Source: Candidatus Micrarchaeota archaeon
GTDB taxonomy: Archaea > Micrarchaeota > Micrarchaeia > Micrarchaeales > Micrarchaeaceae
NCBI GenBank assembly: GCA_021816885.1
Contig: JAKAWS010000003.1
Location: 5,091 to 69,090 of the forward strand
Direction: 5' to 3'
DNA: 64,000 bases
The position numbers and the translations under genes were made by a program. Positions within the stretch are counted from its first letter, which is position 1. Every line of letters begins with the position of its first letter. The notes under the pieces are model-generated. The model searched no databases, had not been told where the DNA came from, and was given only the letters and a program-made list of their open reading frames with translations. Positions 1 to 64,000 of the stretch are shown here, piece after piece.

Positions 1-95
1 TACAGAACAGACTCCAAGGAGTCGAGATAGAAGCAAAAAAGAACAAATCGAAGGATGATAAGACAGACATAATGGAGAGTCTTTGAGGGCAGTAT

Positions 96-884
96 ATGGT
101 AACTATAATACGCGTATCAAAAAAAGTAAGACTCGACAAACCTGTATTAGTAGTAGGCCTGCCAGGAGTTGGCAATGTTGGAAGGATGGTGGTAAAGAAT
201 ATGATAAAGGAGTGCAAGGCAGAGCGATTTGCGACCTTGAATTCAGACCACCTCCCTCACAAAGTGATAATGAAAAAAGATGGGACACTACGAGTGGTAA
301 ACAACCGTTTTTATTATATAAAATCTAAAAAGAGAGGCGCTAATGACATAGTGCTACTGACCGGAGACGACCAGCCTATGACTCCGGAAGGCCAATACGA
401 GGTCAACAAAAAAATTGTTGATTTCTTCATGAACGAGCTGCACGGCACTTTCGTGTATACAATAGGCGGATACAACAACGTAGCTGCAAACACCACAGAA
501 AACGGAATAAAGGTATTCGGAAACGCAACAAATAAAAACGTGTTGGCCGCATTCAAGTCAGACGACGTGGTCTTTGGAGAATCAAAGGGATTTATACTCG
601 GCTCGGCTGGAATGATTGTCGCATTTGCAAAAGAGGCAAACCTTCCAGGAATATGCTTGATGGGCGAGTCCAGATCCATAGACATAGACCCCCCGGCTGC
701 AAAACGTGTGACGGAACTAATATCGAAGAGGCTCGGTGTTTCTGTAAAAACAGGGGAATTCGACAGAATGTCAGATAAGCTAGAGAAGATGGTTAACAGG
801 CTGACATCCGAGATGCAGGGGGTTAGTGGCGACCAGCAGCCAATCCCGTTGCACCAGGAAGACCCATTCTCTTATATCAGATGA
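96..884 (+). CDS. PAC2-family protein (archaeal proteasome-assembly-chaperone-like)
   Basis: 262 aa. N-terminus has the V.L.KPVLVVGLPGVGNVG motif typical of archaeal PAC2/DUF75 proteins. Confidence 0.55.
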   Translation: MVTIIRVSKKVRLDKPVLVVGLPGVGNVGRMVVKNMIKECKAERFATLNSDHLPHKVIMKKDGTLRVVNNRFYYIKSKKRGANDIVLLTGDDQPMTPEGQYEVNKKIVDFFMNELHGTFVYTIGGYNNVAANTTENGIKVFGNATNKNVLAAFKSDDVVFGESKGFILGSAGMIVAFAKEANLPGICLMGESRSIDIDPPAAKRVTELISKRLGVSVKTGEFDRMSDKLEKMVNRLTSEMQGVSGDQQPIPLHQEDPFSYIR

Positions 885-1005
885 ATGCGCGCCAGTCATC
901 TAGCCTGGTAGGATATCAGCTTCCCAAACCCGGAAAAAGCTGAATGCCCGGGTCCAAATCCCGGCTGGCGCAAAACCATGCAGATCCAAAGACATGGCTG
1001 CTTAC

Positions 1006-1680
1006 CTATACCAGCAAGACAAGCACGCTTACCAAGCTCCCAAAAACGCTTCCGAAAAAGTTAGAGCTGAACTTGTTCCCAATTCCTCTTTCCTCAAACC
1101 ATCCAAGGAATGAATCGAACAGAGTCCCGGCAAAACCGCCTATTGCTATCACCCCTATGAGGTAATACATGTTTACGGAAATATACTGGTGCACAAACAC
1201 CACAAGCACAGCTATCAGAAAACTGCCAATAAAGCCAGCCACAAGCCCTAGCCATGTTATCCCGCCTGAGACCCCCTTATCAACCTTCTTAAACCCTATT
1301 ATAGACCTTGGAAATCCGTCAAGGACGCCTATCTCGCTGCTGAACTTGTCAGATGTGACTGCAGCCAACCCACTAAAGAACCCCAAAAGTGCAATCTGGC
1401 CCACATGCGGATATGTGTTTCTTGATAAAAAGTAAACAAAAATCATCAAAAGCGGCCAAGAACCGTTCGCAAGCACGTTCTTTATCCCCCTCTTTTTCTC
1501 ATATAGTCCTGCCCTTTTCTTATAACTGTGTCCAGTCTGGGTTACTGCGGCAGACAGAAATAGAAAGTAGAGCATGGCAAGTACGAAGAAGAGGCCGAGT
1601 TGCCCTCCAAACACCAAGAACAAACCACCCATAGCTACTGCAGCAACAACAGCAGGTCCATCAAGAGTCAAAAGCGTCAT
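1006..1680 (-). CDS. DUF92/TMEM19-like integral membrane protein
   Basis: 224 aa, 6-7 hydrophobic segments, glycine-rich motifs as in DUF92. Confidence 0.45.
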   Translation of the reverse strand: MTLLTLDGPAVVAAVAMGGLFLVFGGQLGLFFVLAMLYFLFLSAAVTQTGHSYKKRAGLYEKKRGIKNVLANGSWPLLMIFVYFLSRNTYPHVGQIALLGFFSGLAAVTSDKFSSEIGVLDGFPRSIIGFKKVDKGVSGGITWLGLVAGFIGSFLIAVLVVFVHQYISVNMYYLIGVIAIGGFAGTLFDSFLGWFEERGIGNKFSSNFFGSVFGSLVSVLVLLV

Positions 1681-1911
1681 ACAAACCGGCCTACCACGGA
1701 AAAACCTTGCATACTTCCACTATTATAAAAAGCATTTTAAATATATACCTGGCATATTATATTACGGGTTCTACAGAAGAATTTCGTGAAGAACTGGTCG
1801 CCTTGCCAGCGCCTAAAAGCGCTGGCACTATTTCTTCGCAGAACGATATCTATCAGATACCAACCTATTTATTCTTTCAGATACAGAATCTATTGCTTGT
1901 TTTGTGGTTTG

Positions 1912-2862
1912 ATGGTCAGAGAGAAGGCAATAAGGGAGCTGGAAGACCTACCTGGAATAGGCGAGGCCAGCACAGAAAAGCTGAAAAGTGCAGGGATAAC
2001 CACACTGGAAAGTGTTGCGGTACTGAGCCCGCACGAGCTTTCAGAGATATCGGGAATAAACGTAGAGGCAGCAAAGAAGGCAATAGCTGCAGCAAAGTCC
2101 GCTACGCATATAGAGTACGAGACTGCTGCGGCAGTCTCAAAAAAGAGGGAGGAACTCGGGAAAATAACCACAAACTCAAAAAATCTCAATGAACTCATAG
2201 GAGGGGGGGTCGAGACAAACGCAATAACGGAGGTATACGGCAAGTTTGCCAGCGGGAAGACCCAGATAGGGTTCCAGCTGGCAGTCAATGTGCAACTCCC
2301 CAAGAACAAGGGGGGTTTGGACGGAAGCTGCCTATTCATAGACACCGAGGGAACATTTCGGCCGGAACGTATCAAAGACATGGCCGAAGGGTCAGGACTT
2401 AAGGAATCAGAAGTGTTAGAGAAAATAATAGTGGTAAGAGCCCCGACTACTGACAAGCAGGTGCTTACTGCAGAAAGAGCAGACAAGATTATAGAAGAGC
2501 ACAACATCAAACTCATAATAGTGGACTCAATGATGTCTCTTTTCAGATCGGAGTTCATAGGCAGGGGCTCTCTGGGAGAGCGCCAACAGAAGCTAAACAC
2601 ACATGTCCACCAGCTTCAGAGGCTGGCAGATAAGTACAACATTGCGATATACATTACAAACCAAGTAATGGACAATCCCGGCATACTATTCGGTGACCCG
2701 ACTACGCCTGTGGGTGGAAACATCCTGGCGCATGCAGCTACTACCCGTCTATACATAAGGAAGAGCAAAGAGGAGAAGAGGATAGTGCGGCTGGTCGACT
2801 CGCCAAGCATGCCTGACGGAGAATGCATAATAAAAATAACCACAAAAGGAGTATCCGACTAG
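1912..2862 (+). CDS. radA: DNA repair and recombination protein RadA
   Basis: HhH N-domain (LEDLPGIGEASTEKL), Walker A GKFASGKTQ, and LFIDTEGTFRPERI. The ORF-track start at 1786 adds a non-conserved leader; the likely start is the ATG at 1912 (MVREKAIREL). Confidence 0.95.
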   Translation: MVREKAIRELEDLPGIGEASTEKLKSAGITTLESVAVLSPHELSEISGINVEAAKKAIAAAKSATHIEYETAAAVSKKREELGKITTNSKNLNELIGGGVETNAITEVYGKFASGKTQIGFQLAVNVQLPKNKGGLDGSCLFIDTEGTFRPERIKDMAEGSGLKESEVLEKIIVVRAPTTDKQVLTAERADKIIEEHNIKLIIVDSMMSLFRSEFIGRGSLGERQQKLNTHVHQLQRLADKYNIAIYITNQVMDNPGILFGDPTTPVGGNILAHAATTRLYIRKSKEEKRIVRLVDSPSMPDGECIIKITTKGVSD

Positions 2863-5258
2863 AGGATCTTTGCATCAACTACCGCGACTTTCTGTTCAAG
2901 ACTCACAAGCCTCACCCCACTTGCATTCCTTCCTGTCTTCCTTATTGAAGATACTGATATCTCTATCGATACCCCGTTAGAGTTCACTATCAGGAGACGG
3001 TCACTAGCTTTGCAAGCTATAACCTTTACCACATCGCCAATTTTCTGGTTTATCTTTATGTTGAGCACCCCCTTGCCTCCCCTTTTCTGCAACCTGTAAT
3101 CAGATATTCCAGTACACTTTCCGTAACCGTTCTTCGTCACAGTCAGTACCAAAGAATCGCTGGCAACACTTATTATTCCAACTACCTCATCATCCTTGCC
3201 AAGCCTTATCCCACGCACCCCCAGCGCCATCTTGCCCATGCTTCTTAGGTTCTCGGAAGGGAAGCGCAGGCCCTTGCCATTCCTTGTGGCTATGAATAGT
3301 TCAGAACCAGGAGCGCTTATGCATATCCCTGCCAACTTATCATTGTCCATCTCCGGAAGCACCTTTATTCCGTTTGACCTAGGACGCGAGAAAGCTTCAC
3401 CCCGTACCTTTTTTATTCTCCCGGTCTTGGTTGTAAAGATCAGGAACTTGTCTGCAAAGTCCCTTGTGCTTATCATGTTTATTATGTTTTCTCCCTGTTC
3501 TATGTTAATCAGGTTTATTATCGCCTTTCCAGAGCCGTATCTACTGCTTGCTGGCACTCCATACGCCTTAAGCCAGTATACCTTCCTTTTGTCAGTTACA
3601 ACGAGCAGGTAGTCCTTTGACATGCAGGATATGATTCCTACTACATAGTCACCTTCCTTCAACTCCATGCTCATGACTCCTCTTCCGCCCCTTCCCTGTT
3701 CTTTGTACGCTGAAGCCGGCAGTCTCTTCACATAGTTGTTTTTTGTGCGTATTATTACAGATTCTTCGTCTTTTATCAGGTCCTCGTTATCTATGCTCAT
3801 ATCCTCAAGATCTGAATCTATCCTTGTTCTCCTTTCCCTCCCATAAGCGCCCTTTACATAAACCGTCTCCTCCTTTATTATCTCATACACATATTTGTCG
3901 TCCGAAAGTACGAGTTCATCCTTTCCTATCTCCTTTTTGAGCAGGCTTATCTCATTTTTTATAGTGCCTTCCTCCAAAGAGGTCAGCCTCCTAAGCTGCA
4001 TCTCAAGTATTGCATCAGACTGCCTCTCACTTAGCTTATACTCCGAGGATAGTCTTGCACGTGCTCCTTTCGTATCAGAACTCCCCTTTATCAGCTGTAC
4101 TATTTCCTCTATGTTGTCTATTGCTACAGCCAATCCCTCAAGTATATGTACCCTATCCTTTGCCTTTTCGAGGTCGTAGACAGTCCTGTTCTTTACAACT
4201 TCAACCCTGTGCTGCACAAAGACCTTTATGGAATCCTTGATATTCATTGTAAGGAGCCGGTTTCCGATTACGGCAATGTTCATCACCGGGTTTGTAACCT
4301 GAAGGTTTGTGTGTGTGTAGATAAGGTTTGTAATAAGCTCCACATTTGCATCCTTCTTCATCCCTATGACAACGCGTATGCCATCCTTGCTGCTTTCGTC
4401 CCTCAGGAAGCCCACTCCTGTTATAACCTTGTCCCTAACTAGGGCAGCAATCCTCTCTACAAGCTGCGCCTTGTTAACATTATACGGAATTTCCTTTATT
4501 ATAAGATTTACCGAACCCTTCTCGTGTTCTATTTCTACTATTCCCCTTAAGGTCACTGAGCCTCTTCCAGTAAGGTACGACCTCATAAGTCCTGCATCCA
4601 TGAATGCGCTCCCCCCCGTAGGGAAATCCGGTCCTTTTATGTACTCCATCAGCCCTTCTGGACCTATCTCTTTGTTGTCTATGTAAGCGCATACCGCATC
4701 GCACACTTCTGCCAGATTATGCGGGAGAATATTTGTCGCCACCCCAACAGCTATGCCTGCCGAACCGTTTACGAGCAAGTTTGGTATCTTTGACGGCAGG
4801 ACCACCGGCTCTTCCTCTGTGTTGTCGAAGTTCTGCACAAACTTCACAGAGCGCTTTTCTATATCCTCTAACATCTCCTCAGCGATCTTCTGCGTCCTAA
4901 CCTCTGTGTAACGCTGTGCGGCCGGCGGATCACCATCTATAGAGCCCATGTTGCCCTGTCCTTCGACAAGCGGATGATTGAAAGAGAAATCCTGCGCCAT
5001 CCTGATTAGGGTCTCGTAGACCGCCATATCGCCATGCGGATGGAACTTTCCAAGCACTTCTCCGACCACTCTCGCGCTCTTCTTTGTCGGCTGGTCATGG
5101 GTGTTCTTTATCATATACATTGCATAAAGTATCCTTCGCTGCGCTGGTTTGAGGCCGTCTCTAGCGTCAGGAAGAGCGCGCCCAACAATCACGCTCATTG
5201 CGTAGTCTATGTAGCTTGACTGTATCTCAGTCTCTATCGATACCTCGATGTTTTGCAT
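2859..5258 (-). CDS. gyrA: DNA gyrase subunit A
   Basis: 799 aa. N-terminus YAMSVIVGRALPDARDGLKPAQRRILYAM includes the active-site Tyr region; a C-terminal beta-pinwheel follows. Confidence 0.95.
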   Translation of the reverse strand: MQNIEVSIETEIQSSYIDYAMSVIVGRALPDARDGLKPAQRRILYAMYMIKNTHDQPTKKSARVVGEVLGKFHPHGDMAVYETLIRMAQDFSFNHPLVEGQGNMGSIDGDPPAAQRYTEVRTQKIAEEMLEDIEKRSVKFVQNFDNTEEEPVVLPSKIPNLLVNGSAGIAVGVATNILPHNLAEVCDAVCAYIDNKEIGPEGLMEYIKGPDFPTGGSAFMDAGLMRSYLTGRGSVTLRGIVEIEHEKGSVNLIIKEIPYNVNKAQLVERIAALVRDKVITGVGFLRDESSKDGIRVVIGMKKDANVELITNLIYTHTNLQVTNPVMNIAVIGNRLLTMNIKDSIKVFVQHRVEVVKNRTVYDLEKAKDRVHILEGLAVAIDNIEEIVQLIKGSSDTKGARARLSSEYKLSERQSDAILEMQLRRLTSLEEGTIKNEISLLKKEIGKDELVLSDDKYVYEIIKEETVYVKGAYGRERRTRIDSDLEDMSIDNEDLIKDEESVIIRTKNNYVKRLPASAYKEQGRGGRGVMSMELKEGDYVVGIISCMSKDYLLVVTDKRKVYWLKAYGVPASSRYGSGKAIINLINIEQGENIINMISTRDFADKFLIFTTKTGRIKKVRGEAFSRPRSNGIKVLPEMDNDKLAGICISAPGSELFIATRNGKGLRFPSENLRSMGKMALGVRGIRLGKDDEVVGIISVASDSLVLTVTKNGYGKCTGISDYRLQKRGGKGVLNIKINQKIGDVVKVIACKASDRLLIVNSNGVSIEISVSSIRKTGRNASGVRLVSLEQKVAVVDAKIL

Positions 5259-5266
5259 AAAAAAAC

Positions 5267-7156
5267 CTATATGTCAAGGAATGAGACCTCCGTCGAATGC
5301 TCTTCCAAGAACCTTCGCCGCGGCTGCACGTCTATTCCCATAAGGACGCTGAACAGCGTATCTGCCAGCTCAGCATCCTTCACAGTTATCTTTTTCAGTA
5401 TTCTATTCTGGCTGTTCATGGTCGTTTCCCAGAGCTGGTCGGGGTTCATCTCCCCCAGACCCTTATATCTTTGTATTTTGGCCTTCGGATTGGTCTTAAC
5501 AAGCGCCTCCATCTCCTTGTCCGAATATACATACTTTGCCTCTTTTCCGAAGCTTATCCGATAAAGTGGCGGCTGCGCCACGTACACAAATCCTTTGTCT
5601 ATGAGCTGCTTCATGTATCTATACAAAAAGGTCAGTAGCAATGTCTTTATGTGGCTTCCATCAACATCGGCATCAGTAAGCAATATGACCTTTCCGTACC
5701 TCATCTTCGATATGTCGAAATCATCGCCAATCCCGGTGCCGAAGGCAGTGACCATCGCCCGTATCTCGGCGTTTCCGAAAATCTTGTCCTTTCCTGCCTT
5801 CTCTACATTAAGTATCTTACCCTTAAGCGGTAGTATTGCCTGCGTGAACCTGTCCCTGCCCTGTTTGCTGGAACCAGCAGCGCTCTCTCCCTCCACTATA
5901 AATATCTCGGTCCTGGAAGGATCGCTCTCGGTGCAGTCGGAGAGTTTGCCAGGAAGGACAGCACTATCAAACATGTTCTTCTTCCTTGCAATGTCTCGCG
6001 CGTTACGTGCCGCCTCTCTGGCTACCGCCGCCCTTAAAACGCTCTCCATTATTTTAGAAGCATCAGAAGGGTTCTCTTCTAGATGCCTGACAAGCAACTG
6101 GTAGACTACATTATCGACAATTGCCCTGATGTTCTGAGAGCCCAGTTTTTCTTTTGTTTGGCCTTCGAACTCAGGATCATGCATGAGAACAGAAACCACA
6201 CACACAAGCCCTTCCCTGCAATCATCCCCTTCAACAGGGACGATCTTCTTCGAATTCTTTTGTATGTAGCCAAGTATTGCCCTGCTGAGCGCAGAATGGA
6301 AGCCGGCGACATGGGTACCTCCTTCAGGTGTCTTCACATTGTTCACAAAGGAGACGAGCTTCTCGCTGTAGCTCTTCACATATGTCATTGCGACATTCAC
6401 TGCTACGGAGTCAGATTCCTTTGAGAGTATTATCGGCTTGCCGATTCTTTCTTTGTCTCCGGCAAGTATGTCAAGCAAGTCGACGATTCCGCGCTCAGAG
6501 CGGAAGGTTTCCCTCTCTTCGGACTCGCCTCTCAGGTCTGTAAACTCTATCTTAAGACCTGGGTTCAATATCGCGATGTCTCTGATGTGTTCTTTCATGA
6601 ACATAGTGTCAAAACTCCGCGATGAGAATATCGTGGCATCAGGTTTGAATCTGACTGTGGTGCCGGTAGAAGAGGCATTTCCTATTATCTCCAAGCTTCC
6701 GACCGGAGTGCCTTTGGAGAAGCGCTGCCTGTATTCGGTTCCATTTCTCCTTACCTTTACTTCAGTATACTCCGAAAGGGCGTTTATCACAGTAAGCCCG
6801 ACGCCGTGAAGACCGCCAGACACTTTGTATATCCTATCGTTGAATTTGGCGCCTGAATGCAGCGAAGTCATTATAGTTTCGAGGGCAGACCTTCCATCTA
6901 TCGAATCCACAGGTATGCCTCTGCCATCATCGCTGACTTCAGCCCAATCCATCCCATCCTCTTTGCCGACTGTCACTGTTATGTTTTTACAATATCCAGC
7001 GACAGCTTCGTCAACAGCGTTGTCTACCAGTTCATAAAGGAGGTGGAGCATGCCAGCGCTTCCAGTAGACCCGATGTACATCGCAGGGCGTTTCCGAACA
7101 CCCATCGTGCCGGAAAGCACTACTATATCCTTTGCGCTATAGCTATCTTCGCTCAT
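5267..7156 (-). CDS. gyrB: DNA gyrase subunit B
   Basis: 629 aa. GHKL ATPase motifs (LHLLYELVDNAVDE, GLHGVG), Toprim EGESA, PLKGKILNVEKA. Lies directly upstream of gyrA in the same orientation. Confidence 0.95.
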   Translation of the reverse strand: MSEDSYSAKDIVVLSGTMGVRKRPAMYIGSTGSAGMLHLLYELVDNAVDEAVAGYCKNITVTVGKEDGMDWAEVSDDGRGIPVDSIDGRSALETIMTSLHSGAKFNDRIYKVSGGLHGVGLTVINALSEYTEVKVRRNGTEYRQRFSKGTPVGSLEIIGNASSTGTTVRFKPDATIFSSRSFDTMFMKEHIRDIAILNPGLKIEFTDLRGESEERETFRSERGIVDLLDILAGDKERIGKPIILSKESDSVAVNVAMTYVKSYSEKLVSFVNNVKTPEGGTHVAGFHSALSRAILGYIQKNSKKIVPVEGDDCREGLVCVVSVLMHDPEFEGQTKEKLGSQNIRAIVDNVVYQLLVRHLEENPSDASKIMESVLRAAVAREAARNARDIARKKNMFDSAVLPGKLSDCTESDPSRTEIFIVEGESAAGSSKQGRDRFTQAILPLKGKILNVEKAGKDKIFGNAEIRAMVTAFGTGIGDDFDISKMRYGKVILLTDADVDGSHIKTLLLTFLYRYMKQLIDKGFVYVAQPPLYRISFGKEAKYVYSDKEMEALVKTNPKAKIQRYKGLGEMNPDQLWETTMNSQNRILKKITVKDAELADTLFSVLMGIDVQPRRRFLEEHSTEVSFLDI

Positions 7157-7399
7157 CGTCTACCATCGTAAAAAAGAAAGAAATTTTATCTGTTTGATAA
7201 TCGGATTTTAGATTTATATCCCTTTTGGTATGTCGGTAGGATGGGAGGGATCTGTCCTGGAATGGTTGCCCGAACCAGCCAAAACCAGCAAGCAAAAGGC
7301 ACATACAAAGTATGCGATGACAGAGATAACTTTCCATGGCACAGTAAATGATTTCGACAAAACCAATGTTTTTATACTATTGTTTGCCATCGTATCGCG

Positions 7400-8437
7400 A
7401 TGACAATGCAACAGTGCAGGAACGAAGCGAACGCCACTTCGTCGCAGATTTCCCAGAGAGAGATAAATAAATTCATCCGGAAAAGGTCTGGCCAAAAACC
7501 GATTCTCAAATCATCCGGGTTTGCAACAGGGCATCGAAAACCTTCCGGAAAAGCGTTTCGTCAGAAAGCGCAGTCAGCGATGGAATATCTGATGACATAC
7601 GGGTGGGCGATACTCATCATCGCGATTGTGCTGGTTGCGTTCTTCTCCCTTAACCTCTTCAACCCATACACGTTCTCCCCGAAGGCAAGTCCGGGAAGCT
7701 GCCAGATACTAAGACCGAACGGGCCGGGCAGCAACCTGTTCGTTTCTGCGGTGGGACCGACATGCACCACCAACGAGATACCGCAGTATGTAGCCAAGTT
7801 TAATGGAGTGAGTAGTGTCATCAGCACCGGAACTGCCGGACTGCCTATTGGCTCAAGTTCTTTTTCCGTATTTGCGTGGATAAATATTCCTTCAATAATT
7901 CCTACATATTATTCTATTTATGATTATGGAAGCTCAAATACTGGGAATTATATTGAGTTATGGATTAATGGGCAGTGTTCTCCTTCTCCTTGTTTAGCCC
8001 TAAGCACTACTTCCAGCGCCGAACGTGGGCAGTACCTAGATCCATTGATAACATCAGGAGCATGGAAACTTGTAGGGTTTACTTATTCTGCTGGAGCAAC
8101 TACTCAGACATTTTATACCAATAACGTTGCAAATGTCACTTCATGGGGCATACTTACTACGTCATCCCAGATACCGTCATATATTGGTGACGGGCACTGG
8201 GGCAGTCTTACCGGCCTAATCGCAAATGTGCAGATTTACAACACATCCTTATCTCAATCAGAGGTTACTGCATTGTACCAGGAAGGTATCGGAGGTGCGC
8301 CAATAGACCTACGGCACCTCGTCGGTTGGTGGCCGCTGAACGGGAACTCGAACGACTACTCCGGAAACGGCAACAACGGCGTTCCTACCAATGTAATCTT
8401 CACATCCAACTGGGAGAATGGCTACAGCAGCCCGTGA
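7400..8437 (+). CDS. Pilin-like protein with a class III (prepilin-type) signal sequence and a LamG/concanavalin-like domain
   Basis: KAQSAMEYLMTYGWAILIIAIVLVAF matches the archaeal type IV pilin/archaellin N-terminal signal. The C-terminus has the LamG-type motif GSLTGLIANVQIYNTSLSQSEVTALYQEG. The true start is uncertain: the ATG at 7400 gives a 54-aa basic leader, and the internal ATG at 7580 is the alternative. Confidence 0.6.
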   Translation: MTMQQCRNEANATSSQISQREINKFIRKRSGQKPILKSSGFATGHRKPSGKAFRQKAQSAMEYLMTYGWAILIIAIVLVAFFSLNLFNPYTFSPKASPGSCQILRPNGPGSNLFVSAVGPTCTTNEIPQYVAKFNGVSSVISTGTAGLPIGSSSFSVFAWINIPSIIPTYYSIYDYGSSNTGNYIELWINGQCSPSPCLALSTTSSAERGQYLDPLITSGAWKLVGFTYSAGATTQTFYTNNVANVTSWGILTTSSQIPSYIGDGHWGSLTGLIANVQIYNTSLSQSEVTALYQEGIGGAPIDLRHLVGWWPLNGNSNDYSGNGNNGVPTNVIFTSNWENGYSSP

Positions 8438-8624
8438 ATGTATCTATGGTTTGTTGTGTTGGGTGAATCCTAATCCCTGACGCCGTGGTTATTATCAGTA
8501 TCCTGCCCTACACAAAAGGTTTATGGTTTGTCAGCCATATGCGTAAAGCGGTTTTGATGTGCCTGCATACAATTGCAACCCCTTAAAATTTTTCCATACA
8601 AATATAATCAGATCAGAACAAGAC

Positions 8625-9035
8625 ATGGTGATGCAGATCAACAGAAAATTTATAGAGCTCGGGTTTATCGTAGCTGCACTTGTAGATGCCATTTACTTAT
8701 CGATAGAACACTTCTTCCATGGCATATTATCGTGCTCCGCGTTCGGCCTGATAAACTGCCAGTTGGTACTGACAAGCAGGTTTTCCGCGATATTTGGCAT
8801 ACCTATAGCGTTCATGGCCCTTACATGGTCAATACTTCTGTTTGCGGTTGTGTACTTGGGCCTAAAGAACAAAGCGATTGTCTACGCTCTTCTGACGGTG
8901 GGAGCATTAGGCGTCATATATTCTATTACTGCACAATGGTCACTTGGACACATATGCGAATACTGCACGGTGTTGGATGTCCTTATAGCAATAATCATAG
9001 CGATACACATGTTAATGGCCGATAAGCATGGATAA
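8625..9035 (+). CDS. VKOR-family (vitamin K epoxide reductase-like) membrane thiol-disulfide oxidoreductase
   Basis: ~137 aa with 4 TM segments. Loop cysteines (SCSAFGLINC) plus an intramembrane CEYC (CXXC) motif. The ORF-track GTG start at 8559 is probably too early; the ATG at 8625 is preferred. Confidence 0.55.
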   Translation: MVMQINRKFIELGFIVAALVDAIYLSIEHFFHGILSCSAFGLINCQLVLTSRFSAIFGIPIAFMALTWSILLFAVVYLGLKNKAIVYALLTVGALGVIYSITAQWSLGHICEYCTVLDVLIAIIIAIHMLMADKHG

Positions 9036-10161
9036 AGACATAACAATAAGGGACGCGATACTGGGCGACATCAAAATAAACGACACAGAGCGGAAGATAA
9101 TCGATGATCCGCACTTTCAAAGGCTAAGGTACATACGGCAGGTAGGTTTCCTTTATCTTACATATCCCGGCGCAAATCATACTCGCTTTGAGCATTCCAT
9201 CGGCACCATGAAAGTCACGAAGGACATCTGCGAGGCGTTGGGGATAGAGAACGCGGAACTCGCGGTGAGCGGATTACTGCACGACATAGGCCATGCTCCG
9301 TTTTCACACCAATCCGAAGACATAATGAAGCGCTATCTCCACAAGGACCACGAACAGGTAGGTGCAGAGATAATCAGCAAAAGTTCGATCCGCGACAAGA
9401 TATCAGACTCAAATCTCTCGTACAAGAAACTAATCTCCTACATAAAAGGCGCACACCCAAGCGAGATAATATGCGGAGCTGTTGGCTCGGACAGGATAGA
9501 CTACCTTGTCAGAGACTCATATTACACTGGCACCGCATACGGTATGATAGAGACTGACAGGATAAAGGGCAAAATGGCGATATCTGGGGGACATCTCGGC
9601 ATAAAAGAGAGCGGCCTGCAAGTCGCAGAATCCATACTCATAGCGCGCTATTACATGTTTATATCTGCATATACGCACCACACAACCATAATAGCAGGAG
9701 GGATGTTCGACAGGGCGCTGGATCTTGCCATAGGTGCCGGAGAGATAGACCCGAAAAGCATACTAAACGAGAGCGACTATTCCATAATGGCCAGACTTGC
9801 CGCCTCGGAGACCGAAGCATCTAAGATATCCAAGAGAATAACGGAACGCCGCCTCCTGAAGAGAATATACTACAAACCAATCCACGAGAATGACTTGGCA
9901 GAGAAGGTGCGCGAAAAGGTATCGACACTAGACATAGACCAGGATAACACAATAATAAGAGCGATAAAACTGAAGGGCGGATCGGATGACATCGACATAA
10001 TCGACAAGAACAGAAAAATCTCAGGCAAGCTCAGCGAAAAGTCCGAACTTTTCGCAAAGCTCAGCGAGACGATGAGGAACAGAACGATGCTGCTTGTAGC
10101 AGCAGAGGAGAAGGATAGAAAGAAGGTAGAGGCAGCAACATCGAAGATTTTGGGTGCATAA
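9028..10161 (+). CDS. HD-domain phosphohydrolase (dNTP triphosphohydrolase-like)
   Basis: RFEHSIGT ... LLHDIGHAPFSH HD motifs. 377 aa. Confidence 0.7.
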   Translation: MDKDITIRDAILGDIKINDTERKIIDDPHFQRLRYIRQVGFLYLTYPGANHTRFEHSIGTMKVTKDICEALGIENAELAVSGLLHDIGHAPFSHQSEDIMKRYLHKDHEQVGAEIISKSSIRDKISDSNLSYKKLISYIKGAHPSEIICGAVGSDRIDYLVRDSYYTGTAYGMIETDRIKGKMAISGGHLGIKESGLQVAESILIARYYMFISAYTHHTTIIAGGMFDRALDLAIGAGEIDPKSILNESDYSIMARLAASETEASKISKRITERRLLKRIYYKPIHENDLAEKVREKVSTLDIDQDNTIIRAIKLKGGSDDIDIIDKNRKISGKLSEKSELFAKLSETMRNRTMLLVAAEEKDRKKVEAATSKILGA

Positions 10162-10270
10162 TCTAAACTTTATTGCATATGGTATGTCAGTCTATCAGAG
10201 CAGATCTGCCGCTTTTTGATAATGCCATAATCGCATCGCAACAAATCCACCGCAACCAAGACATCCAAAC

Positions 10271-10280
10271 AAATAAAAAA
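10271..10280 (+). promoter_or_regulatory. TATA-like box (aaataaaaaa) centred about -27 from tRNA-Lys
   Basis: A/T box at the canonical archaeal distance upstream of the mature 5' end at 10303. Confidence 0.4.
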
Positions 10281-10302
10281 CATTACAAACAAAAAGAGCT
10301 GT

Positions 10303-10391
10303 GGGTCTATAGCTCAGCTTGGTTAGAGCGGCTGGCTCTTAACCAGTAGGTCGAGGGTCCAAAATCAAAGATGGAAATCCCTCTAGACCCG
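10303..10391 (+). tRNA. tRNA-Lys (anticodon CTT) with a 14-nt insertion (putative intron) in the T-loop
   Basis: Acceptor gggtcta/tagaccc, D-arm gctcagcttggttagagc, anticodon stem gctgg/ccagt with loop ctCTTaa, T-stem gaggg/ccctc. The T-loop is 21 nt (tccaaaatcaaagatggaaat) rather than 7. Removing 10361-10374 restores tccaaat. Confidence 0.75.
10361..10374 (+). other. Putative non-canonical tRNA intron (T-loop position 56/57) in tRNA-Lys
   Basis: 14 nt, aaaatcaaagatgg. Its 3' end (tgg) pairs with T-loop nt 54-56 (tcc...a) to give a 4-bp helix, and a 3-nt bulge (aat) precedes the T-stem. Confidence 0.55.
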
Positions 10392-10396
10392 CACAA

Positions 10397-11557
10397 CTAA
10401 GGCTGCATCCAGTCAATCTCATAATACTCATACTCGCTTCCAGGCAGGTCGATCTTCTTTATCTTGTAGTAAGTGACGGATGTCTCTCTATCGGCAATCG
10501 CCACTACAAGTTCAAGCTTTCTCGATTTCGACTCCTTTATCATGCTTGAAAGCTCTGCGCCGCCTATATAGGAACTTTCCGTCAGAGAAAGCATCGCGTA
10601 AGACGGAGCGCTGTGCTCTGGAGACTCGCTGTCCCCTCCTTTCCTGTGATAGAGCACAAAGTCTATCTCCTCATTTTTCTTCCTGCTCTTTCCAGGTATC
10701 GCAAGTATGAACGTCTTTCTTACAGAATGCGCGACCCGTATGGCTCTTGACCACTCCGAAGTCAGTAGTTTCTGGTCCTGCGGAAATACATGAAGGACGT
10801 GCTTGGAATGGGTCCAGTTCTCATCCTTTATCGGCTTTGCGCCAGGGAAATATATCCTAAAGTGCGTTCCAAACTTAAAACCAGTCTTTACCACATACCC
10901 TTTCTCTCTCCAGTCTGCATACACCTCATACAGCTTCATAAAATCCTGCCTGCGCTTCCTGGCAGCATCTACTATCTCTTTCTTGCTAAAGCCATCTATG
11001 CTCAATACCCCTTTATCTATAAGGAAGACCGCTTCGTATATATCGAGCTTGTTCAGAATCCCTCTGTCGCTAGCTTTGTAAGTGCCATACTGGCCTAGCC
11101 AGAACTTGTCGTATATCTCCTTCCCCTTTTTCTGATCGTCGATTATGACTGTTAGGTCTTCTGGGAAGAATACTCCTTCGAGGCTTATTCCTCTCAGGTT
11201 CAGGTTTGATGCAGGATACCTTTTTATGGGTGTTCTATCAGATCCAGACTCGTGGTCCGGTTGTTTTATCACGAGTCCTCTGTCTCTCCAGTCCTTGAAC
11301 GTGAAATATCTCGCCATGGACTTCTTCGAACTGAGCCCTTTCGCAATCTCGTTAAAACTTACACTATTTCCTAGCGTATCTGTGCACGAAGCGTTTCTCA
11401 CATCAATCAGATAAAGCGCCTCAACTAGATCCAGATGCAAAAGACCGGAATCCAACCTTCCGAAAGAGGTGCGCCTAAGGTTGTCTATCGTAGACTGGTC
11501 CTTCACAAGCGCCATGTGCGCTTTCCTATCATATATTATCTCAAGCATGCAGTCCAC
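10397..11557 (-). CDS. endA: tRNA-splicing endonuclease, multi-unit (epsilon2-like, three-unit) form
   Basis: 386 aa. The central unit carries the catalytic signature YADWREKGYVVKTGFKFGTHFRIY (Tyr/His/Lys triad region). An N-terminal EndA-like unit (LVEALYLIDVR...) and a C-terminal degenerate unit (HVLHVF...VAHSVRKTFILAI) flank it. The length matches the three-unit enzymes reported from ARMAN-type archaea. Confidence 0.8.
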   Translation of the reverse strand: MDCMLEIIYDRKAHMALVKDQSTIDNLRRTSFGRLDSGLLHLDLVEALYLIDVRNASCTDTLGNSVSFNEIAKGLSSKKSMARYFTFKDWRDRGLVIKQPDHESGSDRTPIKRYPASNLNLRGISLEGVFFPEDLTVIIDDQKKGKEIYDKFWLGQYGTYKASDRGILNKLDIYEAVFLIDKGVLSIDGFSKKEIVDAARKRRQDFMKLYEVYADWREKGYVVKTGFKFGTHFRIYFPGAKPIKDENWTHSKHVLHVFPQDQKLLTSEWSRAIRVAHSVRKTFILAIPGKSRKKNEEIDFVLYHRKGGDSESPEHSAPSYAMLSLTESSYIGGAELSSMIKESKSRKLELVVAIADRETSVTYYKIKKIDLPGSEYEYYEIDWMQP

Positions 11558-12305
11558 ACATGACCATCAACGTCTCCTTTTCTATTTCAGAAAGTTCAGA
11601 ATGAAGTATAAAACAACACATCCCAAAGTCTATATCGATTTCCCTAAGCTCCCTCATCGATTTATAGATTACTTTCATATTATCAGAACCGATATCAGCC
11701 ATCATTACGAGCTCGCGGCTCTCTGCCAGAATCCCACGGCTGTTCTCCGCCTCAGCCGCCGACATTATGTCTATCGCTTTCTTATGGCTAATCGAACGTT
11801 GAAACTGCGCATCATAATCCAGCAATATAAGGGTGTGCATTCTGTTCTCGAAATTGATAGAGAGCTTGTCATAAAAAGATATCGGACGGTACCCCTCTTT
11901 CCAGTCCGCAATCGTGCACACCTGTCCAAACCTGTAGAAATCGAGCCCCGATTCACCAATCGCAGCGGTAAAAACAGATGAAGCATGTACAACCTCTATG
12001 GCAGTCCCTGTTCTGACAGCCTCCAGATACAATATCTTATGCGTAGTGGCGATGAGCGGATCCCCTCCGACCAGCAACGCCACATTGCTGTCCCGCGCGT
12101 TCCTTATAAAATCACCGGCCTTTTCTTCAAGCATGCCCCTATCAGCCTCCCTTACCTTTTTCCCGAGCTTTCTCTCTATCTCCGATATCTGGTTATCGGT
12201 TATCCTGGATGTATACCTCTCGACAAATACATCAGATCCCGCCAGCCTATCTGCTAACTCATCAGATATACTCTGATATATCCCAAGTCCACATATTTTC
12301 AACAT
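11541..12305 (-). CDS. dph5: Diphthine synthase
   Basis: MLKICGLGIY... tetrapyrrole-methylase fold, 254 aa, typical Dph5 N-terminus. Overlaps endA by 17 nt. Confidence 0.85.
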   Translation of the reverse strand: MLKICGLGIYQSISDELADRLAGSDVFVERYTSRITDNQISEIERKLGKKVREADRGMLEEKAGDFIRNARDSNVALLVGGDPLIATTHKILYLEAVRTGTAIEVVHASSVFTAAIGESGLDFYRFGQVCTIADWKEGYRPISFYDKLSINFENRMHTLILLDYDAQFQRSISHKKAIDIMSAAEAENSRGILAESRELVMMADIGSDNMKVIYKSMRELREIDIDFGMCCFILHSELSEIEKETLMVMCGLHA

Positions 12306-12315
12306 TAACTATCAA

Positions 12316-15072
12316 CTATCTATGCATCCAATACTTTTTATTCTTTATAAAATTTTTCTGCGCGTCTATCAGATCAGTATAAAAAAGCCTATGGTCATCA
12401 CGCTGCATCTTCAGGGCACGGGCTGCGGTCCTGGGTCCTACGCCGTAAGTGGCAAGCGCGACAGCTGCCTTTCCGCCATACGACCGGAAGAGCCTTGCCT
12501 CTATCATCATCTCGCTATAAGCCTTCATGTCAGCCCTAGTCATCTTTTTTTTGCCCTTTGACTCTGAGATTACCTTTCTGTAATTGTCCGTATAAGTGCA
12601 AAGCATGGCGCTTTTGCAGTTTGGGCACTCAAGCTTTTCCGCATCCTGTACCTCCAATATCTTTCTCTGGAAAGAAAGACCGCAATAAGTGCAGAGCAGT
12701 TTCGCTTTCTTGGAAGAGGTAAACTGTATGAACGACTCGAGAAGCGCGGCGTTCGGCCTTATTGGCATGATGAGCTCTTTTGTGTGATAATCCGAGTTGA
12801 GGATGCTGTCTGAAAGCGGAGAAAGTTTTCCAGAAGAGAACTTTTCCAATCGCAGCGTCCCTTTTCTTATATCGTCAAAGAACCCCTTAACGACTTTATA
12901 ATCGAAGTAATTGTCTCTTATCTCCCTATATGCTTCGAGCCAGACTGGGGTGCCTTTGAATATCTCCACAATCTTCTTTGCTGTGTTCTTAGAGAGACTG
13001 GCGCCCCTCTCTATTATTCCGAACCTTTTTGCTATCTCTACAAACTTATAATTGAAAAGGCTGGTTCCTGTTATAACGCTCTCCGCCGTCTTATCTATGT
13101 TAGAGCCGGAAATGTCTGAGAGAACGGCTTTCATGTCAAACCTATCGCTCTCCACAAAGATAAGATACGGGGAAGCTTTTGTGTTAGCGCTTGATCCCGT
13201 CCTTTTGGTAATCATCGTTCCAAGCAATTTCGATATGAACTCGTTAGCTCTGGTCCCCAAGAAGGTATAAATTACGGTATATCCTTCCATATTCTCTACT
13301 GCCACAGTTCCCCTTTTTAGCGGAAAAAAGGCAAGCTGGCCCAACACTAGCTCATCTACCGCGCGCGCGCCAAAACCCGCCGCCCTTTCTATAATATCGA
13401 GGAATCTTTGTGCGACACTAAAACTGACCGGGATATCCTCTCCGTACCAGTCAGGCACTGCCGCCGACACATCTGTGCACGGCTCGACTGTTATAACGTC
13501 TTTCTCTATGTCTATGACCTTCCAAGGCAGCCCTTTCGTTATGAAAACAGATGATTCAGAGACATTGCCCAGCACGAACTTTTCGTCAAGGAACGAGACT
13601 ATCTTCCCGTTCGCTATGTTCTTTACCTTGAATCTTATGCTGTCAGGTATCGCGCTCAGGTGCTCGTAATAATACATACGCGTTCGGCCTGTGCCTCTGC
13701 ACAGCTTGTCGTCTAACAGGATCATGTGTTGCTCATGCATAAATTTCAAAAGAGTAAGCAATTCTTCCTCTTTGATGTCCTTGTAAACGAATGACCTTTC
13801 GAATATATCCTTTATGCGCTTCAGATCAGTCGCGCCATTCTCTGCCAAAAGGCCGCATATCTGATGGGCAGCAATGTCCAAAGCGCCGAAATTCGGACTG
13901 AAACTCTCTAGCTCGCCATTTCTTGCATTTTCTAGCACCGCCATCGACTCTATGTAATCTACCTCGTTAAGCGCTATTACCGAGCCTTTCGATATCTTCC
14001 TTATTGAATGCCCACTCCTCCCCATCCTCTGAAGGAGCCGCAGCGCCTGCTTAGGCGAACCATACTGTACCACAAAATCAATGCTTCCTATGTCTATCCC
14101 TAGTTCAAGCGAACTTGTAGAGATGATCGCCTTCTTGCCCCTTTTTTTGAAAACAGCCTCAAGTTCTGCCCGCTCATCCTTGTCTAGAGAACCATGGTGC
14201 ACACCTATTCCTCCAAAACTCTCCAGCTTATCGAGATAAAGCAACCGACTCCCCAATGCCTCCACTACCTGTCTTGTATTTCCGAATATGAGACAAGAGT
14301 CTGATTTTTTGATGTGTTCGACTATCGCGTATATTCTGGCAAAAGAACCCTCATCAAGTCCAAAGAATTCTTCAAACTCTCTGTTCCTTGAAGATTGCGG
14401 TACGCTACGCGGCAACTCGATCCTTATATCTGGGACTCTCTGGGCATCTACTCTCGAAATCACACAATCGCGCCTTCCGCAAAGGAATTTTGCGACCACG
14501 TCGTCATCGTCCACTGTTGCGCTTATCCCTATCCTCTGAAAATCTCCGGCACGTTCGACCAAACGCTCCAAGGCGACAGACAATTGCGCCCCTCTCTTAC
14601 TGTAATAAAGTTCGTGTACCTCGTCTACAATGACAACCTTCAGATTCTTAAGATACTCTCCGATATACTTCGTGGGAAGTATGCTCTGTAAGGTCTCTGG
14701 TGTGGTTATCATTATATCAGGTGGATTTCTTATCTGTCTGGACCTCTCACTCTGTTTTGTATCTCCGTGCCTTACCCCTACCTTTAATCCAGAATGTTCG
14801 CATAGCTCTTCAAACCTGCCTAACATATCTCTGTTGAGCGCCCTTAACGGGGTAATATAAAGGACAGATATAGGCGCAGAGCCTCTTTCTTTCAGCATCT
14901 TTATTGCAGGAAGCATCGCGGCTTCGGTCTTGCCAGTGCCCGTGCCTGATATTATAAGGCAATTAAGACCCTTCTCTATAATGCCGAACGAGGCCTTCTG
15001 CACATCGGTAAAGGCTCCATGCTTGGATATGAAATAATCGTAGATATCCTTTGCGTCCGGCATGGCTACCAA
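12316..15072 (-). CDS. lhr: Lhr-type ATP-dependent DEXH helicase
   Basis: 918 aa. Walker A GTGTGKTEAA, DEVHEL box, helicase C, long Lhr-core C-region, and a C-terminal Zn-ribbon (CTYCG...CPNCKS). Confidence 0.8.
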   Translation of the reverse strand: MVAMPDAKDIYDYFISKHGAFTDVQKASFGIIEKGLNCLIISGTGTGKTEAAMLPAIKMLKERGSAPISVLYITPLRALNRDMLGRFEELCEHSGLKVGVRHGDTKQSERSRQIRNPPDIMITTPETLQSILPTKYIGEYLKNLKVVIVDEVHELYYSKRGAQLSVALERLVERAGDFQRIGISATVDDDDVVAKFLCGRRDCVISRVDAQRVPDIRIELPRSVPQSSRNREFEEFFGLDEGSFARIYAIVEHIKKSDSCLIFGNTRQVVEALGSRLLYLDKLESFGGIGVHHGSLDKDERAELEAVFKKRGKKAIISTSSLELGIDIGSIDFVVQYGSPKQALRLLQRMGRSGHSIRKISKGSVIALNEVDYIESMAVLENARNGELESFSPNFGALDIAAHQICGLLAENGATDLKRIKDIFERSFVYKDIKEEELLTLLKFMHEQHMILLDDKLCRGTGRTRMYYYEHLSAIPDSIRFKVKNIANGKIVSFLDEKFVLGNVSESSVFITKGLPWKVIDIEKDVITVEPCTDVSAAVPDWYGEDIPVSFSVAQRFLDIIERAAGFGARAVDELVLGQLAFFPLKRGTVAVENMEGYTVIYTFLGTRANEFISKLLGTMITKRTGSSANTKASPYLIFVESDRFDMKAVLSDISGSNIDKTAESVITGTSLFNYKFVEIAKRFGIIERGASLSKNTAKKIVEIFKGTPVWLEAYREIRDNYFDYKVVKGFFDDIRKGTLRLEKFSSGKLSPLSDSILNSDYHTKELIMPIRPNAALLESFIQFTSSKKAKLLCTYCGLSFQRKILEVQDAEKLECPNCKSAMLCTYTDNYRKVISESKGKKKMTRADMKAYSEMMIEARLFRSYGGKAAVALATYGVGPRTAARALKMQRDDHRLFYTDLIDAQKNFIKNKKYWMHR

Positions 15073-17030
15073 CCAAGATGTTTTACGGTAAGATATGCGA
15101 TTATCGTTAGCATGGCCAATATTATCCCGAAAATAAGGTATGATTCGCCATAATCAAAGCTGACCTTTCCGCCTACGCCGTATGCAACCTCAAACGGTAT
15201 CGACTCTCCCCTGTAAACCGCGATGCCGCTGACTTTGCCATACGGGACATATTCCATCATATAGCTTCCATTTCTGCCGCTGTAAACATTACTGGTAGTG
15301 CCGTTATCAAAGTCAAGTTTAAGCGAGGCATTTACTGCACCGCCATAGAAGTTCGTGGTCTTTATCAAAACAGGGTAAACTGGAAGGACTAGTTTTATGG
15401 TTCCTGCGCCAGCAATGCTGACCGTTCTGTTGAGGGGCATCTTATAACCAGCCACGTCTATAGATCCCATATAATTATCTCCTAAGGGCAGATAGGTGCT
15501 CCTTTGCATTGTCATATTGTCCACTTCGATGGAAGAGAAGCTTACATTCTGCCCTCCTTCGCTGACGACATCGAGAATCACATGCACCATAGGCAGGAAT
15601 CCGGCGCGGAGGTCATAGCCCTTATTCATCTCTAAAGAGCCGTTTTTGCCGTGATATCCATTGCTCCAAGAATAGAAACCGATAATTCCTCCGTCAGACG
15701 AGCTTATATTGGTAAAGTTCAGCGAGAAGTTGGCAATAGATCGGTTGGCATACCATCCAGAGCCGGTCACACTCCCATATTCAGAACTCAGATTAAGAAA
15801 GTATTCGGTTTTCCATACTGCAGTCACATTAACCGGTGATTTTATCGATATGTAATTTCCAGAATATGTCTTGTTCGCAGTCGTCCATCCATCAAACACA
15901 TATCTAGTAGAGCTGTTTGCATATAGCTCCGAAGAGTTGATCCCTAACCGGACCAAACTGTTATTGTCATACCAACCAGATCCCGTAGCGTTCGAGAAAT
16001 TCGAGCTTACATTCACAAAGTACTGTAGCTGCCACACTGCACTTTCGGTGATTTTGCCGTATACCACAACCGTTGCAGATGTAGAGTTCCCTGTATATGA
16101 CCTAAACCCGCTACCTTTCCATCCCACGAAAACTTCGCGCTCCCCTGTTGATATATTGACTGCGTTTGGTTCATATAAGCTTACTCTGCTTCCAAACGTA
16201 TAGTTCGCAGAGCTCTGATTGCCGAACCCTGAACTCACACTGACTTCATATCCCCTATTCCACATGACCGTTCCATTTTTCGGAATAGGGAGCCCAGAAC
16301 CTACCTCGAAGTAATCAGACTCGTTGTTTAATTCCTCTACCCCATACTTATTTATCAGTGCCTCCTTGCTTGAAACCCCATACCCTACATAGGAATAAGC
16401 GCCAGGGACGCTGACCTCTCTTCCATTAAGATATACAGAAAAGTTCCTGAACCTCACAGGTATCATGTATGTCTGATTAGTGCTTGCATTCGCATATTCT
16501 CCTACTACATACGGCGCATTATTGCCAGAGTCCGGCACACCTGCATTGACACTTCCCAGCAGTTTTCCGTTTAAGTACGCCTTCCATAAAGTCCCGTCAG
16601 GCGATACGGAATAAGTGTTGAATGTTCCATTGCTCCCCAAACTGACATTGCTAAAACCGCCATAGAAACTTTGTTCGCTGTTGGTGCTCCTAAAATACTC
16701 GAAAAACCAATACGGCTTGCCGGCTTCCATATATATCTTAGAGGAACAGCCGCCAGAAGTGCAATTATTCGGATACTCCCCTGTCTTACTTTCTACTGCA
16801 TAGCCGACCTGGACGAAGGCGCCATTCTGGAGGTTCTCCCCGACCCAAAAAGCGATAGAACCATTTGTTATATTCTGTCCATATATCGTCTCTATCTGTA
16901 CTGAGATCCCAGAGTTGTTCGAAGCTGTGCCGTTTGCAATCACCCCGCTTTGGAACCAATACTGGGAATAACTGAGATGCGCGCCGACTAGCAGCACCGT
17001 AAATAAAAATACAGCTACGCCAAGTTTCAT
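15066..17030 (-). CDS. Secreted, probably heavily N-glycosylated cell-surface protein with a C-terminal TM anchor
   Basis: N-terminal signal peptide MKLGVAVFLFTVLLVGAHLSYS, more than 40 N-x-S/T sequons, C-terminal hydrophobic anchor IFGIILAMLTIIAYLTV. No recognisable catalytic motif. Confidence 0.5.
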   Translation of the reverse strand: MKLGVAVFLFTVLLVGAHLSYSQYWFQSGVIANGTASNNSGISVQIETIYGQNITNGSIAFWVGENLQNGAFVQVGYAVESKTGEYPNNCTSGGCSSKIYMEAGKPYWFFEYFRSTNSEQSFYGGFSNVSLGSNGTFNTYSVSPDGTLWKAYLNGKLLGSVNAGVPDSGNNAPYVVGEYANASTNQTYMIPVRFRNFSVYLNGREVSVPGAYSYVGYGVSSKEALINKYGVEELNNESDYFEVGSGLPIPKNGTVMWNRGYEVSVSSGFGNQSSANYTFGSRVSLYEPNAVNISTGEREVFVGWKGSGFRSYTGNSTSATVVVYGKITESAVWQLQYFVNVSSNFSNATGSGWYDNNSLVRLGINSSELYANSSTRYVFDGWTTANKTYSGNYISIKSPVNVTAVWKTEYFLNLSSEYGSVTGSGWYANRSIANFSLNFTNISSSDGGIIGFYSWSNGYHGKNGSLEMNKGYDLRAGFLPMVHVILDVVSEGGQNVSFSSIEVDNMTMQRSTYLPLGDNYMGSIDVAGYKMPLNRTVSIAGAGTIKLVLPVYPVLIKTTNFYGGAVNASLKLDFDNGTTSNVYSGRNGSYMMEYVPYGKVSGIAVYRGESIPFEVAYGVGGKVSFDYGESYLIFGIILAMLTIIAYLTVKHLGW

Positions 17031-17532
17031 ATCGGAATACCTATGACAGAATCTTCATTACGAATTGTAATAAGAATATTAAGCAGTTTGCCCGTCATCG
17101 CATATCCGTCTTTCCAATCAGTACCTTCACCTCCACGCGAAGCCTTTATTTTATTCGTGCACATAGTAACAGTCAAAGATTTCAGTAGTTGGCCATAATG
17201 CCATACAGTCTAATGTATCAGATAAAGAAATATGTGATCATACGGCATAATAGCCACGATCGGCCAGCCATACTGCGTATTTTTCATGACCTTAGCCTAG
17301 GTCGAGTATAATGCCTCTTCTAGACAGGCATCTCTCAAGGTAGTGCACTGTTGTAATGAATTCCAGTATGGCCTTTCCCTCAGATAACCTTTTCCATTCG
17401 TGTTCGTGGTGCCCGGCATAATGACCGATTATCTGTCCGTGCAACTTCGCGCTTTCCAAATCTAATATTCAAGTTTTGATGCTTAAAAACATTCTGTGCA
17501 GATAAAATTTACTGTCAAAGCAGTCTACGCGA

Positions 17533-18321
17533 CTAAACTCTTTCATATCTGATGCCAAGATGGTCTAGCTCATCTACAACCATCTTTCTCTGATTGCTAT
17601 TTAGGCTCTTCCATTCTATCAATGCTTCTGAAGGTCTCGGCTCTGATCTAGAAATCGCCTGGCCTAGCATTTTCACGCTGTCGATGCTATGCTTAGACAT
17701 TATGTGTGCAAACGCGACTCCATTCTCAATAGCCATTCTTGTGAATTTTTTAGGGTAGTGACCTCCCCCTATTCCAAGTACGACCTTATTCATGCTCTTT
17801 TCAGGATACGAAATCTCAAACGCAGATAAAGCTAAAACCCTACAGAGTTCCTTTATCAATTCTTCTGAATCAGTTCCGCCAACCTCCATGAAAAAGGAAG
17901 GCGTCTTGAGCAGCGGGCCGTGGTGTGTTGCCTCATATGTCACATCCGCATTCTCTATCCTGTTTGCGCTCAATCTTCTCAAAGCAGAAAACATCTGCAT
18001 CGGTGCAGCACAGCCTAGCTCCATAGGCAGCCCTCCAATGCTGTTATCTTCAGACCAGTTGCCTTCCGGATGCACAGTCATTGCCGCGACTCCTGCAGAG
18101 CTAAAATGCGAATAAAGAAACACAAAACAGTCAGTACTAAACTCAGAATCAAGAAAATCTGCATCCGTCGCCCTTCCTTCTATCTCTACAAGGAGTTTAT
18201 CTCCTGCACGGAAAACTACCGCTCTTTTCCTCTCCTCGCTTTTCTCAAAACCGAAGTTTTTAATAAGCTCTCCCCCAACGCGGCTTGATATCTGATTATC
18301 CTTTGAATATACAAGTATCAT
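17533..18321 (-). CDS. dtdA: D-aminoacyl-tRNA deacylase, archaeal type
   Basis: Strong match to archaeal DtdA: NFGFE, YEATHHGP, GIGGGHY. 262 aa. Confidence 0.85.
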   Translation of the reverse strand: MILVYSKDNQISSRVGGELIKNFGFEKSEERKRAVVFRAGDKLLVEIEGRATDADFLDSEFSTDCFVFLYSHFSSAGVAAMTVHPEGNWSEDNSIGGLPMELGCAAPMQMFSALRRLSANRIENADVTYEATHHGPLLKTPSFFMEVGGTDSEELIKELCRVLALSAFEISYPEKSMNKVVLGIGGGHYPKKFTRMAIENGVAFAHIMSKHSIDSVKMLGQAISRSEPRPSEALIEWKSLNSNQRKMVVDELDHLGIRYERV

Positions 18322-18377
18322 ATGGCAAGGATAGAAAGAAAAAGATTAATAATACGGCTAATAATCAATATGATTTG

Positions 18378-18737
18378 ATGGTGCTTTACGATTATCTTGC
18401 GGCTGTATTCTTTATCGTGTTTGCAGTGTTCGTCGGCGGCTCGTTTATACTTGCATCGAAGCTAATAGGGAAACGCACTACGGCAAACGAGATAAAGACA
18501 TCTCCTTACGAAAGCGCGGAACATAGCATAGGGAGGTCGAAGGACATAGACACAGAGTACATGCCGTTTTTCATGATATTTCTGCCTTTTGAGATTGTTG
18601 GCGTAGTGATACTTTTATGGGGAATAGGCGCAAAACAGACCCCGTACGCCATAGATATAGGTATGCTGGGCGTTCTGTTCTCCGCCACGCTGCTTGCCGT
18701 ATTAGGATACAGGTTGATAACCGATGCCAGAAGATAA
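18378..18737 (+). CDS. nuoA: NADH-quinone oxidoreductase subunit A
   Basis: KTSPYESAEHSIGRSKDIDTEYMPFFMIFLPFEIVGVVILLW matches the NuoA core (PYE.G...AR..F..Y..A++F++FD+E). Start taken at the ATG at 18378. Confidence 0.8.
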   Translation: MVLYDYLAAVFFIVFAVFVGGSFILASKLIGKRTTANEIKTSPYESAEHSIGRSKDIDTEYMPFFMIFLPFEIVGVVILLWGIGAKQTPYAIDIGMLGVLFSATLLAVLGYRLITDARR

Positions 18738-19362
18738 CGCAGAGCACGGGACAGATGCTCCTTACACATCAGAGCAGTTCATTAACGCAGAGAAGGAGAT
18801 GAGCTATCTGACTCAAAAGTCACTGCAAAAGGCGAAACTCTCAGGGAACGTAATGTTTACCAAAATGGGCGAGATAGCGAAGCTGGCAGCAAAGCCAATA
18901 AAGGACTGGGGCAGGACGAATTCGCTCTGGCCGCTTCAGTTCGGCCTTGCCTGCTGCGCCATCGAACTGATGGCGTTTGGTTCGCCAAGGATAGACGCCG
19001 AACGCAAAGGATACCTTCTATTCCGGGCTACTCCGCGCCAGTGCGATGTAATGGTCGTGGCAGGATGGGTCACAAAATCAATGGCTCCAAGAATCAAGAG
19101 GCTCTATGAGCAGATGTCAGAGCCGCGTTATGTCGTATCATTCGGAGAGTGTGCCACTTCCGGAGGTCCATGGTACGAAAGCTACAATATAATACATGGG
19201 ATAGACCAGATACTTCCTGTGGATGTGTACGCTGTGGGCTGTCCTCCCCGGCCGGAGAACCTGTTCATGGCGCTCATAAAGCTTCAAGATAAGATAAGAG
19301 GTGATACAAACGGAGATTCAGAGAAAAGCATTAGCGAGAACATTAAACGAAACGAAATCTAA
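18724..19362 (+). CDS. nuoB: NADH-quinone oxidoreductase subunit B (20 kDa, N2 cluster)
   Basis: LWPLQFGLACCAIE, GECATSGGPW and GCPPRPE cluster-ligand motifs. Its 3' end overlaps nuoC by ~62 nt. Confidence 0.9.
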   Translation: MPEDNAEHGTDAPYTSEQFINAEKEMSYLTQKSLQKAKLSGNVMFTKMGEIAKLAAKPIKDWGRTNSLWPLQFGLACCAIELMAFGSPRIDAERKGYLLFRATPRQCDVMVVAGWVTKSMAPRIKRLYEQMSEPRYVVSFGECATSGGPWYESYNIIHGIDQILPVDVYAVGCPPRPENLFMALIKLQDKIRGDTNGDSEKSISENIKRNEI

Positions 19363-19684
19363 GGGCTTCAGCTATCTAAAATTCATAACTGCTGTCGACT
19401 ATCCGGACCACGTTCAAGTAATATACATGTTCGCCAACCTCCAAACCGCAGAGACGCTGAATCTAGAGCTAAAGCTCCATAAAACAGATGACGACCTGTG
19501 GATTGACAGCATCGTAAAGGAGTTTCCATCTGCTAACTGGTACGAACGCGAACTTTCAGAGATGTTCGGAATAAAGGTAATGGGCAGAAGCGCAAAGCGC
19601 TTGCTTCTAGAGAACTGGAATGGTACGGAATATCCCCTGAGAAAGGAGTTTGTCTGGGGAAATGAATACAAGAAGGTGGAGTGA
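19301..19684 (+). CDS. nuoC: NADH-quinone oxidoreductase subunit C (30 kDa), short form
   Basis: KGFSYLKFITAVDYPD ... WYERELSEMFGIKV ... LLLENW NuoC motifs. Only 127 aa; the real start may lie downstream of 19301. Confidence 0.75.
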   Translation: MIQTEIQRKALARTLNETKSKGFSYLKFITAVDYPDHVQVIYMFANLQTAETLNLELKLHKTDDDLWIDSIVKEFPSANWYERELSEMFGIKVMGRSAKRLLLENWNGTEYPLRKEFVWGNEYKKVE

Positions 19685-20781
19685 TGCCGCTAACAAGAAT
19701 AAACGTGGGGCCTGTGCATCCGAGCACACACGGAGTCCTCCATTTTGTAGTGGACATGGACGGCGACACGATACGCCATATAGAGACCCATGTGGGTTTC
19801 CTTCATAGAGGTGTGGAAAAGCTCTGCGAGACAAGGATGTACATGCAAATCCCCTCTTACACCGAAAAGTTCGATTACCTTGCGCCTCTTGCATGGGACG
19901 ATCTTTATGTGAACACTGTGGAGAAGGTGCTAGGGCTCGAGGTAAAAGAGACGGCGAAGTACGCGAGGATGATACTTCTTGAATTCCAGAGGATCGCAAG
20001 CCACCTTGTTTTCCTCGGCACGCTATGCAATGACCTGGGCCAGATGTTTACTATGTTTATGTGGTCCTTTAGGGAGAGGGATTCAATCCTCAGATTTCTT
20101 GAAGATGTGACTGGCGGCCGCATGTTCTATGTAAATATACGGCTTACTGGCCTAAACCGAAAGCTTCCAGACGACTTCAAGGAGCACGCACACGCTCTGG
20201 CAGACTCGCTTGAGACAAAGATAAAGGGATATAAAGAGATCATGGAGTCCAATCCAATATTCGTGGAAAGAACAAAGGGGGTTGGAAGGATAACTTCTAA
20301 GCAGGCGGTAGAGTACGGGGTGTCTGGGCATGCACTCCGTGCGTCAGGCATAGAATACGACATAAGGAAGTCTAATCCATACTACAAATACTCGGAGATG
20401 AAGTTCAAAGTGTGCACAGAGACTGCAGGAGATGCGTTCGCCAGATACAAAGTAAGATACAACGAGATTTTCGAAAGCATATCGATAATACGACAGGCCC
20501 TCGATGCGATGCCTGACGACAACAACGTCGAAGGCATGCCAATAAAACTCATATCGCCCCAAGCCAAACCAGACATAATAGTTAATAATTCTGAGATGCC
20601 AAGAGGTGAAGGGATAATCTACCTTGTTCCAGACAAGCAGCGCCCTTATCGGATATATTTCCGTTCAGGCACATATACCAACGCCGCGGTGCTGGAACAC
20701 ATATGCGAAGGGATAAAATATGCCGACCTGTTTACTATATTGGGAAGCATGGATCTTGTAGCCGCCGACATAGATAAGTGA
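19681..20781 (+). CDS. nuoD: NADH-quinone oxidoreductase subunit D (49 kDa)
   Basis: INVGPVHPSTHGVLHF, ETHVGFLHRGVEKL, C-terminal region. 366 aa. Confidence 0.9.
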   Translation: MMPLTRINVGPVHPSTHGVLHFVVDMDGDTIRHIETHVGFLHRGVEKLCETRMYMQIPSYTEKFDYLAPLAWDDLYVNTVEKVLGLEVKETAKYARMILLEFQRIASHLVFLGTLCNDLGQMFTMFMWSFRERDSILRFLEDVTGGRMFYVNIRLTGLNRKLPDDFKEHAHALADSLETKIKGYKEIMESNPIFVERTKGVGRITSKQAVEYGVSGHALRASGIEYDIRKSNPYYKYSEMKFKVCTETAGDAFARYKVRYNEIFESISIIRQALDAMPDDNNVEGMPIKLISPQAKPDIIVNNSEMPRGEGIIYLVPDKQRPYRIYFRSGTYTNAAVLEHICEGIKYADLFTILGSMDLVAADIDK

Positions 20782-20785
20782 TTTT

Positions 20786-21124
20786 ATGGAGAAAAACGAA
20801 CTAGAAGAGAAGACAATCGAATACCAAAAGATAAACGAACAGCTACAGTCGCTGGCGGCCCAAAAGGATAGACTGACTATGCAGAAGACAGAGCACAAGA
20901 ACGCAGAAGTAGAGATAACAAAGGCAAAAGGCAAAGTATTCTCTGCAGTAGGCTCTGTGATTGTAGAGGTAACAAAGGAAGACGCGGAGACGTCGGTAAA
21001 GGAGAGAGCAGAGATGATAGAGTTGCGTCTCACCGTCGTAAACCGCCAGATACACGAGTTTTCCGAGAAGGAAAAGAAGATGAGGTCTGAACTGGAAGGC
21101 ATGCTAAAGAACAACCAGATGTGA
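20786..21124 (+). CDS. pfdB: Prefoldin beta subunit
   Basis: 112-aa coiled-coil / beta-hairpin / coiled-coil layout, with GKVFSAVGSVIVEV in the hairpin. Confidence 0.65.
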   Translation: MEKNELEEKTIEYQKINEQLQSLAAQKDRLTMQKTEHKNAEVEITKAKGKVFSAVGSVIVEVTKEDAETSVKERAEMIELRLTVVNRQIHEFSEKEKKMRSELEGMLKNNQM

Positions 21125-21130
21125 GGCATC

Positions 21131-22120
21131 ATGCAGAAAAAGGTAGACATGTCGGGATTAAGGGAGAAGCTTGAGGGGAACCGCAACACGAGAATCGCCA
21201 TGGTCTCGCATTCAATCGGCGACGCTGACTTCATCGGTTCCGCGATAGCTCTATCTGAATATATGCCTAACTCTAAGATAGTCGTCCAGGACAAGCTGTC
21301 TGCGAAGGTCGAGGGCATACTTAAAGATAACGGGTTTCCCACAAGTTTCCAGAAGGAAATAGGAAGGGACTCAGATTTGATAATAATGCTGGATGTCAAC
21401 GATTTCGAAGGGTGCGGCCCGCTCGCTCCAGAGCTGTCACAGACAAAAAAGGAGATACTGGTAATAGACCACCACTTCCCAAAAGCAGCGTCAGGCCAGA
21501 ACATGGTGGTCTTCGATGACGAAAGGTATTCATCTACATCAAACATAATATACAGGGCCCTGAAGGAAATAGGCGCGCCTCTGTCGCCTCAAGCAGCCAA
21601 GATGTTGCTTATAGGGATAATATCCGACTCCGCAGAACTGATAAACTCCACACCCGGCACATTTAGGGACATATCTGAGATATTGGAGATGACAGGAGCT
21701 GACTACGCCGCAATATCCGATGAAATATCATACGACATCAAGCCAAAGGAGCGCATAGGAATCATAGACAGCATCTGCTCCTCCCAAAAAGAGGTGATTG
21801 GAGGGGAGCTCCTTGTGCACGGAGAATCAAAGCTTCCTGCCCATATGACCGCGGATTTCGCGATAAAGGCCGGAGCTGATATCGCACTTTTCTATTCGTT
21901 ATACAAAAAGGAAATATCCTTCTCTGCAAGGATGCGCAGCTCCGTAGAGAAGAAATACGGCATACATCTTGGCAAGATAATGGGCGAGATATCCGGCGCG
22001 ATAGAGGGCAACGGCGGCGGCCATAGCTGCGCTGCCGGTTCTTACGGGCCAGGGCAAGAAGGATACAAAGATTTCATATCGGAATTTAGGGGACAACTGG
22101 CCAAAAAGATGATTTTATGA
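21131..22120 (+). CDS. DHH-family phosphoesterase (NrnA/HAN-like nuclease)
   Basis: DHH motif VIDHH and DHHA1 GGGH (AIEGNGGGHSCAAG). 329 aa. Overlaps the mre11 start by 4 nt. Confidence 0.75.
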   Translation: MQKKVDMSGLREKLEGNRNTRIAMVSHSIGDADFIGSAIALSEYMPNSKIVVQDKLSAKVEGILKDNGFPTSFQKEIGRDSDLIIMLDVNDFEGCGPLAPELSQTKKEILVIDHHFPKAASGQNMVVFDDERYSSTSNIIYRALKEIGAPLSPQAAKMLLIGIISDSAELINSTPGTFRDISEILEMTGADYAAISDEISYDIKPKERIGIIDSICSSQKEVIGGELLVHGESKLPAHMTADFAIKAGADIALFYSLYKKEISFSARMRSSVEKKYGIHLGKIMGEISGAIEGNGGGHSCAAGSYGPGQEGYKDFISEFRGQLAKKMIL

Positions 22121-23325
22121 AGATAGGGATTGTCTCGGATATGCACTTGGGGTACGAGAGATTCCGGGCCGATGCATACTCGCAGGCCAAGCGCGCGCTT
22201 GAGATGGCCGCTGCGTCGTGCGACATGATACTTATACCTGGTGATGTGTTCGACAGCAGAACACCTGCTCCGGATGTCATAGCAGAGGGGATAAACCTTT
22301 TCAGAGAGATATCAAAAAAAGAATGGAAAGCGCATGTGTTAAAATACGAAGCTGATAGGGAGACATATACAGATGTGCCTATCGTTGCGGTGTCCGGCAC
22401 ACATGAGCGCACCGCAATAGGGAGGGACAATGCTCTAAGACTCCTTGACCTAGCAGGACTTCTTGTAGATACGAGCGAGGCTAGGACCACGATACAGAAA
22501 GGAGAGGAGAAGATTGCAGTTTATGGGATAGGCGGAGTATCAGAGGAACTTTTCAAGTCAAAGATAACTGAGCTTGGAGTAAGGCCGGTAATCGGAGTTT
22601 TTAATATATTCATGTTTCACCAATCCTTATACGAGATCCTGCCGTTCAACGAGCAGTTTATGCGCCTCGATGAACTCCCGGAAGGGTTCGATTTATACAT
22701 AGACGGTCACCTCCATACAAAAAACGAGCAGAATGTACACGGGAAGAAGTTTCTCGTGCCTGGTAGCACAGTCATAACCCAGATGAAGGACGCAGAACAG
22801 TCTAGCAAAGGCTTCATAATATTCGACACAAAGACATATTCCTACGAGTTCGTAGAGATAGGATCAAGGCCGTTTGTTGCACAGCAGGCCAACGTGTCTG
22901 GCAAGAGTGGAGAGGAGATACGCTCGGAATGTTCTGCAATAATAGAATCCATCATCAAAGAGTCCAACGAGCCGCCGATAATACGGATAAAACTCGAAGG
23001 TGAGCTACGCCCTGGAATATCAAACAGCGACATGAGCTTAAAAAACATGGTCGCAAGGTACTCAAAGTCTGCTTTTATAGAGATAGATTCGTCAAAAATC
23101 ACGAACAAATCCATGGAAGAAGGGATAGAGTCCGTAAGGAGCAGCAAAATCCGCGGAGAATCAATAAAGGAAAGAGGGCTCGACGCACTAAACCAGACGC
23201 TTGCCGGCTTGGGATTTAGCCTAAGCATCAAATCCGGAGAGCTGATGGACCTCCTGACAAACAGCAGCAAGAAAGAGAAGTTTACTGACGAGATCCTTGA
23301 GCTGCTTGATTCTGGCTCTTCCTGA
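22117..23325 (+). CDS. mre11: DNA double-strand break repair nuclease Mre11
   Basis: Calcineurin-like motifs in Mre11 order: DMHLGYE, GDVFDS, VSGTHER, MFHQ, IDGHLHT, VPGS. 402 aa. Confidence 0.85.
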   Translation: MKIGIVSDMHLGYERFRADAYSQAKRALEMAAASCDMILIPGDVFDSRTPAPDVIAEGINLFREISKKEWKAHVLKYEADRETYTDVPIVAVSGTHERTAIGRDNALRLLDLAGLLVDTSEARTTIQKGEEKIAVYGIGGVSEELFKSKITELGVRPVIGVFNIFMFHQSLYEILPFNEQFMRLDELPEGFDLYIDGHLHTKNEQNVHGKKFLVPGSTVITQMKDAEQSSKGFIIFDTKTYSYEFVEIGSRPFVAQQANVSGKSGEEIRSECSAIIESIIKESNEPPIIRIKLEGELRPGISNSDMSLKNMVARYSKSAFIEIDSSKITNKSMEEGIESVRSSKIRGESIKERGLDALNQTLAGLGFSLSIKSGELMDLLTNSSKKEKFTDEILELLDSGSS

Positions 23326-23551
23326 TCACGCTTCCTATTGCATCCTCTATCGCTTCCCTATCCTTGACATCAACTTTCTGTGCCAAAAATTCAAGGTGTC
23401 TTGGATTGCACCTTCTCTCTTTCGCACGCGCTGCTGTCAATATCCTGACAAAGCCATCATCTTCCACAGCGGTTATTACAGCCTTTTTCCCTGCGTCCCT
23501 TCCGTATTTCTTAATGCAGACCCTTCCTACTTCTAGTATCATAATATTCAC
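23282..23551 (-). CDS. rpl14e: 50S ribosomal protein L14e
   Basis: KOW motif VGRVCIKKYGRDAGKKAVI. 89 aa. Confidence 0.85.
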   Translation of the reverse strand: MNIMILEVGRVCIKKYGRDAGKKAVITAVEDDGFVRILTAARAKERRCNPRHLEFLAQKVDVKDREAIEDAIGSVIRKSQNQAAQGSRQ

Positions 23552-24066
23552 TTTTTCTTATCTTTCAGAGCCAAAGAGATGATGTCCACCGCGCTCTCAA
23601 CGCTTATCTTTCCAGTGTTGATCTGCAGGTCAAAATCGCTGTGCTCGTTTATGTCTATGTTATAAAACTTTTTAAAGCTCGCTATGGCGGAATCGTCCGT
23701 TTCGGATACACGCTTCCCTGCCTCTTGCTCGCTAGCCAGCGTCTCTCTTTCCATATATCTCTTTATTCTTGTACCTATATCCGCATATATCCATACCCGC
23801 AGGTCCGCGTCCTTCACAAGCCACGGGCTCAACCATGTGCTTACTACGCAGTCTTCCTTAGATGCCATCTCTATGGTCTTCATATCGAAGCTCTTTACAA
23901 ACTTCTCATCTGCCGCGTCGATAAATCCAGACATATTAACGTTTCCCCTAAGATGCTCCTTGTATGAATTTTGCACATGCTTTATCTTCATTTTCAGGGC
24001 AAGCGCCTCTGATACTGTGGTCTTGCCAGAGGCAGTAAGGCCGCTTATGCATATTTTCATTACCAT
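23548..24066 (-). CDS. cmk: Cytidylate kinase, archaeal type
   Basis: P-loop ISGLTASGKTTV, 172 aa. Conserved archaeal L14e-cmk-L34e context. Confidence 0.8.
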   Translation of the reverse strand: MVMKICISGLTASGKTTVSEALALKMKIKHVQNSYKEHLRGNVNMSGFIDAADEKFVKSFDMKTIEMASKEDCVVSTWLSPWLVKDADLRVWIYADIGTRIKRYMERETLASEQEAGKRVSETDDSAIASFKKFYNIDINEHSDFDLQINTGKISVESAVDIISLALKDKKK

Positions 24067-24070
24067 CGAA

Positions 24071-24388
24071 TCAGTGTGCGACTAGTTGGAGCACATATGC
24101 CCTATATCTTGTGCCCACGTCGTCAAGCTTTATCTCCCCTTGTTCTACTCTGCTTCCAAACTTTATCACTTCAGCAGAGCATCTGCTGCACAGCACGCCT
24201 CCAAACTGTCTGCTGTTTGTCCTTCTGCTTTTGCCTCCGCTGGTGCCTATCCCGTTCAGCTCGGCAATACATATCGCGCAAACATGCGGCGCGTTCTTCC
24301 CCCTTCTATAATGCACTACGTTCTTTCCTGTTCTAGTAACCTTTCTCGCTTTCTTATAACTCCTCGATCTATACATCGGTTTTGTCAA
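24071..24388 (-). CDS. rpl34e: 50S ribosomal protein L34e
   Basis: MYRSRSYKK...RTGKNVVHYRRGK...CAICIAELNG, zinc-ribbon type L34e. Confidence 0.85.
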   Translation of the reverse strand: MTKPMYRSRSYKKARKVTRTGKNVVHYRRGKNAPHVCAICIAELNGIGTSGGKSRRTNSRQFGGVLCSRCSAEVIKFGSRVEQGEIKLDDVGTRYRAYVLQLVAH

Positions 24389-24396
24389 ATAAACAC

Positions 24397-24915
24397 CTAT
24401 CTTGCAACATTTAGGTTGCCATTAAGCCTCTCCTCTTCCATTGCCTCTTCCTTGCCTTTCTTTCTATCGTATAATGCTATCGATATGCCCACAACCAAAC
24501 CCAATATAAATACAACAGCTATGAACAGCTCTTTGTACCCCATCGGGAATATGAAATTTATCACATACTTCTGCCAGGACTGGAGGTAGACGCCTATCAA
24601 AACATAATATATAGCAAGCAGGAGTGGGAATATCACTATCATGGGCTTCATCGAGTTCTTCATGCTCTCGTTGAAATGCGGCATCATCTCCTTCTGTTTG
24701 GCCATTATATGCTCTTGAGGTGCGCCGCTCTTCATCATTTCCCTCAATTCCTTGTTTATCTTGTTGAGCTTTCTCTGTATGCTTCTTGCCTTCTTCGGAT
24801 TGCCCAGCGTTCTCTGCAATGCTGTCGACATAGCGACATCCAATATCGCTATCCCTACTATTATAAGCGCAACATACATCGGCATGGGAACTGTGGTAAC
24901 TGTCATATCTATCAT
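24397..24915 (-). CDS. DUF106-family membrane protein (archaeal YidC/Oxa1/EMC3-like insertase)
   Basis: TM1, charged coiled coil, then TM2-TM3 topology. Sits between L34e and adkA as in many archaea. Confidence 0.65.
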   Translation of the reverse strand: MIDMTVTTVPMPMYVALIIVGIAILDVAMSTALQRTLGNPKKARSIQRKLNKINKELREMMKSGAPQEHIMAKQKEMMPHFNESMKNSMKPMIVIFPLLLAIYYVLIGVYLQSWQKYVINFIFPMGYKELFIAVVFILGLVVGISIALYDRKKGKEEAMEEERLNGNLNVAR

Positions 24916-25481
24916 TCCATGTTTTCTATAGCTTCAAGGCAGTTCTTTACTGTTTCGCTTATGTGTCCCTGCCTGTTGTGTATTATGTATAGCGGTATAT
25001 TTAAATAGGTGAAGTAATAAGAGACGACGCCAAGGTTTATCGCGCGCTGGTTGTCCATCCTCCGCTCATCCTCCTCCTCACGGGTCCTGTCCTTGTCCTT
25101 CTTTCTCCTAAGCATGAGTTCCCTGTTCGTAGCGTCCATAAATATAATCCCAGAGACGGAGTTCAACATCGATACAGTATCGTATGGCATCCCTGATGTG
25201 TACCTGTTTCCGTTGGCGACAGAGACATGCGTATCTACTATGACTGTACCGCGCATCTCAGATATCCTCCTTATTGCGGCCTTTCTGAGCTTTGTAGTGG
25301 TCTCTTTCGGGAGATATCTTATCTCGTCCCTGTTCTTCACATAGCCTTTGGAAACAGCAAGCTCCTTCATAAGCGTGCCTATAGTCACAGAAGTATGGCC
25401 TTTTTTCGCCAAAGCATCTGCGACTGCGGTTTTGCCCACACCTGGAGAACCACACAGCAATATTACCCTGCCTTTCTTCAT
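24912..25481 (-). CDS. adkA: Adenylate kinase, archaeal AdkA type
   Basis: LLCGSPGVGKTAV P-loop, VDTHVSV. 189 aa. Confidence 0.85.
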   Translation of the reverse strand: MKKGRVILLCGSPGVGKTAVADALAKKGHTSVTIGTLMKELAVSKGYVKNRDEIRYLPKETTTKLRKAAIRRISEMRGTVIVDTHVSVANGNRYTSGMPYDTVSMLNSVSGIIFMDATNRELMLRRKKDKDRTREEEDERRMDNQRAINLGVVSYYFTYLNIPLYIIHNRQGHISETVKNCLEAIENME

Positions 25482-25503
25482 CAGAACACGTCAAAAGGAA
25501 GGA

Positions 25504-27147
25504 TCAGTCTCCTTCCATCCCTCCTGGCGGCATGCCACCAGGAGCACCTTTCGACCTAGAGCTTATGATATCATCTATCCTGAGTATCATCTCCGCAGCC
25601 TCGCTCGCACTGTATATCAGCTGGATCTTCATCTTGGTAGGTTCAAGCACACCCAAGGTTTCCATATCCCCAACAGTGTTCTTGAATATATCCACGCCGA
25701 ATTTCTTGCCTTCGGGAGACTTATGCTTGTTCCTGAGCTGCACCAACGTATCTATGGCATCGATGCCGGCCGTCTCAGCAAGGGTCTTAGGTATGGATTC
25801 CAACGCATCTGCGAATTTCTGTATGGCAAGCTGTTCCCTTCCGCCTACTTCGCCAGAGTACTGCCTTAGATCATCGGCAAGGTCTATCTCTATAGCACCG
25901 CCTCCTACAACATACATCCCATTGTTCTCTATAGTAGCAGTCACCGCACCGAGTACGTCCTCCAAGGACCTCTCCACCTCGTCTATTACCTGCTGTGATC
26001 CGCCCCTTACGAAGATGCTCACGCTTTTTGGGTTTTTGCACCCTTCTACGAAGACCATCTCCTCTCCGCCTACTTTCCTTTCCTCAACTATTCCAGCAGA
26101 ACCGAGGTCGTCTTTCGACAGATCGTCAAGGCTCGTAACTATCTTTGCGCTTGTCGCCTTTGCTAGTTTCTCCATATCGCTCTTTTTGACACGGCGGACA
26201 GCCATAATTCCGTACTTCGCCAGGAAGTGTTGCGCAACGTCGTCTATCCCCTTCTGGGTAAAGAGCACGTTTGCACCGCTGTTCTTTATCTTTTCGGCCA
26301 TCTCCTTGAGCATCATCTCTTCTTGCTGGAGAAATCCCTGTAATTGTTCTGGAGATGTTATGTCTATCTTTGCATCTGTTTCCGTCTTTTCTATCTCAAG
26401 AGCCGCATCGAGCAAGGCTATCTTCCCATTCTCCACGAACTTAGGCATGCTTGGATGGGTTACTTCCTTGTCTATTATGACTCCGCTGATCAAACTGGTT
26501 TCGGCGATGCTGCCACCAGTCTTCTTCTCTATCTTTATATAGTCCCTGTCTATTATGAGCTTGCCCTTCTGGTTCTTGTCTGTGACTGCCTTAACTGCCT
26601 CTATCACCATCTTCGCCAGATGCTCCTTTGTCTCCCGTTCTCCAATGTTCTTGGAGCCAAGGGATACAAGTGCTATCTTATTCAAAATGCTTTCGTCATT
26701 GACATCCGCCTTTCTAGAGCTTCCCGCAAGTAGCTTATCCGCCCTTGCAGCAGCCATCTTATAGCCTCTTACTATTACGGTAGGGTGTATACCTTGTTCG
26801 ATAAGTTCGTCAGCTCCTTTGAGCAGGTTGCCCGCTATCACGACAACGCTTGTTGTTCCGTCACCAACTTCCTTGTCCTGGCTTTTCGCTACGTTTACCA
26901 TTATCTTTGCGACCGGGTGCTCTACATTCATTTCCTCAAGGATTGTTGCGCCATCGTTAGTTATCACGATGTCTCCGAGGTCGCTCACAAGCATCTTGTC
27001 CATTCCTTTAGGCCCGAGAGTCGTTTTCACGACATTGGCAACAGCCACAGCAACTGCTATGTTTGTCCTCTGCGCATCTCTTCCTAATAATCTTGTAGCT
27101 CCCTCTGGAAGCAGCATTATCTGTCCTAAGTTCTGGTTCTCTGCCAT
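25504..27147 (-). CDS. ths: Thermosome subunit (group II chaperonin)
   Basis: [43 protein letters not shown], and a C-terminal [11 protein letters not shown] tail. Start taken at MAENQ (27147) rather than the upstream ATG at 27183. Confidence 0.95.
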
Positions 27148-27432
27148 ATTTTCACCTTTATCTGAAAAGAGTTTTAATATCACTAAAACAAAATAAGATG
27201 GTTGTAAATACTAAACGTCTCTCAAGAGTATACTGCAACAAAATATTTATATTTTGCGTTATCTGTGGTTTTGCCCGGAAAGTCCTTTCTGCTCATAAAA
27301 CCTGAAGATTGTCCAGAAATTTCATATATGGAAATTCTTGTTCTTACTATAATGGGTCCGGCTCAGTTTTAGAGATTGGCACGAAACCTAACCGATACTT
27401 CTATACAATAAATATAATGTACAGGTTCTAAG

Positions 27433-28221
27433 TCAATCCTTTATTCCCGAGCTGATAATTATCCGTTCAAATATCTGATATATATTCTCATCATTCATTA
27501 CTGCAACCACGCCTTTTTCATCCAAGCTGCCCAGCATCGTATCAAAAGGCACAGAGCCCAAGAGTTTTGCGTCTATCTCGGTAGAGAGATCTACTGAACT
27601 GGCGCTCGGTTCTCCCCTTGACATATTCTCCACAATGCCAAGTACTTGCACCCCAAACCTCTTTACCATAAGGGCAGATTTTTTCGAATCAAGCGCGGAT
27701 ATCCTTCCCGGGCCGGTAACAATGATAAATCCCTGCATATCCACGAGCTGTAGTATACTTAACGGTGCATCGCTTGTGCCCGGCGGCAGATCTATAACAA
27801 GATAATCAAGTCTGCCCCAATCTGTTTTCTCAAAGAAATCCTCAAGCATCTTAGCCACAAGTGGCCCTCTCCATATTATTGGTTTTTTAGAGTCGTCCAC
27901 AAGCATTGATGTGGATGCTATGCGTATCCCGTCCTTCTCTACCGGCACAAGCGGCAACTTTGATATATCTATTTTCTCGTCGAATCCCAAGAATGCCGTC
28001 ACGTTCGGACAGTCTATGTCGGCGTCAAGGAGCCCGACCTTATATCCCATCTTTGCTAGCGTGTAAGCCAGATTTATGGATATGGTGGTCTTTCCCACCC
28101 CTCCTTTAGCACTATACACCCCCACCTTATGCCTTATCCCAGAAAGGCTCTTTTTTATAGATTCCTTTCTTTTCAGCACATTCATGAATGAGGGATGCAT
28201 AGGTGTATTTTCTCCTTCCAT
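27433..28221 (-). CDS. Mrp/NBP35-family Fe-S cluster carrier ATPase
   Basis: Deviant Walker A VYSAKGGVGKTT, CPN region. 262 aa. Confidence 0.8.
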   Translation of the reverse strand: MEGENTPMHPSFMNVLKRKESIKKSLSGIRHKVGVYSAKGGVGKTTISINLAYTLAKMGYKVGLLDADIDCPNVTAFLGFDEKIDISKLPLVPVEKDGIRIASTSMLVDDSKKPIIWRGPLVAKMLEDFFEKTDWGRLDYLVIDLPPGTSDAPLSILQLVDMQGFIIVTGPGRISALDSKKSALMVKRFGVQVLGIVENMSRGEPSASSVDLSTEIDAKLLGSVPFDTMLGSLDEKGVVAVMNDENIYQIFERIIISSGIKD

Positions 28222-28386
28222 ATAAAGTCCCTCAAATCAGATGTCCTCGTAAGAGGCTATATTCCACCCAAACCTAAATCGGAAAAGTATATAAGCCTTA
28301 CAGCAGATAAATATTTACAAAAGGAGAGCAAGAATATACGCAACGCTATTTTTGACGTTGAAAAGCGTTCTTCTTTAGGTGTTTTA

Positions 28387-28761
28387 ATGAAAATAAAGGA
28401 ACTCAGAGCAGGAGTAAGTAACGTGGAACTGCAGGCGGAAGTGGTACAGAAAGACGAACCGAGAGAGGTCGTATCAAAATACGGAAAGAGATTGACAGTG
28501 GCAAACATAACGATAAAGGACGAGACCGGAACTATACCGATGTCACTCTGGGGCGAAGACATAGAGAAGGTCAACGTCGGAGACAAAATAGAGGTAAAGA
28601 ACGGCTATGTCAGCGAGTTCAGAGGCGCGCCTCAGCTTTCAACAGGAAAATTCGGAAAAATAAGTGTTGTAGGCAAGGGAACCGGAACGAAAAGCGATAA
28701 AGACGAAGATTCAGAAGAGGACGAAGGCGCCCCTGAGGAGCCGGTGGATGAAGAGTTCTAA
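28387..28761 (+). CDS. ssb: Single-OB-fold ssDNA-binding protein with an acidic C-terminal tail
   Basis: ~124 aa. OB-fold core (LTVANITIKDETGTIPMSLWGE...VKNGYVSEFRG) followed by a flexible acidic tail DEDSEEDEGAPEEPVDEEF. Confidence 0.55.
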   Translation: MKIKELRAGVSNVELQAEVVQKDEPREVVSKYGKRLTVANITIKDETGTIPMSLWGEDIEKVNVGDKIEVKNGYVSEFRGAPQLSTGKFGKISVVGKGTGTKSDKDEDSEEDEGAPEEPVDEEF

Positions 28762-29837
28762 ACTTTTCTCCTCCATTTTTTATTTTTGTTCTTTTTGCCA
28801 TTGCCTTTTTTTATCGGCATATTTTCCTTCCAGTATCTCATACTATAAAATAGGAATATAGCGCCCAGCCCAACCCCAAACCAGAGGGTTGCAATCCTTT
28901 CCATGATTGTTACTGCTGAGCTCTTTGCGACGCTGAGCCCCATGACTGTCCTTAAAAGCGCAAGAAGAGTTCCATCAGTTACGCCTATATTGCCTGGAGA
29001 TCCTGTAGCCATACCTAGCACTGTGGAAGAGGTCTGTATGAATATGCTGTTCATAACATTCGGAAATACACCAACAGCGACTAGGCAGAGATAAAGAGCC
29101 AACGCGTTGAATACTGCAGCCGGGAGGGAGGTAGCTATCGAGACAAGATATACTTTTGGCTTATTCAATTTGCTCTGGAACGCAAAATATTCATCACCAT
29201 AGACGGTGAATCTTAGGAAGAATCTGCTCTTCATCATGCGCGGCTTTATGAAATTGTAGAACTTGCTGTTTAGGATGAAAAGGTAAGGCACCATAAGCGC
29301 GATATCGATTATAAGCACATACACAACATAAATCTTGAAATACAGTGCGGTAATAAGGGCCAATATACCTATGCCGACAAAGTCTGTAAATATATCGAAT
29401 GTAACTACCGGCAAAGTGCTTGCCAATCCATTCTTCGTTATCCTGTTAAGTGTATAAGCAACTATGACTCTCCCGAACTTCCCTGGCGTTATATTCATAG
29501 AATACAATGATAGATATGTGACAAGGTTCTTCTTCAAAGGCACGTGTATCCCAAGCTTTTTCAAGTAATAGTTCCATTTTATGAATCTGAGAAGGTAGCC
29601 AAAGAAAACCAGGACAAACGCCAAGAGATATATCCACAGATTTGCTGCCTCTATAATCCCAATGACCTTATCTATTCCCCCTATCCACGCAATAATGACG
29701 AAAACCGCAATGCTTATGAGAAACGCAAGTGCAACGAATATCGATATTGTGTTTATCCTGGATATATATTCCCTTTTTGTCATATTGCCTGTATCCGTAA
29801 AGGACTTCCAGAATCCGCTCCGTTTCTTAGCCCCCAT
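28758..29837 (-). CDS. UPF0104/flippase-like (LPG-synthase-TM-like) polytopic membrane protein
   Basis: 359 aa, about 8 TM segments. This family is often paired with glycosyltransferases, and a GT4 gene is adjacent. Confidence 0.45.
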   Translation of the reverse strand: MGAKKRSGFWKSFTDTGNMTKREYISRINTISIFVALAFLISIAVFVIIAWIGGIDKVIGIIEAANLWIYLLAFVLVFFGYLLRFIKWNYYLKKLGIHVPLKKNLVTYLSLYSMNITPGKFGRVIVAYTLNRITKNGLASTLPVVTFDIFTDFVGIGILALITALYFKIYVVYVLIIDIALMVPYLFILNSKFYNFIKPRMMKSRFFLRFTVYGDEYFAFQSKLNKPKVYLVSIATSLPAAVFNALALYLCLVAVGVFPNVMNSIFIQTSSTVLGMATGSPGNIGVTDGTLLALLRTVMGLSVAKSSAVTIMERIATLWFGVGLGAIFLFYSMRYWKENMPIKKGNGKKNKNKKWRRKV

Positions 29838-29843
29838 AAATAT

Positions 29844-30992
29844 CTAATCTCTGCAAACACTACAAAACAAAGTTTCATACTGTTTAGATATCTTACCCCA
29901 ATCGTGTACAGCCATCATCATTCTACGCCCCTCCGCAGACAATCGTCTTTTTTCCCGCCTATCCATATCCAATGCTTCCATAATCTTCATATATGTGCTG
30001 TGGGGATTCTTCGGCATGGTATACAATCCGCATTTACCCATCATCTCCGGCATGCCTCCTGTCCTGGCCACGGCGCAGAAAATCTCGGAAGAAAGCGCCT
30101 CTAGCAACGCGACAGACGCAGGCTCATATGTCGACTGTAAGGAGAAAAGGTCAGAAGCGTTATAGTAATAAGGGGCAGAATCGTGTCCCACCTTTCCGGC
30201 AAAGAGTACCGAGTCCAGCAGGCCAACCCGTTCTGAAAGGTTCTTAAGATACTGATATTGGGGTCCATCTCCAAGAATCAGCAGTTTCACATCTAATCTT
30301 TCAGAAACGTGGCGTACGGCGTTTATCAAATATGCATGCCCTTTTTGCGGAACCAGCCTTCCCACATCAATCAAAGTTGAAGAATCAAGGCCAAATCTGT
30401 CTCTAATCTTTTTAACTCTTGCATCTCTTCTGCCTCTTCTGACAAAGGCCCGATAATCAACCCCATTATACACCACATGCGACCTTCCCAAATGCCTCTT
30501 GGGAACCGTGGTGCGTATCGCATAAGTAGAAACTCCCGTAATGAGGTCTGCGTTTCCTATAATTCTTCTTCCAATCGCAGCGTCATACAAGAAACCCCCA
30601 TAATCCGTAAGGAGGTCTATGTTCTGCGGAAGGGAATTATGTATCGTAATGGCGAGCTTTCCGTTTTTCTTTATCTCATTGACATCTCCTAACGTGTACT
30701 GGAATCGATTGTTTATGTGATAAATGTCCGCACCGCATTGCCGTATCGCTTCTTTGACCCCATACATCTTCAGATAAGGAAGCGGAGCTTTAGGTATGTT
30801 TATATAATCGGTCTTCAACCTCACGACCTCAATCCCAAAAAGTTCTTCTACGCGCCTGTCCTCTCCAGGGAGGTTGCTTGTAACGACAGTAATCTGGTGC
30901 TTCTTCGCAAGCCTTCTATAGACTTCAAGTATCACTGTTTCAGTCCCCCCGCTATAAGGGTAAAAGAACGGGTTCAACACACATATTCTCAA
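29844..30992 (-). CDS. Glycosyltransferase family 4 (GT-B fold)
   Basis: N-terminus MRICVLNPFFYPYSGGTE and the GT1/GT4 C-domain EALSSEI...GGMPE. 382 aa. Confidence 0.75.
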   Translation of the reverse strand: MRICVLNPFFYPYSGGTETVILEVYRRLAKKHQITVVTSNLPGEDRRVEELFGIEVVRLKTDYINIPKAPLPYLKMYGVKEAIRQCGADIYHINNRFQYTLGDVNEIKKNGKLAITIHNSLPQNIDLLTDYGGFLYDAAIGRRIIGNADLITGVSTYAIRTTVPKRHLGRSHVVYNGVDYRAFVRRGRRDARVKKIRDRFGLDSSTLIDVGRLVPQKGHAYLINAVRHVSERLDVKLLILGDGPQYQYLKNLSERVGLLDSVLFAGKVGHDSAPYYYNASDLFSLQSTYEPASVALLEALSSEIFCAVARTGGMPEMMGKCGLYTMPKNPHSTYMKIMEALDMDRREKRRLSAEGRRMMMAVHDWGKISKQYETLFCSVCRD

Positions 30993-31108
30993 GGCACCAC
31001 ACTTTACGAGAGGAATTTGAATAATGTAGGAATCAAAAGAAAAGTATAATAAAGGTTTGATTTGGCTGTAACCGTTCCTTCGAACTGTATTTATACTGTT
31101 TCTACACC

Positions 31109-32575
31109 ATGAAAGCTATGGATTACAAGCGTAGGCCGAATGTCATAATGTTTATGCTTGACACTCTTAGGGCTTCAGATACGTATCAGAACAGCTCCCT
31201 AGAGAACTTAAACAGGATGGCAAAGGAAGGGGTAAACTACACCAATGCGGTAGCACCTGGCACATGGACAGCTACATCGCACGCATCGATGTTCGCAGGC
31301 AAGCCGGTCTCTTCAATACCAGAAGCGTCAAAAGACATGTTCAAGAACGGAACAAATAAGATAGACCCATGGTTCGTGAAAACGAAGTTCCTTCCGGACC
31401 AAGTCAGCACCCTCGCTTCAAAGCTATGTGCTATGGGCTATACTACAAGTCTCTTCTCAAATAATCCATTCCTAAACAGTATGACCAACCTCTCAACCGG
31501 ATTCAACAGTACATATGATCTTTGGAAAGAGACAAACACATCGAAGAGGGGAAAGCTTGTAGAGAGTGCGTCTGCGCTCCTTCAAGGCGGAAGTGCGACA
31601 AGGATAAGGATGATGGATATATCGTACTCGATAAGCAGGATATTTCCAAGAGAGGTGCTGGACAGGATATATCTTGATCTTAGGATAAGACTAGACAGGG
31701 GCGTCGCAGAGCGGGACTCCACATACAACATGGACAGAGGCGCAAAGAGCACAAACCATATGATAAAGAGGCACATCGAGGATACCGAGCAATTCGATAT
31801 AATGCCTAAATTCTATTTCATGAATTATATAGAAGCCCACGAGAACTATCCTGTCAGGAAAGAAGTAATACAAGACAAATGGTTATACATGAGTGGAATA
31901 TTGGAGTTAGACAAAAGCATAACAAAGGAGCTTCACGAAGCATATCTGAAGAGGATAAGGTATCTGGACAGGATGGTGGGCAAAGCGCTAGGGCTGATGA
32001 AGAAAGGAGGTATCTTAGACGATGCTCTGGTGGTATTCCTGTCTGACCACGGCCAGTTCTTCGGAGAGCACGGCCTTTTGTACCATTCCCTAACGCCTTA
32101 CAACGCGGTATCGAATGTGCCCCTCATATCTGTCCGCTTCAAGAACGGGAAGCCCTTAAAAGAGGGCAAGACGATAGCAGAGCCGGTAAGTCTGGGGCGC
32201 ATAGATGCCGCAATACAGAAAGTGGCGGACAACAGTTATCAGAACCTGAACGGGAACATGTTCGGTGATGTCTACTCGGAACACACAGGAATAAGCGAGG
32301 GCTGGGACGAATACCTACTATCAAAACTCAGGAAAAGGTCAAAGAGCGCAGACATGATCTACAGGGCAAAACGCCAAAGTAACAGGAGGTCGGTTGCAAT
32401 ATATGGGGATAAGTTTAAACTTATCCATTTCTACGGCAAAAGGATGGACGAGCTGTATGCGATAGAGGACAGTAACGAAGAGCGGAACGTGATAGGGGCA
32501 CACCAATCAGAACAGAAAAAGATGTTAAAGAGATACATAAAGTACGTCTCTAACCATACTCCTCTATTGACTTGA
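31109..32575 (+). CDS. Alkaline-phosphatase-superfamily sulfatase-like hydrolase/transferase
   Basis: [15 protein letters not shown] metal-binding N-terminus, Thr/Ser nucleophile region [26 protein letters not shown]. 488 aa. Confidence 0.55.
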
Positions 32576-33377
32576 CGTATTTCTGGCTGCAGACGCTTGC
32601 TGGAAGGTTGCCTGTCTTTTCGCATATGGCCGCGGTATAAAGGTTTGCAGTGCCCAATATCTCCTCGGTTATCTGGCTATTCGGATTTCCCAGAATTCCA
32701 ACAATCGTGCTCCAGTTGTCCCCGCCTATCATTTGCGGATTAATCGCGCTGCCTACCTGCAAGCTAGAGTTTCCAAAATCTATAAACGGGATGGAAGAGC
32801 CTTTGTCGTAGTTAGATAAGGTCGTACTTTCTGAAGAGTTTAAGCTCTGAAGCGGGTAATAGAAATTTATTGCGGGATCCGGCTTGTTTGTTGCGGTCTC
32901 TACAGGGATAAAGGAAATATAGCTGCTCGCGTAAGTGGAGTTATAAAATGTCAGCGTAGCTGTGTTTGGAAATACATCTGCAGCGCTAGACGTCATGTAA
33001 TGCAGTCCCGAGAAGCTCCCAAACCTCATAAGAGCTATAGCAAGAGCCCATCTGGTAACAGCGCAATACGGGCAGTATTCCGCACCTATATAAAGAATCT
33101 CTGGTTTTCCATTGAGCGCAAGTGGAGTTCCGTTTATTTTTGAGTATCCGTTATTGGATGCAAATGCGGTGCTTATGTTGTTTGCGAGCGTCTGGTTGTT
33201 TGCCACATTGTAAAGTCCGGAGTATATACTGTTGTTCAACGGCTGACCGTCGAAGATGTTAGCAGTCGCATTGCTGAGATGCGGCAATGGTGCAAACTGC
33301 GTATAGAAAATGTACGCAGCCACGATTATTATTATGGTTATTATTGCAATATACGGGAGATTCTTCTTATTCAACAA
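32550..33377 (-). CDS. Membrane-anchored thioredoxin-like protein (DUF929-like) with a CPYC motif
   Basis: N-terminal TM anchor, predicted extracytoplasmic domain with GAEYCPYCA (CXXC), and many N-x-S/T sequons. Confidence 0.45.
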
Positions 33378-33382
33378 AACAC

Positions 33383-33946
33383 CTAATGCCTATTCCTCAT
33401 CTTATTATTAAATTTTTCTTTGAGGATGTTATCCGAATAGTACAATACGCCTGCAATCGTCTTGCTATCAATTATCCTATTTTCCTTTATCATCTCCAAT
33501 ACCTTCTTGAGGCCGAGCTCGTGCACATCAATCAATTCATCGTCCTCTAGATTCGCGTGCCCGTTTTCAAGTCCTGAAGCGAGAAAGAAAACCTGTTTTT
33601 GGGCGTATGTGCCCGGGGCAGGATAACCAACAAAGAGTCTTTTCATGGAGCGCGCCGAATACCCTGTCTCCTCTTTTAGCTCTCTGAGGGCAGCACTTCT
33701 GTAGCTTTCTCCTTTGTCGACATGCCCGGCCGGCAGTTCGTAGATCCATCTGCCTATCACATGCCTGTACTGTCTTTCCAGCACAACCTTACCGTCCGAC
33801 TTTACCGGTATAATTACCACCGCGTCGTTTTCCTTGACTTTAACCATCAAGGTTCTTTTCTTATCCTTGCCCTTAAGCGTATACTCAAAAACAGAGAGTA
33901 TTTTGCCTTTGTATACTAACCTGTCCATGTGTAAGTATCGGAACAA
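33383..33946 (-). CDS. NUDIX hydrolase
   Basis: Nudix box [22 protein letters not shown]. 187 aa. Confidence 0.8.
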
Positions 33947-33949
33947 ATC

Positions 33950-33957
33950 TATAAATA
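33950..33957 (+). promoter_or_regulatory. TATA box (tataaata) centred about -28 from tRNA-Trp
   Basis: Consensus archaeal TATA at the canonical spacing. Confidence 0.45.
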
Positions 33958-33980
33958 ATAATGCAGTGGAATCTTTTATG

Positions 33981-34118
33981 GGGGTTGTGGCGTAACCAGG
34001 CAGCGCAGTGGGCTCCAGATATTTAGTATTAAGTTGAGCCGTTTGGGCGATGATGAGAATCTGGAAATATGAATAGTGAAGTAACCTGCTGGTCCGGGTT
34101 CAAATCCCGGCAACCCCA
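33981..34118 (+). tRNA. tRNA-Trp (anticodon CCA) with a 65-nt intron at the canonical 37/38 position
   Basis: Acceptor ggggttg/caacccc, D-stem gcgt/gcgc, anticodon stem gtggg/cctgc with loop ctCCAg|a, T-arm ccgggttcaaatcccgg, discriminator A. The exons are split by 34019-34083. Confidence 0.8.
34019..34083 (+). other. tRNA-Trp intron (canonical position)
   Basis: 65 nt. Contains GATGATGA (box C-like, 34050-34057) but no clear CUGA box D. Confidence 0.6.
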
Positions 34119-34281
34119 ACCGGCTAAAGGTAAGATTTGACCAAAATTCTTATTTACCGTGTATGGTTGGTACCAATAAACCAGATATAATATGTAGTAA
34201 TGCATATTTTACATTAAAATATGCGTTAGAAACACAAAGCATACAACACAAGGATTTTAAGCGCGCTGCAGAAATATTAAC

Positions 34282-34539
34282 ATGCAACGGGAGGAAAAAG
34301 GAATAACTGTATCTGGCTTAGGCTGGATCCTTGCAGGACTAATCACACTCGTCATATGGAGAATAACTACGATTGAGGGCCCCCCTTACACAAACCCGCC
34401 CGGAATTCTAGCGCTCGGAATCTTTACAATCATATGTGGACTTGCACTTATAATACAACGGAAAAAAATAGGGGCAATCGTCAGGTCAAAGTATGCAGAA
34501 ACACGCCAGAAGCACAAAACTCCCACGAAGCGGAAATGA
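34282..34539 (+). CDS. Small 2-TM membrane protein, hypothetical
   Basis: 85 aa, two hydrophobic helices, basic C-terminus. Confidence 0.3.
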   Translation: MQREEKGITVSGLGWILAGLITLVIWRITTIEGPPYTNPPGILALGIFTIICGLALIIQRKKIGAIVRSKYAETRQKHKTPTKRK

Positions 34540-34602
34540 CACCGCCGTAATTACCACAAACTATAAAAAGATGAGACAGGAAGGGTTAGGGTAGTTGATA
34601 TA

Positions 34603-35451
34603 ATGCTTACCACCTTAGACTTGATTCATTCAATCATAATAGGGGTAGTTCAGGGAATATCCGAATGGCTCCCGATAAGCAGTAAGACCCAGATAATCAT
34701 AGCTTCAGAATACCTGCAGCATCTTACCTATTCTGAAGCTTACACATTCGGACTCTTCATGGAGATAGGGACAGTCCTGGCAGCGATAATATACTTCAGG
34801 AAGGACATACTTACACTAATCAATGCGCTTCTCGGAAGGAGCGACAGATATGGCAAAAACCTGCTTATATACGTTGTCGTAGCGACAGTCACGACTGGTA
34901 TTATAGGGGTTCCGCTCTATCTTGTGGCCGACTCCATAAGCGGCGTAGCGGTCGGCATACCGATGCTTATCATCGGAATGGTTCTCATCGGCGATGCAAT
35001 AATAATAAGGCATTCAAGAAAGAGAGCTAAGAGCAAGAACCTAAAGAAGTTTGAAGACCTGAAGACAAGAGACTACTTCATATTGGGTGGCGTGCAGGGC
35101 ATAGCTGCGCTGCCGGGAGTGAGCAGATCAGGCATAACGACCAGTGCCCTCCTTATAATGGGCACGGAACCCGATGAGGCATTCAGATTGTCCTTCCTCA
35201 TAGGCATATTTGCAAGCACGGCTGCAGCAGCCATGACCGTAATACTAAGCAAGGGCAACGTAATAGCATCGCTTGCAGGAATCGGCACCACTGGACTTAT
35301 AATAGCGATGATAGTCGCTATAATTGTCAGCCTTTTCCTGATTGACTTCCTTATAAAGATTGCAGGAAAGGCGAAGATAGTTTATGTGACCGCCGGACTC
35401 GGTATACTTGCAATGGGATTTGGTCTTGTATACCTAATATTCAACATATAG
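34603..35451 (+). CDS. uppP: Undecaprenyl-diphosphatase
   Basis: GVVQGISEWLPISS ... SRSGITTSALL BacA motifs. 282 aa. Confidence 0.85.
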   Translation: MLTTLDLIHSIIIGVVQGISEWLPISSKTQIIIASEYLQHLTYSEAYTFGLFMEIGTVLAAIIYFRKDILTLINALLGRSDRYGKNLLIYVVVATVTTGIIGVPLYLVADSISGVAVGIPMLIIGMVLIGDAIIIRHSRKRAKSKNLKKFEDLKTRDYFILGGVQGIAALPGVSRSGITTSALLIMGTEPDEAFRLSFLIGIFASTAAAAMTVILSKGNVIASLAGIGTTGLIIAMIVAIIVSLFLIDFLIKIAGKAKIVYVTAGLGILAMGFGLVYLIFNI

Positions 35452-35528
35452 ACAGACAGATATCTCTCAATATACGGAAACGCTGCTGTATCATGGAGAA
35501 GAATCTTCTTGTCTGAAGGAATGTTTGC

Positions 35529-36080
35529 ATGGAAAACAGACATAAGGCATGGCTCCTCTGCGAAGACCTGCTTGTGCGCATACGAGACGAGTTCGCCAGC
35601 GAAGCGATAGATCTACTCGACAGGGAGATAAAATCCGGGAACATAGCCATAAACGGAGAGGTAAGCAGCGCGCCAGAGCAGGACCGCGAATACGAAAAAA
35701 AGATGATGGTGATAGGCAACCTGCTCAAAGAAAAAGGCGAGTTGCGCACGAAGTACTCAAAGTATGTGGAGGACAACGGAGAGAACAACCCGAAGATGCT
35801 GGAGCGCATCGAGTCGTTAAGAAAGTTCTTGCTATCGGTAGAGAGCATATCTATACTGATAGGCTATGTGAACGAGATAGATGCATGGATTAAGGAAGTA
35901 TCTGGAGAGGTAAAGGCGCAAAGCGTATCAGACATATTAAGCAGTACATACGGGGTTTCTGCAGAGCGAAAAGAGATACTGCGCCGTGTGCTAACAAAGA
36001 AAAAGTTTATAGATGACAGGATAATATCGAAAGAGGAGTATGCTCAGATAAGCTCTGCGATAGAGCACTCCTCATCTTAG
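35529..36080 (+). CDS. Hypothetical protein with a C-terminal SHOCT-like segment
   Basis: 183 aa, helical. The C-terminus ERKEILRRVLTKKKFIDDRIISKEEYAQISSAI resembles a SHOCT motif. Confidence 0.3.
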   Translation: MENRHKAWLLCEDLLVRIRDEFASEAIDLLDREIKSGNIAINGEVSSAPEQDREYEKKMMVIGNLLKEKGELRTKYSKYVEDNGENNPKMLERIESLRKFLLSVESISILIGYVNEIDAWIKEVSGEVKAQSVSDILSSTYGVSAERKEILRRVLTKKKFIDDRIISKEEYAQISSAIEHSSS

Positions 36081-36176
36081 GAACGAATACCGTATGCCGC
36101 GGCCCCAAAGCATCCTGACACCACTTTCAGTGCTGAGAGTCCACAAAACTCTCAAGGAAAGTTAAACCGTTTCGAT

Positions 36177-37364
36177 TCAGGCCTGTCCCTGCTCTGTTCT
36201 GAGACGATGCAGCGGCAGATGCCCGTTCGTTATTCCCTCTCCTGCGAGCATCCTAAGCGCCGACACGTTTTGCGCGAGTCCGACAGCGGCTATCGCAGAT
36301 GCCAGTTCGCGTGAATTATTGCAGCCTGTCATCTCAAGAAGCCCTTTCACTATCGGATTTGTGTTTATTACCCCGCCTACGACCCCTACAGGTATCGGTA
36401 TTTTAAGGCAGCCATATAGATTTCCGTCATCCGACCTCTCATAATAACTGAGCGGAGAGTAAGGTCTGCCGAACGCAGCGTACGAATGCGCTGCAGCCTC
36501 CATTGCCCTAGTATCCTGACCAAGCGCGTTAGCTGCTCCTATCACCCCATTCATTATTCCTTTGTTGTGGGTTGTCGCCCTGAATTGGTCATTTGCTGCC
36601 CACTCGCTGAGTGCCACAATTCTGTCTATCATCTCATCCGGACTTATTTCTACAATATTCCCATTCATCTCCTTTCTTAGGCCAATCGCGTTTCTGTCGA
36701 ACTTCGCCGCACACGTTACTACCCTGCCTATATGCAAATTAGACAGTATTCTTCCTACGACCTTGCCGCCTGTTATCTCTTCAAGAGGTTTTGCCATGGC
36801 CTCTGCCATTTTACTTACTGCATTCGCTCCCATGGCCTCCATGCATTCTACATCAAAATCTATTATCAGCTGTTGGCCGCACTTTGTGTCTATCACTTTG
36901 TTTCTTATGCTCCGGATGCCTCCTCCGGCCGCAACCAGATGCGGAGATGCTTGATTTCCCTCCTCGGTCAAACTGTCGGTTGAGGCATTGATCTTTTCAA
37001 TCGCCTCTTCCATCCGATATGCAGGTATTCCGATTATCTGTATCTGGCCTGTTGTCTCCGTCTTGTTTACAGCCGTCTCAAAGCCCCCCGTACTCGCAGC
37101 CATCTTTGCGCCGTGTGAGGCAGCCGCCACAACACTCGGTTCCTCTGTCACTATAGGTATAGGTCTCACTTTTCCATCTACTGTGATTTTGACAAGTCCT
37201 ATGGAGAACGGCATGAATCCGATATGGTTTTCCCCTTTTTTGAGCTCTATCTCTTTCCAGCCCCTTATTGCGCTCATCCCATCCTCTGAGATAGGAGAAT
37301 TATCTTTTATGTAATCTAAGCGCTCGTTTAGGTCCATATCTCTAAATTTTTTTGTCTCGGGCAT
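36177..37364 (-). CDS. hmgA: 3-hydroxy-3-methylglutaryl-CoA reductase (class I)
   Basis: EAMGANAVS (DAMGMN-like) and IPVGVVGG (GTVGG-like). 395 aa. Confidence 0.9.
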   Translation of the reverse strand: MPETKKFRDMDLNERLDYIKDNSPISEDGMSAIRGWKEIELKKGENHIGFMPFSIGLVKITVDGKVRPIPIVTEEPSVVAAASHGAKMAASTGGFETAVNKTETTGQIQIIGIPAYRMEEAIEKINASTDSLTEEGNQASPHLVAAGGGIRSIRNKVIDTKCGQQLIIDFDVECMEAMGANAVSKMAEAMAKPLEEITGGKVVGRILSNLHIGRVVTCAAKFDRNAIGLRKEMNGNIVEISPDEMIDRIVALSEWAANDQFRATTHNKGIMNGVIGAANALGQDTRAMEAAAHSYAAFGRPYSPLSYYERSDDGNLYGCLKIPIPVGVVGGVINTNPIVKGLLEMTGCNNSRELASAIAAVGLAQNVSALRMLAGEGITNGHLPLHRLRTEQGQA

Positions 37365-37682
37365 GTTTGCACCGATAAGACATTTTTCGGTCCATATATA
37401 AAAAGAACATATTAAGATTAGACATTAGACGAAGTTTGGTAACAACTTAACAATCTTATGATTTTGGCTTAGTCTGAAATTCCAATATCGACATCAGCGT
37501 GAAGCCCGTGTCCACCTTAGGGCAACATTAGTCACACGTGTAATGATAGTTAGTGAATTATCTGCATTGACACGCAATCCCCGAACCGGACATACCCGTC
37601 GCTATCAAAATCAGTTAAGTATAAATATTTGAAAGTAGGTATGTGTAGTAAAGTAAACAACGCTCCATCCGCAAAAAGGATA

Positions 37683-37690
37683 TTTATATT
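37683..37690 (+). promoter_or_regulatory. TATA-like box (tttatatt) about -30 from tRNA-Leu
   Basis: A/T box at canonical spacing. Confidence 0.4.
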
Positions 37691-37715
37691 TATTTAACTG
37701 AGAAAATATCAGCGT

Positions 37716-37811
37716 GCAGGGATGGCGGAGCATGGTCAAACGCGACAGACTCAAGATCTGCTGGCTTAGGCCTACGGGAGTTCAAAACGAGAACAAATCT
37801 CCCTCCCTGCA
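37716..37811 (+). tRNA. tRNA-Leu (anticodon CAA, type II) with an 11-nt insertion (putative intron) in the T-loop
   Basis: Acceptor gcaggga/tccctgc, 3-bp D-stem, anticodon loop ctCAAga, long variable arm (tggcttaggcctac), T-stem gggag/ctccc, discriminator A. The T-loop is 18 nt (ttcaaaacgagaacaaat). Removing 37784-37794 gives ttcaaat. Confidence 0.7.
37784..37794 (+). other. Putative non-canonical tRNA intron (T-loop 56/57) in tRNA-Leu
   Basis: 11 nt, aaaacgagaac. Its 3' end (gaa) pairs with T-loop nt 54-56 (ttc), the same architecture as the tRNA-Lys insert. Confidence 0.5.
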
Positions 37812-37847
37812 CAGGACATTCACAAAGTGTAAAATTTAGGTGTAAAA

Positions 37848-38564
37848 ATGAGCAAAAAGACAGAGAAGAGCAAGAATAACGCAGTAAAGTCGAAAATATA
37901 TGATATACCTAGCTATGCGCAGAGCGAGGAGTTTACCGGTTCCGCAGCCTGCGTGATGATGGTCTTAAAATACATAAACAAGGATTTCAAGATGAAGAAG
38001 GACACGGAGTTCGAGATATGGAACGACGCTATAGGCGGTAGCATCTGGCACGGCTCGAAGTATGGGATAGCGTACGCATTGGCAAAGAGGGGCGCTAAGC
38101 CCAAGATAATAAGCAATAATCTAAAAGATGAGGGATACGAGAAGAAGTTGGCCGTATACGAAGGGACAAACCTTGATACCCTCAAGGCATCATACAACGA
38201 GATAAGGGAAAAGGTAAAGACCCTTAAGATCCCAGAGGAGCACAGGCAGGTGAGCACCAACACCATAAAGAAGGAACTTGATGCAGGACGGATACCTATA
38301 GTTCTGATAAACTCCAGCTACATGGAGGACAAAAAGACCTCGGATAAGGAGGATGCAGGGCCGCAGTGGGTGGTAGTTAAGGGCTACGATTCCGACACGC
38401 TCTACATAAATGATCCATTTGCAGACAGCACTATAGAGATGGAGCCTCAGTTGTTCAAGTCGATCCTGGGTTACGACTTAGAGATGAATGTAATCTCTAT
38501 ATCGAGCAGGAGGCAGAACGAGAAGAAACCCGCCAAGAAAACCGCCAAGAAAAAGGGCAAATAA
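37848..38564 (+). CDS. Peptidase C39-like (papain-fold) domain protein with a Lys-rich C-terminal tail
   Basis: GSAACVMMVLKY (Cys region) and PQWVVVKGYDSDTLYINDP resemble the Peptidase_C39_2 pattern (C...HxVVVxGYD...NDP), with Gln in place of the usual His. Confidence 0.45.
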   Translation: MSKKTEKSKNNAVKSKIYDIPSYAQSEEFTGSAACVMMVLKYINKDFKMKKDTEFEIWNDAIGGSIWHGSKYGIAYALAKRGAKPKIISNNLKDEGYEKKLAVYEGTNLDTLKASYNEIREKVKTLKIPEEHRQVSTNTIKKELDAGRIPIVLINSSYMEDKKTSDKEDAGPQWVVVKGYDSDTLYINDPFADSTIEMEPQLFKSILGYDLEMNVISISSRRQNEKKPAKKTAKKKGK

Positions 38565-38582
38565 AGAGACTGCGGGCCAAAA

Positions 38583-38822
38583 CTAGCCCGCCTCAAGCCT
38601 CTCTACTTTTGGGTATAGACTGCTGTCTTCACTGACAAATAGCCCGTCAGGGCTAATTCCAGAATAACATCTCAAACACAAGTGTCTCTTTTCCACAGGG
38701 AGAAAGAGTTCATGCAGCTCCGCAGAAGACACAAGGAACTTTACATCTTGGTTTTTCAGGAGCTTCCTGCACAGAGAGCAACGCATGCCTCCAGTAAGCC
38801 TATTTGTATCGTATAGATCCAT
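38583..38822 (-). CDS. Small zinc-ribbon protein, hypothetical
   Basis: 79 aa, two CxxC pairs (CSLC...CLRC). Confidence 0.35.
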   Translation of the reverse strand: MDLYDTNRLTGGMRCSLCRKLLKNQDVKFLVSSAELHELFLPVEKRHLCLRCYSGISPDGLFVSEDSSLYPKVERLEAG

Positions 38823-39036
38823 ATCCCCATCCCTTAATTAACCCCATTAATAAGATCTTTTTTTCTTTATATATAAACTTTTTCCATCCCTTAATTCCGC
38901 TAAACCGTTTCCACCCCAACAAGTTACGAGAGACGGAAAACCAGAAAACGGATGGTTTTTAAACATATTTTACCGCGCCGTTTGTTTTTCATAGAAAGCC
39001 TTTTATAAATTCGAGCGCATTTAATCGTGTGGTAAG

Positions 39037-39684
39037 ATGACAGAAGAAAATCTAAAGGGTATATTCAAGAAATACGAGCTCAAACCGCTGCCTTACAATC
39101 TGGATGCGCTTGAGCCTTACATAAGCAAAGACATAATGGATGTGCACTATAATGGGCACCATAAGGCATATGTGAACACAGTCAACAACCTAGTAGACAG
39201 GTTCGGAAAGATAGTAAACGAGGAGACGAAGGAATATGACATACAGGGAGTGGTGAGAGGCATAACCTTCAACCTGAACGGGCATAAGCTGCATTCCCTA
39301 TACTGGAACAATATGGCAGAGGAATCGAAGAGGGGAAAGCCGGGAGGCATGATAGCGGACATGATAAACAAGCAGTACAAGAGCCTGGACAGGTTCAAGA
39401 AGGTGCTGTTTGAGACTGCGACATCGCTGCCTGGCACCGGTTGGACGACCCTGAACTACGACGTGGAGAACGGAAACCTACAGATAATGACATATGAGAA
39501 CCATTTCATGAACCAGATAGCTGAGCTTCCAATAATAATGATACTTGACGAGTTTGAGCACGCGTACTACCTCCAATACAAGAACAAGAGGAACGACTAC
39601 ATAGAAGCATGGTGGAACCTGATAAACTGGGGCGACGTGGAGAACAGGCTAAGGATTGCAGTAAACAGGGCACCAGAACACTAA
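39037..39684 (+). CDS. sod: Superoxide dismutase (Fe/Mn family)
   Basis: [25 protein letters not shown] ... [13 protein letters not shown] metal-ligand motifs. 215 aa. Confidence 0.95.
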
Positions 39685-40757
39685 GCAAGGCTGGCTATAA
39701 CGTCCATAAGCTTGCCTATCGGACAGGATGTACGTATGCTCTCTTTCTCCATGTGGGTAAGAGAAGCAGAAAACCCACCCTCCCTAAGGGAGCTGATGAC
39801 CTTTCCAGGGCTCACTGAAGGCATCCGGGCAATCTTAGTAAGCACAGGCAGAGAGTAATAGAATAAAGAATCTGTCTCTTCGGATATCATGCTAGCAATC
39901 TTGGCGTCAGGGAATCCGGACCGCACGAAATACGAGCACGCGTCGCGCCGGACTTTCTCATCATAAAGCGGACCGAGCCACATAATCCCAGAAGAGACTG
40001 CGCCTGCCCCGCAAGCTCTGCAAACGCTCTGTTTTGGGATAAACCCGATTTTGGTATCTATATTCCTGCAGTCCATGCAATGATATGCAAAACCAAGGCT
40101 GTGCACCGTCGAAGAGGAATTGGCAGCGCCGTGCCTGAGTACAAAGGCAATTCTCATCATATGCCTGTAAGAGAAGGAGAAGATGACATCTATTCCGTAG
40201 TTGAACTGGGCGGATATACGCGCGCAATATCCTATGAGTATGCGAAGCCCTGCCTCATGGCAAAGTTCGTCATGGAGCGGCACAGAGCCATACATCTTCA
40301 TGCATGCTTCTGGCTGAGCGCCACAGAGGACTGCGGTATCGGTTGCGCTCACAAGGAAGATGGTCCCGTCCCTGCCTATCTTCATAAGGTCATACAGGTT
40401 AGGGACTGGGCTGCCAAACGGGTCAAGGTCTATGATGTCAAAACGCTCTTCTGAGGAGTTGGCGAAGCTCTGGATGCTCTCGTTGAGCACCTCAGCGCGG
40501 ATTCCGTTATCCGATAGGTTCTTCCTGGCAGAGATGCTCGCATCTTTATTTATATCCAAAAATGTCGCGTTCTCGATTCCAAGCTCTTTGGCATACCTTA
40601 TCCCTCTGATACCTGTCGCCGAAGTTGAATCGAGCAGGGTCTTCTTCCCGGAGAAACACGAGAGGATGGCAACGCTCATATCCCTAGGGAAACGCGAAAG
40701 AGGGTTTAGGAAAGCAGAACCCTCGTCTATGACCGCCAATCCCTCCTCATATCCCAT
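39681..40757 (-). CDS. trm1: tRNA (guanine26-N2)-dimethyltransferase
   Basis: [32 protein letters not shown], and a C-terminal Cys cluster. 358 aa. Confidence 0.85.
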
Positions 40758-41046
40758 ACTTATCGACCTTCATTATCTTCAGCACAGCATCGAGAAGCCC
40801 GTGTGCGTACGAGATGCAAGAGAAGGAGGTGACCAGGTCGCCCTTTTCCATATACGAGTGCGCATCCTCCGCATACATCTTCGCAAGTTCGCGTATCTTC
40901 TCCAGATCTTCCGGAAGCGCGATACCTCTGAGCATCTCTAAATTCTCAGAAAACGCTGAGATATCCTTCTTCACGCGTTCTTCAATCTTTTCTGACATGC
41001 AAACCAGAAAATAGGATTTCTGCCCAAGTTTATTATACCTTCCCAA
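40747..41046 (-). CDS. Hypothetical protein
   Basis: 99 aa, conserved-looking helical protein upstream of trm1 with an 11-nt overlap. Confidence 0.3.
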   Translation of the reverse strand: MGRYNKLGQKSYFLVCMSEKIEERVKKDISAFSENLEMLRGIALPEDLEKIRELAKMYAEDAHSYMEKGDLVTSFSCISYAHGLLDAVLKIMKVDKYGI

Positions 41047-41066
41047 ACAATTGAATCTGTGATGCT

Positions 41067-41654
41067 ATGGCAGAGACGACCAGCAACGCGGAATTCATAC
41101 TAAAAAGGATAGCGCCTAACATAAAGAGCAAGTTTGGAATAGATATAGAAGAATTCTTAAGAAACCCGCAAGGCTTCTCAAATGATCAGGACATAGCTAA
41201 TAAAATAGAACAGATAGAGGCAGAACTAAGCGAAGACATAGACGAGATAATAAAGAGCATGGGGGATGCCCAGAAAAGGTTTAATGATGATATGGCGAAG
41301 GCAGACGCTGTATCTAAGAAGCTAGGACAGGCGATATCCATACAGGCAAGGCAGCTGGGGATACCAATGATAACCCCTAAGGACACAGACGGATTCGATA
41401 ATACGGAGATGATATACGTCGACAACGCGGACGACAACACTCTTGCGTTGGCGCAGAAGCTGCTCGGAATGTCTAACTTTGTGATAGGCGGAGCGCTAAC
41501 ATACAACGAGTATAAGGTATCGGACTGGACATTCGCCACGAACAGCAAGAACTATGCGATTAGGATAAACATACCATCAAATCCAGTTCTCGACATGGAA
41601 TACGCCAAGACAGAGATAACTGACGCGATAGACGCGGCAAAAGGTTACCTATGA
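41067..41654 (+). CDS. Hypothetical protein
   Basis: 195 aa, no recognisable motif. Its stop overlaps the fap7 start by 4 nt. Confidence 0.3.
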   Translation: MAETTSNAEFILKRIAPNIKSKFGIDIEEFLRNPQGFSNDQDIANKIEQIEAELSEDIDEIIKSMGDAQKRFNDDMAKADAVSKKLGQAISIQARQLGIPMITPKDTDGFDNTEMIYVDNADDNTLALAQKLLGMSNFVIGGALTYNEYKVSDWTFATNSKNYAIRINIPSNPVLDMEYAKTEITDAIDAAKGYL

Positions 41655-42217
41655 AAAGCATCGGCGTTGTTGTGGTTGGCACCCCATCAGCCGGCAAGAG
41701 CTATTTTGCATCTATCCTTAAAAAGAGGATTCGTGGCGTAAAGGTATTGGAGATAAACGACGTGGCAAAGGCACGCCGCCTATTCTTTAAAAAGGCTGAC
41801 GCAGACGGGACAAAAACTGTAAGGTTAGGGGAGTTGGAACGTGCGATAAATAGCGAGACAAAAAGGAGTGGGTCATGGGTGGTGGTCGGACACCTTGGCG
41901 TAGAGATGAATCTTGGGGCGGATATCGCAGTAGTGATAAGAGCACATCTCAAAGAGCTTGAAAGAAGGATGAAGCAAAGAGGCTACAGCAAGAGGAAGAT
42001 AATGGATAACCTGGTATCCGAAGCGATAGACTACAGTGGATCCAAGGCATCGGGGATGTACAAGGAAACATACGAGATATCGGACAAAGAGGAGATGGAG
42101 GGTATGGCAAAATACATAAAGGAAAGGATACAAGGAAGCAAAAAGAGAAGGAGGTCGGGCCAGAAAAGATACTTAACTGAACTTATCCCTTACATAAAGA
42201 AGTACGGGAATCAATGA
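41651..42217 (+). CDS. fap7: Adenylate kinase isoenzyme 6 / Fap7-like nucleotide kinase (ribosome biogenesis)
   Basis: P-loop VVGTPSAGKS, VVVGHLG, and RGYSKRKIMDNLVSEAID matching the Fap7/AK6 signature. Confidence 0.7.
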   Translation: MKSIGVVVVGTPSAGKSYFASILKKRIRGVKVLEINDVAKARRLFFKKADADGTKTVRLGELERAINSETKRSGSWVVVGHLGVEMNLGADIAVVIRAHLKELERRMKQRGYSKRKIMDNLVSEAIDYSGSKASGMYKETYEISDKEEMEGMAKYIKERIQGSKKRRRSGQKRYLTELIPYIKKYGNQ

Positions 42218-42225
42218 TTAAGATG

Positions 42226-42951
42226 TTACTTCTTGATTAGGTAGATAAAGAACTCCTGCTGCTCGGAAGATTTTCCTTTAAGCTCAGAACTTACCAAACC
42301 ATTTACCAGATAGCCGTTGTTCCTAGCCCATTCGGCGATTCTTTCCGCTATTCTTGTGCACTCTTCATAATTCCGAACCTTTTTCACCTTCCCGCTACCC
42401 TCGAATGGTGGTTTTATGAGACCTAATACCCCTCCATTTGTTCCGAGCCAGTTCTTTGCGACTGAAAGGATGCTTTCTATTGTTGAGAATGTCACATCAA
42501 CAAGGCACAGGTCCGGGGTTTCCCCTAATTCTTTGATGGTTCGTGCATCGGTATTCGGCATGTACACCACTCTAGAATCACTCTTTAGTGTCTTGTCCAG
42601 AACATCTCCAGTATCGATTGCGTAAACTCTCTTCGCTCCGCGCTTTAGTGAGTAGTCTGTGAATCCGCCTTTGCTGCACCCTATGTCAGCGATTATTTTA
42701 TCCTCGAAAACTATCCCAAAGTGTCTGGCTGCACTGTCTATCTTGTAGCCGCCCCTGCTAACATACTTAAATCCCTCAATAATTTTAATCTTGGTGTTTT
42801 CATTCACACGTTTGCTTGGTTCTTGTACCACCGCGTCGTCGACCAGTATGCTTCCGGATTTTATCAGGTGTTTCGCCTTCTCTCTGCTGTCTGCATAGCC
42901 ATTTTTTACTAGGAAAACGTCAAGCCTTATATCTTCTATTGTTTTTTCCAT
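42226..42951 (-). CDS. tlyA: TlyA-family rRNA 2'-O-methyltransferase (S4 + FtsJ-like)
   Basis: S4 domain RLDVFLVKNGYADSREKAKHLIKSG, then MTase motif IADIGCSKGGFTD. Confidence 0.8.
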   Translation of the reverse strand: MEKTIEDIRLDVFLVKNGYADSREKAKHLIKSGSILVDDAVVQEPSKRVNENTKIKIIEGFKYVSRGGYKIDSAARHFGIVFEDKIIADIGCSKGGFTDYSLKRGAKRVYAIDTGDVLDKTLKSDSRVVYMPNTDARTIKELGETPDLCLVDVTFSTIESILSVAKNWLGTNGGVLGLIKPPFEGSGKVKKVRNYEECTRIAERIAEWARNNGYLVNGLVSSELKGKSSEQQEFFIYLIKK

Positions 42952-43111
42952 ATAAAATCAGGCTTGTGTTCCTAACGAAATGTATGCGCGCAATTGGTCC
43001 CGTCGCTTGTTCCTGTATTACCTCCACTTTCATTATGTTTATGTTAAACAGTACTTTTAGCTCTTCTCTGAACCCTCTACTGAAAATACATACTACTAAT
43101 GACCAACAGAT

Positions 43112-44548
43112 TTAAGGATTAAGGACTCTTTTCATCATCTCCTGCCAGACTGGCTTCGCATAGCGTTCGGGCAGGCGTTTAAGGATTTTGCTCTTTCCTT
43201 TCATTATGTGGGAAGGAAACGGGAATTTTTTATCTTTTACAGCCCACCTGAGAAATCCTTCAAGGTCTCTTATTTCAGACTTTCTAATCGAGACAAGTCG
43301 TTCGCCAGACAGAAGTAATATCTCGCTGGGGCTATGTTTGAGATAAAACGACGATGCGCCATCTTTGATGAAGACGCTAGGGCCGCGGACCGACTCAGAG
43401 CCTATTTCTGCACGATTCAAGAAGAAAGTGATTATTGCCACATTCTGATAAAGGCTTTGGACAACAAGTATTGGCTCGGATATGCTCTCAGAGACCAGTT
43501 TTTCAAGGTTCTTTCTGAGCTTGGTTATCTGTGGCCATACGGTATCTTCAGATATCTTGCTGACAGGCATGACTATGCTGCATGACTCGATACTGAATTT
43601 GCGCTTGAAGCCTTCAATGCTTGCGGAGGCCCTCTCATCAGAGAATTTCTTCCCGAAGAATACAGATGAAAGATTCTTGGATGCAAGAAGCATCCTGGAT
43701 ATAATAACAAGCCTTGCGAAGGACTCGTCAGATACGGCGGCAGCGACATTCCTGTTCGGGTCGGTAGGATCCACAACTACAAGATTGGAGGCGAACCGCC
43801 TCGAGAATTCCAAGCCCCTATCGCCATATACGACCTCCTGTATTTCTGGCCTTATCAGGACAGGGAGTTTCGCGTCTGAAAGAGACTTCAGCATCTTAAG
43901 AAGGCTTCCGTAACTGCAGATAAGGAGCTCGCAAAGGTATCCGGAGAATCCGCCAATTCTTGCTTCGGCTCCGTATATGTAGTGTTGCTTAAGCAGGTAT
44001 TTGAGCGCACGCACATCGCCCTTCTGTTTTTCTGTTAGGTTATCATTCACAAAGATATTGTGGAGCGGGGTGCGATCAACAGCACTAGCGATCTCTGAAG
44101 CATCGCTTATCTTGAACGAGGGAACCACATCCGCGCTCATTCCAGACTTATTCTCGATGATCTTGAGGTAAGGATGTTCAGCATAGTTTATCACAAAATG
44201 CTCGTTCTTCCTATCGACTATGCGCTTAGCGATAAAAAGGGCTTTTTTCTCCATCTCCCTTTCCTCCATAACTTTGGGAAACTGAAGGAAAATGTCTATG
44301 TCCGAAGAGCCGCGTATCTGTGTGCCACGTGCGACAGAACCCGCCATTATTATCTCAACATCGCCGGGAAGCTTGCTCTTCAGCCTTGAGATTATTGAAT
44401 CAGCATACTCAGTAGTAAGAAATATCTCGTCCTTGGTAGGTTTAGTCTCGGATGCGATACGCTCTATCAATCTGGCAAGCGGTTCGGCAGGTTCGCTTGC
44501 CTTAACATTCTTCTTCGGCGGTTTAGCAGAGGAGCGCACGCACATCAA
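43112..44548 (-). CDS. cca: CCA-adding tRNA nucleotidyltransferase (archaeal class I)
   Basis: MAGSVARGTQIRGSSDIDIFLQF (Pol-beta NT motif) and the archaeal Cca body. The ~25-aa N-terminal extension in the ORF track may not be translated. Confidence 0.85.
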   Translation of the reverse strand: MMCVRSSAKPPKKNVKASEPAEPLARLIERIASETKPTKDEIFLTTEYADSIISRLKSKLPGDVEIIMAGSVARGTQIRGSSDIDIFLQFPKVMEEREMEKKALFIAKRIVDRKNEHFVINYAEHPYLKIIENKSGMSADVVPSFKISDASEIASAVDRTPLHNIFVNDNLTEKQKGDVRALKYLLKQHYIYGAEARIGGFSGYLCELLICSYGSLLKMLKSLSDAKLPVLIRPEIQEVVYGDRGLEFSRRFASNLVVVDPTDPNRNVAAAVSDESFARLVIISRMLLASKNLSSVFFGKKFSDERASASIEGFKRKFSIESCSIVMPVSKISEDTVWPQITKLRKNLEKLVSESISEPILVVQSLYQNVAIITFFLNRAEIGSESVRGPSVFIKDGASSFYLKHSPSEILLLSGERLVSIRKSEIRDLEGFLRWAVKDKKFPFPSHIMKGKSKILKRLPERYAKPVWQEMMKRVLNP

Positions 44549-44571
44549 CCATTTAAGTATCTGCTATAGGG

Positions 44572-44579
44572 TTTATAAA
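44572..44579 (+). promoter_or_regulatory. TATA box (tttataaa) about -29 from tRNA-Ala
   Basis: A/T box at canonical spacing. Confidence 0.45.
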
Positions 44580-44603
44580 TTCTCATAAAAAAGCTCTGAT
44601 AAA

Positions 44604-44675
44604 GGGGCTCTTGGCTCAGTAGTAGAGCGCCTCGTTCGCAACGAGGAGGCCGCGGGTGCGAATCCCGCAGAGTCC
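44604..44675 (+). tRNA. tRNA-Ala (anticodon CGC), intronless
   Basis: Acceptor gggctct/agagtcc with the G3:U70 Ala identity pair, D-arm gctcagtagtagagc, anticodon loop ttCGCaa, T-arm gcgggtgcgaatcccgc, discriminator A. Confidence 0.85.
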
Positions 44676-44676
44676 A

Positions 44677-44685
44677 CGTTTTTTC
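44677..44685 (+). terminator. Oligo-T tract after tRNA-Ala
   Basis: cgttttttc immediately 3' of the tRNA; an archaeal terminator-like T-run. Confidence 0.35.
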
Positions 44686-44799
44686 CCAAGCGAAATTACG
44701 GGACAAACCGGTAAGCTGCCCTACGGGTTGAAGCTGTACGGGCTCTTCTTGGACAAGTATATCGTGCTGAAGCCGCTAAGCAGGAGCCAAAAGAGATAA

Positions 44800-45783
44800 T
44801 TACAGGTTTCTTACTATGAGTTCCGCCATGGCATTAATCAACTTCTCTGAATCGTTAGGTGGATGCATCCTGGTGATCCCTATGTCTATCTTTTTTGCAG
44901 TTTCGTCGCATTCAGCGCCTAAACCGTATAACGTTTCCATGTTCTCCGCCACATATCCCAACGGCACCAGCAGTACTCGTTCAAATCCTTTCGATTTTGA
45001 TTCCGATATGCAGATCTTTATGTCCTTGACCGGAGCCGGATGGCCTCCTGTGTAGTATCCGCATGTCCAATCTTGAAGCATAAGCTCCGTTGCAAGCCTT
45101 CTGGCAGTTCTTTCGAAATTTTTTATGTACTCGTCGCCTCCATCGATGAACACTTTCGGCATACTGTGGGTGGTGAATATCACCATGGTCCTCTCTCCCC
45201 TAATCGGAGCATATGCCTTGAGTATGCTTTCCTTCCACGTATCCAAGAATTGGACATTATCATCCCATGATTTAATCACGGTTGCGCTGCAGTCCATCCT
45301 CTGCGCCTTCATCTCGGATAGCAGGATCTTCTCGTATTTGTCATTGAACACCTTTGAGTATGAAGGGAACATGACTATCCCTATGACCTCGGCGCAACCA
45401 GCTTCCTTTATTTTCGCTACCACCTCCCTTATCGACGGATGCAGACGCTTCATTGCCGGGTAGACACCCGCATTTACTCCTTTCTCACTTAGCTTTGACT
45501 GCAAGGCGATTGCTTGCCTGTTGGTTATCTCCAGCAGCGGCGAAAACCCTATGCTAGCGTATTTACTTCTGAGCGCATCCATCTGCTTTTTTGTGGGCTT
45601 GCGCATGGCTCTTGCGACAGTAGCTGCATTGCGCCAGTCCTTCAACAGCCCTATTACAAGCTGCTTAGTCACCTTATGTTCCATTCTCAGCTCTGAAACG
45701 TACTTTTCGACCTCGTCCTGGTTGCTCGGGCTGCCAACGCTCATCAGGAGCACTGCGATTCTTTTCTTTCCTTCATTTTCCAC
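44800..45783 (-). CDS. hemH: Ferrochelatase
   Basis: FTTHSMP (FSAHSLP-like) and LVPLGYVAENMETL (IGFVSDHIETL-like). 327 aa. Confidence 0.8.
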   Translation of the reverse strand: MENEGKKRIAVLLMSVGSPSNQDEVEKYVSELRMEHKVTKQLVIGLLKDWRNAATVARAMRKPTKKQMDALRSKYASIGFSPLLEITNRQAIALQSKLSEKGVNAGVYPAMKRLHPSIREVVAKIKEAGCAEVIGIVMFPSYSKVFNDKYEKILLSEMKAQRMDCSATVIKSWDDNVQFLDTWKESILKAYAPIRGERTMVIFTTHSMPKVFIDGGDEYIKNFERTARRLATELMLQDWTCGYYTGGHPAPVKDIKICISESKSKGFERVLLVPLGYVAENMETLYGLGAECDETAKKIDIGITRMHPPNDSEKLINAMAELIVRNL

Positions 45784-45850
45784 AAATCGATATTTAGCAC
45801 AGGATATTTTAATTGTTAGTGTCGAAAAATATATCGCTGTGTTGAGTCAG

Positions 45851-46963
45851 ATGACTTTCTCTAACAAACCCATACTGCTTTTCTGGGAAACCACTAGGGC
45901 ATGCCCGTTGCGCTGTGTGCACTGCCGGGCAGACGCAATAGAGAATCCACTTCCCGGAGAATTAAGCACAGCAGAAGGCAAGAATCTTATAGATCAGGTC
46001 GCTGCGTTCGGCAAGCCCTATCCAGTAATCATATTTACTGGAGGGGATCCGCTTAAGAGGGATGATCTCTATGAGCTTTTGGCTTATACCTCCAGCAAGG
46101 GAATCGGCTTTGCCGTGAGCCCTGCCGTGTCACAGTTCCTCACTATCGAAGTGCTTGAAAAATTGAAACGCAGCGGCGCCGCATCGATTTCTGTGAGCCT
46201 AGATGGGACTCAAAAAGAGATCCATGATAGTATAAGGCAGTTAAACGGTACATATGAAAGGACTATCTCGGTCATGCGGCAAGCGATTGGTATAGGTCTG
46301 CCGGTCCAGGTCAACACTACTGTGATGAAACAGAACGTAACTGAATTGCCTATGATGTTCAAGCAGCTTATGGAACTTGGCATAAAGGTCTGGGAGGTAT
46401 TTTTCCTGATAAAGGCAGGGAGAGGCAAGGGAGTCGATGATCTGACACCTAGCGAATGCGAAAGTGTATGCAATTTCCTTTATGATGTCTCAAAATGCGG
46501 GATAATTGTCAGGACAGTGGAAGCTCCCTTCATAAGGCGGGTGGCAAAGCGCAGGGAGCGCACCGACTACTGGGCAGGGGATGAGTTATATCTAAAAATG
46601 CGCTCCGAACTCGACGCGTTTGGATACAGACCCGTTGCACCTTCAACGATCAAGCCCGTCGGCACTCTAGATGGCGACGGAATTATGTTTGTCTCTTATG
46701 ACGGGACCGTTTCGCCAGGTGGATTCCTCCCGCTCGGAGTAGGAAACGTAAAGAATGGGAATATTGTTGATGTGTACACTAAAAACGAGTTGTTTATGGA
46801 TATAAGAGAGAGGCGTTTGGAAGGCCCATGCGGAACATGTGCATTTAAGAGTGAGTGCGGCGGCAGCAGAGCAAGGGCATATGCCTATTCTGGCAATCCC
46901 CTAGGTTCTGATTCCGCCTGTTTCTACATGCATAGCCTGAAAAACGGCGCCAAAGATAAGTAA
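45851..46963 (+). CDS. Radical SAM/SPASM-domain protein (AhbC/AhbD/NirJ-like)
   Basis: CPLRCVHC (CX3CX2C) near the N-terminus and a C-terminal SPASM Cys cluster (CGTCAFKSECGG...C). Start taken at the ATG at 45851; the ORF-track leader overlaps hemH antisense. Confidence 0.7.
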   Translation: MTFSNKPILLFWETTRACPLRCVHCRADAIENPLPGELSTAEGKNLIDQVAAFGKPYPVIIFTGGDPLKRDDLYELLAYTSSKGIGFAVSPAVSQFLTIEVLEKLKRSGAASISVSLDGTQKEIHDSIRQLNGTYERTISVMRQAIGIGLPVQVNTTVMKQNVTELPMMFKQLMELGIKVWEVFFLIKAGRGKGVDDLTPSECESVCNFLYDVSKCGIIVRTVEAPFIRRVAKRRERTDYWAGDELYLKMRSELDAFGYRPVAPSTIKPVGTLDGDGIMFVSYDGTVSPGGFLPLGVGNVKNGNIVDVYTKNELFMDIRERRLEGPCGTCAFKSECGGSRARAYAYSGNPLGSDSACFYMHSLKNGAKDK

Positions 46964-47127
46964 TGATAAATAGATCAGGCAAGTTCCCTGTCAAGTTGTG
47001 CGGGCATCATCATTGAAGCTTACCTATGCAAGCATAGGCGCACTCCCGGCCGAATCTATTTGCGCCGTTCTGATATCCTGATAGTAAATATTAAATATGT
47101 TTGTTCACATAATAAATATGTGTTTTT

Positions 47128-47370
47128 ATGCCCAACATCACCCTCTCGATAAGCAAGGAGCTGAAAAGCGAAATGGAACAGCATTCTTCCGTAAAGTGGT
47201 CAAGCGCGGTAAGAAGCATAATAGAGCAGAAGATCGCCGATTTCGATGAGTCAGAAAGAATAGCTAAAAAGAGCAAGTTTGGTTGGAAAGACTGGAATCC
47301 GATAGGTACAAAAATATCAAAGAGTGCGGCAAAACACGCAGAGGCGCTCCTGAATGAGAGTAACAGTTGA
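47128..47370 (+). CDS. vapB: RHH/CopG-like antitoxin (VapB-like)
   Basis: 80 aa, ITLSISKELKSEMEQ ribbon-helix-helix-like N-terminus. Overlaps the downstream PIN gene by 17 nt. Confidence 0.55.
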   Translation: MPNITLSISKELKSEMEQHSSVKWSSAVRSIIEQKIADFDESERIAKKSKFGWKDWNPIGTKISKSAAKHAEALLNESNS

Positions 47371-47764
47371 TGCCAACATACTATTTGCATGTCTTATAAA
47401 AGACTCTACAACAAGGAGACTCTTCTTCAACCCTGCACTATTCATTTTTGCACCGGAATTCATTGTAGATGAGTTTGTACTTCATATTAAAGAAATACGG
47501 GAGAAATCGGGATTGAAAGAAGATGGGCTATATAGATTGGTTGGCAAAGTGCTTAGTCAACTTACTCTCATATCAGACAAGGATCTAAAACCGTTCCTTC
47601 CGGCTGCCGCGAGCCTTGTTGATGATCCTAAAGATTGGCTATACATTTCCTGCGCGCTGCGTGAGAATACCGCAATATGGAGCCATGACTCTGATTCCGG
47701 CATGCAGAAAAGAGTTAAAGTTATTACCACAAAGGAACTCCACAGCATGGTTGGCTCACTTTAA
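47354..47764 (+). CDS. vapC: PIN-domain ribonuclease toxin (VapC-like)
   Basis: VDANILFACL N-terminal acidic motif and WSHDSD. 136 aa. Confidence 0.65.
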   Translation: MRVTVDANILFACLIKDSTTRRLFFNPALFIFAPEFIVDEFVLHIKEIREKSGLKEDGLYRLVGKVLSQLTLISDKDLKPFLPAAASLVDDPKDWLYISCALRENTAIWSHDSDSGMQKRVKVITTKELHSMVGSL

Positions 47765-48021
47765 CAGTTTGGCATGATGGTTTAACGGCAAGCGATACTA
47801 TGCGAGAAGGAAAAAAGTCGGAGAACCAATACTAAGTCGTAATCTGACAAAAAGCCAGACCTTGTTGGTAAGAGAATGAACGGCCAGAGCTGTAAAATCA
47901 GAGCTTGAAGAGAGATAGAGAGTGTCTGCTTTGAAAGCAGGAGTCGCAGGTGCGCCTCCGACCGAGTCTACAAAACAAGTTTAGCTGTAAGCCCAGCTGC
48001 ATAGTTCGACTTCCGCGCTTT

Positions 48022-48885
48022 TCAGGCTCCCTGCCTTCCTTCCTTATAAATATAGAAACCCTCTCCGGTCTTCCTTCCCAACTTTCCTGCTGCGACCATC
48101 CCCTTTATCGAATCCGGCGTCTTAAATCTCTCATCTTTTGTCGCATCGTATATCGAATCCGCCATCTCCTTGCATACATCCAAACCTATGAAATCCGCCA
48201 GCTCAAAAGGCCCCATCGGATGGTTAAGTCCCAGCCGGGCTATTGTGTCTATTCCCTCTTTCTCTGCGACGTTCCTTTCAAGAAGTATCGCAGCCTCGTA
48301 CAGCATCGGTATGAGTATGTTGTTGGCAATGAATCCAGGATAATCATTTACCCTTACGGCGGTTTTGCCGCATGCATTCGCTATGGATCTTGCCCTGCCC
48401 TCTGCCTCTTCAGATGTATGCTCCGTCACAACAAGCTCGACCAGTTTCATTACTGGCGCAGGATTGAAGAAATGCATTCCCAAGAACGCGCCCTTGTCCT
48501 CAAGCGCCTCTGAGAGGCGCGTTATCGATATGGACGATGTATTTGTTGCTATTACGGAATGCCCTCTGTGCCTGTCCGCACTTCTCAGCACATCTATTTT
48601 TACGTCCACTGATTCTTTGACTGCTTCTATTATCGCTTCTGATCCCTCGATATCCTTGTACTCTGTTGTAGTTGAAAGCATCCCTTTCGCATCCGTCATC
48701 TTCTGTTCTGTCATCATCCCTTTCTTTACTGCCTTGTGAAGGCTCGCATCGATGCCGGCGAGCCCCGCCTCCACCGAATTTTTGTTATGGCCTAACCACA
48801 TGACCTCATACCCTGAAGCTATCAGTATTTGTGCTATCCCTACCCCCATAGTCCCCATACCTATTACTGATATCCTTGTGCTCAT
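48022..48885 (-). CDS. hbd: 3-hydroxyacyl-CoA (3-hydroxybutyryl-CoA) dehydrogenase
   Basis: Rossmann VIGMGTMGVGIAQ and HFFNPAPVMKLVE. The ATG at 48885 overlaps the thiolase stop (ATGA); the ORF-track start at 48936 is probably too early. Confidence 0.85.
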   Translation of the reverse strand: MSTRISVIGMGTMGVGIAQILIASGYEVMWLGHNKNSVEAGLAGIDASLHKAVKKGMMTEQKMTDAKGMLSTTTEYKDIEGSEAIIEAVKESVDVKIDVLRSADRHRGHSVIATNTSSISITRLSEALEDKGAFLGMHFFNPAPVMKLVELVVTEHTSEEAEGRARSIANACGKTAVRVNDYPGFIANNILIPMLYEAAILLERNVAEKEGIDTIARLGLNHPMGPFELADFIGLDVCKEMADSIYDATKDERFKTPDSIKGMVAAGKLGRKTGEGFYIYKEGRQGA

Positions 48886-50099
48886 TGGTCCACCCTGCTT
48901 ACTATCATACTTGCCGATCCTCCTCCACCGTGGCACAACGTTGCGATTCCACGATCTTTTCCCATTCTCCTCATCGAATGGAGGAGAGTCGTGAGTATCC
49001 TTGCACCTGATGCCCCCAATGGGTGGCCGAGCGCTATCGCGCCCCCATTAGGGTTGAGCTTAGATTCATCTATATCCAACTCCTTCATCACAGCAAGAGT
49101 CTGCACTGCAAACGCCTCGTTTATCTCTACTAGATCTACACTCTCCAAGCCGACACCTGCTTTCTTCAGGACAATCCTTACCGAATCAATAGGTGCAAGT
49201 CCATACCACTCCGGGTCTATTCCGCTGTCTGCGTATGCCTCTATCTTTCCTATTGGCCTTATTCCCATCTCTTCCACCTTGCTCTTCGATGCCACTATCG
49301 CGAACGCAGCACCGTCGCTCAACTGCGATGAGTTTCCTGCAGTGACGGTACTGCTCCTAAAGGCTGGTTTAAGTGCCCCGAGTTTTTCTATAGATGTATC
49401 GCTTCTTATCCCTTCGTCCTCTGAGATAGTCTCTCCGTCCCTCCTTCTTATCCCGACTATCTCCTCTTTGAAGTATCCGTTCTGCCTCGCCGCCTCCGCT
49501 CTCTGGTGGCTCCTCAGGGCGAATCTATCCTGTTCTTTCCTGGAGATGTTGTATCTCTTGCTTATCCTTCCGGCAAGCTCTCCCATGTGCACTTCAGAAT
49601 AACAGTCCCATAGCCCATCAAGCACCATCTCGTCTACGAGCCTGTATCTATCTCCGCTCTCCGAAGAATGTTTGCATAATTCAACCAGCTCCATATCCCC
49701 CATCCTGCCGAACTGTCTTGTACCTCCTATTATTCTTGGCGAGTTCGACATGCTCTCCATCCCTCCTGCTATAACCACTTCCGCATCTCCGGTCCTTATC
49801 ATATTTGCTGCTATCTCTATCGCCCTGAGCCCTGACGCGCAGACCATATTCACGTTCAAGGTAGGGATATTGGACTGCAATCCTGCCCCCATCACCACCT
49901 GTTTGGCAGGATTCTGCCCTATGCCTGCAGACAGAACATTCCCTGATATCAATCCGTCTATTCGAACCTCCTTCCCAATCCTCGATGAGAGTTCGCGCAC
50001 TACTTGAGCGCCCAGCTCTACCGCCGAAAGTTCGTTCATTCCTCCCATGAACTTCCCTATAAGGCTTCTCAGCGATTCAATAATGTAAACCTCTTCCAT
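48882..50099 (-). CDS. Acetyl-CoA C-acetyltransferase (thiolase)
   Basis: VCASGLRAIE active-site Cys region and C-terminal GGGGSASMIV. 405 aa. Confidence 0.9.
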   Translation of the reverse strand: MEEVYIIESLRSLIGKFMGGMNELSAVELGAQVVRELSSRIGKEVRIDGLISGNVLSAGIGQNPAKQVVMGAGLQSNIPTLNVNMVCASGLRAIEIAANMIRTGDAEVVIAGGMESMSNSPRIIGGTRQFGRMGDMELVELCKHSSESGDRYRLVDEMVLDGLWDCYSEVHMGELAGRISKRYNISRKEQDRFALRSHQRAEAARQNGYFKEEIVGIRRRDGETISEDEGIRSDTSIEKLGALKPAFRSSTVTAGNSSQLSDGAAFAIVASKSKVEEMGIRPIGKIEAYADSGIDPEWYGLAPIDSVRIVLKKAGVGLESVDLVEINEAFAVQTLAVMKELDIDESKLNPNGGAIALGHPLGASGARILTTLLHSMRRMGKDRGIATLCHGGGGSASMIVSRVDQ

Positions 50100-50108
50100 A
50101 ATCCAAAC

Positions 50109-50852
50109 CTAATCTCTCTTGGAAAGGAATGCCGCTATCCTCTCCTTTGCCGCATTGCTCATCACACTCTTCACAAACGCATTTCTCTCTATGGACGGGT
50201 CGTAAACGAACTGCGAGTTCATAGCCCTCTTAACTAGGCCAAGCGCCTCATCCGGCATCTTTGCAAGCTCCGTGCAGTATTTATACGCTGAATCGTATGC
50301 ATTCTCTTCTCCAACGACCATATTGACCAATCCGATACCGTGCGCCTCATTCGAATCTATCCGATTGCCTCTCATTATCATCTCTTTCGCCTTTCCTGCT
50401 CCAATCAAATAAGGAAGCATGTATGTCGCACCTCCGCCTGGTGTTATTCCATGCACTATCTCGGGCTGTCCAAAGATTGCGTTCCTTGAAGCTATTCTGA
50501 AATCGCACGAAATCGCCAACTCGTTTCCTCCACCAAGGCAGTACCCGTTTATCGCAGCTACTACTGGCTTATCAGAACCCCATATCCCTTCATTGAGCTT
50601 ATGGAAGAGGTCGAAACCCTTCCCAGCCTCTTCCTCTGTCTTCATTTCTGCCAGGCAAGAAAGATCCATCCCTGCGCAGAACGCCATTCCATTTCCGTAG
50701 AGCAACACTACCTTGCTCTGTGACGCACCTGCCCTGCCGAATGCCTCTATAAGAAGCCCTAGCATCTCTATGTTTACCGCATTGAGCTTTTCCGGCCTAT
50801 TCAATGCTATCTTGAATACGTCCCCATCCTCACCGCTGACAACCAGACCCAT
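50109..50852 (-). CDS. Enoyl-CoA hydratase (crotonase family)
   Basis: ALNRPEKLNA, AFCAGMDLS oxyanion-hole motifs. 247 aa. Confidence 0.85.
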   Translation of the reverse strand: MGLVVSGEDGDVFKIALNRPEKLNAVNIEMLGLLIEAFGRAGASQSKVVLLYGNGMAFCAGMDLSCLAEMKTEEEAGKGFDLFHKLNEGIWGSDKPVVAAINGYCLGGGNELAISCDFRIASRNAIFGQPEIVHGITPGGGATYMLPYLIGAGKAKEMIMRGNRIDSNEAHGIGLVNMVVGEENAYDSAYKYCTELAKMPDEALGLVKRAMNSQFVYDPSIERNAFVKSVMSNAAKERIAAFLSKRD

Positions 50853-50924
50853 AATTGTAAATGGGCATGAAAGAGATAAATGGTTAATGTATCTTTTACA
50901 TTCTTTCGAAAGCCCCGATCTTCT

Positions 50925-52142
50925 TTACCTGTAGGCTTCAAACCCCTTGCCAAGTACCTCAGAAGCTATTTTGAGGTCCTGTATCTCGTCTGTGCCTTCG
51001 TATATCCTTGCTACTCTGCTGTCGCAGAAAAGCTGGCCTACTGGAGACATGAGCGAGTATCCAAATCCTCCGTGTATCTGGACAGCCCTGTCCGCAGACT
51101 CGAATGCGAGTCTCGAGGCTATCCTCTTCGCAAGCGAGACGTTCCTTTCAGTCTCTTCCATAAGCGCGCTGTCATCAGGACTCTTCTCATAGTAGTACTT
51201 CCTCAGAGCCGCATAATAAGCCGGCCATCTTGCCATCTCAAGGTTCTGGGCGATCGCAGATATATGCTGCTGCACAAGCTGGTGCTTCCCGATCTCTTTT
51301 CCATGCTGCACTCTTTCCTTTGCCCTGTTTACTGATGCTTTAAGCGCACCTTCAATGACTCCGATGCATCCTCCCGCAACTCCCAGTCTTGCGTTAAGCA
51401 GCGCAGAATATGCAACATGCATTCCATTGCCCTCGCCTCCCATCATATTCTCTTGCGGGATTTCAACATCCTCAAACTCTATCATTCCTGTATCTGATGT
51501 AAAAAGTCCTATCTTCTCCTTAAGTTCCGTCCTTTCGATCCCTGCGCTTCTTGCATCGACTATGAATGCACTTATCTTTCTAGAATCCTTCTCTCTTGCA
51601 AAAACTATGATGTAATCAGATATTGTGCCGTTCGATATAAGATATTTGGTGCCTGTGATCCTGAACGCAGATCCGTCTCTTCTGTACTCTGCGCGCAACG
51701 AAGCGGGATCGCTGCCTGCCTCCGGTTCGGTAAGCCCAAAAGCATATATCTTTTCGCCCTTTACTGCTTTCGGCAGATACTCCTTTTTCTGTGCATCACT
51801 TCCCCATCTCTCTATTGTCTGTTCGCATAGAAAAAGCTGCACGTTCATGAAGCTGGAGATCCCCATTCCAAGCTGCCCCAGCCTTTCCTTCACAAGAACA
51901 GATATTATGGGCGGCATGCCGAGCCCTCCATATTCTTTACTGACAGGAATGCCGAGAAGAGAATTCCTAGACAGTATCCCCGGAGCTTCAGAGTTGAACA
52001 CACGCCTCATGTAGTGCTCATATTCTGGTCCGGCAAGCTCGTCTCCTGCCTTGTCGGCAGAGATAAGCACCCTCATCTCATCTTCAGATATCTTATGCAT
52101 AAGCGATGCATATTCTATAGACTTAGCAAACAGCTCTTCCAT
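50925..52142 (-). CDS. Acyl-CoA dehydrogenase
   Basis: LTEPEAGSDPASL, the FAD-binding middle domain, and C-terminal YEGTDEIQ. 405 aa. Confidence 0.9.
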   Translation of the reverse strand: MEELFAKSIEYASLMHKISEDEMRVLISADKAGDELAGPEYEHYMRRVFNSEAPGILSRNSLLGIPVSKEYGGLGMPPIISVLVKERLGQLGMGISSFMNVQLFLCEQTIERWGSDAQKKEYLPKAVKGEKIYAFGLTEPEAGSDPASLRAEYRRDGSAFRITGTKYLISNGTISDYIIVFAREKDSRKISAFIVDARSAGIERTELKEKIGLFTSDTGMIEFEDVEIPQENMMGGEGNGMHVAYSALLNARLGVAGGCIGVIEGALKASVNRAKERVQHGKEIGKHQLVQQHISAIAQNLEMARWPAYYAALRKYYYEKSPDDSALMEETERNVSLAKRIASRLAFESADRAVQIHGGFGYSLMSPVGQLFCDSRVARIYEGTDEIQDLKIASEVLGKGFEAYR

Positions 52143-52151
52143 TCAATTCAC

Positions 52152-52592
52152 CTACTTCTCAACAGATCCCCTTATATTAGAGACTATCCCTCCAATCTTT
52201 TCTTTAGCGACGCCTCTTAATATTCCTTCTCCAACTCCGCTTATCACTCCTTTTAATTCCGCATCAGCGCTCCACGAAAGCACAGAAGCATTGCCGGACC
52301 CTTCGACGGCTAGGTCAAGCCTTATTCTTATCTCGCTTCCAAGCCCCTTTCCAGAAAGCGAATAGGAGAGTCTGTCCTCAGAAATCGTGTTTACCTTACC
52401 TTCCATCTTGAAATCCCCTCTGACAATTCCAACCCCGAGATTTACTATTATAGAGAAACTTGTATCATCTATACGCGCAAATCCTTTTGAGTCAGGTATG
52501 CATCTGGCGATCCGTTCAGCATCAGACAAAAAAGAAATAAGCTCTGCCGGCCCAGTTTTTATCTCTGTCTTATCCTTGAAAGAAATCAGCAT
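52152..52592 (-). CDS. SRPBCC-fold protein (CoxG-like)
   Basis: 146 aa, START/Bet v1-like pattern. Co-oriented with, and 10 bp from, the acyl-CoA dehydrogenase gene. Confidence 0.45.
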   Translation of the reverse strand: MLISFKDKTEIKTGPAELISFLSDAERIARCIPDSKGFARIDDTSFSIIVNLGVGIVRGDFKMEGKVNTISEDRLSYSLSGKGLGSEIRIRLDLAVEGSGNASVLSWSADAELKGVISGVGEGILRGVAKEKIGGIVSNIRGSVEK

Positions 52593-52685
52593 TATAAGGT
52601 ATGCATAGCAAAATATTTATTTGAGGCGCGAAAGGAACCCCTATAACGGGCGCTGCAAGGCGCCGTTCATCTAACTACTATGTCA

Positions 52686-53660
52686 TCATTCTTCTGGAGG
52701 AATCTGTGCAGTCTCCTTCTTCTTTGGTTTAGGCGTTATCGTCGGTCCGTCGAATTTTCCCTTCTTCAGGTATTCATCTATTCCCGCCAGCCCGAACGGC
52801 ACCGGTATGCTGAGTCCTCTGCTCTCCGTAGGTATGAATACCATAACGTTCTTCCCGGTAAGGCTTATTTCATACATCATGTTAAGCGCTCTGAGCTGCA
52901 TCGCCTGGGGGTGGTTCATATACTTTCCCGCAGCCTCCAGCATCTTATCGGCAGCAAGGGATTCGCTCTCCGCAAGTATAACCCTTGCCTGTTTCTCCCT
53001 ATCAGAAGTCGCAACTCTCGCCATGGCGTTCTGGAGTTCATCAGGTATGGTGACATCCCTTATCTCTACGGAGATTGCCTCTATCCCCCAGTCCCTCACT
53101 CTATCCTCTATAAGTCCTTTTATATCATTCCCTATTATGTCTCTGCCGGCAAGCATAGAAGCCAGTGCGCTTTTTCCTATAACATCTCTCATGGCCGTCT
53201 GTGCGGCAAGCAGCACAGAATCATAGTAAGACTGCACATTCAATATTGCGCTCTTCGATTCCCTTACCTTCCAAAAAAGTATCGCGTCAACATCGACCGG
53301 CACATTGTCTTTTGTAAGCGTTTTCTCTGCCTTAAATGCAGTGCTTATCACCCTTATATCTATCTTTACCGGGGTGGAATCTATTATGGGTACTATGAAG
53401 AATAACCCAGGCCCTATTATCCCCCTATACTTTCCGAGCCTAAGCACAGCCATCTTGTTCCACTGGTCGAGAACTCTCACAGATAATGCAAGGACTACAA
53501 TCAAGACGAACATGAATACTGCGCCAGTAACAAACCCGCTTGCTGTAAATGCCCATGCGACTCCAGACACTATTATAATCAGCAATAAGTCTACCACTAC
53601 TGCTATCCCTCCGGAATAATCGGAGTCAGTCTTTGCGTCATGTTTGCTTTCGTGCTGCAT
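52686..53660 (-). CDS. SPFH/band-7 (stomatin/prohibitin-like) membrane protein
   Basis: N-terminal TMs then an SPFH domain (ILAESESLAADKMLEAAG ...). 324 aa. Confidence 0.8.
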   Translation of the reverse strand: MQHESKHDAKTDSDYSGGIAVVVDLLLIIIVSGVAWAFTASGFVTGAVFMFVLIVVLALSVRVLDQWNKMAVLRLGKYRGIIGPGLFFIVPIIDSTPVKIDIRVISTAFKAEKTLTKDNVPVDVDAILFWKVRESKSAILNVQSYYDSVLLAAQTAMRDVIGKSALASMLAGRDIIGNDIKGLIEDRVRDWGIEAISVEIRDVTIPDELQNAMARVATSDREKQARVILAESESLAADKMLEAAGKYMNHPQAMQLRALNMMYEISLTGKNVMVFIPTESRGLSIPVPFGLAGIDEYLKKGKFDGPTITPKPKKKETAQIPPEE

Positions 53661-53715
53661 ACAATCACTAAACTTGTATCAAAAGGACTATTAAACCAGA
53701 CTAAACTATCCATCC

Positions 53716-54720
53716 ATGCAAAACACAAACGCTATAGAGTTAAAGGCGCTCAGGAAGGAATTCAAGGTGAATGGCGGCAAATTCGTTGCAGTCGATGGAA
53801 TCTCGTTCACAGTAAAGGAAGGGGAGATATTCGGATTGCTCGGGCCCAACGGCGCCGGCAAAACTACTACTATATCGATGCTTACAACCATATTGAGCAA
53901 GACTTCCGGCTCTGTGAAGATATGCGGATTTGATGTGGTACGGGAGAAAGAGAAGGTAAGGGAGCTAATAGGAATAATCTTCCAAGATCCGTCCTTAGAC
54001 GATGAGCTGACCGCGCGCGAGAACCTAGACTTTCATGCAAGGCTATATGGAGTAAAAGAGGATAAGAAGTCTATTATCGAAGATGTGCTGAGACTGGTCG
54101 AGCTGGAGGAATACGCAGACCGCCAAGTCAAGACCTTTTCAGGGGGAATGAAAAGAAGACTCGAAATAGCGCGAGGCTTCATACACCACCCCAAAGTGCT
54201 CTTTCTGGATGAGCCAACAATCGGTCTTGATCCCCAGACCCGCAGAAAGATATGGAGCTACATAACCCGACTGAACAAAGAGAAGAATCTCTCGATAATA
54301 CTTACCACACATTATATGGAGGAGGCGGATGAGCTGTGCGACCGGATTGCGATAATAGACCACGGCAAGATAATAAAGATGGGTACGCCAGAAGGCCTAA
54401 AGAGCTCGTTTGGCGGAGATGTAATACGCATAGGCACAAAGGAGAAAAAGGAGCTGCATACCCTGCTCAAAAAGGTCTCTGGCATAAAAAACATAAAAGA
54501 GTCAGAGACCGGAATCGAGATATCCGGAAATGATGGCTCTAGACTTATGCCAATCATAGCCAAGGCGGCAAACAAAAATAAACTGGAGATAGACTACATG
54601 ACTGTCAAGCGTCCGACCTTGGAGGATGTTTTCATAGGCCTTACAGGGCGAGACATAAGAGATGAAAGTGCATCATCCAAGGACGTTCTTAGGGCGTTCA
54701 CAAGAGGTAGACATAGATGA
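53716..54720 (+). CDS. ABC transporter ATP-binding protein (ABC-2 type)
   Basis: Walker A GPNGAGKTT, signature FSGGMKRRLEIA, Walker B LFLDEPT. Confidence 0.9.
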   Translation: MQNTNAIELKALRKEFKVNGGKFVAVDGISFTVKEGEIFGLLGPNGAGKTTTISMLTTILSKTSGSVKICGFDVVREKEKVRELIGIIFQDPSLDDELTARENLDFHARLYGVKEDKKSIIEDVLRLVELEEYADRQVKTFSGGMKRRLEIARGFIHHPKVLFLDEPTIGLDPQTRRKIWSYITRLNKEKNLSIILTTHYMEEADELCDRIAIIDHGKIIKMGTPEGLKSSFGGDVIRIGTKEKKELHTLLKKVSGIKNIKESETGIEISGNDGSRLMPIIAKAANKNKLEIDYMTVKRPTLEDVFIGLTGRDIRDESASSKDVLRAFTRGRHR

Positions 54721-55499
54721 GCCGATCGTTAGATGCCATATATACGATATGGCTTAGGGAGATGTTGCGATTCATAAAGTCAAAGTCGCGCATAGTTGGA
54801 AGCGGCGGACAGCCTCTTGTCTGGCTTGCGATAGTAGGGGTAGGGTTAGGTACGGCGTTCGGCCTGCACATCGGCTCTAGCAGCATATCCTATCTGACAT
54901 TCGTATCTCCAGGCCTTATCGGGATGACCATCCTTTTCAGCTCTATGTTCGCAGGGGTAAGTGTCATATGGGACAGGCAGTTCGGCTTTCTAAAGGAGAT
55001 ACTTGTAGCGCCGGTATCAAGACTTAGCATAGTGCTTGGGAAGATAGCTGGCAGCAGCACCATTGCTGTGATGACTGCCCTTCTAATCCTTGTGATTGTG
55101 GCAGCGATAGGTGTGATACCTCTGAGCATGCTCTCTGTTGCCGGCATACTAGAAGCGATCGTCTTCATGTTCCTTGCATCAATGACATTTGTTTCCATAG
55201 GCCTGATAATCGCAGCTCTCATAAACAACATCGAGTCTTTTCAAGTACTCATGAACTTTTTTGTGATGCCATTATTCTTCCTCTCTAGCGCGCTATTCCC
55301 GATAACCGGCAATGTGCCGGCCTGGCTCTTCGATCTGGCTCACATAGACCCGCTCTTCTATTCCATAGACGGGATGCGTGCTTCACTGATTCACTTCTCA
55401 ACTTACCCTATATACGTGGATGGAGCCGCCTCTGTCGCCTTTACTATAGTCTTCATTGCAATTGCAACCGCGCTGTTCAAGCGTATAGAGGGAAAATGA
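54717..55499 (+). CDS. ABC-2 type transporter permease
   Basis: 6 TM segments. Translationally coupled to the ATPase by a 4-nt overlap. Confidence 0.8.
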   Translation: MSRSLDAIYTIWLREMLRFIKSKSRIVGSGGQPLVWLAIVGVGLGTAFGLHIGSSSISYLTFVSPGLIGMTILFSSMFAGVSVIWDRQFGFLKEILVAPVSRLSIVLGKIAGSSTIAVMTALLILVIVAAIGVIPLSMLSVAGILEAIVFMFLASMTFVSIGLIIAALINNIESFQVLMNFFVMPLFFLSSALFPITGNVPAWLFDLAHIDPLFYSIDGMRASLIHFSTYPIYVDGAASVAFTIVFIAIATALFKRIEGK

Positions 55500-55535
55500 T
55501 TATATATCAAAAAAGTCCCAATATACTAGATTATC

Positions 55536-56264
55536 ATGGTCAATCTAAAGAGGATACCGGAAGATTTAACAAGAGTAACCGGTCCCGCGGATACAATAGT
55601 AGAGAACCTCAAGTATCTGAGGAATCCGACAGAAGGCACACATTCCTTAAAAACAGCTATCAGCTCATCGGCATCATTGTTAAGGGCAGACAGCTATCAT
55701 GACCCTATAACTCAAGAATTTGCCGCATCGCTGATCCGCGGCCTTACAGAGGAAAAGAGCGTCACTGCAGCGATAAAGATGGCAGAATCTAAAACAAAGA
55801 AGATGCAGAAGGAATGTGGGGAATACGACACCAAAGCGCTAACGAAGATAGCCAAAAGCCTAGACCTCCTTAAGAAGAAGACCCAAAGGTCCGGAAGGCG
55901 GTTTTTCCCTCCGCGTTACACATACGCCCGCGCGGAGTCGCGCGCATTGAAGAAAATAACCAATTTCATAGCCGGCAAATCAGACGTACAGCTTCTAGAA
56001 TGGGCCACAGAGATAAAGCGCTTCCTCGTCTTATCCGAGATGGTAAGCATCGTCAGGCACAGGCTCAAAGACTACGGCGCGTCCGTATCAGATCTTACTG
56101 ATTATTTCCTGCTGCATTTCGCGAACGGCCAATCGCCTCCGAAAGGCGGTGGAAAATACGTTCCGAAACAGCAACCTACTACAAAGAAGACACGTACCAC
56201 AAAGAAGAAACGCATCAACCCAGTTGCTTCTGCCCCAGATACCTCTACTCAAACTGGCCCCTAA
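55536..56264 (+). CDS. Hypothetical protein with a basic, Lys/Thr-rich C-terminus
   Basis: 242 aa, no recognisable motif. C-terminus KYVPKQQPTTKKTRTTKKKR. Confidence 0.3.
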   Translation: MVNLKRIPEDLTRVTGPADTIVENLKYLRNPTEGTHSLKTAISSSASLLRADSYHDPITQEFAASLIRGLTEEKSVTAAIKMAESKTKKMQKECGEYDTKALTKIAKSLDLLKKKTQRSGRRFFPPRYTYARAESRALKKITNFIAGKSDVQLLEWATEIKRFLVLSEMVSIVRHRLKDYGASVSDLTDYFLLHFANGQSPPKGGGKYVPKQQPTTKKTRTTKKKRINPVASAPDTSTQTGP

Positions 56265-56311
56265 TCAGTCAAAAGGGTTAAAAACAGGCTCATGCAAACA
56301 TAATTGATAAT

Positions 56312-56446
56312 ATGCCGACAAAGAGCTCGAAGAAAAGTCCAAAGTCGTCAAAGAAGGCAGAATCCTGCTGTACAAGCTGTTGCTCATGCTGTACCTGCAG
56401 TCACTGCGGCGGCAGGAAAAAAGCGTGCAAGTGCGACTGTTGCTGA
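56312..56446 (+). CDS. Small Cys-rich (metallothionein-like) protein, 44 aa, not in the ORF track
   Basis: Direct translation gives MPTKSSKKSPKSSKKAESCCTSCCSCCTCSHCGGRKKACKCDCC*: 14 Cys in the last 27 residues (CC, CxC, CxxC arrays). An A/T-rich tract taattgataat lies just upstream. Confidence 0.5.
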   Translation: MPTKSSKKSPKSSKKAESCCTSCCSCCTCSHCGGRKKACKCDCC

Positions 56447-56490
56447 ACAGGATGCGATAAAGGCCAACACACCCATACAGGCGATGCGCT

Positions 56491-57228
56491 ATGAAGAAGA
56501 TAGTCCTACTCTATTATGCGCTCATATTGGTCTTAGTCGTACTTGGTGCAGCGCTAGTTACCTACACATTAGGCCGCACGCCAGGTAACTTCAATACAGG
56601 GATAAACAGTTTTGTCACGGCGGTATATTTCACTATTGTGACCATATCTACAGTTGGATATGGCGACATAGTCCCGGTAAGCACAATTGCAAGGCTGTTC
56701 GTCATAGCGCTGATAATCATCGGCCTAGGTACATTCGCATTTGTATTAACATCTTTATCCAGTGATATAATGAGCAAAAGATTGGAATCTTTCGCAGGGC
56801 GCATAAGCAGCACAGAGAAGCGGCTGCTACACAACCATATAGTGCTGATAGGATACGGCCCGACAAATGTCGCACTTCTTAGCGCACTCAAGCAAAAGAG
56901 CGGACACATGATAATTGTCTCTCCCGACAAGGTCGTAATAGACCAGCTCAGCGATGAAGGCTACAAGGCCTTCGTCGTCGACGTGACTTCCGAGAAAGAC
57001 ATGAGTTCTCTGAATCTTGACAAAGCCCAAAGGATAATAATAGATATGAGGCACGATTCTCTTACTGTATACGTTTCGCTGCTTGTCAAAAACATAACGA
57101 AGAAAGACAACATAGTGATTGTTGCCGAAACCCCAACGGCCGAGAAGCAGCTTCGGAGTATCGGCATGGAAAATATAATAAATCCCGGAGAGATAGCTGC
57201 ACAGCATATCACAAAAAGCTTGAGTTGA
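56491..57228 (+). CDS. 2-TM potassium channel with a C-terminal RCK/TrkA-N domain (MthK-like)
   Basis: Selectivity filter TVGYGD and Rossmann-type IVLIGYGPTNVAL. 245 aa. Confidence 0.85.
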   Translation: MKKIVLLYYALILVLVVLGAALVTYTLGRTPGNFNTGINSFVTAVYFTIVTISTVGYGDIVPVSTIARLFVIALIIIGLGTFAFVLTSLSSDIMSKRLESFAGRISSTEKRLLHNHIVLIGYGPTNVALLSALKQKSGHMIIVSPDKVVIDQLSDEGYKAFVVDVTSEKDMSSLNLDKAQRIIIDMRHDSLTVYVSLLVKNITKKDNIVIVAETPTAEKQLRSIGMENIINPGEIAAQHITKSLS

Positions 57229-57232
57229 TTGT

Positions 57233-57571
57233 ATGATGCCTAACATAGACCCTAGACAACTGAAAAGCATGATGGAAAAGATGGGGATAAAGTCCTCAGA
57301 GATAGACGCGAACAGAGTCATCATAGAGTGCGCCGACAGAACGATAGAGATCGGGGAGCCGCAGGTAACAAGAATAGAGGCGCAGGGAAGCGTCAGTTTT
57401 CAGATATCTGGGAATGTGTCGGAATCCAGCATAGTGGCCAAAGTAGAGATAACAGATGACGATATAAAGACTGTAATGGACTCTACCGGAAAAGACAGGG
57501 ACTCTGCCGTATCTGCGCTGGAGGCATCAGACGGAGACATAGCGGCCGCCATAATAAGCCTAAAGGGCTAA
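57233..57571 (+). CDS. nac: Nascent polypeptide-associated complex protein (archaeal NAC alpha)
   Basis: NAC domain (VIIECADRTIEIGEPQVTRIEAQG) plus a C-terminal UBA-like DIAAAIISL. 112 aa. Confidence 0.8.
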   Translation: MMPNIDPRQLKSMMEKMGIKSSEIDANRVIIECADRTIEIGEPQVTRIEAQGSVSFQISGNVSESSIVAKVEITDDDIKTVMDSTGKDRDSAVSALEASDGDIAAAIISLKG

Positions 57572-57581
57572 GGATGGTTCT

Positions 57582-58679
57582 TTGGCAGACTTCACATACA
57601 TACTTCTATCTGATCATAGATTCATAAAGGAAGCGAAGTCTGAGATTTCTCTGCCATCAAAAGGGACCACAGAGCTAATAATCGACAAATATACGCGTAT
57701 CTTTACGGTGCCTTCAAAGTTGGCCATTGACGGCCAGCAAATCTTCACATACTCGCTCATGCAGGCCAACACTGCGGAGTTCAGCGAGATTGGTAGTCTC
57801 TCCGCTCTTATATCAGAATCGTTAAAGCCGGGCCTCAGTTTCAGGATATTTCTTATAGACGCATCCTCACAGTTCGAACGAAACAGGGACATCGAGATAA
57901 AGCTCGGGGAGCAGATAGAGTCGGAGGAACATCCGGTCAAACTAGATAATCCGGACTGCGCCGTCCTTTTGATAATAAAGGACAGTTTCGCCATATTCGG
58001 CATAGCAGAAGACCCAGAGTCGGTGCACGCCATATGTACTATCTTCCGACCTGGCCAATCAAAGAAGGACTACATAAGTCGTTCTGAAGGAAAACTAGAA
58101 GAGGCGATAGAACGCTTCCGCATAGACCTTTCTACAGTAGATACATGCATAGACGTCGGTGCCGCGCCCGGAGGCTGGACCGACCTGATGCTTAGAAACG
58201 GAAAACGGGTCATAGCTATAGACAAAGGAGAGCTGGAATACAAGCGACTCAGGCGATATGGGCAGATTGCAATAGTTCCCGAGCCGGAAGAGCTGGATAA
58301 AATGAAAAAGATATCCGGCACGATAGATACCGGAATAACAGTTTGCCAAGGCATGCCCGAGCAGGAATTCATGTTGGTACACATAAAGAGCAACTTCGGA
58401 GAAGAAACTGCAAAGACGCTCGGTCGCCGTGTCGAAATGCTGTTAGTAGATTCAAACACCCACTATACCGAAAGCATAAAGTGTGCGCTTGCTCTCGCAG
58501 ACTCCGTAAAAGCAGGAGGCCTGCTTGTCCTAACTCTAAAGATAAACAACCACAAGCCAACGCAGGCGATAGATTATGCGGCTTCCGAACTGTCTGCATC
58601 GTACGGTGATATAGCTATCAAGAAACTTGTCAAGGACAGGCGTGAGCTCACCCTTTTTGCAAAAAAGATTAGCCCTTGA
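57582..58679 (+). CDS. THUMP-like + FtsJ/RrmJ-type 2'-O-ribose RNA methyltransferase (RlmM-like)
   Basis: C-terminal MTase motif IDVGAAPGGWTD (RrmJ SAM loop). The N-terminal ~180 aa are THUMP-like. Confidence 0.6.
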   Translation: MADFTYILLSDHRFIKEAKSEISLPSKGTTELIIDKYTRIFTVPSKLAIDGQQIFTYSLMQANTAEFSEIGSLSALISESLKPGLSFRIFLIDASSQFERNRDIEIKLGEQIESEEHPVKLDNPDCAVLLIIKDSFAIFGIAEDPESVHAICTIFRPGQSKKDYISRSEGKLEEAIERFRIDLSTVDTCIDVGAAPGGWTDLMLRNGKRVIAIDKGELEYKRLRRYGQIAIVPEPEELDKMKKISGTIDTGITVCQGMPEQEFMLVHIKSNFGEETAKTLGRRVEMLLVDSNTHYTESIKCALALADSVKAGGLLVLTLKINNHKPTQAIDYAASELSASYGDIAIKKLVKDRRELTLFAKKISP

Positions 58680-59022
58680 CTCTAAAAGACTGTGCGAACG
58701 GCACACCCCCTACTTTCCTTACCCGTTTCGCATCTATCATCCCTAACTTCACTGCGGCTCTGCACGCCTCGTCTCCCACTATGTTCGCAGAGGAGAATCC
58801 ATCTATCTCTTCTGCAGCAGGCGCATCCTTCGCCTCAATGAGCTCTCCTTTGTAGAAATCCGCATACATCTGTATGTCTATCACTACCTCTCCTTCAGAT
58901 ATCACCTTTCCTATGAGGCGCTCGTCGCACATCGCTATTATGACGCCGTTCTCGGTCTTATGTCTCTTGATGTATATCAGTAAATCATCCGTATTTGTAT
59001 ACAAACAGCGTAGCAAGTCCAT
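58669..59022 (-). CDS. DUF424-family protein
   Basis: LLIYIKRHKTENGVIIAMCDERLIGK matches the DUF424 N-terminal signature. 117 aa. Confidence 0.55.
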   Translation of the reverse strand: MDLLRCLYTNTDDLLIYIKRHKTENGVIIAMCDERLIGKVISEGEVVIDIQMYADFYKGELIEAKDAPAAEEIDGFSSANIVGDEACRAAVKLGMIDAKRVRKVGGVPFAQSFRVKG

Positions 59023-60553
59023 ACATTATCCCATACCACGCGAGCCAGAATCCACCGAGTATGTTGCTTGCGCTTAGTGCAAGGTAGCTGAATAACAGCA
59101 CCACACCTGCGAACAAGAGCTCCAATCTGGTGCTTAAGAGCGAGTATAAGAGATTCCCTTTATTGTTCGTCTTCTGCCTGTTCCATACTGCAAACGGGTT
59201 CTTTTTCGTGAATACGGATATAGCCGCAATCGTTCTAGTGACAGCCAGTGCGTAGTTCAACGCAAAGAGCATAAAACCTTTCTTGAAAGATCCGAAGTAA
59301 ACCTTTGTCATTATGACAGGCGCGAATATCGAGAGGAAAAGCGCAGAAGAGCCTATTATCTCAAGGTCTGTCGCAACGTCCCTGAGGTTCAACATCTGCA
59401 GCAGCGAGATGTGCGTTATTGATGCTGCCGAGAACACTATGAGCACCGATAGCACGGTAAAGGATATGAGCATGACCGATATATAACTGAGTCCCATCCC
59501 ATGCATTATGTAGTCTATATGGCTTATTACCGACTCCCTTAGGTTCTTTTTCTTCCCCATATAATATCTCATGAATTCGGTGTCGCCGAAGTTATACCTC
59601 CACTGCTGCTTCGCAAGCGCGCTGAAGCTGCTTACCTGTATGCCTTTTGCATAGACTTTCGGCACGTACATGCTCTTGTATCCCAGGCCACACGCCTTGA
59701 AGCTGAAAAACGTGTCTTCAGTAACATACTCCGGAAATCCGCCGACCTCGTCGAGCACAGATTTCCTTATTATACCGCACGAGCCCGCGTATATCGCCGT
59801 GTTGTTTATCGCCCTTGCAGGCTCTATGAAATTGAAGAAGAATTTGTCAAAAAGGTCGACAGTCTGGGAGAAAAAGCTACCTTTGAAATAGCTCTTCTCA
59901 GTCTGGACATAGCCTATCTTCTTGTCCTGGAAATACGGGAGCAGTTCCTTAAGAAAACTCTTTTTCACAATCCTCTCATCATAGTCGAATATAGCTACAA
60001 ACTCTGCATGCACATATCTAAGCGCAGCATTGAGGGATCCGGCCTTTCCGCACCTGCTCCTCCCGTACAGGTACTTTATGCGGTTCGACTTACAAAAGCG
60101 CACTAGCGTCCTAGACCTTTTCTCCGAATCGCTTGTGTCTGAGAGCATCACGTCAAGCTTCTTCCTCGGATAGTCTATCGTGAGGATGCTTGCTAATGTC
60201 TTCTCGACTATAGCAGGGTCTTCATTCTTTATCGGGACTATAATGCATACCTTCGGATACCTTGACATAGGCGTTATCTCTGCCATCTCCCTTTTCATAT
60301 GGTCGATGTAAAAATATGACTTATAATAAAGGTAAGCGGCATAAGTGTTGAACGAGCCTGTAATGAAAGATAGAGTCAAGAACAGGATAGCTATAAGGTA
60401 CATATACGCGCTGTTTGCTATGAGGAACAGGTATATGGAGAAGGATACCCCTGCCACAGACAGGGCGAAGAATATCGCAAGTATGAGAAGCCGCCGGCTA
60501 AAACCAACGCCAAAGAATATGTTTTTCGTGTATTTTGGGCCGACTCTGTCCAT
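58985..60553 (-). CDS. Membrane glycosyltransferase family 2 (cellulose/chitin-synthase-like processive GT)
   Basis: N-terminal TMs, GT-A core (IVPIKNED, DYD(E) region, TEDT) with QQWRY (QxxRW) and C-terminal TMs. 522 aa. Confidence 0.8.
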   Translation of the reverse strand: MDRVGPKYTKNIFFGVGFSRRLLILAIFFALSVAGVSFSIYLFLIANSAYMYLIAILFLTLSFITGSFNTYAAYLYYKSYFYIDHMKREMAEITPMSRYPKVCIIVPIKNEDPAIVEKTLASILTIDYPRKKLDVMLSDTSDSEKRSRTLVRFCKSNRIKYLYGRSRCGKAGSLNAALRYVHAEFVAIFDYDERIVKKSFLKELLPYFQDKKIGYVQTEKSYFKGSFFSQTVDLFDKFFFNFIEPARAINNTAIYAGSCGIIRKSVLDEVGGFPEYVTEDTFFSFKACGLGYKSMYVPKVYAKGIQVSSFSALAKQQWRYNFGDTEFMRYYMGKKKNLRESVISHIDYIMHGMGLSYISVMLISFTVLSVLIVFSAASITHISLLQMLNLRDVATDLEIIGSSALFLSIFAPVIMTKVYFGSFKKGFMLFALNYALAVTRTIAAISVFTKKNPFAVWNRQKTNNKGNLLYSLLSTRLELLFAGVVLLFSYLALSASNILGGFWLAWYGIMYGLATLFVYKYG

Positions 60554-60580
60554 TCAAACCGCGTATCATACATTCTCAAA

Positions 60581-60588
60581 CTTTATAT
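60581..60588 (+). promoter_or_regulatory. TATA-like box (tttatatg) about -28 from tRNA-Ser
   Basis: A/T box at canonical spacing. Confidence 0.4.
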
Positions 60589-60611
60589 GTTTTGGTGAAG
60601 AAAGAGAATCC

Positions 60612-60708
60612 TGCCGGGATGGCAGAAACCGGTATTGCGCCAGACATATGGGCGAAACTCGAGATCTGGTTTCCGCAAGGAAGTTTGGGTTCAAATCCCA
60701 ATCCCGGC
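60612..60708 (+). tRNA. tRNA-Ser (anticodon CGA after splicing, type II) with a 13-nt insertion in the anticodon loop at 32/33
   Basis: Acceptor gccggga/tcccggc, D-stem gcag/ttgc, anticodon stem ccaga/tctgg, variable arm t-ttcc-gcaa-ggaa-gt, T-arm ttgggttcaaatcccaa, discriminator G (Ser identity). 20 nt lie between the anticodon stem halves. Removing 60645-60657 yields the loop cTCGAga. Confidence 0.7.
60645..60657 (+). other. Putative non-canonical tRNA intron (anticodon-loop 32/33) in tRNA-Ser
   Basis: 13 nt, atatgggcgaaac. Without splicing the loop would lack U33 and the anticodon would be ambiguous. Confidence 0.5.
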
Positions 60709-60712
60709 GAAG

Positions 60713-63700
60713 TCATAGGAACTTAGCCAGGCTGAACTGCCTCTGGTTTGTGCTAGAGCTCACGCCGAATACGGTATCTATCTCGTTCTTAAGTAAGCGG
60801 ACGCGCTGCTTTATGTAAGGGTCTAAATCATACCTATCTGCGAGGTCCGTGGCCATAACCAGATATTTCTCTATTCCTCCTTTTGATATTGTTAGCACTA
60901 TCTTGCCCCCGCATCGTTCGCACGTTCCCGTAAGCGGCACCCTTCTGTATTTCGCATTGCATGCTATACATCTGAACTTCTGCTTAGAGAACGAGTGCAG
61001 GTTTCCCATAAGGTCAGGGATGAAATGGCTTGTTATAAGCCTGCTTGCCGTGTCCTTCCTGTCTATGCTGCACAATATATCCATGAGTTTAAACTGCTCC
61101 TCCACCTTCTCGTCCATTGTCTTCATTGTGGTATAGAAACTGCGCAACGGCGAATCAGGTATTGCGTTGGCCGAACTTTCGTGTGTAAACCAAATTTCCG
61201 AGAATGCGGAATTGCTGCTGATCCGTCCCTTGACGCTCTCGACCTGCGCGTCCGACGGCGGCCCCATCGCGGCTGTCGCGTCATAGAACTCCAAAGAATA
61301 TTCCCTTACCACTTCCATCTCGTGTACCTCGTCATCCACCTCTGCAGGGTTCACGTTTAGGGTAAGGATAAGCGGCGCGTCCATAGTCCCTCCTACAGTC
61401 GTCGGAAGGTACTCCCTCGAAAAATTGATGAGGCCATCAAGGAGAAGCATCGTGGTGTCTTCGTCGCCGTCGCAGTTTCTCCGCCGTGCGCAGACGAGAT
61501 ACGGGTGGCACAACCCTATCGATGCGTCAGTGAACCCTATTATTCTTCCGAGCACTCCGGCCGATGTATGCGGGGAGAGGGTAATCACACAGTGCCCTAT
61601 AAGCCCATCTGCATTATCGAGCCTATAAAACCTATCCATTTTATAGTGCCTATCAAGAAGGTCGTCGATAAACTTTGACACCCTGAAGAAATAATCGCCA
61701 GCCCTTCTGTTGAGTATGACGTCCTGATGCATAAGCTCGACGAGCTGGTCTTCCGATACAAGCCCATTTCCGAAACAGTCTGTCCTGTATCCGAGCTCTG
61801 CCAGCTTTTCTATGCTTGTGCCTATCTCCTTCGGATAGAAATGGGTAATCGGAGCGTCTGTCGCGTCGAATCGTGCTGTTCCGTCTTTGAAAATATAGAC
61901 ATTATGCATACTCCTAAGTATTCCTTTTTCCAATGGCTCCGATATCTTGTCCCGGCTCACAAGCCCGCCGACCCCCTTCACTGATTTTGGTACAGAGCTT
62001 ACCCCTATGTTCGTCAGCGCAGAATTCATGGTCTTGAGCATATTTACATTTCTCTGTTCATTGGAGTATGCGGGAGTGCCGCAGGTTAGGCAGAGCTTCT
62101 CCGTAGTCCTGGCGCCGCATTTTTTGCACCTTCTCTCTATATCCGCACTGCAGTTGTGCACAGAGCAGAATCCAGACCCTACATATTCCTTGCCGATACT
62201 GCATCTGAAGCTCGCTATGTCCAGAAGCACGCCGCTACTCTTCAGTTTCTTGCTCTCTATGAAGTACGCTTTGGACAGGTTTCTGTCCTTTCCGCCGTGC
62301 TCTGCAATCGGGAAAAGCACATTGGGCGCTGGCTTCATTAGCCTCTCCTTCGCCTTCTCCGGCCGGCCCATACGGCCGCCTATCCTATACGCCCTTCGTC
62401 TCAGCTCCAGTTCCGAGACAGAGTTAAGCATCTCAAGCGCCGCAGCCCCTGTCATCTTCCTCGTGGAAAGGTCTATCATACCTTCCTTAGAGAAGCCGAA
62501 AGCCGAGAGAAGGCTCTGCGCGTCATCTCCCCTTATCTCTATCTTGTCTCCGAAGTCAAAGTGCGGTATGCATATTCTCTCAACGATCCCCCTTATCCTG
62601 TCGAGCTCTCCCTCAAAGAAGACAGCCTCCAGGTTAAACAAAGATTCGCCGTTCCTATCCATTCTAAGCGAAGACTTCCGTATCGCATCAGCAAGAATCT
62701 GCACGTCATAATCCTGAATGTCCGCATAGTCATAGAGATATCGCGGATGGAGCGGAACCGAGTGCTTCTTGGAAATGCTGTATGCGTCTGCAAACGAGCC
62801 TATGACTGCTTCCTGTTCCTGTCCTTTCTCCTTGATCTGTGCACACCAATATTCCTCCACATAGCTGGTTGGCATAAGCCTTGTATTCGATTTCTTGAAG
62901 TCTCCGAGCGTTATGAGCATATCACCGACAGAGAGTATCTTGCTTATGTTCCCGTATACCCTCCTTGCGGTCGGAACATCATTCACCCTAAAAGCCTCTC
63001 CGCTCTTCAACTTTACGAAAGGTCCCTCTATAGAGTCGACAGGCATCACAATGCATCCCTTTCCGGGCTTTTCTATCTTCAGCTGTGTCCCGACAGCTAT
63101 AAACTTAAGGAGCACCATCGTGGCTGGATTAAGCCCCTTTGCCGCTATTCCTGTGAATCTTGACCTTCCATATCTGAGCCGAAATGCGCCTGGATGCTCT
63201 GGATATGCAAATATCGGCCTCCCCGCGACCTGTTCGTGCAGAAATACTGCATCTTTCTCAGAGCTTTCGTGCTGTGCAGAGCCTTTGTCGACCTTTATTA
63301 TGTTGTTGAGCCAATTCCAATCGAGCTGCGCAAGCTTGGTATACTTCAGTATATTCTTCGCTTTCTGGGCGATTCCCTCGCAGCTCACAAGTGCTATCCC
63401 TCCTCTGACCCTATTGGTCATCCTTTCCTCTTTTCCAGAGGCGCCAAGCCTTGTTATGTCCCTGTGAAGGCTTACCTCGAACTCCTCTGTTGGCAGTCCA
63501 TCTATGCACACCGGGCAGTTCTCGAATATGGTGCGAATGTCATCTTCGGGCGGCATGTACTGTAGCCGAGCGGCTCTGGCGTTGTAAAGTTGTATTTCCT
63601 CAAGATATCTCTCCACCTCCTTCGCCTGTGCTTTGTACGTTCCTACCCCCATATGCTTTCTGGCAAGGTCAAGCAATGCTACAGAGAGCGCGGCACTTGT

Positions 63701-64000
63701 GCCTCCAGCCCCCCTTATCGGCCCGGCGTACAGCGCAGCCACATAATCCGATCCATCAGAATTCTTATGCATCTCCACCCCTTGGAATCCCTCGGTAGGT
63801 GCCACAAGTATTCCTTCTGTAAGTATCGCAAGCCCTATCTTGACAGACATGTCCATGCGCCCTAGTTTTCCATCTGCCCTTATCGCTTTTGCTACCTCGT
63901 CATCCTTGCATATCCTGTTTACCATCCTGAACGCGAGATCCTGCCTGCTCTTCGAATCCTGCGATTCATCCCTGATTATATCTGCTATCCCTTCTACCCC
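60713..64000 (-). CDS. polC: DNA polymerase II (PolD) large subunit DP2, 5' end beyond the window
   Basis: Over 1070 aa match DP2, with Zn-finger cysteine clusters (CPVCIDG; CKKCGARTTEKLCLTCG; CIACNAKY...CERCGG). The reading frame stays open upstream of the ATG at 63925 through position 64000, so the N-terminus is truncated by the window edge. Confidence 0.9.
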   Translation of the reverse strand, partial: GVEGIADIIRDESQDSKSRQDLAFRMVNRICKDDEVAKAIRADGKLGRMDMSVKIGLAILTEGILVAPTEGFQGVEMHKNSDGSDYVAALYAGPIRGAGGTSAALSVALLDLARKHMGVGTYKAQAKEVERYLEEIQLYNARAARLQYMPPEDDIRTIFENCPVCIDGLPTEEFEVSLHRDITRLGASGKEERMTNRVRGGIALVSCEGIAQKAKNILKYTKLAQLDWNWLNNIIKVDKGSAQHESSEKDAVFLHEQVAGRPIFAYPEHPGAFRLRYGRSRFTGIAAKGLNPATMVLLKFIAVGTQLKIEKPGKGCIVMPVDSIEGPFVKLKSGEAFRVNDVPTARRVYGNISKILSVGDMLITLGDFKKSNTRLMPTSYVEEYWCAQIKEKGQEQEAVIGSFADAYSISKKHSVPLHPRYLYDYADIQDYDVQILADAIRKSSLRMDRNGESLFNLEAVFFEGELDRIRGIVERICIPHFDFGDKIEIRGDDAQSLLSAFGFSKEGMIDLSTRKMTGAAALEMLNSVSELELRRRAYRIGGRMGRPEKAKERLMKPAPNVLFPIAEHGGKDRNLSKAYFIESKKLKSSGVLLDIASFRCSIGKEYVGSGFCSVHNCSADIERRCKKCGARTTEKLCLTCGTPAYSNEQRNVNMLKTMNSALTNIGVSSVPKSVKGVGGLVSRDKISEPLEKGILRSMHNVYIFKDGTARFDATDAPITHFYPKEIGTSIEKLAELGYRTDCFGNGLVSEDQLVELMHQDVILNRRAGDYFFRVSKFIDDLLDRHYKMDRFYRLDNADGLIGHCVITLSPHTSAGVLGRIIGFTDASIGLCHPYLVCARRRNCDGDEDTTMLLLDGLINFSREYLPTTVGGTMDAPLILTLNVNPAEVDDEVHEMEVVREYSLEFYDATAAMGPPSDAQVESVKGRISSNSAFSEIWFTHESSANAIPDSPLRSFYTTMKTMDEKVEEQFKLMDILCSIDRKDTASRLITSHFIPDLMGNLHSFSKQKFRCIACNAKYRRVPLTGTCERCGGKIVLTISKGGIEKYLVMATDLADRYDLDPYIKQRVRLLKNEIDTVFGVSSSTNQRQFSLAKFL

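Follow-up and report, generated by a model that had tools for sequence, protein, structure and literature searches.

An open reading frame (ORF) of 345 amino acids on the plus strand of Micrarchaeota DNA, at positions 7400–8437 of a stretch of 64,000 nucleotides (hereafter the window), carries an archaeal class III (prepilin-type) signal deep inside its reading frame. Characterised class III leaders have about 3–30 aa, and we know of no class III leader of 57 aa that has been characterised. The locus raises the question of where translation begins and what purpose a leader of this length could serve. An earlier, sequence-only reading of the DNA had named three possibilities: an internal start at ATG 7580, a non-canonical start codon, or an unusual pro-region. 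The third proved to be the best supported. The 57-residue leader is probably real, and it would be translated from ATG 7400.

A LamG-type protein in a Micrarchaeota multigene family

The protein had been described as a pilin-like LamG-domain protein, and the LamG, or concanavalin A-like, part of this description is borne out by both profile and fold. Residues 138–289 matched the Pfam profile Laminin_G_3 (PF13385; E=7.9e-13) with 49.2 bits, above the gathering cut-off of 27.6. The protein was modelled with AlphaFold2 from an alignment of 92 family sequences; the model, whose mean pLDDT is 73.5, contains a confident beta-sandwich jellyroll at residues 131–280. Foldseek matched this sandwich, with E about 1e-9 and a target TM of about 0.7, to folds of the pentraxin, LamG and ConA-like kinds, and LamG-like PDB chains were matched in a profile search with the protein. 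The same model contains a confident helix at residues 59–83 (pLDDT 84–93), and the pLDDT of the leader is low. The combination of this fold with the class III motif described below supports a type IV pilin-like protein in which a class III signal is joined to a LamG-type lectin fold. The only HMM matches were Laminin_G_3 and a sub-threshold TafC, both located in the LamG part. The full ORF gave no match at E≤1 to Pfam Class_IIIsignal (PF04021) and its relatives, NCBIfam models for pilins or class III signals gave none at E≤1, and a short-leader homologue and the N-terminal fragment gave none at E≤10 to Pfam pilin or class III profiles. Solved pilin structures had no match outside the LamG part. 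The neighbouring genes have housekeeping functions (gyrA, gyrB, VKOR, an HD protein, a tRNA-splicing endonuclease and dph5), and neither a prepilin peptidase nor a pilus ATPase was found among the about 55 ORFs scanned within the 64-kb window.

The ORF is one copy of a large, Micrarchaeota-specific, type IV pilin-like multigene family. A protein search with it returned 2946 relatives, and a scan of GTDB species-representative genomes revealed more than 444 loci. Nearly all of these come from MAGs of Micrarchaeota, where several copies occur in a genome. Two conserved blocks enclose a hypervariable core: identity to 91 homologs in a MAFFT alignment is 72% in the N-terminal block (aa 58–136) and 75% in the C-terminal block (aa 272–345, corresponding to 8213–8434, with 8316–8437 as its last third), and 22%, with a maximum of 35%, in the core (aa 137–271), for which the best local BLASTP match reached 45%. 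Residues Q, A, M, E, Y, L and W of the mature N-terminal block are invariant in the family, and substitutions within this block are distributed over the three codon positions as 9, 11 and 52, a third-position excess (p=2e-11).

The core has been replaced as a unit between strains. At the same gyrB-adjacent locus in two other samples (L004 and L105), the flanks are 99.2–99.5% identical to the window, and over 7808–8315 there is zero nucleotide similarity between the window and these two alleles, with identical breakpoints; the L004 and L105 cores are about 95% alike. GC content drops to 0.34 in the window core. A fourth allele of the locus (L107) is cut by an IS element at codon 87. A core-only protein search with the LamG core of the window found no relative at E≤0.001, and no donor copy of this core was found by protein searches. 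A diversity-generating retroelement was considered as the source of the core variation and rejected, because no reverse-transcriptase-family Pfam match was found in the about 55 window ORFs and also because the cores differ wholesale and not at adenines. The multigene family, the hypervariable core and the repeat tract described below were not part of the sequence-only reading. The features of the ORF and its flanks are listed in Table 1.

Table 1 Features of the ORF and its flanks, in window coordinates
Feature	Position	Strand	Remark
Core promoter block, conserved	7349–7399	+	TATA box TTTTTATA at 7369–7376
Leader, 57 codons, basic; predicted removal between A57 and Q58	7400–7570	+	Only canonical in-frame starts (7400, 7406)
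(AG)4 tract, short in-frame version of polymorphic repeat	7455–7462	+	Homologous tract varies in sister alleles
Codon −6, GCG; GTG in sister alleles (possible short-leader start)	7553–7555	+	
Mature N-terminal block, conserved: Q58-SAMEYL, hydrophobic helix aa 59–83, linker ending QYVAKFNG	7571–7807	+	
Hypervariable LamG core cassette; variability greatest at aa 137–271	7808–8315	+	
C-terminal block (LVGWWPLNGNSNDYSGNGNNG...SSP) and stop codon, conserved	8316–8437	+	
Conserved block 3' of stop codon, common to some non-syntenic paralogs	8438–8531	+	blastn

The class III motif and the leader upstream of it

The motif KAQSAMEYLMTYGWAILIIAIVLVAF begins at residue 56 of the ORF, and not 54 residues into it as had been stated. 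Cleavage is predicted between A57 (7568–7570) and Q58 (7571–7573), which gives the leader its 57 residues. The window sequence reads K56-A57, then Q58-S-A-M-E62 followed by YLMTYGWAILIIAIVLVAFF (alternatively written K56-A57-Q58-SAMEYLMTYGWAILIIAIVLVAFF), and thus presents every element expected of a class III cleavage site, with K/R at −2, a small −1 residue and a hydrophobic stretch of about 20 aa, and also the Q+1 and E+5 of the EppA/DUF361-like subgroup. Motif statistics were collected from 103 distinct family sites. Q+1 is present at every one of them (CAG at 59, CAA at 44), A+3, encoded by four codons, and E+5 are invariant, S+2 is found at 101 sites and is encoded by six codons from both Ser codon families, and K/R occupies −2 at 91 sites, again through six codons. 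Position −1 is A, S or L, with Leu at 28 of the 103 sites, and no conservation was detected upstream of −3.

Judged by this conservation, the class III motif match of the ORF is not a chance one, and the −1/+1 boundary would represent a processing site. The claim of an archaeal prepilin-type signal holds, with the motif conserved at 103 sites under codon-level selection. Since Q+1, S+2, A+3 and K/R −2 are retained through synonymous codons, these residues must be translated, and translation consequently starts upstream of −2.

Upstream of this point, the choice of start codons is narrow. An in-frame stop is located at 7349, and the only canonical starts before ATG 7580 are ATG 7400 and ATG 7406; the sequence-only reading, which had recognised 7400 as the sole upstream start, was right about the absence of GTG and TTG but overlooked ATG 7406. 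Its description of the leader as very basic (7 K, 6 R, 2 E and no D) and far longer than characterised class III leaders was confirmed, with 57 aa counted from 7400 or 55 from 7406. The TATA box is centred about 26 nt upstream of ATG 7400. No AG-type leader, the divergent L025 included, departs from this box or from the GATG that follows it after about 26 nt, and the same box motif is also present upstream of other window genes. Similarity to the non-syntenic paralogs L002, L003a, L003b, L104, L106 and L005/L100 begins abruptly at about 7350, which is about 50 nt before ATG 7400, and blastn similarity of 76–81% extends to 8531 in L002, L003b, L005, L100 and L103. An SD-like AGGTG is absent before 7400 and before codon −6, though many window genes carry one. 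The TATA spacing fits a leaderless mRNA that encodes a 57-aa basic leader. Across the family, TATA-like hexamers are found 20–39 nt upstream of in-frame ATGs, independent of leader length and with a noisy spacing histogram, and this TATA-to-ATG spacing fits leaderless or nearly leaderless mRNAs.

Leader lengths were compared at 80 family loci retrieved without reference to gene calls. At about half of these loci the nearest in-frame start is positioned 3–12 codons before Q, and at many others 15–36 codons before Q. The leaders of 16–36 residues contain a single possible ATG, no alternative start and conserved basic repeat modules; one long-leader example, MKAFRKGNSQREFHQSFRS followed directly by Q, was found in four genomes. 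As these leaders are unambiguous, long leaders are a trait of the family. Gene callers often start family genes at MEYL or MTYGW, and these calls come from alleles whose ATG is out of frame or from genes at contig ends. A protein search with the 57-residue leader alone retrieved nothing but P0121, a copy of this locus truncated by an IS element, and a metagenome scan with the leader 19-mer GATAAATAAATTCATCCGG gave 15 matches, all of them unrelated chance ones, and no new type-1 leader loci. A structured RNA in the leader was considered and rejected, there being no Rfam match and a fold z-score of +0.5.

Repeat tracts and competing readings of the leader

The AG tract within the leader belongs to a repeat that is polymorphic in the family. 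The number of units is 4 in the window, L004, L105, L104, L002 and L003a, 7 in L003b and L106, 9 in L100 and 11 in L005; the last two alleles, which come from different samples, are identical over 3220 nt except for (AG)11 versus (AG)9. No repeat polymorphism was seen at the window locus, where the window, L004 and L105 all have (AG)4, and the frequency of (AG)4 in the window is no higher than chance. A second, unrelated leader group carries (AC)n, read as THTHTH, with n=4–14. In its MFEIVLG... subtype, the ON alleles P0022 and P0067 have n=11 and n=14 (deduced from the TH-dipeptide count of the called proteins), and the OFF alleles L101, L102 and L103 have n=10, 13 and 4. The family thus shows repeat numbers that vary between near-identical genomes, with both ON and OFF alleles. 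Repeats are also enriched at family loci: all 14 dinucleotide tracts of n≥6 in 320 kb of Micrarchaeota DNA are located on the coding strand, 39–108 nt upstream of a family Q codon, the 14 repeat-bearing copies being homologous and hence not fully independent. The tract is positioned between the conserved promoter-proximal ATG, the putative start, and Q+1.

The segment from the repeat to Q was compared in 18 repeat-bearing loci: the pilin frame has 0 stops there, and the two remaining frames have 30 and 26. The chance of finding 0 stops was estimated at roughly 1e-4 to 1e-5 from the stop density of the other frames, with about nine unrelated leaders taken as independent, and the absence of stops implies that the segment has been kept open for translation in the pilin frame. 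Gain or loss of one repeat unit brings back the full ORF from an upstream ATG in 10 of 12 OFF alleles, which is a weak test because one step reaches either alternative frame. Of the 10 repeat-bearing loci in an unbiased sample of GTDB genomes, only 2 are in frame, a number that chance alone would produce.

The account that we prefer, and to which we assign about an even chance, combines a leaderless mRNA with a disposable 57-aa leader that is translated from ATG 7400 and carries a phase-variation repeat, with the copy in the window as an in-frame, ON allele. Transcription would start about 26 nt downstream of the TATA box, at or beside ATG 7400, and translation from this ATG would produce a strongly basic, poorly constrained leader of 57 residues. 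A FlaK/PibD-type prepilin peptidase would then cut this leader between A57 and Q58, and the mature protein (QSAMEYL...) may be displayed in a pilus or at the pilus tip as an adhesin or lectin. The leader could be long because it is disposable and holds the dinucleotide repeat between start codon and cleavage site. Repeat length would set the reading frame, and slippage in the sister alleles would turn the gene ON or OFF while the mature protein is left unchanged. The window allele, with (AG)4, is in frame (ON) and probably stable.

Two other readings of the locus deserve weight, both of them unlikely in our estimation. According to the first, which is the main rival, positions 7400–7552 are a 5' UTR and ATG 7400 is incidental; the true start, an ATG or GTG at −6 or a TTG at −3, would give a short leader and would have been lost here through a change of GTG to GCG. 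The copy would then be silent, either on its way to becoming a pseudogene or kept unexpressed as a store of a LamG core for recombination. The sister alleles L002, L003a and L005/L100 do have GTG at −6, from which a normal 6-aa leader is possible, and this is the modal start position of the family (ATG at −6, the commonest start, occurs at 15 of 103 sites). With respect to the upstream ATG, L002 is in frame, L005/L100 are out of frame, and L003a has a TAG stop between ATG and repeat, and its gene is intact despite this stop; at least the L003a copy must therefore use a short leader. In the window, no start is available for a leader of a few to about 30 residues. The sequence-only reading had regarded a short-leader start in homologs, missing here through a sequencing or frameshift artefact, as evidence that would overturn it. 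The GTG of the sister alleles agrees with the first half of that expectation, but GCG at −6 is not a sequencing artefact, because six sequences share it, drawn from several samples and from four loci of which the window copy is one, and in all six ATG 7400 is in frame.

Substitution patterns can be cited on either side. Leader substitutions between allele types show no codon periodicity, with 11, 11 and 10 and with 15, 12 and 7 changes at the three codon positions, so that the leader peptide appears barely constrained, like a UTR; within the GCG type the counts are 5, 4 and 9, a weak, non-significant third-position excess (p=0.11) in an underpowered test. The existence of three loci without any start codon (L025, L062 and L065) also agrees with silent copies. 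Against a 5' UTR, the four GCG-type loci (n=4, 7, 4 and 7) all have intact ORFs of 319–345 aa in frame with ATG 7400, an in-frame state that is partly an ascertainment effect, these loci having been found through proteins called with a long leader. Their mature N-terminal region is under strong purifying selection (5, 7 and 37 substitutions at the three codon positions, p=2e-9). Furthermore, a UTR would not be expected to stay open in the pilin frame from repeat to Q, and GTG −6 also lacks the upstream AGGTG of many window genes.

The second reading accepts the long N terminus and disputes the pilus. The protein would be a membrane-anchored or bindosome-like surface lectin, with a class III-type signal or an uncleaved anchor, and its long basic N terminus would be a cytoplasmic tail. 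No pilus genes were found beside the ORF or the other loci examined, the protein matches neither a pilin HMM nor, by sequence, a solved pilin, and Leu, which is unusual at −1 in PibD/FlaK substrates, occupies this position at more than a quarter of the family sites. Counted against it is the pattern of invariant Q+1 and E+5, K/R at −2 and an immediately following hydrophobic helix of about 22 aa, which is reportedly the signature of class III processing. Sequence upstream of −3 is unconstrained, as would be expected of a part that is cleaved off. Finally, passages of Golyshina et al. 2017 (PMC5498576) describe type IV pilus systems in Micrarchaeota: LamG-like jellyroll proteins are expanded in Micrarchaeon Mia14 and other DPANN archaea, some of the Mia14 LamG-like genes adjoin type IV pilus loci, and a FlaK-like peptidase is encoded. 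Mia14 and other Micrarchaeota are reported to possess the peptidase, the assembly ATPase and the platform protein, and for the present gene the support for such machinery comes from this literature on another Micrarchaeon.

A leader of normal, short length would result if translation began near the cleavage site at a non-canonical, near-cognate codon, and we consider this improbable. At −3, a position occupied by TTG or ATG in other family members, L006, L102 and L103 carry CTG, which suggests that weak starts are tolerated. In the window, however, the last 22 codons before Q58 include no ATG, GTG, TTG, CTG or ATH, the nearest ATT is at 7502, and codons −6 to −1 read GCG TTT CGT CAG AAA GCG; the non-canonical start proposed in the sequence-only reading accordingly finds no support. 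An internal start at ATG 7580 (MEYLMTYGW...), with no n-region and no need for processing, is very improbable, for although this ATG (M+4) is invariant in the family and is frequently chosen by gene callers, a start upstream of −2, implied by the protein-level selection visible in six Ser codons and six K/R codons, excludes it.

Significance and comparison with known systems

If the gene is indeed translated from ATG 7400 with a disposable leader, class III leaders can apparently far exceed characterised lengths, which bears on signal-peptide predictors and gene callers. For DPANN archaea, which live attached to the cells of a host, a family of pilin-like lectins that is both large and hypervariable, and possibly phase-variable as well, would provide concrete candidate host-recognition molecules and suggests a mechanism for rapid change of specificity. 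A role in host contact, suggested in the sequence-only reading for the case of an episymbiont, is plausible for an ORF in a Micrarchaeota (DPANN) genome, and a similar role was proposed for LamG-like proteins in passages of PMC5498576. More tentatively, and with somewhat less than an even chance in our view, the family may constitute a Micrarchaeota contingency system in the style of bacterial pathogens, in which dozens of scattered pilin-like lectin genes with interchangeable LamG cores are switched by (AG)n/(AC)n slippage in a cleaved, long class III leader. Its members would be the first simple-repeat phase-variable loci in Archaea, and the system would govern host contact or evasion of pilus-binding viruses. 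In the limited literature collection that was searched, neither the family leaders nor any archaeal phase variation by simple repeats is described, and a phase-variation review from 2025 (PMC11868660) refers the distribution of phase-variable loci in archaea to future work. Phase-variable family loci would make this question testable from existing metagenome reads.

Archaeal class III pilin-like proteins, the substrates of PibD, FlaK and EppA (Methanococcus maripaludis Epd, Sulfolobus Aap/Ups and sugar-binding proteins), share with the ORF a basic n-region, K/R at −2, a small residue at −1, Q+1 and E+5, as well as a hydrophobic helix of about 22 residues followed by a beta-rich globular part. 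They differ from it in several respects: the leader has 57 aa here and 16–36 aa in many relatives, Class_IIIsignal is not matched, the family often has Leu as its −1 residue, the globular part is LamG/pentraxin-like, and the genes are scattered outside pilus operons. The Mia14 LamG-like proteins (PMC5498576) come from the same phylum and have the same domain type as the ORF; the passages of that paper concerned with them do not describe a shared class III N terminus, conserved arms with a hypervariable core, long leaders or repeat tracts.

With Neisseria pilE/pilS, the family shares conserved flanks around a variable segment, and at one locus near-identical strains carry unrelated segments with identical breakpoints. 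In contrast to the arrangement of a single expression site with promoterless silent donors, no promoterless silent cassettes were seen among the family copies examined. In all of these copies the frame continues upstream of Q+1 into the leader region, none is a 5'-truncated cassette, and roughly half have a TATA-like hexamer at promoter distance.

The closest analogues of the Micrarchaeota leader repeats are those of two Neisseria systems: the (CTCTT)n with which opa genes encode part of their signal peptide, and the poly-G of the signal-peptide region of pilC. The present system differs from them in that it belongs to an archaeon, has a class III signal rather than a Sec signal, uses dinucleotide (AG)n/(AC)n repeats and probably has leaderless mRNAs; moreover, the window tract has 4 units, and switching is proposed on the basis of sequences. 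Common to both are multigene adhesin families with hypervariable regions and recombination among copies. The Neisseria repeats are placed between start codon and mature protein, within a part that is cleaved off, where slippage shifts the frame and spares the mature adhesin; the Micrarchaeota tracts would occupy the corresponding place if the promoter-proximal ATG is the start.

Replacement and rearrangement at the gyrB-adjacent locus

Strains that are 99.2–99.5% identical in the flanks of the gyrB-adjacent locus carry unrelated LamG cores. The core of the window gene has no nucleotide similarity to those of its alleles L004 and L105; the breakpoints are identical, and in the window and L004 the core has exactly the same length (508 nt; Table). 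In a further allele, L107 (MAG GCA_027332765.1), the gene is interrupted after codon 87 by an insertion sequence (IS) element that encodes a DDE transposase and has the inverted ends CAGTAGTTCCGC and GCGGAACTACTG. The genes downstream in L107 also differ and encode Fic-domain proteins, and the gyrB-adjacent locus is therefore a rearrangement hotspot.

Within the LamG part there are two profile matches to the NCBIfam "TafC family fimbrial protein", both weak and below the cut-off of 410 bits: residues 212–299 of the window protein (E = 6e-4) and residues 125–241 of the family protein P0051 (E = 8e-6).

Coordinates of features at the window locus, its alleles and paralogs, and of two other window genes
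Feature	Window position (strand)	Position in other locus
57-aa ORF	7230-7403 (+)	
Stretch with the IS insertion in L107	equivalent to 7661 onward	L107 3262-4700
LamG core	7808-8315	L004 3409-3916
Conserved block past the stop codon	8438-8531	
Contig ends of L001 and L105	about 8510-8580	
Tandem pair		L002 1974-2876 and 3001-4038
Tandem pair		L003 1074-1835 and 2592-3608
tRNA-splicing endonuclease ORF	10397-11557 (-)	
654-aa ORF	15066-17030 (-)	

Leaders, tandem copies and assembly breaks

Where a dinucleotide repeat is lacking, many leaders are made up of the basic modules KTFRKSFIK, KLLGKASAK and ETFRESFIK, variable in number and order. In these leaders of 16–40 aa (for example in proteins P0044, P0050, P0057, P0087 and P0098 and at loci L021, L033 and L052), length varies in a second way that keeps the reading frame. 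Some family genes form tandem pairs with both copies on the same strand, as at the paralogous loci L002 and L003; in the latter pair, copy L003a has GTG at position -6 and a stop in its leader, and copy L003b has GCG and an in-frame (AG)7. Upstream of the window gene, gene callers in three assemblies called a 57-aa ORF that overlaps the ATG at 7400 by 4 nt. It spans the promoter of the window gene, its conservation with paralogs begins only at 7349, and it is probably not a gene.

The ~94 nt past the stop codon are 76–81% conserved with some of the non-syntenic paralogs (L002, L003b, L005, L100 and L103). This block may serve as a recombination arm, or it may be a 3' UTR or terminator that the copies have in common. 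Two independent assemblies of the window locus (L001 and L105) have contigs that stop 75–145 nt past the gene, and many family members lie on contigs of 1–2 kb. The repeat family of LamG pilin-like genes probably breaks assemblies, so its copy number is likely underestimated.

Other window genes and comparison with known systems

A 654-aa ORF, flanked by genes for an Lhr-type helicase and a D-aminoacyl-tRNA deacylase, had no match in a Pfam search at E ≤ 0.01. At 386 aa, the product of the tRNA-splicing endonuclease ORF is roughly double the length of a typical subunit. Multi-unit single-chain tRNA-splicing endonucleases have been reported from ARMAN-type archaea, and the length of the predicted endonuclease would fit this form.

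At the cleavage site of the pilin-like family, residue -1 is Ala in 37, Ser in 30 and Leu in 28 of 103 sites. Leu at this position is unusual among known substrates of PibD or FlaK, and may point to a peptidase of differing specificity.

Follow-up and report, generated by a model that had tools for sequence, protein, structure and literature searches.

Very probable short introns of the relaxed bulge-helix-loop type in the T-loops of tRNA-Lys(CTT) and tRNA-Leu(CAA) of a Candidatus Micrarchaeota archaeon

The stretch of DNA analysed here (hereafter the window, 64 kb from a Candidatus Micrarchaeota archaeon) carries five tRNA genes, all on the plus strand, and a gene for a tRNA splicing endonuclease next to one of them. 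The tRNA genes are tRNA-Gly(CCC) (889-972), tRNA-Lys(CTT) (10303-10391, 89 nt including the discriminator G), tRNA-Trp(CCA) (33981-34118), the class II tRNA-Leu(CAA) (37716-37811, 96 nt including the discriminator A) and tRNA-Ala(CGC) (44605-44676). The last of these is uninterrupted and serves as an internal control. The other four (Gly, Lys, Trp and Leu) are interrupted, which agrees with the 56% of disrupted tRNA genes reported for ARMAN-2 (PMC3239211). CCA is encoded by none of the five genes, and a gene for an archaeal CCA-adding enzyme (43112-44548, minus strand) adjoins tRNA-Ala; a gene for Trm1, the m2,2G26 methyltransferase (39681-40757, minus strand), is located 1.9 kb from tRNA-Leu. 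The endonuclease gene, endA (10397-11557, minus strand, 386 aa), is convergent with tRNA-Lys and lies 5 nt from its 3′ end. Within the clade to which the window belongs (related loci L001-L005, L046 and L060), the distance between the 3′ end of the tRNA and the EndA stop codon ranges from 3 to 20 nt (10391-10399 in the window), so that the two convergent transcripts must end at nearly the same point.

The EndA protein matches the Pfam family tRNA_int_endo (7.7e-30) over two stretches and also features N-terminal domains. In a phmmer search, its residues 10-386 align with residues 8-387 of PDB entry 4fz2, the epsilon2 EndA of Ca. Micrarchaeum acidiphilum ARMAN-2 (E = 2e-164). It is about 65% identical to the homologue from the ARMAN-2-like locus L007, which is itself 97.9% identical to 4fz2. 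The catalytic residues Y236, H250 and K281 are kept, as is the ARMAN-specific loop, GTYKASDR, with Y160/K161, the two residues that enable cleavage of bulge-helix-loop (BHL) substrates as judged from mutagenesis and a 1.8-Å RNA complex (PMC3488258, PMC12397907). On these sequence features, the protein encoded in the window is an epsilon2-type enzyme of the ARMAN-2 EndA family, and is predicted to cut BHL substrates.

The interrupted genes are detected unevenly by standard tools. ARAGORN called tRNA-Ala alone among the five tRNA genes of the window, and missed those for Gly, Lys, Trp and Leu. The Rfam covariance model with default filters recovered four of the five, i.e. Lys (RF00005, 57.4 bits, full-length), Leu (RF00005, 40.9 bits, full-length), Trp (43.7 bits) and Ala (68.1 bits), with tRNA-Gly(CCC) recovered in E-value mode only (48.2 bits). 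A check by tRNA finders, as proposed in the initial annotation of this DNA, is thus positive for both tRNA-Lys and tRNA-Leu with the covariance model, but negative for both with ARAGORN. Three of the five tRNAs lack U at T-loop position 55 (TCC in Lys, 10358-10360, and in Gly, 953-955; TGC in Ala, 44657-44659), although U55, the site of pseudouridine 55, has been called nearly universal (PMC1616971). C55 is also found in many Micrarchaeota tRNA-Lys orthologues, in which the intron helix covaries with nt 55; a literature search on C55 or G55 in archaeal T-loops returned nothing specific.

The interruptions of tRNA-Gly and tRNA-Trp both lie at 37/38. The canonically placed tRNA-Gly(CCC) intron comprises 11 nt (927-937) and is of the BHL type, with a helix H formed by TTCC (921-924) and GGAA (932-935) and followed by the bulge AAA (936-938). 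The tRNA-Trp intron (34019-34083) comprises 65 nt, the usual length for Trp introns in which a box C/D RNA is nested (PMC4090602). It contains the sequence ATGATGA at 34050-34056, and an Rfam search of the intron reported no sRNA. A clean 3-4-3 bulge-helix-bulge (BHB) was sought by drawing the 65-nt intron and was not found; in the minimum-energy fold the anticodon region pairs with an internal CUGG segment, an internal AAUCUGG being complementary to the anticodon region.

In tRNA-Lys(CTT), direct reading gives a T-stem GAGGG (10353-10357) / CCCTC (10379-10383), which encloses a T-loop of 21 nt, TCCAAAATCAAAGATGGAAAT (10358-10378). Removal of 14 nt (10361-10374) leaves TCCAAAT. In the alignment with the Rfam model the sole large insertion is located in the T-loop, where 16 nt replace 2 model positions. 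The exonic TCCA with which the loop begins (T54, C55, C56 and A57; 10358-10361) forms the 5′ strand of a central helix H whose 3′ strand is the intronic TGGA (10372-10375), followed directly by the bulge AAT (10376-10378). The last T of this bulge corresponds to nt 60 and is invariant in relatives, while the first two bulge bases vary (AA, AT, AC). A loop of 10 nt, in which at most two pairs are possible, stands in place of the second bulge and inner helix h′ of a strict BHB. The minimum-energy structure given by RNAfold for pre-tRNA-Lys consists of the T-stem, the 4-bp UCCA/UGGA helix and the 3-nt AAU bulge, at -10.4 kcal/mol with the helix, whereas the open loop comes to -6.8 kcal/mol.

The T-arm of tRNA-Leu(CAA) can be read in the same way as a T-stem GGGAG (37776-37780) / CTCCC (37799-37803) and an 18-nt T-loop, TTCAAAACGAGAACAAAT (37781-37798). 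Removal of 11 nt (37784-37794) leaves TTCAAAT, and the T-loop again holds the sole large insertion relative to the Rfam model, 12 nt replacing 1 model position. The 5′ strand of helix H is most readily drawn as GTTC (G53, T54, T55 and C56; 37780-37783), which takes the last base of the T-stem, and the 3′ strand as GAAC (37791-37794), with the bulge AAA (37795-37797) next to it and a 7-nt loop replacing the second bulge and h′. This geometry, with a 4-bp helix, a 7-nt loop and a 3-nt AAA bulge, is the same as that of the tRNA-Gly intron. The GTTC/GAAC register requires G53 to quit its T-stem partner; the outer helix, relaxed in this case, would then consist of the T-stem shifted by one base, or of 4 bp of the native stem next to a longer bulge. 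RNAfold places the Leu helix in the centroid structure only, and the helix is isoenergetic with the open loop. The energies of -7.0 (open loop), -6.9 and -6.8 (helix versions) and -4.4 kcal/mol (slipped T-stem version) give no thermodynamic choice among the registers.

The initial annotation had described T-loops of 21 and 18 nt in two otherwise fully canonical tRNAs, with the 3′ end of each insert pairing with nt 54-56 ahead of a short bulge. Lengths, coordinates and restored 7-nt loops are all borne out by direct reading, and the pairing is present and extends to four base pairs in each gene, ahead of the AAT (Lys) and AAA (Leu) bulges. To call the rest of both tRNAs fully canonical goes a little too far, as tRNA-Lys has C55 instead of U55 and tRNA-Leu an A27-C43 mismatch. 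In silico folding of the precursors, suggested at the same time, recovers the predicted helix and bulge as the minimum-energy fold for Lys, but for Leu in the centroid structure only.

Comparison with relatives was possible for both genes. Species-representative genomes were scanned for EndA, which yielded 80 related loci, all of Micrarchaeota type and almost all labelled Micrarchaeota; this assigns the window to an ARMAN-type archaeon. A convergent tRNA-Lys(CTT) gene is found downstream of EndA, within 2 kb, in 36 of them. Six loci with a Micrarchaeota-type epsilon2 EndA and tRNA-Lys (L012, L035, L049, L007, L014 and L029) belong to bins labelled Acidiferrales bacterium, Saccharimonadales bacterium, Methanothrix sp. 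or Marsarchaeota, and these odd labels are probably due to mis-binning or mislabelling in public assemblies. Slightly over half of the tRNA-Lys orthologues (19/36), including those of the ARMAN-2-like L007 and of the cultured strain A_DKE (L055), lack an insert and have T-loops reading TCCAAAT, TCCGAAT, TTCAAAT or TTCGAAT. The other 17 carry inserts of 13-44 nt, and in every one of these nt 54-57 are able to form pairs with a 4-nt segment located just ahead of the final three loop bases. The helix (nt 54-57 / intron) reads TCCA/TGGA in the window, L001, L002 and L033, TCCG/CGGA in L059, and TTCA/TGAA in L004, L005, L014, L015, L078, L050 and L058, with the combinations TTCA/TGGA in L003 and TCCG/TGGA in L031. 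Compensatory changes are thus evident at two of the four pairs (C55-G to U55-A, and A57-U to G57-C). Pairs were counted in an end-anchored alignment of the relatives (A1), in which 92% of the helix cells are paired; the covariation score of the helix was reached by none of 500 shuffles, and all slid registers scored worse.

The longer tRNA-Lys inserts feature an additional 3-nt 5′ bulge and an inner hairpin, i.e. a strict hBHBh′ structure, as exemplified by L003 (TTCA AAA TACCTT...AAGGTA TGGA AAT). Among orthologues of the two window genes, the second bulge and h′ are present in L003, L004, L005, L014, L015, L078, L108 and L137. In a tree of EndA sequences, the window groups with L001 and L002, all three having 14-nt tRNA-Lys inserts, and the sister group of these three is formed by L003-L005, with strict-BHB inserts of 20-29 nt. 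From this placement beside a strict-BHB group we infer that the tRNA-Lys intron of the window is a shortened derivative that has lost its inner helix.

Such conservation also bears on whether the two genes could be decaying duplicates or pseudogenes, with intact copies of tRNA-Lys(CTT) and tRNA-Leu(CAA) present elsewhere in the genome. Only 64 kb of this genome are visible in the window, and both genes are among those that ARAGORN fails to call. However, all stems of both cloverleaves are intact, the T-stem still covaries, AT-rich TATA-like boxes are located about 30 nt upstream of each gene, and no second copy of either gene is found within the window. Moreover, the interrupted genes are conserved, in conserved EndA synteny, across species whose EndA proteins are 60-88% identical. 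Decay therefore appears extremely improbable.

Relatives of tRNA-Leu were obtained by a metagenome scan with a D-stem/anticodon-arm pattern, which returned 79 loci. Near-identical tRNA-Leu(CAA) bodies are present at 46 of these, with T-loop inserts of 11-23 nt in 30 cases and a plain TTCAAAT loop in about 16. Across 31 interrupted sequences, including that of the window, the 3′ end of the intron is invariantly G-R-R-C-AAA followed by T60, and the rest of the intron varies freely. The GTTC (G53-C56)/GAAC helix is paired in 100% of cells in these 31 sequences (15 distinct). It varies on the intron side alone, to GAGC or GGAC, both of which form wobble pairs, and the exonic side is constant. Because the exonic side is invariant, covariation statistics are powerless in this case, and the predicted Leu helix draws its support from the conservation of intronic bases, not from covariation. 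One relative, L120 (metagenome contig ERZ1669250, NODE-355), has an intron in which the 3′ motif is duplicated in tandem, GAACAA GAGCAAAT, and which would thereby offer two alternative ruler helices. The A27-C43 mismatch of tRNA-Leu (37742, 37764) is also found in L127, L137, L146 and L155, the other relatives having A-T or G-C at this pair.

A further reading is that the extra bases are retained in the mature molecules, and that these tRNAs work with enlarged T-loops as a structural oddity of a reduced genome. The lineage does tolerate other T-loop oddities, given C55 or G55 in three of the five tRNAs, and the Leu helix is energetically marginal. Nevertheless, a retained expansion would need neither an exact 4-bp helix with a 3-nt bulge nor covariation with nt 55 and 57, and such free variation in sequence and in length (11 to 44 nt) would be unexpected, as would its lack in close orthologues. 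Judged by established tRNA structure, an insert between nt 58 and nt 60 would disrupt both the T54-A58 pair and the elbow. An enzyme family shown to cut this kind of motif is, in addition, encoded alongside (PMC3239211). Retention of the enlarged loops is thus very improbable. Chance complementarity was also considered as a source of the helices: by simple arithmetic, a 4-bp match at a fixed position is expected with a probability of about (6/16)^4 = 0.02 per insert. This explanation was rejected, as the comparative data make chance irrelevant.

Taken together, the two inserts are very probably protein-spliced archaeal tRNA introns of the relaxed bulge-helix-loop form (hBH/BHL) located in the T-loop, from which we infer their cleavage and ligation as well as the exact cut sites. 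Both genes are otherwise complete tRNAs whose cloverleaf and 7-nt T-loop are restored by removal of the insert, as is typical of archaeal BHB-type introns. Both have the central 4-bp exon-intron helix, and in both a 3-nt bulge (AAT in Lys, AAA in Leu) lies directly 3′ of this helix, next to the outer helix h. The second 3-nt bulge and h′, features of the strict hBHBh′ form only, are lacking, and this assigns the window introns to the relaxed hBH/BHL subclass, as the initial annotation had held. Its view that these are real introns rather than degenerate tRNAs is likewise upheld by the adjacent epsilon2 EndA gene, by the occurrence of both intron-less and intron-bearing orthologues, and by the conservation of helix and bulge.

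Splice positions can be predicted from the geometry of the central helix. [quoted passage not shown] The rule applied here counts 2 nt from the 3′ end of each strand of the 4-bp helix to the cut, and the mature T-loops so obtained match those of intron-less orthologues in 18/18 tRNA-Lys and 31/31 tRNA-Leu sequences (the latter all TTCAAAT). For tRNA-Lys, this 4-bp ruler predicts a 14-nt intron at 59/60, ATCAAAGATGGAAA (10364-10377), which is sequence-equivalent to a deletion of 10361-10374. For tRNA-Leu, it most probably delimits an 11-nt intron at 58/59 rather than 59/60, AACGAGAACAA (37786-37796), equivalent in sequence to 37784-37794 and to a placement at 59/60. Placements at 56/57, 58/59 and 59/60 are all sequence-equivalent in the window as a consequence of the A-runs that flank both junctions, and the candidate introns differ from each other by circular permutation only. 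An insertion after nt 56, as originally described for both genes, therefore yields the right mature sequence but is one of several equivalent placements, the geometry giving 59/60 for Lys and 58/59 or 59/60 for Leu. The related claim of a same position and same local fold in the two genes stands as far as helix and bulge are concerned, which are present in both; however, the central helices are offset by 1 nt (nt 54-57 in Lys versus 53-56 in Leu), so that a shared position of insertion is not established.

Alternatively, the two tRNAs might have a single common insertion site, with both introns at 56/57 or both at 59/60. This reading draws on the fact that deletion of 10361-10374 and 37784-37794 yields mature sequences identical, owing to the A-runs, to those from placements by the BHB rule, and on 56/57 being a known non-canonical site in Pyrobaculum (PMC4090602). 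A 59/60 register can also be drawn for Leu, in which H is formed by nt 54-57 and TGAA, with a native T-stem and a 5-nt 3′ bulge, and in which 91.7% of cells are paired. Yet neither tRNA has a conserved 4-bp helix with a strand that ends 2 nt before 56/57, and splicing at this site would give Lys T-loops of TTCAACT or TTCAATT in L005, L014, L015 and L078. Similarly, splicing of Leu at 59/60 would give TTCAATT in 9 of the 31 sequences, and the corresponding helix lacks the A57 pair in 5 of the 15 distinct sequences, including that of the window, whereas the 58/59 register has its G53-C pair without exception. A common site is accordingly unlikely, and the two neighbouring positions, 59/60 for Lys and 58/59 for Leu, are preferred.

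By analogy with the pre-tRNA-Cys of ARMAN-2, which is cut in vitro (PMC3239211), the precursors encoded in the window would be cleaved and ligated as follows. Where the T-loop begins, exonic nt 54-57 (UCCA) in Lys and most likely nt 53-56 (GUUC) in Leu would pair with four intronic bases, leaving a 3-nt bulge directly after the intronic strand and ahead of the T-stem. The homodimeric epsilon2 EndA encoded beside tRNA-Lys would use the 4-bp helix as a measure and cut 2 nt 3′ of each strand, with one cut in the 3′ bulge and the other in the 7-10-nt loop that stands for the missing 5′ bulge. This would release the 14-nt intron at 59/60 (Lys) and the 11-nt intron at 58/59 (Leu). An RtcB-type ligase, presumably encoded outside the window, would then join the halves, and only at this stage could the 7-nt T-loops UCCAAAU and UUCAAAU and the elbow form. 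RtcB was not among the ten larger ORFs scanned in the window, as expected for 64 kb.

We suggest, tentatively and with the odds clearly against it, that the Leu intron may define a conserved sub-class of mini-introns. Its ruler helix would invade the T-stem through G53 and the invariant intronic C, such that the T-stem of the precursor would be register-shifted or shortened, and splicing at 58/59 would entail an obligatory refolding of the T-arm. Together with the tRNA-Lys series, from a 29-nt strict BHB to a 14-nt BHL, and with the 11-nt tRNA-Gly intron, this might indicate that the epsilon2 enzyme has permitted intron reduction down to the physical limit (4-bp helix, 7-nt loop, 3-nt bulge), and that this limit is maintained by selection, e.g. 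for breaking integrase target sites in the T-arm, and not by drift.

The intron class itself was published in 2011, and the genes of the window add instances of it rather than a new mechanism. They are nevertheless of practical consequence for annotation: standard finders skip such genes, and bins of Micrarchaeota would seem short of essential tRNAs unless intron-aware searches are used. The association of interrupted genes with this enzyme also provides comparative support for the published idea that broad-specificity endonucleases co-evolve with disrupted tRNA genes. Finally, the tRNA-Lys orthologues constitute a natural deletion series, in which inserts of one orthologous gene grade from the strict BHB form down to a minimal BHL, and this series could inform on the smallest substrate of epsilon2 enzymes.

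[quoted passage not shown] 2011, PMC3239211; Hirata et al. 2012, PMC3488258; PMC12397907). Phylum and endonuclease family are the same, as are the location in the T-loop (59/60 for Lys) and the relaxed architecture, in which the outer helix and the 4-bp helix flank a single 3-nt bulge and a loop holds the second cut site; the lengths are similar (14 nt for Lys and 11 nt for Leu). The window introns differ in that they interrupt other isoacceptors, and in that the Leu intron is most likely spliced at 58/59, G53 being drawn into its helix. Cleavage has been demonstrated for the ARMAN-2 Cys precursor, and is presumed for Lys and Leu of the window. As the tRNA-Lys(CTT) of the ARMAN-2-like L007 is intron-less, the Lys intron lies outside the intron set of that genome. 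ARMAN-2 pre-tRNA-Pro(GGG) offers a second comparison within the lineage, with two T-loop introns (53/54 and 59/60) that form a strict hBHBh′ structure (PMC3239211). A strict hBHBh′ at 59/60 is likewise found in the tRNA-Lys orthologues L003-L005, L014, L015 and L078, whereas the genes of the window have a single intron each, without the inner helix h′.

Introns of this kind had been described in the initial annotation as known mainly from Thermoproteales and ARMAN-type archaea, and a T-loop intron of this type is indeed published for ARMAN-2 (PMC3239211, PMC3488258). In Thermoproteales and other Crenarchaeota, non-canonical introns of 11-129 nt occur at 53/54, 56/57, 59/60 and further positions, together with an (alpha-beta)2 EndA that features a Crenarchaea-specific loop (CSL) (PMC4090602, PMC3241643). 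The 11 nt of the shortest window introns equal the reported minimum. Short HBh′/hBH introns in the T-arm, and the co-occurrence of a broad-specificity endonuclease with many disrupted tRNA genes, are common to both systems. In contrast to the crenarchaeal heterotetramer with its CSL, however, the enzyme of the window is of the epsilon2 type with the ARMAN-specific loop (ASL), and the lineages are unrelated; the two enzyme types are viewed in the literature as convergent.

Follow-up and report, generated by a model that had tools for sequence, protein, structure and literature searches.

We conclude that the endA gene of a 64,000-nucleotide window from an uncultured Micrarchaeota archaeon very probably encodes an orthologue of the ε2-type RNA-splicing endonuclease of ARMAN-2, with the interrupted tRNAs of the same window as its predicted substrates (the window being the whole 64-kb stretch of DNA that was analyzed). 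The closest known system is the ARMAN-2 enzyme (“Candidatus Micrarchaeum acidiphilum”; EET89679; PDB 4FZ2, and 9W2K with bulge-helix-bulge [BHB] RNA), and the sequence offers nothing that speaks against this explanation. The ε2 enzyme was discovered in ARMAN-1 and -2 by Fujishima (2011, PMC3239211), where enzyme-tRNA co-evolution was proposed, and its structures and the role of the ARMAN-type specific loop (ASL) were reported by Hirata (2012, PMC3488258) and Miyata (2025, PMC12397907). The biochemistry of the ε2 class has been established for ARMAN-2 alone (PMC3239211, PMC3488258).

Gene start and family assignment

The initial annotation placed a 386-amino-acid (aa) EndA open reading frame (ORF) at positions 10397-11557. 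This ORF is present on the minus strand and intact, counted from a GTG at 11557 in the ORF list of the window, and its matches to Pfam, NCBIfam TIGR00324, and PDB entries lie far beyond chance. The coding sequence itself likely occupies 10397-11548, giving 383 aa from the ATG at 11548 to the stop codon at 10397-10399. We favor this start because an identical public protein (P0001) is called there and because homologues begin there. P0001 is identical over all 383 aa, is found in public metagenome-assembled genomes in NCBI, JGI, ENA, and Logan assemblies, and carries the JGI name “tRNA-intron endonuclease.” In these assemblies, the gene beginning at this ATG shares 8 nucleotides (nt) with the upstream TP_methylase gene. 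The GTG start and the 17-nt overlap with dph5 that follows from it are probably artifacts of mechanical ORF calling. Residue numbers given below nevertheless follow the 386-aa (GTG start) numbering.

Searched against Pfam, the protein matched both the catalytic domain of tRNA-intron endonucleases (PF01974; E = 7.7e-30) and the N-terminal domain (PF02778; E = 3.1e-11), each in two stretches, and gave a faint Sen15-like signal at its C terminus. It scored 125.7 bits against the endA model TIGR00324, for which the cutoff is 59.6 bits. In a phmmer search of all PDB chains, the best match was the ARMAN-2 enzyme (4fz2_A; E = 2.2e-164), which aligned over nearly its full length (query residues 10-386 against chain residues 8-387) with 64% identity over 380 columns; 4fz2 and 9w2k contain the same protein sequence. 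The next matches were enzymes of the α′2, α4, and (αβ)2 types, at E = 1e-28 or weaker and mainly across residues 160-288.

Unit order and fold

Scanned unit by unit, with borders taken from the alignment to 4FZ2, the protein shows the domain order N / N+C / C. Unit 1 alone matched only PF02778 (E = 4.9e-6), unit 2 matched both PF02778 (E = 3.5e-4) and PF01974 (E = 1.3e-22), and unit 3 gave a partial, below-cutoff match to PF01974 (E = 1e-4) together with a faint Sen15 match. This agrees with the initial annotation, which had described one catalytic unit (with the motif YADWREKGYVVKTGFKFGTHFRIY, residues 213-236 of the 386-aa protein) between an N-terminal EndA-like unit and a degenerate C-terminal unit. 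The layout follows that of the ARMAN-2 crystal structure, in which αN spans residues 2-97, the first linker 98-125, α 126-288, the second linker 289-300, and βC 301-387 (PMC3488258); an enzyme of the ε2 type is a single chain of approximately 385 to 390 aa. All on the minus strand, the αN unit (11264-11548; approximately residues 4-98) aligns to ARMAN-2 residues 2-97 and has the N-terminal-domain fold only, without a catalytic domain; linker 1 (11183-11263; approximately residues 99-125) aligns to the first ARMAN-2 linker, 98-125; the catalytic α unit occupies 10697-11182 (residues 126-287); linker 2 (10661-10696; residues 288-299) aligns to ARMAN-2 289-300; and the βC structural unit occupies 10400-10660 (residues 300-386).

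An AlphaFold2 model built with 47 homologues had a pLDDT of 85.9 and a pTM of 0.82, with lower pLDDT in the linker 1 region. By Foldseek, the model superposed on 4fz2_A with a TM-score of 0.95 (root mean square deviation of 2.0 Å over 386 columns) and on 9w2k_B with a TM-score of 0.96, so the structure prediction proposed as a check in the initial annotation recovered the three-unit ARMAN-2 fold. The same model reached TM-scores of only 0.50 to 0.55 against α′2 structures (0.50 to 0.54 against 1RLV, 2GJW, and 3P1Y).

These comparisons bear directly on the possibility that the protein is a two-unit α′2-type endonuclease of narrow specificity, with a structural unit followed by a catalytic one as in Archaeoglobus and Thermoplasma. 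Its overall size is similar to that of α′2 enzymes, and its matches to 1r0v (E = 4.6e-25) and 2gjw (E = 5.2e-25) are significant, but good coverage by these matches is confined to the central unit (residues 160-287), and the TM-scores fall far below the 0.95 obtained for the ε2 structure. Rather than two tandem complete (N+C) units, we found a first unit without a C-domain and a third without an N-domain, and the ASL insertion with Lys161 is present. The Foldseek scores and the unit-by-unit Pfam scans thus refute the α′2 reading, to which we give next to no credence. The initial annotation had taken the finding of two endonuclease folds as the mark of an α′2 enzyme, a criterion that would not separate the two types. 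The ε2 crystal structure shows αN (N-domain only) and βC (C-domain only) packed into one pseudo-subunit (PMC3488258), and therefore an enzyme of the ARMAN-2 type also has just two nuclease C-domains. What distinguishes the ε type from the α′ type is its N-(N+C)-C order together with two linkers and an ASL, all of which are present in the EndA of the window.

Conserved residues

The roles of individual ARMAN-2 residues are known from mutagenesis and structures (PMC3488258) and from a 1.8-Å RNA complex (PMC12397907). We mapped 10 mutagenized or structurally implicated residues by alignment, and all 10 are conserved. The catalytic triad Tyr236/His250/Lys281 (ARMAN-2 Tyr236/His251/Lys282) occurs in the central α unit only, which answers the proposal in the initial annotation to assign triads per unit. 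The bulge clamp is kept as Arg274 of the α unit and Trp383 of βC (ARMAN-2 Arg275/Trp384), and the residues of the ARMAN-2 dimer salt bridges are kept as Lys228-Asp356 and Arg234-Glu358 (ARMAN-2 Lys228-Asp357 and Arg234-Glu359), which would join basic pocket residues of the α unit to the acidic L10 loop of βC. Lys241 and Lys244 are also kept in the alignment to ARMAN-2, and Ser251, read from the ORF translation, corresponds to ARMAN-2 Ser252.

The ASL, whose role in specificity has been described for ARMAN-2 (PMC3488258, PMC12397907), lies at 11054-11086 (minus strand; residues 158-168). Its residues 158-165 read GTYKASDR, versus GTYKVSEH for G158-H165 of ARMAN-2, with Tyr160 and Lys161 kept. 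Across an alignment of 47 homologues (58 to 88% identity), sampled from well over 100 related genomes of Micrarchaeota, the triad, the clamp, Tyr160/Lys161, and the salt-bridge residues are invariant columns.

Given this invariance, it is highly improbable that endA is a paralogue that has decayed or lost its catalytic activity, with splicing left to an endonuclease encoded in another part of the genome. The visible portion of the genome is limited to 64 kb, and both αN and βC are degenerate by Pfam score; on the other hand, such degeneracy has already been reported for the active ARMAN-1 and -2 enzymes (PMC3239211), the ORF is uninterrupted, none of the catalytic or interface residues varies among the homologues, endA keeps the same syntenic slot in at least 59 genomes, and no second EndA-like sequence was found within the 64-kb window.

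Full-length homology, the TM-score, the domain order, the conserved residues, and the presence in the same window of relaxed BHB introns at noncanonical positions together bear out the original suggestion of a three-unit, ε2-like EndA. Like the ARMAN-2 enzyme (387 aa, against 383 or 386 aa here), it has the αN-α-βC order, the linkers, the ASL, the triad, the Arg/Trp clamp, and the L10 and pocket residues; it differs in the ASL sequence and in a one-residue deletion before the catalytic His. The (αβ)2 enzymes of Crenarchaeota and Nanoarchaeum, such as that of Aeropyrum pernix (PDB 3P1Z/3AJV), also have broad specificity and accept relaxed, noncanonical BHB motifs (PMC3488258, PMC6379350). They share with the ε2 type the Arg/Trp clamp and a loop next to the active site that carries a lysine (CSL there, ASL here) (PMC3488258, PMC6379350), but the CSL is not homologous to the ASL, and α and β are encoded by separate genes, whereas here a single chain contains all units and its structural subunit is divided between αN and βC. 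The α′2 enzymes of Euryarchaeota (Archaeoglobus fulgidus, PDB 1RLV/2GJW) are, like the ε2 type, homodimers of a multi-unit chain with the same catalytic chemistry, but they have a structural N+C unit followed by a catalytic N+C unit, lack an ASL, and have narrow specificity.

By homology to ARMAN-2, two protomers would form a homodimer through the L10-pocket contacts, and this would space two active sites for a BHB. At each site, Arg (α) and Trp (βC), contributed by different units, would sandwich the first bulge base, and the ASL would anchor the RNA backbone, so that the relaxed hBH motif may be accepted as well. Each site would then cut between the second and third bulge nucleotides, a position fixed for ARMAN-2 by the RNA complex (PMC12397907), and would leave a 2′,3′-cyclic phosphate and a 5′-OH for ligation.

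Interrupted tRNA genes in the window

We detected six tRNA genes in the window, five of which are interrupted by BHB-type introns, three at noncanonical positions; these five are among the predicted substrates of the enzyme. The initial annotation had counted four intron-containing tRNAs, one too few, and was right about the three noncanonical positions. Rfam at the gathering score identified the genes starting at 10303, 33981, 37716, and 44605, and permissive filters added the gene at 889-972. ARAGORN with introns allowed added the Ser gene at approximately 60613-60709, which Rfam did not detect even with permissive filters. We enumerated all splice choices in which a perfect 4-bp helix lies between 3-nt bulges, each cut falls behind the second base of its bulge, and ARAGORN accepts the spliced product as a tRNA. 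Exactly one solution each was obtained for Gly, Lys, and Leu, and six were obtained for Ser, from which we took the 13-nt solution that restores a CCAGA/UCUGG anticodon stem and a CGA anticodon.

All five interrupted genes lie on the plus strand. tRNA-Gly(CCC) (889-972) has an 11-nt intron (927-937) at the canonical position 37/38, of the hBH type, with H formed by UUCC/GGAA and h by the 5-bp anticodon stem. tRNA-Lys(CUU) (10303-10391), which scores 57.4 bits against the Rfam tRNA model, has a 14-nt intron (10364-10377) in the T-loop at 59/60; here h is the T-stem, H is UCCA/UGGA, and the bulges are AA|A and AA|U. As in an archaeal BHB intron, the 4-bp helix is bordered by 3-nt bulges on opposite strands, and excision of the insert restores a standard cloverleaf. 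tRNA-Leu(CAA) (37716-37811) carries an 11-nt T-loop intron (37786-37796) at 58/59, with H formed by GUUC/GAAC, both bulges AAA, and h a register-shifted 4-bp helix. The motifs of Ser and Trp are weaker. In tRNA-Ser(CGA) (60613-60709), a 13-nt intron (60644-60656) interrupts the anticodon stem at 30/31 in a relaxed BHB, with H formed by CGCC/GGCG and a weak h, the flanking helices being of 1 bp. In tRNA-Trp(CCA) (33981-34118), a 65-nt intron (34019-34083) lies at 37/38; H (CUCC/GAAG) has one C·A mismatch, leaving 3 of 4 pairs, next to a 7-bp flanking helix. ARAGORN first called this gene tRNA-Arg(CCU), a reading that we rejected since its splice choice gives no BHB. The sixth gene, tRNA-Ala(CGC) (44605-44677), has no intron. 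A further candidate at 44978, from a T-arm motif scan for missed tRNAs, proved on reading to lack a cloverleaf.

Archaeal tRNA-Trp introns can contain a nested box C/D guide, with box C and D motifs and 12-nt guides. There, the nucleotide paired to the fifth position upstream of box D/D′ is C34, and a second guide addresses position 39. As a side observation, the Trp intron of the window contains AUGAUGA and AUGA separated by 12 nt; this spacer pairs with U33-G37 and two intron nucleotides, and its fifth position upstream of AUGA pairs with C34. We found neither a convincing second C/D pair nor a guide for position 39 in this intron, and the element had no Rfam match at E ≤ 1. The pattern of box C, 12 nt, and NUGA occurs four times in the window, versus 0.47 expected, and one occurrence (at 46322) is inside a 480-aa ORF. 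Metagenome contigs were scanned for a tRNA-Trp with the same anticodon arm and a 45- to 75-nt intron, yielding eight loci, all of them chance matches in GC-rich coding sequence, and ARAGORN found no tRNA-Trp on the related loci that we had fetched.

Gene neighborhood and distribution

Upstream of endA on the minus strand lies dph5, encoding diphthine synthase (11541-12305; TIGR00522, E = 1e-51, 175.8 bits against a cutoff of 114.3, residues 1-251 of 254). Its stop codon is at 11541-11543, so that counted from the ATG of endA the overlap is 8 nt and not 17. Because the genes overlap by 8 nt, endA is probably cotranscribed with dph5. In line with the operon proposed in the initial annotation, the two genes are also neighbors in related genomes: of 80 related loci, 59 have dph5 directly upstream of endA in the same orientation (gap, -13 to +133 nt), and 71 have it on the endA strand within approximately 4 kb. 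Judged by gene order, the dph5-endA pair is a conserved operon-like unit.

On its other side, endA converges on tRNA-Lys(CUU). The separation is 5 nt, from the tRNA end at 10391 to the stop codon, slightly less than the 6 bp originally given. This tail-to-tail arrangement and the dph5 overlap had been called unusual, but both belong to a conserved synteny that extends to ARMAN-2-like genomes. In one of these, whose EndA (P0023) is 98% identical to that of ARMAN-2, the same block contains genes for an Lhr-like helicase, dph5, endA, tRNA-Lys(CUU), an HD protein, and VKOR; its tRNA-Lys is intronless and 554 nt from endA, whereas that of the window has a 14-nt T-loop intron and is 5 nt away. The comparison of these loci indicates that compact genomes have inherited this arrangement.

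The close packing of endA with tRNA-Lys and dph5 could alternatively reflect functional coupling, for example with expression of endA tied to its substrate gene. The 5-nt distance would fit such coupling, as would spacings of ≤20 nt in seven related loci (L001-L005, L046, and L060) and the adjacency of dph5 and endA in 59 of 80 loci. However, the spacing is 160 to 1,875 nt in most other genomes with the same order, including the 554 nt of the ARMAN-2-like genome, and the neighboring tRNA-Lys is intronless in 19 of 37 loci. At two of these intronless loci, L046 and L060, the genes are only 3 nt apart, and therefore proximity does not track substrate status. We also considered the 3′ untranslated region of endA, antisense to the tRNA-Lys BHB, as a substrate of EndA; this was rejected because both bulges lie 5′ of the central helix, a handedness opposite to that of a BHB and thus the wrong substrate geometry. 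Coupling of endA expression to its substrate gene through the 5-nt convergent spacing is speculative, unsupported by the evidence, and very unlikely; inherited gene order is the reading that we retain.

When one genome was scanned for each GTDB species, 129 genomes proved to encode an EndA relative. The best 80 of these 129 relatives are all full-length, have 57 to 88% identity, and are nearly all labeled Micrarchaeota, and a large protein search returned at least 120 clusters of 368 to 406 aa. Thus, of the rare three-unit architecture originally described, the three units stand and the rarity does not: the type is lineage restricted yet not rare within Micrarchaeota. A few loci carry the labels Marsarchaeota, Methanothrix, Saccharimonadales, or Acidiferrales. 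Some of them, such as L049 (labeled Methanothrix), L041, L055, and L062, have tblastn positions that agree within a few bases, and we infer that these contigs were misbinned.

The tRNA-Lys intron in related genomes

A tRNA-Lys(CUU) gene is convergent with and downstream of endA in 37 of the 80 related loci. An insert of 13 to 44 nt is present at the same T-loop site in 18 of the 37 and absent from 19. We aligned the BHB core for 14 distinct orthologous intron sequences and found standard pairs in 95.5% of cells, compared with 86.0 ± 1.5% after shuffling (0 of 500 shuffles were as high). The H helix and the T-stem covary across the 14 orthologues, with changes on both sides in 6 of 11 pairs (e.g., C55:G to U55:A and A57:U to G57:C), and a slide control gave a sharp peak at register 0. 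Based on the pairing excess, the compensatory changes, and the register-0 peak, comparative analysis identifies the tRNA-Lys insert as a genuine, structurally constrained BHB intron.

Implications

The window endA is an ordinary member of the characterized ε2 family, located among interrupted tRNA genes that it should process. The three-unit enzyme type and the co-evolution argument were already published between 2011 and 2025, and the initial interpretation, which our results support, reproduces the published ε2 picture for an orthologue. As a discovery, the finding carries little weight: the ε2 class, its structure with and without RNA, the specificity loop, and the co-evolution argument are all in the literature, and the exact protein is already public and annotated as a tRNA-intron endonuclease. 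Its value is comparative and lies in the residue invariance across 47 homologues, the dph5-endA unit, and the tRNA-Lys intron series.

The neighboring tRNA-Lys provides a clean presence/absence series for a noncanonical intron and is the most useful by-product of the analysis. We suggest tentatively, and with somewhat less than even confidence, that the syntenic tRNA-Lys genes record a natural series of noncanonical intron gain, loss, and turnover under an ε2 enzyme. If so, this series could show when the intron was acquired with respect to the enzyme's origin and which motifs the enzyme tolerates.

The tRNA-Trp(CCA) gene (window positions 33981 to 34118) is interrupted by a 65-nt intron (34019 to 34083) that contains a box C-like motif at 34050 to 34056. 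Within the intron, AUGAUGA is followed by a 12-nt spacer (GAAUCUGGAAAU) and then AUGA. The spacer pairs to U33 to G37 plus two intron nucleotides, and C34, the known site of intron-guided Cm34 in other archaea, pairs with the spacer base 5 nt upstream of AUGA. An upstream UUGA, a GCC-GUUU-GGC hairpin, and AUGAUGA could together constitute a loop-closed D/C pair. We searched the intron for a second guide, directed to position 39, and found none, and Rfam returned no match for the box C/D-like element. Archaeal tRNA-Trp introns harbor a nested box C/D sRNA, and their median length is 65 nt (PMC4090602). Across the window, the pattern RUGAUGA-N12-NUGA occurs four times versus 0.47 expected from shuffling. 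One occurrence is the Trp intron; the others are at 46322 to 46344 (plus strand, reading GUGAUGA-N12-CUGA), 46991 to 47013 (minus), and 52667 to 52689 (minus). The match at 46322 falls within an ORF of 480 amino acids (45521 to 46963).

Detection of interrupted tRNAs depended on the tool. ARAGORN with introns enabled detected both tRNA-Ser(CGA) (60613 to 60709; 13-nt intron at 30/31) and tRNA-Gly(CCC) (889 to 972). Rfam missed the former at either threshold used and matched the latter under permissive filters only. The tRNA-Lys and tRNA-Leu genes, with introns in the T-loop, were not detected by ARAGORN. Because neither tool alone retrieved the full set, further interrupted tRNAs may have gone undetected in the window. 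For tRNA-Leu(CAA) (37716 to 37811), cmscan flagged an A27·C43 mismatch topping the anticodon stem, and the bulge-helix-bulge motif needs a two-nucleotide register shift of the T-stem in the precursor.

A block encoding an Lhr-like DEAD/DEAH helicase, Dph5, EndA, tRNA-Lys, an HD-domain protein, and VKOR (window positions 8559 to 15072; loci L081 to L084 and L093 to L095) is conserved from the window's species through the ARMAN-2-like genomes. In the latter, the interval from endA to tRNA-Lys is ∼550 nt longer, and gene callers predict there an ORF of 162 to 176 amino acids without a Pfam match; this stretch is missing from the window. Micrarchaeota-type ε2 endA also appears on some contigs (L007, L012, L014, L029, L035, L049, L062, L068, and L070) from bins labeled Marsarchaeota, Methanothrix, Saccharimonadales, or Acidiferrales. 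Some carry the complete endA neighborhood (e.g., L014, L049, and L062), and only endA and dph5 are visible on L029, L035, L068, and L070. These contigs are probably misbinned rather than true occurrences beyond Micrarchaeota.

Among loci L001 to L080 and L093, the syntenic tRNA-Lys(CUU) downstream of endA (10303 to 10391 in the window) has a T-loop intron at 59/60 in 18 (13 to 44 nt in length) and lacks it in 19, including “Candidatus Micrarchaeum” A_DKE (L055) and an ARMAN-2-like genome (L093). The tRNA-Lys gene beside endA is a single site at which the intron is polymorphic in both presence and length.

Follow-up and report, generated by a model that had tools for sequence, protein, structure and literature searches.

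A conserved 44-codon cysteine-rich gene next to an archaeal K+ channel gene is a candidate for a metallothionein-like peptide

In the window, by which we mean the whole 64-kb stretch of DNA analysed here, a short, Cys-rich open reading frame (ORF) lies directly before a K+ channel gene, and it raises two questions: is it a gene, and what kind of peptide would it encode? The ORF occupies 56312..56446 on the + strand and runs from an ATG start through 44 codons to a TGA stop, with the translation MPTKSSKKSPKSSKKAESCCTSCCSCCTCSHCGGRKKACKCDCC, exactly as a preliminary description of this DNA had given it. One detail needed correction, as the 14 Cys in 27 residues reported there are, on recounting, 12 Cys in the last 26 residues. 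The ORF is unannotated, as had also been stated, and none of the six NCBI MAGs with a 100% identical region lists it. Of the 44 residues, 12 are Cys (27%), nine are Lys, nine are Ser and one is His; no F, W, Y, L, I, V or M follows Met1, and the net charge is about +8. Alignments and composition divide the peptide into an N-terminal Lys/Ser-rich basic tail (residues 1-18, 56312..56365, +) and a Cys-rich domain (residues 19-44, 56366..56443, +) that is 46% Cys and has the arrangement CC-x2-CC-x-CC-x-C-x-H-C-x6-C-x-C-D-CC, or, for Cys only, CC-x2-CC-x-CC-x-C-x2-C-x6-C-x-C-x-CC. The densest other stop-free stretch of 26 residues anywhere in the window contains 8 Cys, and in 20 shuffles of the window the top stretch contained 5-8. 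No paralogue of the small gene was found in the window. Read directly from the sequence, the peptide has no signal peptide or hydrophobic segment, and a secreted disulfide peptide was rejected for the absence of a signal sequence. The gene product would be a cytoplasmic, two-part peptide of 44 residues, in which a disordered, strongly basic Lys/Ser tail is joined to a 26-residue domain with 12 Cys and one His and without a hydrophobic core.

To follow the ORF into diverged relatives, we fetched these through homologues of the K+ channel and then sought the ORF in the same gap and the same frame. It is present there in L008 and L009 (MQKKSAKKGSKSSKKEQQLVQQDSSCCTCSHCGGKKKACKCDCC; channel 97% identical), in L010 (MPKKSTKKSSRSSKPSKAEACCTGCCSCCNCAHCNGKTKSCKCDCC; channel 74% identical) and in L013 (MPKKSTKASSKKSKTSSCCTNCCSCCNCAHCGGRKRACKCDCC; channel 71% identical). 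A further member, L174 (MAKKAKKTPSKQMKCCSKCCSCCDCRHCSGRKGRCGCDCC), was recovered by a Cys/His pattern scan of metagenome contigs and has unlike surroundings. With L008 and L009 taken together, the family comprises five distinct sequences (window, L008/L009, L010, L013 and L174), the first four from lineages of a single clade and L174 from outside it. In L015-L018, whose K+ channels are 52-53% identical, no such ORF lies within 3 kb, the same gap included. The preliminary description had named loss of the frame in related genomes as evidence against a gene; the frame, the start and the stop are kept in L008, L010, L013 and L174. The window, L010, L013 and L174 agree in all 12 Cys, the His, one Gly, the Asp and the TGA stop, with identical Cys spacing; the start, the stop and the full Cys/His/Asp array are unaltered in four of the five distinct sequences. 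The basic tail differs in sequence among the lineages and retains its composition in all five.

The substitutions in these relatives have the pattern of a coding sequence. In three pairwise comparisons the nucleotide differences at the first, second and third codon positions are 7/7/16, 7/10/26 and 8/11/25, the third position dominating, and Nei-Gojobori estimates give pN of 0.14-0.20 against pS of 0.63 to about 1, with dN/dS of about 0.11 for the window versus L010. Eleven of the 12 Cys codons vary between TGC and TGT among four sequences with zero replacements. We conclude from these comparisons that purifying selection acts on the Cys/His array. In the two shifted sense frames, one of which is that of a 94-aa ORF at 56304..56588, pN equals or exceeds pS in five of six comparisons. 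This 94-aa ORF, which is in a different frame from the small ORF and had been called spurious-looking in the preliminary description, was rejected as a gene: its frame is not conserved in relatives and behaves as non-coding (pN > pS). We also considered that the sense frame of the small ORF is not coding, and that the conservation comes from an antisense Gln-rich frame or from a non-coding element. The antisense frame likewise has pS > pN and stays open over 80 aa in L010, 67 aa in L013 and 74 aa in L174; it mimics a coding signal because the two strands share wobble positions (TGY reads as CAR, Gln). Against this, a stop (CAG TGA) interrupts it in both the window and L008, neither of its ends is conserved, and the L010 version extends into the K+ channel gene. 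The limits of conservation fall exactly at the sense ATG and TGA, and TATA- and SD-like signals accompany the sense start in every lineage. A non-coding element is opposed by the lack of an Rfam match and of excess structure at the ORF region, where folding is no better than that of shuffled sequence (z = +1.5); a structured RNA element was rejected on the same grounds. We regard an antisense or non-coding origin of the conservation as scarcely credible, and are highly confident that 56312..56446 is a real protein-coding gene and not a chance ORF.

The sequence conservation begins at a shared upstream element, and ends at the TGA. This element contains a putative archaeal promoter at 56271..56284 (+), in which a TATA-like TTAAAAA (-34..-28 relative to the ATG) comes after a purine-rich, BRE-like AAAAGGG. 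The corresponding element is AAAAGGGYTAAAAA in L008 and L010, GAAAAGCTAAAAAA in L013 and CATAAAAATAAATA in L174, and all five lineages have a TATA-like (Y)TAAAAA at about -34..-28, preceded by a purine-rich stretch. A TATA-like box stands about equally far from the start in other genes of the window that come first in their operons, and the closeness of the box to the ATG suggests a very short leader. A Shine-Dalgarno (SD)-like TTGAT (56304..56308, +; -8..-4) partially matches GGTGAT; the relatives have GGTAAT, TGATAA or GTGATG at this position, so that a GGTGAT-like motif is located at about -9..-4 in five lineages. GGTGAT-like motifs at about -11..-5 are common before the genes of the window. 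Scoring of promoter and ribosome-binding site had been suggested as a check: the TATA-like and SD-like elements are conserved, and the SD score on its own discriminates weakly (30% of genes reach it, versus 9% of all ATGs). We consider both elements putative, as a promoter and a ribosome-binding site predicted from position and conservation.

The K+ channel gene (56491..57228, +; Pfam Ion_trans_2 and TrkA_N) begins 44 nt downstream of the ORF, as previously described, and is followed on the + strand by a NAC homologue and then by an FtsJ-like methyltransferase gene; its synteny extends over L002-L014. On the + strand, neither a T-run nor a terminator-like site occurs in the 44-nt gap, so transcription could continue into the channel gene, which may be co-transcribed with the small gene. 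The small gene would have its own TATA-like promoter, and in the clade its transcription would probably read through into the K+ channel-NAC-FtsJ gene string. This arrangement recalls a translated leader peptide (uORF), whose sole role would be to control the K+ channel operon, for example by sensing the supply of Cys-tRNA; the distance of 44 nt, the missing terminator and the richness in one amino acid all fit. However, in L174 the next gene is convergent, leaving nothing downstream to control, selection keeps the His, the Asp, the Gly, the exact spacing and the C-terminus, none of which a ribosome-stalling leader needs, and no alternative-hairpin structure is present. We consider a pure leader peptide very improbable.

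Within the clade, the position of the K+ channel gene next to the small gene is conserved. L174 is an exception to this linkage, with no channel nearby; in its place, an FMN reductase gene is divergent upstream of the small gene, and genes for an ABC-2 permease and ATPase are convergent downstream. The different context of L174 implies that the small gene moves independently of the K+ channel. Features of the L174 locus lie at 1185..1871 (-) and 2748..2870 (+), and an AbiEii-type toxin gene also adjoins. In none of the five contexts is the small gene linked to a metal transporter or a metal-responsive regulator. In the window, genes for an ABC ATPase and an ABC-2 permease (53716..55499, +) lie within 2 kb of the small gene, and the gene directly upstream (55536..56264, +) encodes a 242-aa protein with no Pfam family above the curated cut-off. 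The ORF of this protein is conserved in the clade at 236-312 aa, and its C-terminus is a basic, Lys/Thr-rich tail, reminiscent of that of the small peptide. Otherwise identical MAGs give the FtsJ-like methyltransferase gene (57582..58679) different starts, for a product of 365 aa (TTG start) or 319 aa, and the N-terminal 46 residues are uncertain. Elsewhere in the window, Rfam tRNA matches at 33981..34118 and 37716..37811 are 138 and 96 nt long, far beyond the standard tRNA length, and are probably intron-containing archaeal tRNA genes. The named relatives of the K+ channel at 43-48% identity are from Micrarchaeia/Micrarchaeota and Marsarchaeota, and the host of the gene is an archaeon, which has the NAC gene and these two long tRNA matches, and would be DPANN-like, probably of the Micrarchaeota.

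The nearby ABC genes and the two-part layout of the peptide, with a leader-like and a core-like half, bear on a further explanation, namely that the ORF encodes a RiPP precursor or an exported Cys-rich peptide in which a Lys/Ser leader precedes a Cys core handled by the ABC transporter. In the window and in L008 the transporter genes are no more than 2 kb away, and in L174 they follow directly downstream, but the ABC ATPases of the window and L174 are only 35% identical, implying that they are not a conserved partner, and ABC genes are missing from the neighbourhoods of L010 and L013. None of the five loci has a radical-SAM enzyme, cyclase, dehydratase or C39 peptidase close by, and the tail lacks a double-glycine leader. 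The SCIFF ranthipeptide precursors ('six cysteines in forty-five residues') resemble the peptide in their length of about 45 residues, their Cys-rich C-terminal half and their hydrophilic N-terminal half, and differ in that the archaeal peptide has a DPANN host and twice the Cys. The peptide has no match to the SCIFF or any other precursor model of NCBIfam, and no radical-SAM gene is found in any neighbourhood. We consider a RiPP or exported peptide quite improbable.

Searches of protein collections returned no relatives. A word-indexed search of 5.8 billion predicted proteins, with the single peptide and with the five-sequence alignment, found no homologue; phmmer found none among 1.84 billion cluster representatives; and the exact peptide is absent from a collection of 15 billion proteins. 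The window peptide has no Pfam match at E <= 1, none of the five members matches a Pfam metallothionein family (PF02069 included) at E <= 10, NCBIfam gives no credible match, and no metallothionein chain of the PDB is found at E <= 10. The only profile matches, to DUF7168 (one member, E = 0.37) and to a lysine 2,3-aminomutase chain (E = 8.6), are not credible. A BLASTP comparison with human MT2A, for which we used a sequence entered by hand, gave E = 22. The single-sequence AlphaFold model of the peptide has a pLDDT of 72, with a compact, hairpin-like Cys domain at 77-88, and no matching fold was found in the PDB. A loose Cys pattern applied to viral contigs produced at least 120 matches, those listed being chance matches, and no homologue of the small peptide was found on viral contigs. 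The lack of a homologue in the protein, Pfam, NCBIfam, PDB and viral searches implies that the family is entirely unannotated, and we consider the small gene to represent a genuine new small-protein family. It also carries a lesson for annotation, in that real genes of fewer than 50 codons are missing from databases of billions of predicted proteins.

At the nucleotide level, a 45-bit Cys/His pattern was run against metagenome contigs, and L174 was the sole true member among the matches listed; the family may well have others. Almost all of these matches (L139-L258) are (TGY)n microsatellite-like tracts that translate as poly-Cys. Such tracts swamp degenerate Cys-codon patterns, and searches for Cys arrays therefore need non-Cys anchor codons. 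A stricter 60-nt pattern with such anchors, TGYTGYNNNTGYNNNCAYTGYNNNGGN(13)TGYNNNTGYGAYTGYTGYTRA, matched the family members alone among 258 loci and offers a specific probe for mapping the family. A scan of genome contigs for the K+ channel yielded, among the matches listed, an unrelated Verrucomicrobiales locus only.

What would such a peptide do? With 46% Cys, no hydrophobic residues and no signal peptide, the domain should have no conventional fold in a reducing cytoplasm. To our knowledge, metal-thiolate coordination is the only established route to structure for Cys-rich, non-hydrophobic sequences of this kind. The motif style (CCxCC, CxC and a terminal CxCC) and the interleaved Lys/Ser point to metal-thiolate clusters of the metallothionein type, and we favour this reading as the most likely one, slightly more probable than not. 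Defined operationally, a metallothionein is a protein of less than about 10 kDa with roughly 15-35% Cys arranged as CC/CxC/CxxC and few or no aromatic or hydrophobic residues; the peptide has 44 residues, 27% Cys in such motifs and, apart from Met1 and the one His, no residues of the latter kinds. C/K-rich low-complexity segments have been described as a metallothionein signature (PMC11132505). The metallothionein hallmarks claimed in the preliminary description thus stand as far as composition goes (27% Cys, CC/CxC motifs) and do not extend to sequence or fold similarity to a known family or to linked metal genes. For this reason, we use 'metallothionein-like' as a term drawn from composition, metal binding being our deduction. 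Further points against a metallothionein-like peptide are the 18-residue basic tail, which is atypical of metallothioneins, the tolerance of the L008/L009 member for the loss of four Cys (described below) and the size of the family, of which only five distinct sequences are known.

A close parallel is the alpha-domain of vertebrate metallothioneins (for example human MT2A residues 31-61, M4Cys11). Like the archaeal domain it is small and cytoplasmic, about a third to a half Cys, and without an aromatic/hydrophobic core, and it has Lys/Ser between the Cys, CC/CxC/CxxC motifs, an internal CCxCC and a C-terminal CxCC. The archaeal candidate, in contrast, has no detectable homology to it, consists of a single domain after the 18-residue basic tail and has one conserved His. 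The Cys domain would fold only around metal ions and, by analogy with the mammalian 11-Cys M4 alpha-domain, which binds four divalent ions, would hold about four Zn(II)/Cd(II), or more Cu(I). Lys/Arg beside the Cys would balance the cluster's negative charge, and the role of the peptide would be the cytoplasmic buffering or sequestration of thiophilic metals. The bacterial SmtA/BmtA (PF02069) and MymT are prokaryotic, small, cytoplasmic Cys(+His) peptides as well, and it is plausible by this analogy that the conserved His is among the metal ligands. SmtA folds much like a zinc finger, has a hydrophobic core and aromatic residues, and uses Cys9His2 as its ligands. The archaeal peptide differs from these bacterial proteins in its much higher Cys density and in having no PF02069 or PDB match.

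The basic tail and the compact Cys domain of the AlphaFold model are also compatible with a Zn-stabilised, basic regulatory or nucleic-acid-binding mini-protein, whose Cys/His domain would coordinate one or two structural Zn in the manner of a zinc knuckle or ribbon. Its tail KSPKSSKK resembles SPKK minor-groove motifs and would touch nucleic acid (DNA or RNA) or an acidic partner, for example the cytoplasmic RCK/TrkA domain of the channel. The net charge of about +8, the basic composition kept in all five tails and the conserved place beside the K+ channel within the clade agree with such a role, and small Cys-motif zinc-finger regulators are known in archaea, namely Brz (PMC2253796) and members of the Haloferax small proteome (PMC10117724), some of the haloarchaeal proteins being basic and regulatory (PMC2253796, PMC10117724). 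The haloarchaeal CPxCG zinc-finger proteins (Brz, HVO_2753 type) share with our peptide an archaeal host, a length below 70 aa, frequent absence from annotation and Cys-dependent metal binding. With their two to four CPxCG motifs, they bind one or two structural Zn, whereas our peptide has 12 Cys in CC/CxC arrays, and CPxCG, of which such micro-proteins have two or more, occurs in none of the five family sequences. Twelve Cys in 26 residues with three successive CC pairs exceed what structural Zn needs and are typical of thiolate clusters; moreover, the sequence has no CCHC knuckle spacing and no zinc-finger family match, and L174 has no K+ channel nearby. We therefore consider a Zn-stabilised mini-protein unlikely, while counting it as the main alternative.

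If the metallothionein-like reading is right, the peptide may found an archaea-specific metallothionein family, a one-domain 12-Cys/1-His cluster with a basic tail, and the first to be described in Archaea; judging from the sequences, we advance this only tentatively. Metallothioneins are called uncommon in prokaryotes in a passage of PMC8490943 that cites Blindauer 2011, a study of archaeal Cd response and metal tolerance reports no metallothionein genes (PMC3407056), and the phrase 'archaeal metallothionein' had no match in a full-text literature search. Such a family would mean that genome-reduced DPANN cells have a metallothionein that every gene caller and protein database has missed, and from its conserved place at the head of the K+ channel operon, the gene might link the function of the channel to metal or redox status. 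The conserved, selected 12-Cys mini-gene is a concrete candidate for cytoplasmic metal buffering in archaea.

The one family member with an altered array, that of L008/L009, differs from the window by a segment of 23 nt that is inverted in place (56360..56382, +, in the window; 2871..2893 in L008). Between the window and L008, this segment matches at 22 of 23 positions as the reverse complement and at 4 of 23 directly, and assuming the single inversion reduces the mismatches over the whole ORF from 29 to 11. The window orientation is ancestral, because it is common to L010, L013 and L174. The inversion turns SCCTSCCS into EQQLVQQD, so that four of the 12 Cys are lost, eight are left and the frame stays open. 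It is present in two independent ENA assemblies (L008 and L009) and probably arose by mutation, through template switching or a short inversion; a programmed switch is possible. In either case, it provides a clean natural example of a short inversion that reshapes a coding sequence with the frame intact.

Follow-up and report, generated by a model that had tools for sequence, protein, structure and literature searches.

The 64-kb stretch of DNA analysed here (hereafter the window) belongs to a Micrarchaeota (DPANN) organism, a tiny, acid-loving archaeon related to ARMAN-2, and is matched by the MAGs GCA_027314355.1, GCA_027332845.1 and GCA_027314345.1. Positions 60613-60709 of the forward strand carry a tRNA-Ser(CGA) gene that runs from G1 to the discriminator G73 and is interrupted by the 13-nt insert ACAUAUGGGCGAA (60644-60656), giving a precursor of 97 nt and a mature tRNA of 84 nt. 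Its neighbour on the reverse strand (60713-63925) encodes the large subunit of DNA polymerase D (PolD), which is ~58% identical to those of named relatives such as Ca. Micrarchaeum, Ca. Mancarchaeum and other Micrarchaeota. When the tRNA region is searched alone it matches the Rfam tRNA family RF00005 with 43 bits (E=3.9e-8, gathering score 29). ARAGORN with introns allowed (-i) reports a tRNA-Ser(cga) that contains a 13-nt intron; given the in-silico spliced sequence, it reports an intron-less tRNA-Ser(cga). The insert therefore breaks a bona fide tRNA gene whose joined exons form a canonical cloverleaf. Neither default ARAGORN nor an Rfam gathering scan of the whole window reports the gene, so that Micrarchaeota annotations made without intron-aware archaeal settings will seem to have no UCG decoder. 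UCG accounts for 200 of the 1336 Ser codons in the long ORFs of the window.

All arms of the cloverleaf are intact. The acceptor stem has seven Watson-Crick pairs out of seven (GCCGGGA, 60613-60619, with UCCCGGC, 60702-60708) and is followed by G73 at 60709, the D stem GCAG/UUGC combines three Watson-Crick pairs with G13-U22, and the anticodon stem CCAGA/UCUGG (60640-60644 and 60665-60669) pairs 5/5. The variable arm UUCC-GCAA-GGAA is of type II, and the T arm UUGGG-UUCAAAU-CCCAA likewise has a fully paired 5-bp stem. The first-pass annotation had described just such a tRNA-Ser, with a 13-nt insert, paired arms, a type-II variable arm and G73, within a span (60612-60708) that lies one base off at both ends. 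Since the gene encodes no CCA (60710-60712 read AAG) a CCA-adding enzyme is needed, and one is encoded on the reverse strand at 43112-44548 (Pfam tRNA_NucTransf2, 1.9e-31, and NTP_transf_2). Upstream, a TATA-like box TTTATAT (60583-60589, 24-30 nt before G1) is a putative archaeal promoter for the tRNA; a relative has an A/T-rich box at equal distance from its tRNA-Ser.

The halves of the anticodon stem are separated by 20 nt, and position 33 would be A in an unspliced molecule. Retention of the insert in a functional RNA, whether as an enlarged or alternative anticodon arm or within some other, tRNA-like structured RNA, is extremely improbable. The minimum-energy (MFE) structure predicted for the precursor has the insert base-paired to the D-arm side, as such a reading might expect, but no alternative offers a 7-nt loop with U33, and the options that keep at least two 5' loop bases all have A33. 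No other Rfam family scores above threshold at the locus, and intron-less orthologues with an identical mature sequence exist. The 20-nt gap and the A at position 33 were correctly seen in the first-pass annotation, which also gave UAU as the anticodon of the unspliced molecule.

Splice motif and intron register

The target of the archaeal splicing endonuclease is a 4-bp helix between two 3-nt bulges. The same geometry is given for canonical introns (PMC4090602), and the crystal structure of ARMAN-2 EndA with a bulge-helix-bulge (BHB) RNA, in which dU14 prevents cutting at one site while the other is cleaved between A14 and A15, places cleavage after the second bulge base (PMC12397907). We scanned the precursor for 3-4-3 BHB motifs and retained those whose excision restores a 5-bp anticodon stem and a 7-nt loop. 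A single 3-4-3 BHB restores tRNA-Ser, with cuts at 60643|60644 and 60656|60657. Its central helix is built from four G-C pairs between C25, G26, C27 and C28 of the exon (60638-60641) and GGCG of the intron (60651-60654). The 5' bulge AGA comprises A29, G30 and the first intron base (60642-60644), the 3' bulge AAA comprises two adenosines and A31 (60655-60657), and the predicted cuts fall after the second base of each. Between the 5' bulge and the intron strand of the helix lies a hairpin, h' (60645-60650), in which the pair C60645:G60650 closes the loop AUAU. The 5' exon (positions 1-30, 60613-60643) then has G30 of the anticodon stem as its last base, and the 3' exon (positions 31-73, 60657-60709) provides the anticodon loop C32 U33 C34 G35 A36 G37 A38 (60658-60664) with the anticodon CGA at 60660-60662.

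With its 4-bp helix, its two opposite 3-nt bulges and cuts after the second bulge bases, this motif predicts excision of exactly 13 nt. It does not have the strict hBHBh' form, in which h and h' are each at least 2 bp; h consists of G60637:C60658 only and h' of C60645:G60650 only, and since each is 1 bp the tRNA-Ser BHB is a relaxed motif. Among random 13-mers, an in-register 3-4-3 BHB arises in only 0.4% of trials with Watson-Crick pairs and in 1.2% when G-U is allowed. Thermodynamically the BHB conformer is not the most stable one: a shifted register reaches the local MFE of -7.1 kcal/mol, whereas the bare H hairpin has -5.4, and selection of the BHB conformer would presumably need protein binding. 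As a filter on all BHB-guided excisions, ARAGORN was too permissive, accepting 8 'tRNAs' for the Ser gene and 26 for another interrupted gene at 33981-34118, and the requirement for a 7-nt loop and 5-bp stem was therefore used.

Several other arrangements were considered and rejected. None of the remaining BHB registers restores a 5-bp stem with a 7-nt loop. For a canonical 37/38 intron the anticodon stem would have to serve as h and CAUA would have to pair with CUCG, where only one of four pairs forms, and the product would keep A33 and the anticodon UAU; the first-pass annotation had also decided against 37/38, and the sole restoring BHB bears it out. Group I and group II introns possess a ribozyme core of hundreds of nucleotides. 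The insert has only 13 nt and matches no Rfam intron family, and a self-splicing intron of either group was accordingly rejected.

The register of the intron within the local sequence is ambiguous from one genome. Excision of 60644-60656, 60645-60657 or 60646-60658, corresponding to junctions at 30/31, 31/32 and 32/33, produces an identical mature tRNA-Ser, because the insert starts with AC and AC stands again directly 3' of it. Junction reads from the organism of the window alone therefore cannot separate the three registers. The first-pass annotation was thus right about a tRNA-Ser(CGA) with a 13-nt non-canonical intron and mistaken about the uniqueness of its excision, which it had limited to 60645-60657 as the only way to a legal loop, and about the position. 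Its title gave 32/33, while its own coordinates amount to 31/32; splice-motif geometry and the comparative data described below indicate that the junction is 30/31, inside the anticodon stem.

The intron among relatives

One genome per species was scanned for the tRNA-Ser anticodon arm, with 0-30 nt allowed after CCAG, which returned 99 loci in 99 species genomes; the pattern fixed the exon strand of the H helix, and the sample is biased to the anticodon arm of the window's tRNA-Ser. An insert of 11-30 nt directly after CCAG(30) is present in 73 of the 99 genomes, and 64 of these inserts are unique. The 26 intron-less loci come from Hadarchaeota, Theionarchaea, Thermococci, Undinarchaeota and a few Micrarchaeota. 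At their 3' ends all 64 unique inserts have GGCG followed by two bulge bases (GGCGAA in 63, GGCGAU in one). The H helix is invariant across the sampled introns, and because the search pattern fixed its exon strand this invariance gives no covariation support. Such support comes from h', which ranges from 0 to 4 bp among relatives. Its mean length over the 64 unique introns is 1.09 bp, compared with 0.49 +/- 0.08 in shuffled cores (0/2000 shuffles reach 1.09), and 95% of h' cells are paired compared with 84% in shuffles (0/500 reach 95%) and 21-45% in slid controls. In the 15-nt class the closing pair is paired in 12/12 introns and is variously UA (7), AU (3) or GC (2). Orthologous introns of 11 to 30 nt have therefore kept the motif rather than the sequence, with a covarying intron helix.

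The same introns discriminate between the registers. They begin with U (34), A (29) or C (one), and where the first base is U or C (35/64) only a junction at 30/31 keeps both A31:U39 and the mature sequence. Across the set 30/31 is workable in 64/64, 31/32 in 29/64 (those starting with A) and 32/33 in 4/64 (those starting with AC). A direct placement of the indel at 30/31 comes from L097 (CCAG|CGCAUUUGCGGCGAA|ACUCG), whose exon body is shared by the intron-less L052 and L060. An intron of the anticodon loop itself, at 31/32 or 32/33 and removed through an unusual recognition mode, would yield the same mature tRNA as excision of 60644-60656, but neither of its registers matches a 4-bp helix with flanking 3-nt bulges. 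Counted over the relatives, these registers leave most introns unexplained without altering the mature sequence or breaking A31:U39, and the covarying h' pair places the 5' bulge at A29-G30-i1. We regard a loop intron as unlikely, and a 32/33 junction is possible in the window only through the AC repeat. A junction at 30/31 makes a distinct prediction for Ca. Micrarchaeum A_DKE (L064), in which the intron begins with U: the spliced RNA should read CCAG-ACUCGAGA, as opposed to CCAGU-CUCGAGA in another register.

Four independent assemblies of the organism contain the exact 97-nt gene, as does a relative. In the relative with 85% PolD identity the tRNA-Ser gene is identical, intron included; at 76% it has one change, U60649 to A in the intron loop, and at 65% the intron is 12 nt long (AACAUAGGCGAA). 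The intergenic DNA beside the tRNA diverges in all three and the intron is retained. Synteny between the gene and PolD extends to close relatives; no tRNA-Ser was found beside PolD in L012 (68% PolD identity) or L014 (61%). In L012 the slot downstream of PolD (5957-6700) holds ~730 nt of unrelated sequence and no tRNA, so that synteny is already lost at 68% identity.

These data also bear on whether the locus is a disrupted, non-functional pseudogene from which the 13 nt are never removed. The failure of default tRNA finders to report a tRNA-Ser(CGA) would fit a pseudogene, and tRNA-Ser(UGA) could in principle decode UCG. However, all stems are intact and the exons are without substitutions in the relatives at 85% and 76% PolD identity, the 64 variants of the insert in 73 genomes keep a conserved 3' end and show covariation in their pairs, the insert length changes from 11 to 30 nt with the splice motif kept throughout, and a matching endonuclease gene lies in the window. 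A pseudogene is very improbable on this evidence. We conclude with high confidence that 60613-60709 is a functional tRNA-Ser(CGA) gene, with its anticodon stem interrupted between G30 and A31 by a 13-nt archaeal intron of the protein-spliced kind that is almost certainly removed in the organism.

Beyond the Micrarchaeota, six loci of the Hadarchaeum clade (L026, L042, L051, L077, L083 and L104) carry a tRNA-Ser(CGA) with a 30/31 intron of 13-14 nt and the form U-CA...G-GGCG-AA. The tRNA body in this clade is clearly unlike that of Micrarchaeota, and other Hadarchaeota have an intron-less tRNA-Ser(CGA). Two public MAGs with other labels contain Micrarchaeota-type tRNA-Ser(CGA) genes: L043 (labelled Methanothrix sp.) has an intron identical to that of Micrarchaeum A_DKE, and L088 (labelled Candidatus Acidiferrales bacterium) has one identical to that of L047. 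Both contigs are probably mis-binned Micrarchaeota. The 861-kb JGI contig Ga0315314_1000003 (L187), from another lineage, carries a tRNA-Ser(CGA) whose anticodon arm is interrupted by 34 nt at the same AC-ambiguous site; no clean 3-4-3 BHB was found for this insert in any of the three registers. A search of metagenomes for further Ser isoacceptors yielded for the most part unrelated archaeal Ser/Leu tRNAs with the same acceptor stem. It also turned up a Micrarchaeota-like tRNA-Ser(GGA) without an intron (L183, JGI contig Ga0164318_10106945), with acceptor and T arms nearly those of the window's tRNA-Ser, which hints that the 30/31 intron may be specific to the CGA isoacceptor.

Splicing enzyme, known systems and neighbouring tRNA genes

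An epsilon2-type tRNA splicing endonuclease (EndA) of 386 aa is encoded on the reverse strand at 10397-11557. In phmmer its residues 10-386 align with residues 8-387 of ARMAN-2 EndA (PDB 4FZ2/9W2K; E=2.2e-164), and Pfam identifies the domains tRNA_int_endo and tRNA_int_endo_N. It is a single three-unit protomer of the ~390-aa size that marks the epsilon2 type, and alignment to 4FZ2 shows that it keeps the catalytic triad Y236/H251/K282, R275, W384 and the ASL residues Y160 and K161, whose roles have been described (PMC6379350, PMC12397907). ARMAN-2 epsilon2 EndA cleaves strict as well as relaxed BHB motifs in vitro (PMC3239211), and the genome thus encodes an enzyme of a type whose activity on relaxed motifs is established in the ARMAN-2 literature. 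This EndA is predicted to remove the tRNA-Ser(CGA) intron.

A plausible route would begin with the pairing of exon bases C25-C28 with intron GGCG to form the 4-bp central helix, at the expense of the last D-stem pair and of two pairs at the top of the anticodon stem, and leaving A29-G30-A(i1) and A-A-A31 as two 3-nt bulges. The homodimeric EndA would then cut each bulge after its second base, and a ligase, presumably of the RtcB type, would join G30 to A31; no RtcB-like motif was found within the 64-kb window. After ligation the CCAGA/UCUGG stem and the C-U-CGA-G-A loop could form, and CCA would be added by the enzyme of 43112-44548. The window also encodes Trm1, the m2,2G26 methyltransferase (39681-40757, reverse strand). 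Given that G26 lies in the BHB central helix, it may be speculated that its methylation by Trm1 follows splicing or competes with the splice conformer.

Interrupted tRNAs together with an epsilon2 enzyme are known for ARMAN-2 and Mancarchaeum. The closest precedent is the pre-tRNA-Cys(GCA) of ARMAN-2 (Ca. Micrarchaeum acidiphilum), which has a 13-nt intron at 59/60 that epsilon2 EndA cleaves in vitro (Fujishima et al. 2011, PMC3239211). The tRNA-Ser intron shares with the ARMAN-2 introns the phylum, the enzyme type, the 13-nt size class and the relaxed BHB logic, and the window has a similarly high interrupted fraction, five of six tRNA genes as against 56% reported for ARMAN-2 (PMC3239211). 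It differs in that it lies at 30/31 in the anticodon stem of Ser(CGA) and not in the T-loop, and whereas the hBH substrate tested for ARMAN-2 has a full h helix, the flanking helices of the tRNA-Ser motif, as read from its sequence, are 1 bp each.

Position 30/31 is itself among the listed non-canonical positions, together with 20/21, 22/23, 25/26, 29/30, 45/46, 53/54, 56/57 and 59/60, and is where tRNA-Lys(CUU) is split in Nanoarchaeum equitans and Staphylothermus (PMC4090602). Those cases share with the tRNA-Ser intron the anticodon-stem junction and BHB-dependent processing; most of them are from Crenarchaeota and Nanoarchaeota, whose enzymes are of the (alpha-beta)2 type, whereas the present intron belongs to a Micrarchaeota organism that encodes an epsilon2 EndA, and is found in Hadarchaeum as well. 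Increased tRNA disruption has been reported in Hadesarchaea (PMC5829648). Compared with the canonical archaeal and eukaryal 37/38 intron in its strict hBHBh' form, the 3-4-3 core and cut geometry are the same, but the junction lies 7 nt further upstream and the helix draws on bases 25-28 of the D stem, position 26 and the anticodon stem instead of 32-35, so that the tRNA body has to open in part for the motif to form.

The rarity implied by the first-pass annotation does not survive this comparison, in that 30/31 is a listed position (PMC4090602) and the tRNA genes of Micrarchaeota and ARMAN-2 are heavily interrupted (PMC3239211). Non-canonical introns, position 30/31 and the broad specificity of epsilon2 enzymes are already known, and a tRNA-Ser intron is ordinary for the lineage. 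What is specific here is an intron in tRNA-Ser(CGA) that is kept across most sampled Micrarchaeota, also occurs in Hadarchaeum and whose flanking helices are very short. These findings leave the understanding of archaeal tRNA splicing as it was and add to it a well-documented 30/31 intron kept across an epsilon2-using phylum, with 64 sequence variants and a covarying intron helix. Because the flanking helices are unusually short, these variants form a convenient natural substrate series for testing epsilon2 specificity. A more ambitious proposal, which we consider unlikely, is that the intron common to most Micrarchaeota and the Hadarchaeum clade is either a single old one, vertically kept, or one repeatedly regained; that it represents a minimal substrate class in which flanking helices are near absent and the D stem, stacked on the central helix, replaces h; and that its persistence is functional rather than neutral, for instance by blocking integration or nuclease targeting or by gating modification of G26 or the anticodon stem.

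The remaining tRNA genes of the window show the same tendency to interruption, and in three of them the BHB rule gives a unique, correct solution and so serves as an internal control. These are tRNA-Gly(CCC) (889-972), with a canonical 37/38 intron at 927-937 and the helix UUCC/GGAA; tRNA-Lys(CUU) (10303-10391), with a 14-nt T-loop intron at 10364-10377 and a clean UCCA/UGGA BHB; and tRNA-Leu(CAA) (37716-37811), with a T-loop intron at 37786-37796 and the helix GUUC/GAAC flanked by AAA/AAA bulges. The Gly gene was missed by the Rfam gathering scan and found only with the intron mode of ARAGORN, and the EndA gene lies 6 nt from the tRNA-Lys gene. The only intact tRNA gene of the six is tRNA-Ala(CGC) (44605-44677).

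The identity of the sixth gene (33981-34118), which has a long intron, is ambiguous between Trp and Arg. ARAGORN calls Arg(CCU), and the loop CUCCAGA with A73 fits Trp(CCA) with a 65-nt insert at 34019-34083; its canonical BHB contains one C-A mismatch. The insert includes a C-box-like AUGAUGA (34050) and AUCUGGA (34058-34064), a stretch that could pair with UCCAGAU in the anticodon loop by complementarity. This arrangement recalls the box C/D guides carried by tRNA-Trp introns of Euryarchaeota; no Rfam C/D family matches the insert. Lastly, position 55 of tRNA is nearly universally U (pseudouridine 55). The T-loops UCCAAAU of tRNA-Gly and tRNA-Lys and UGCGAAU of tRNA-Ala have C or G at this position.
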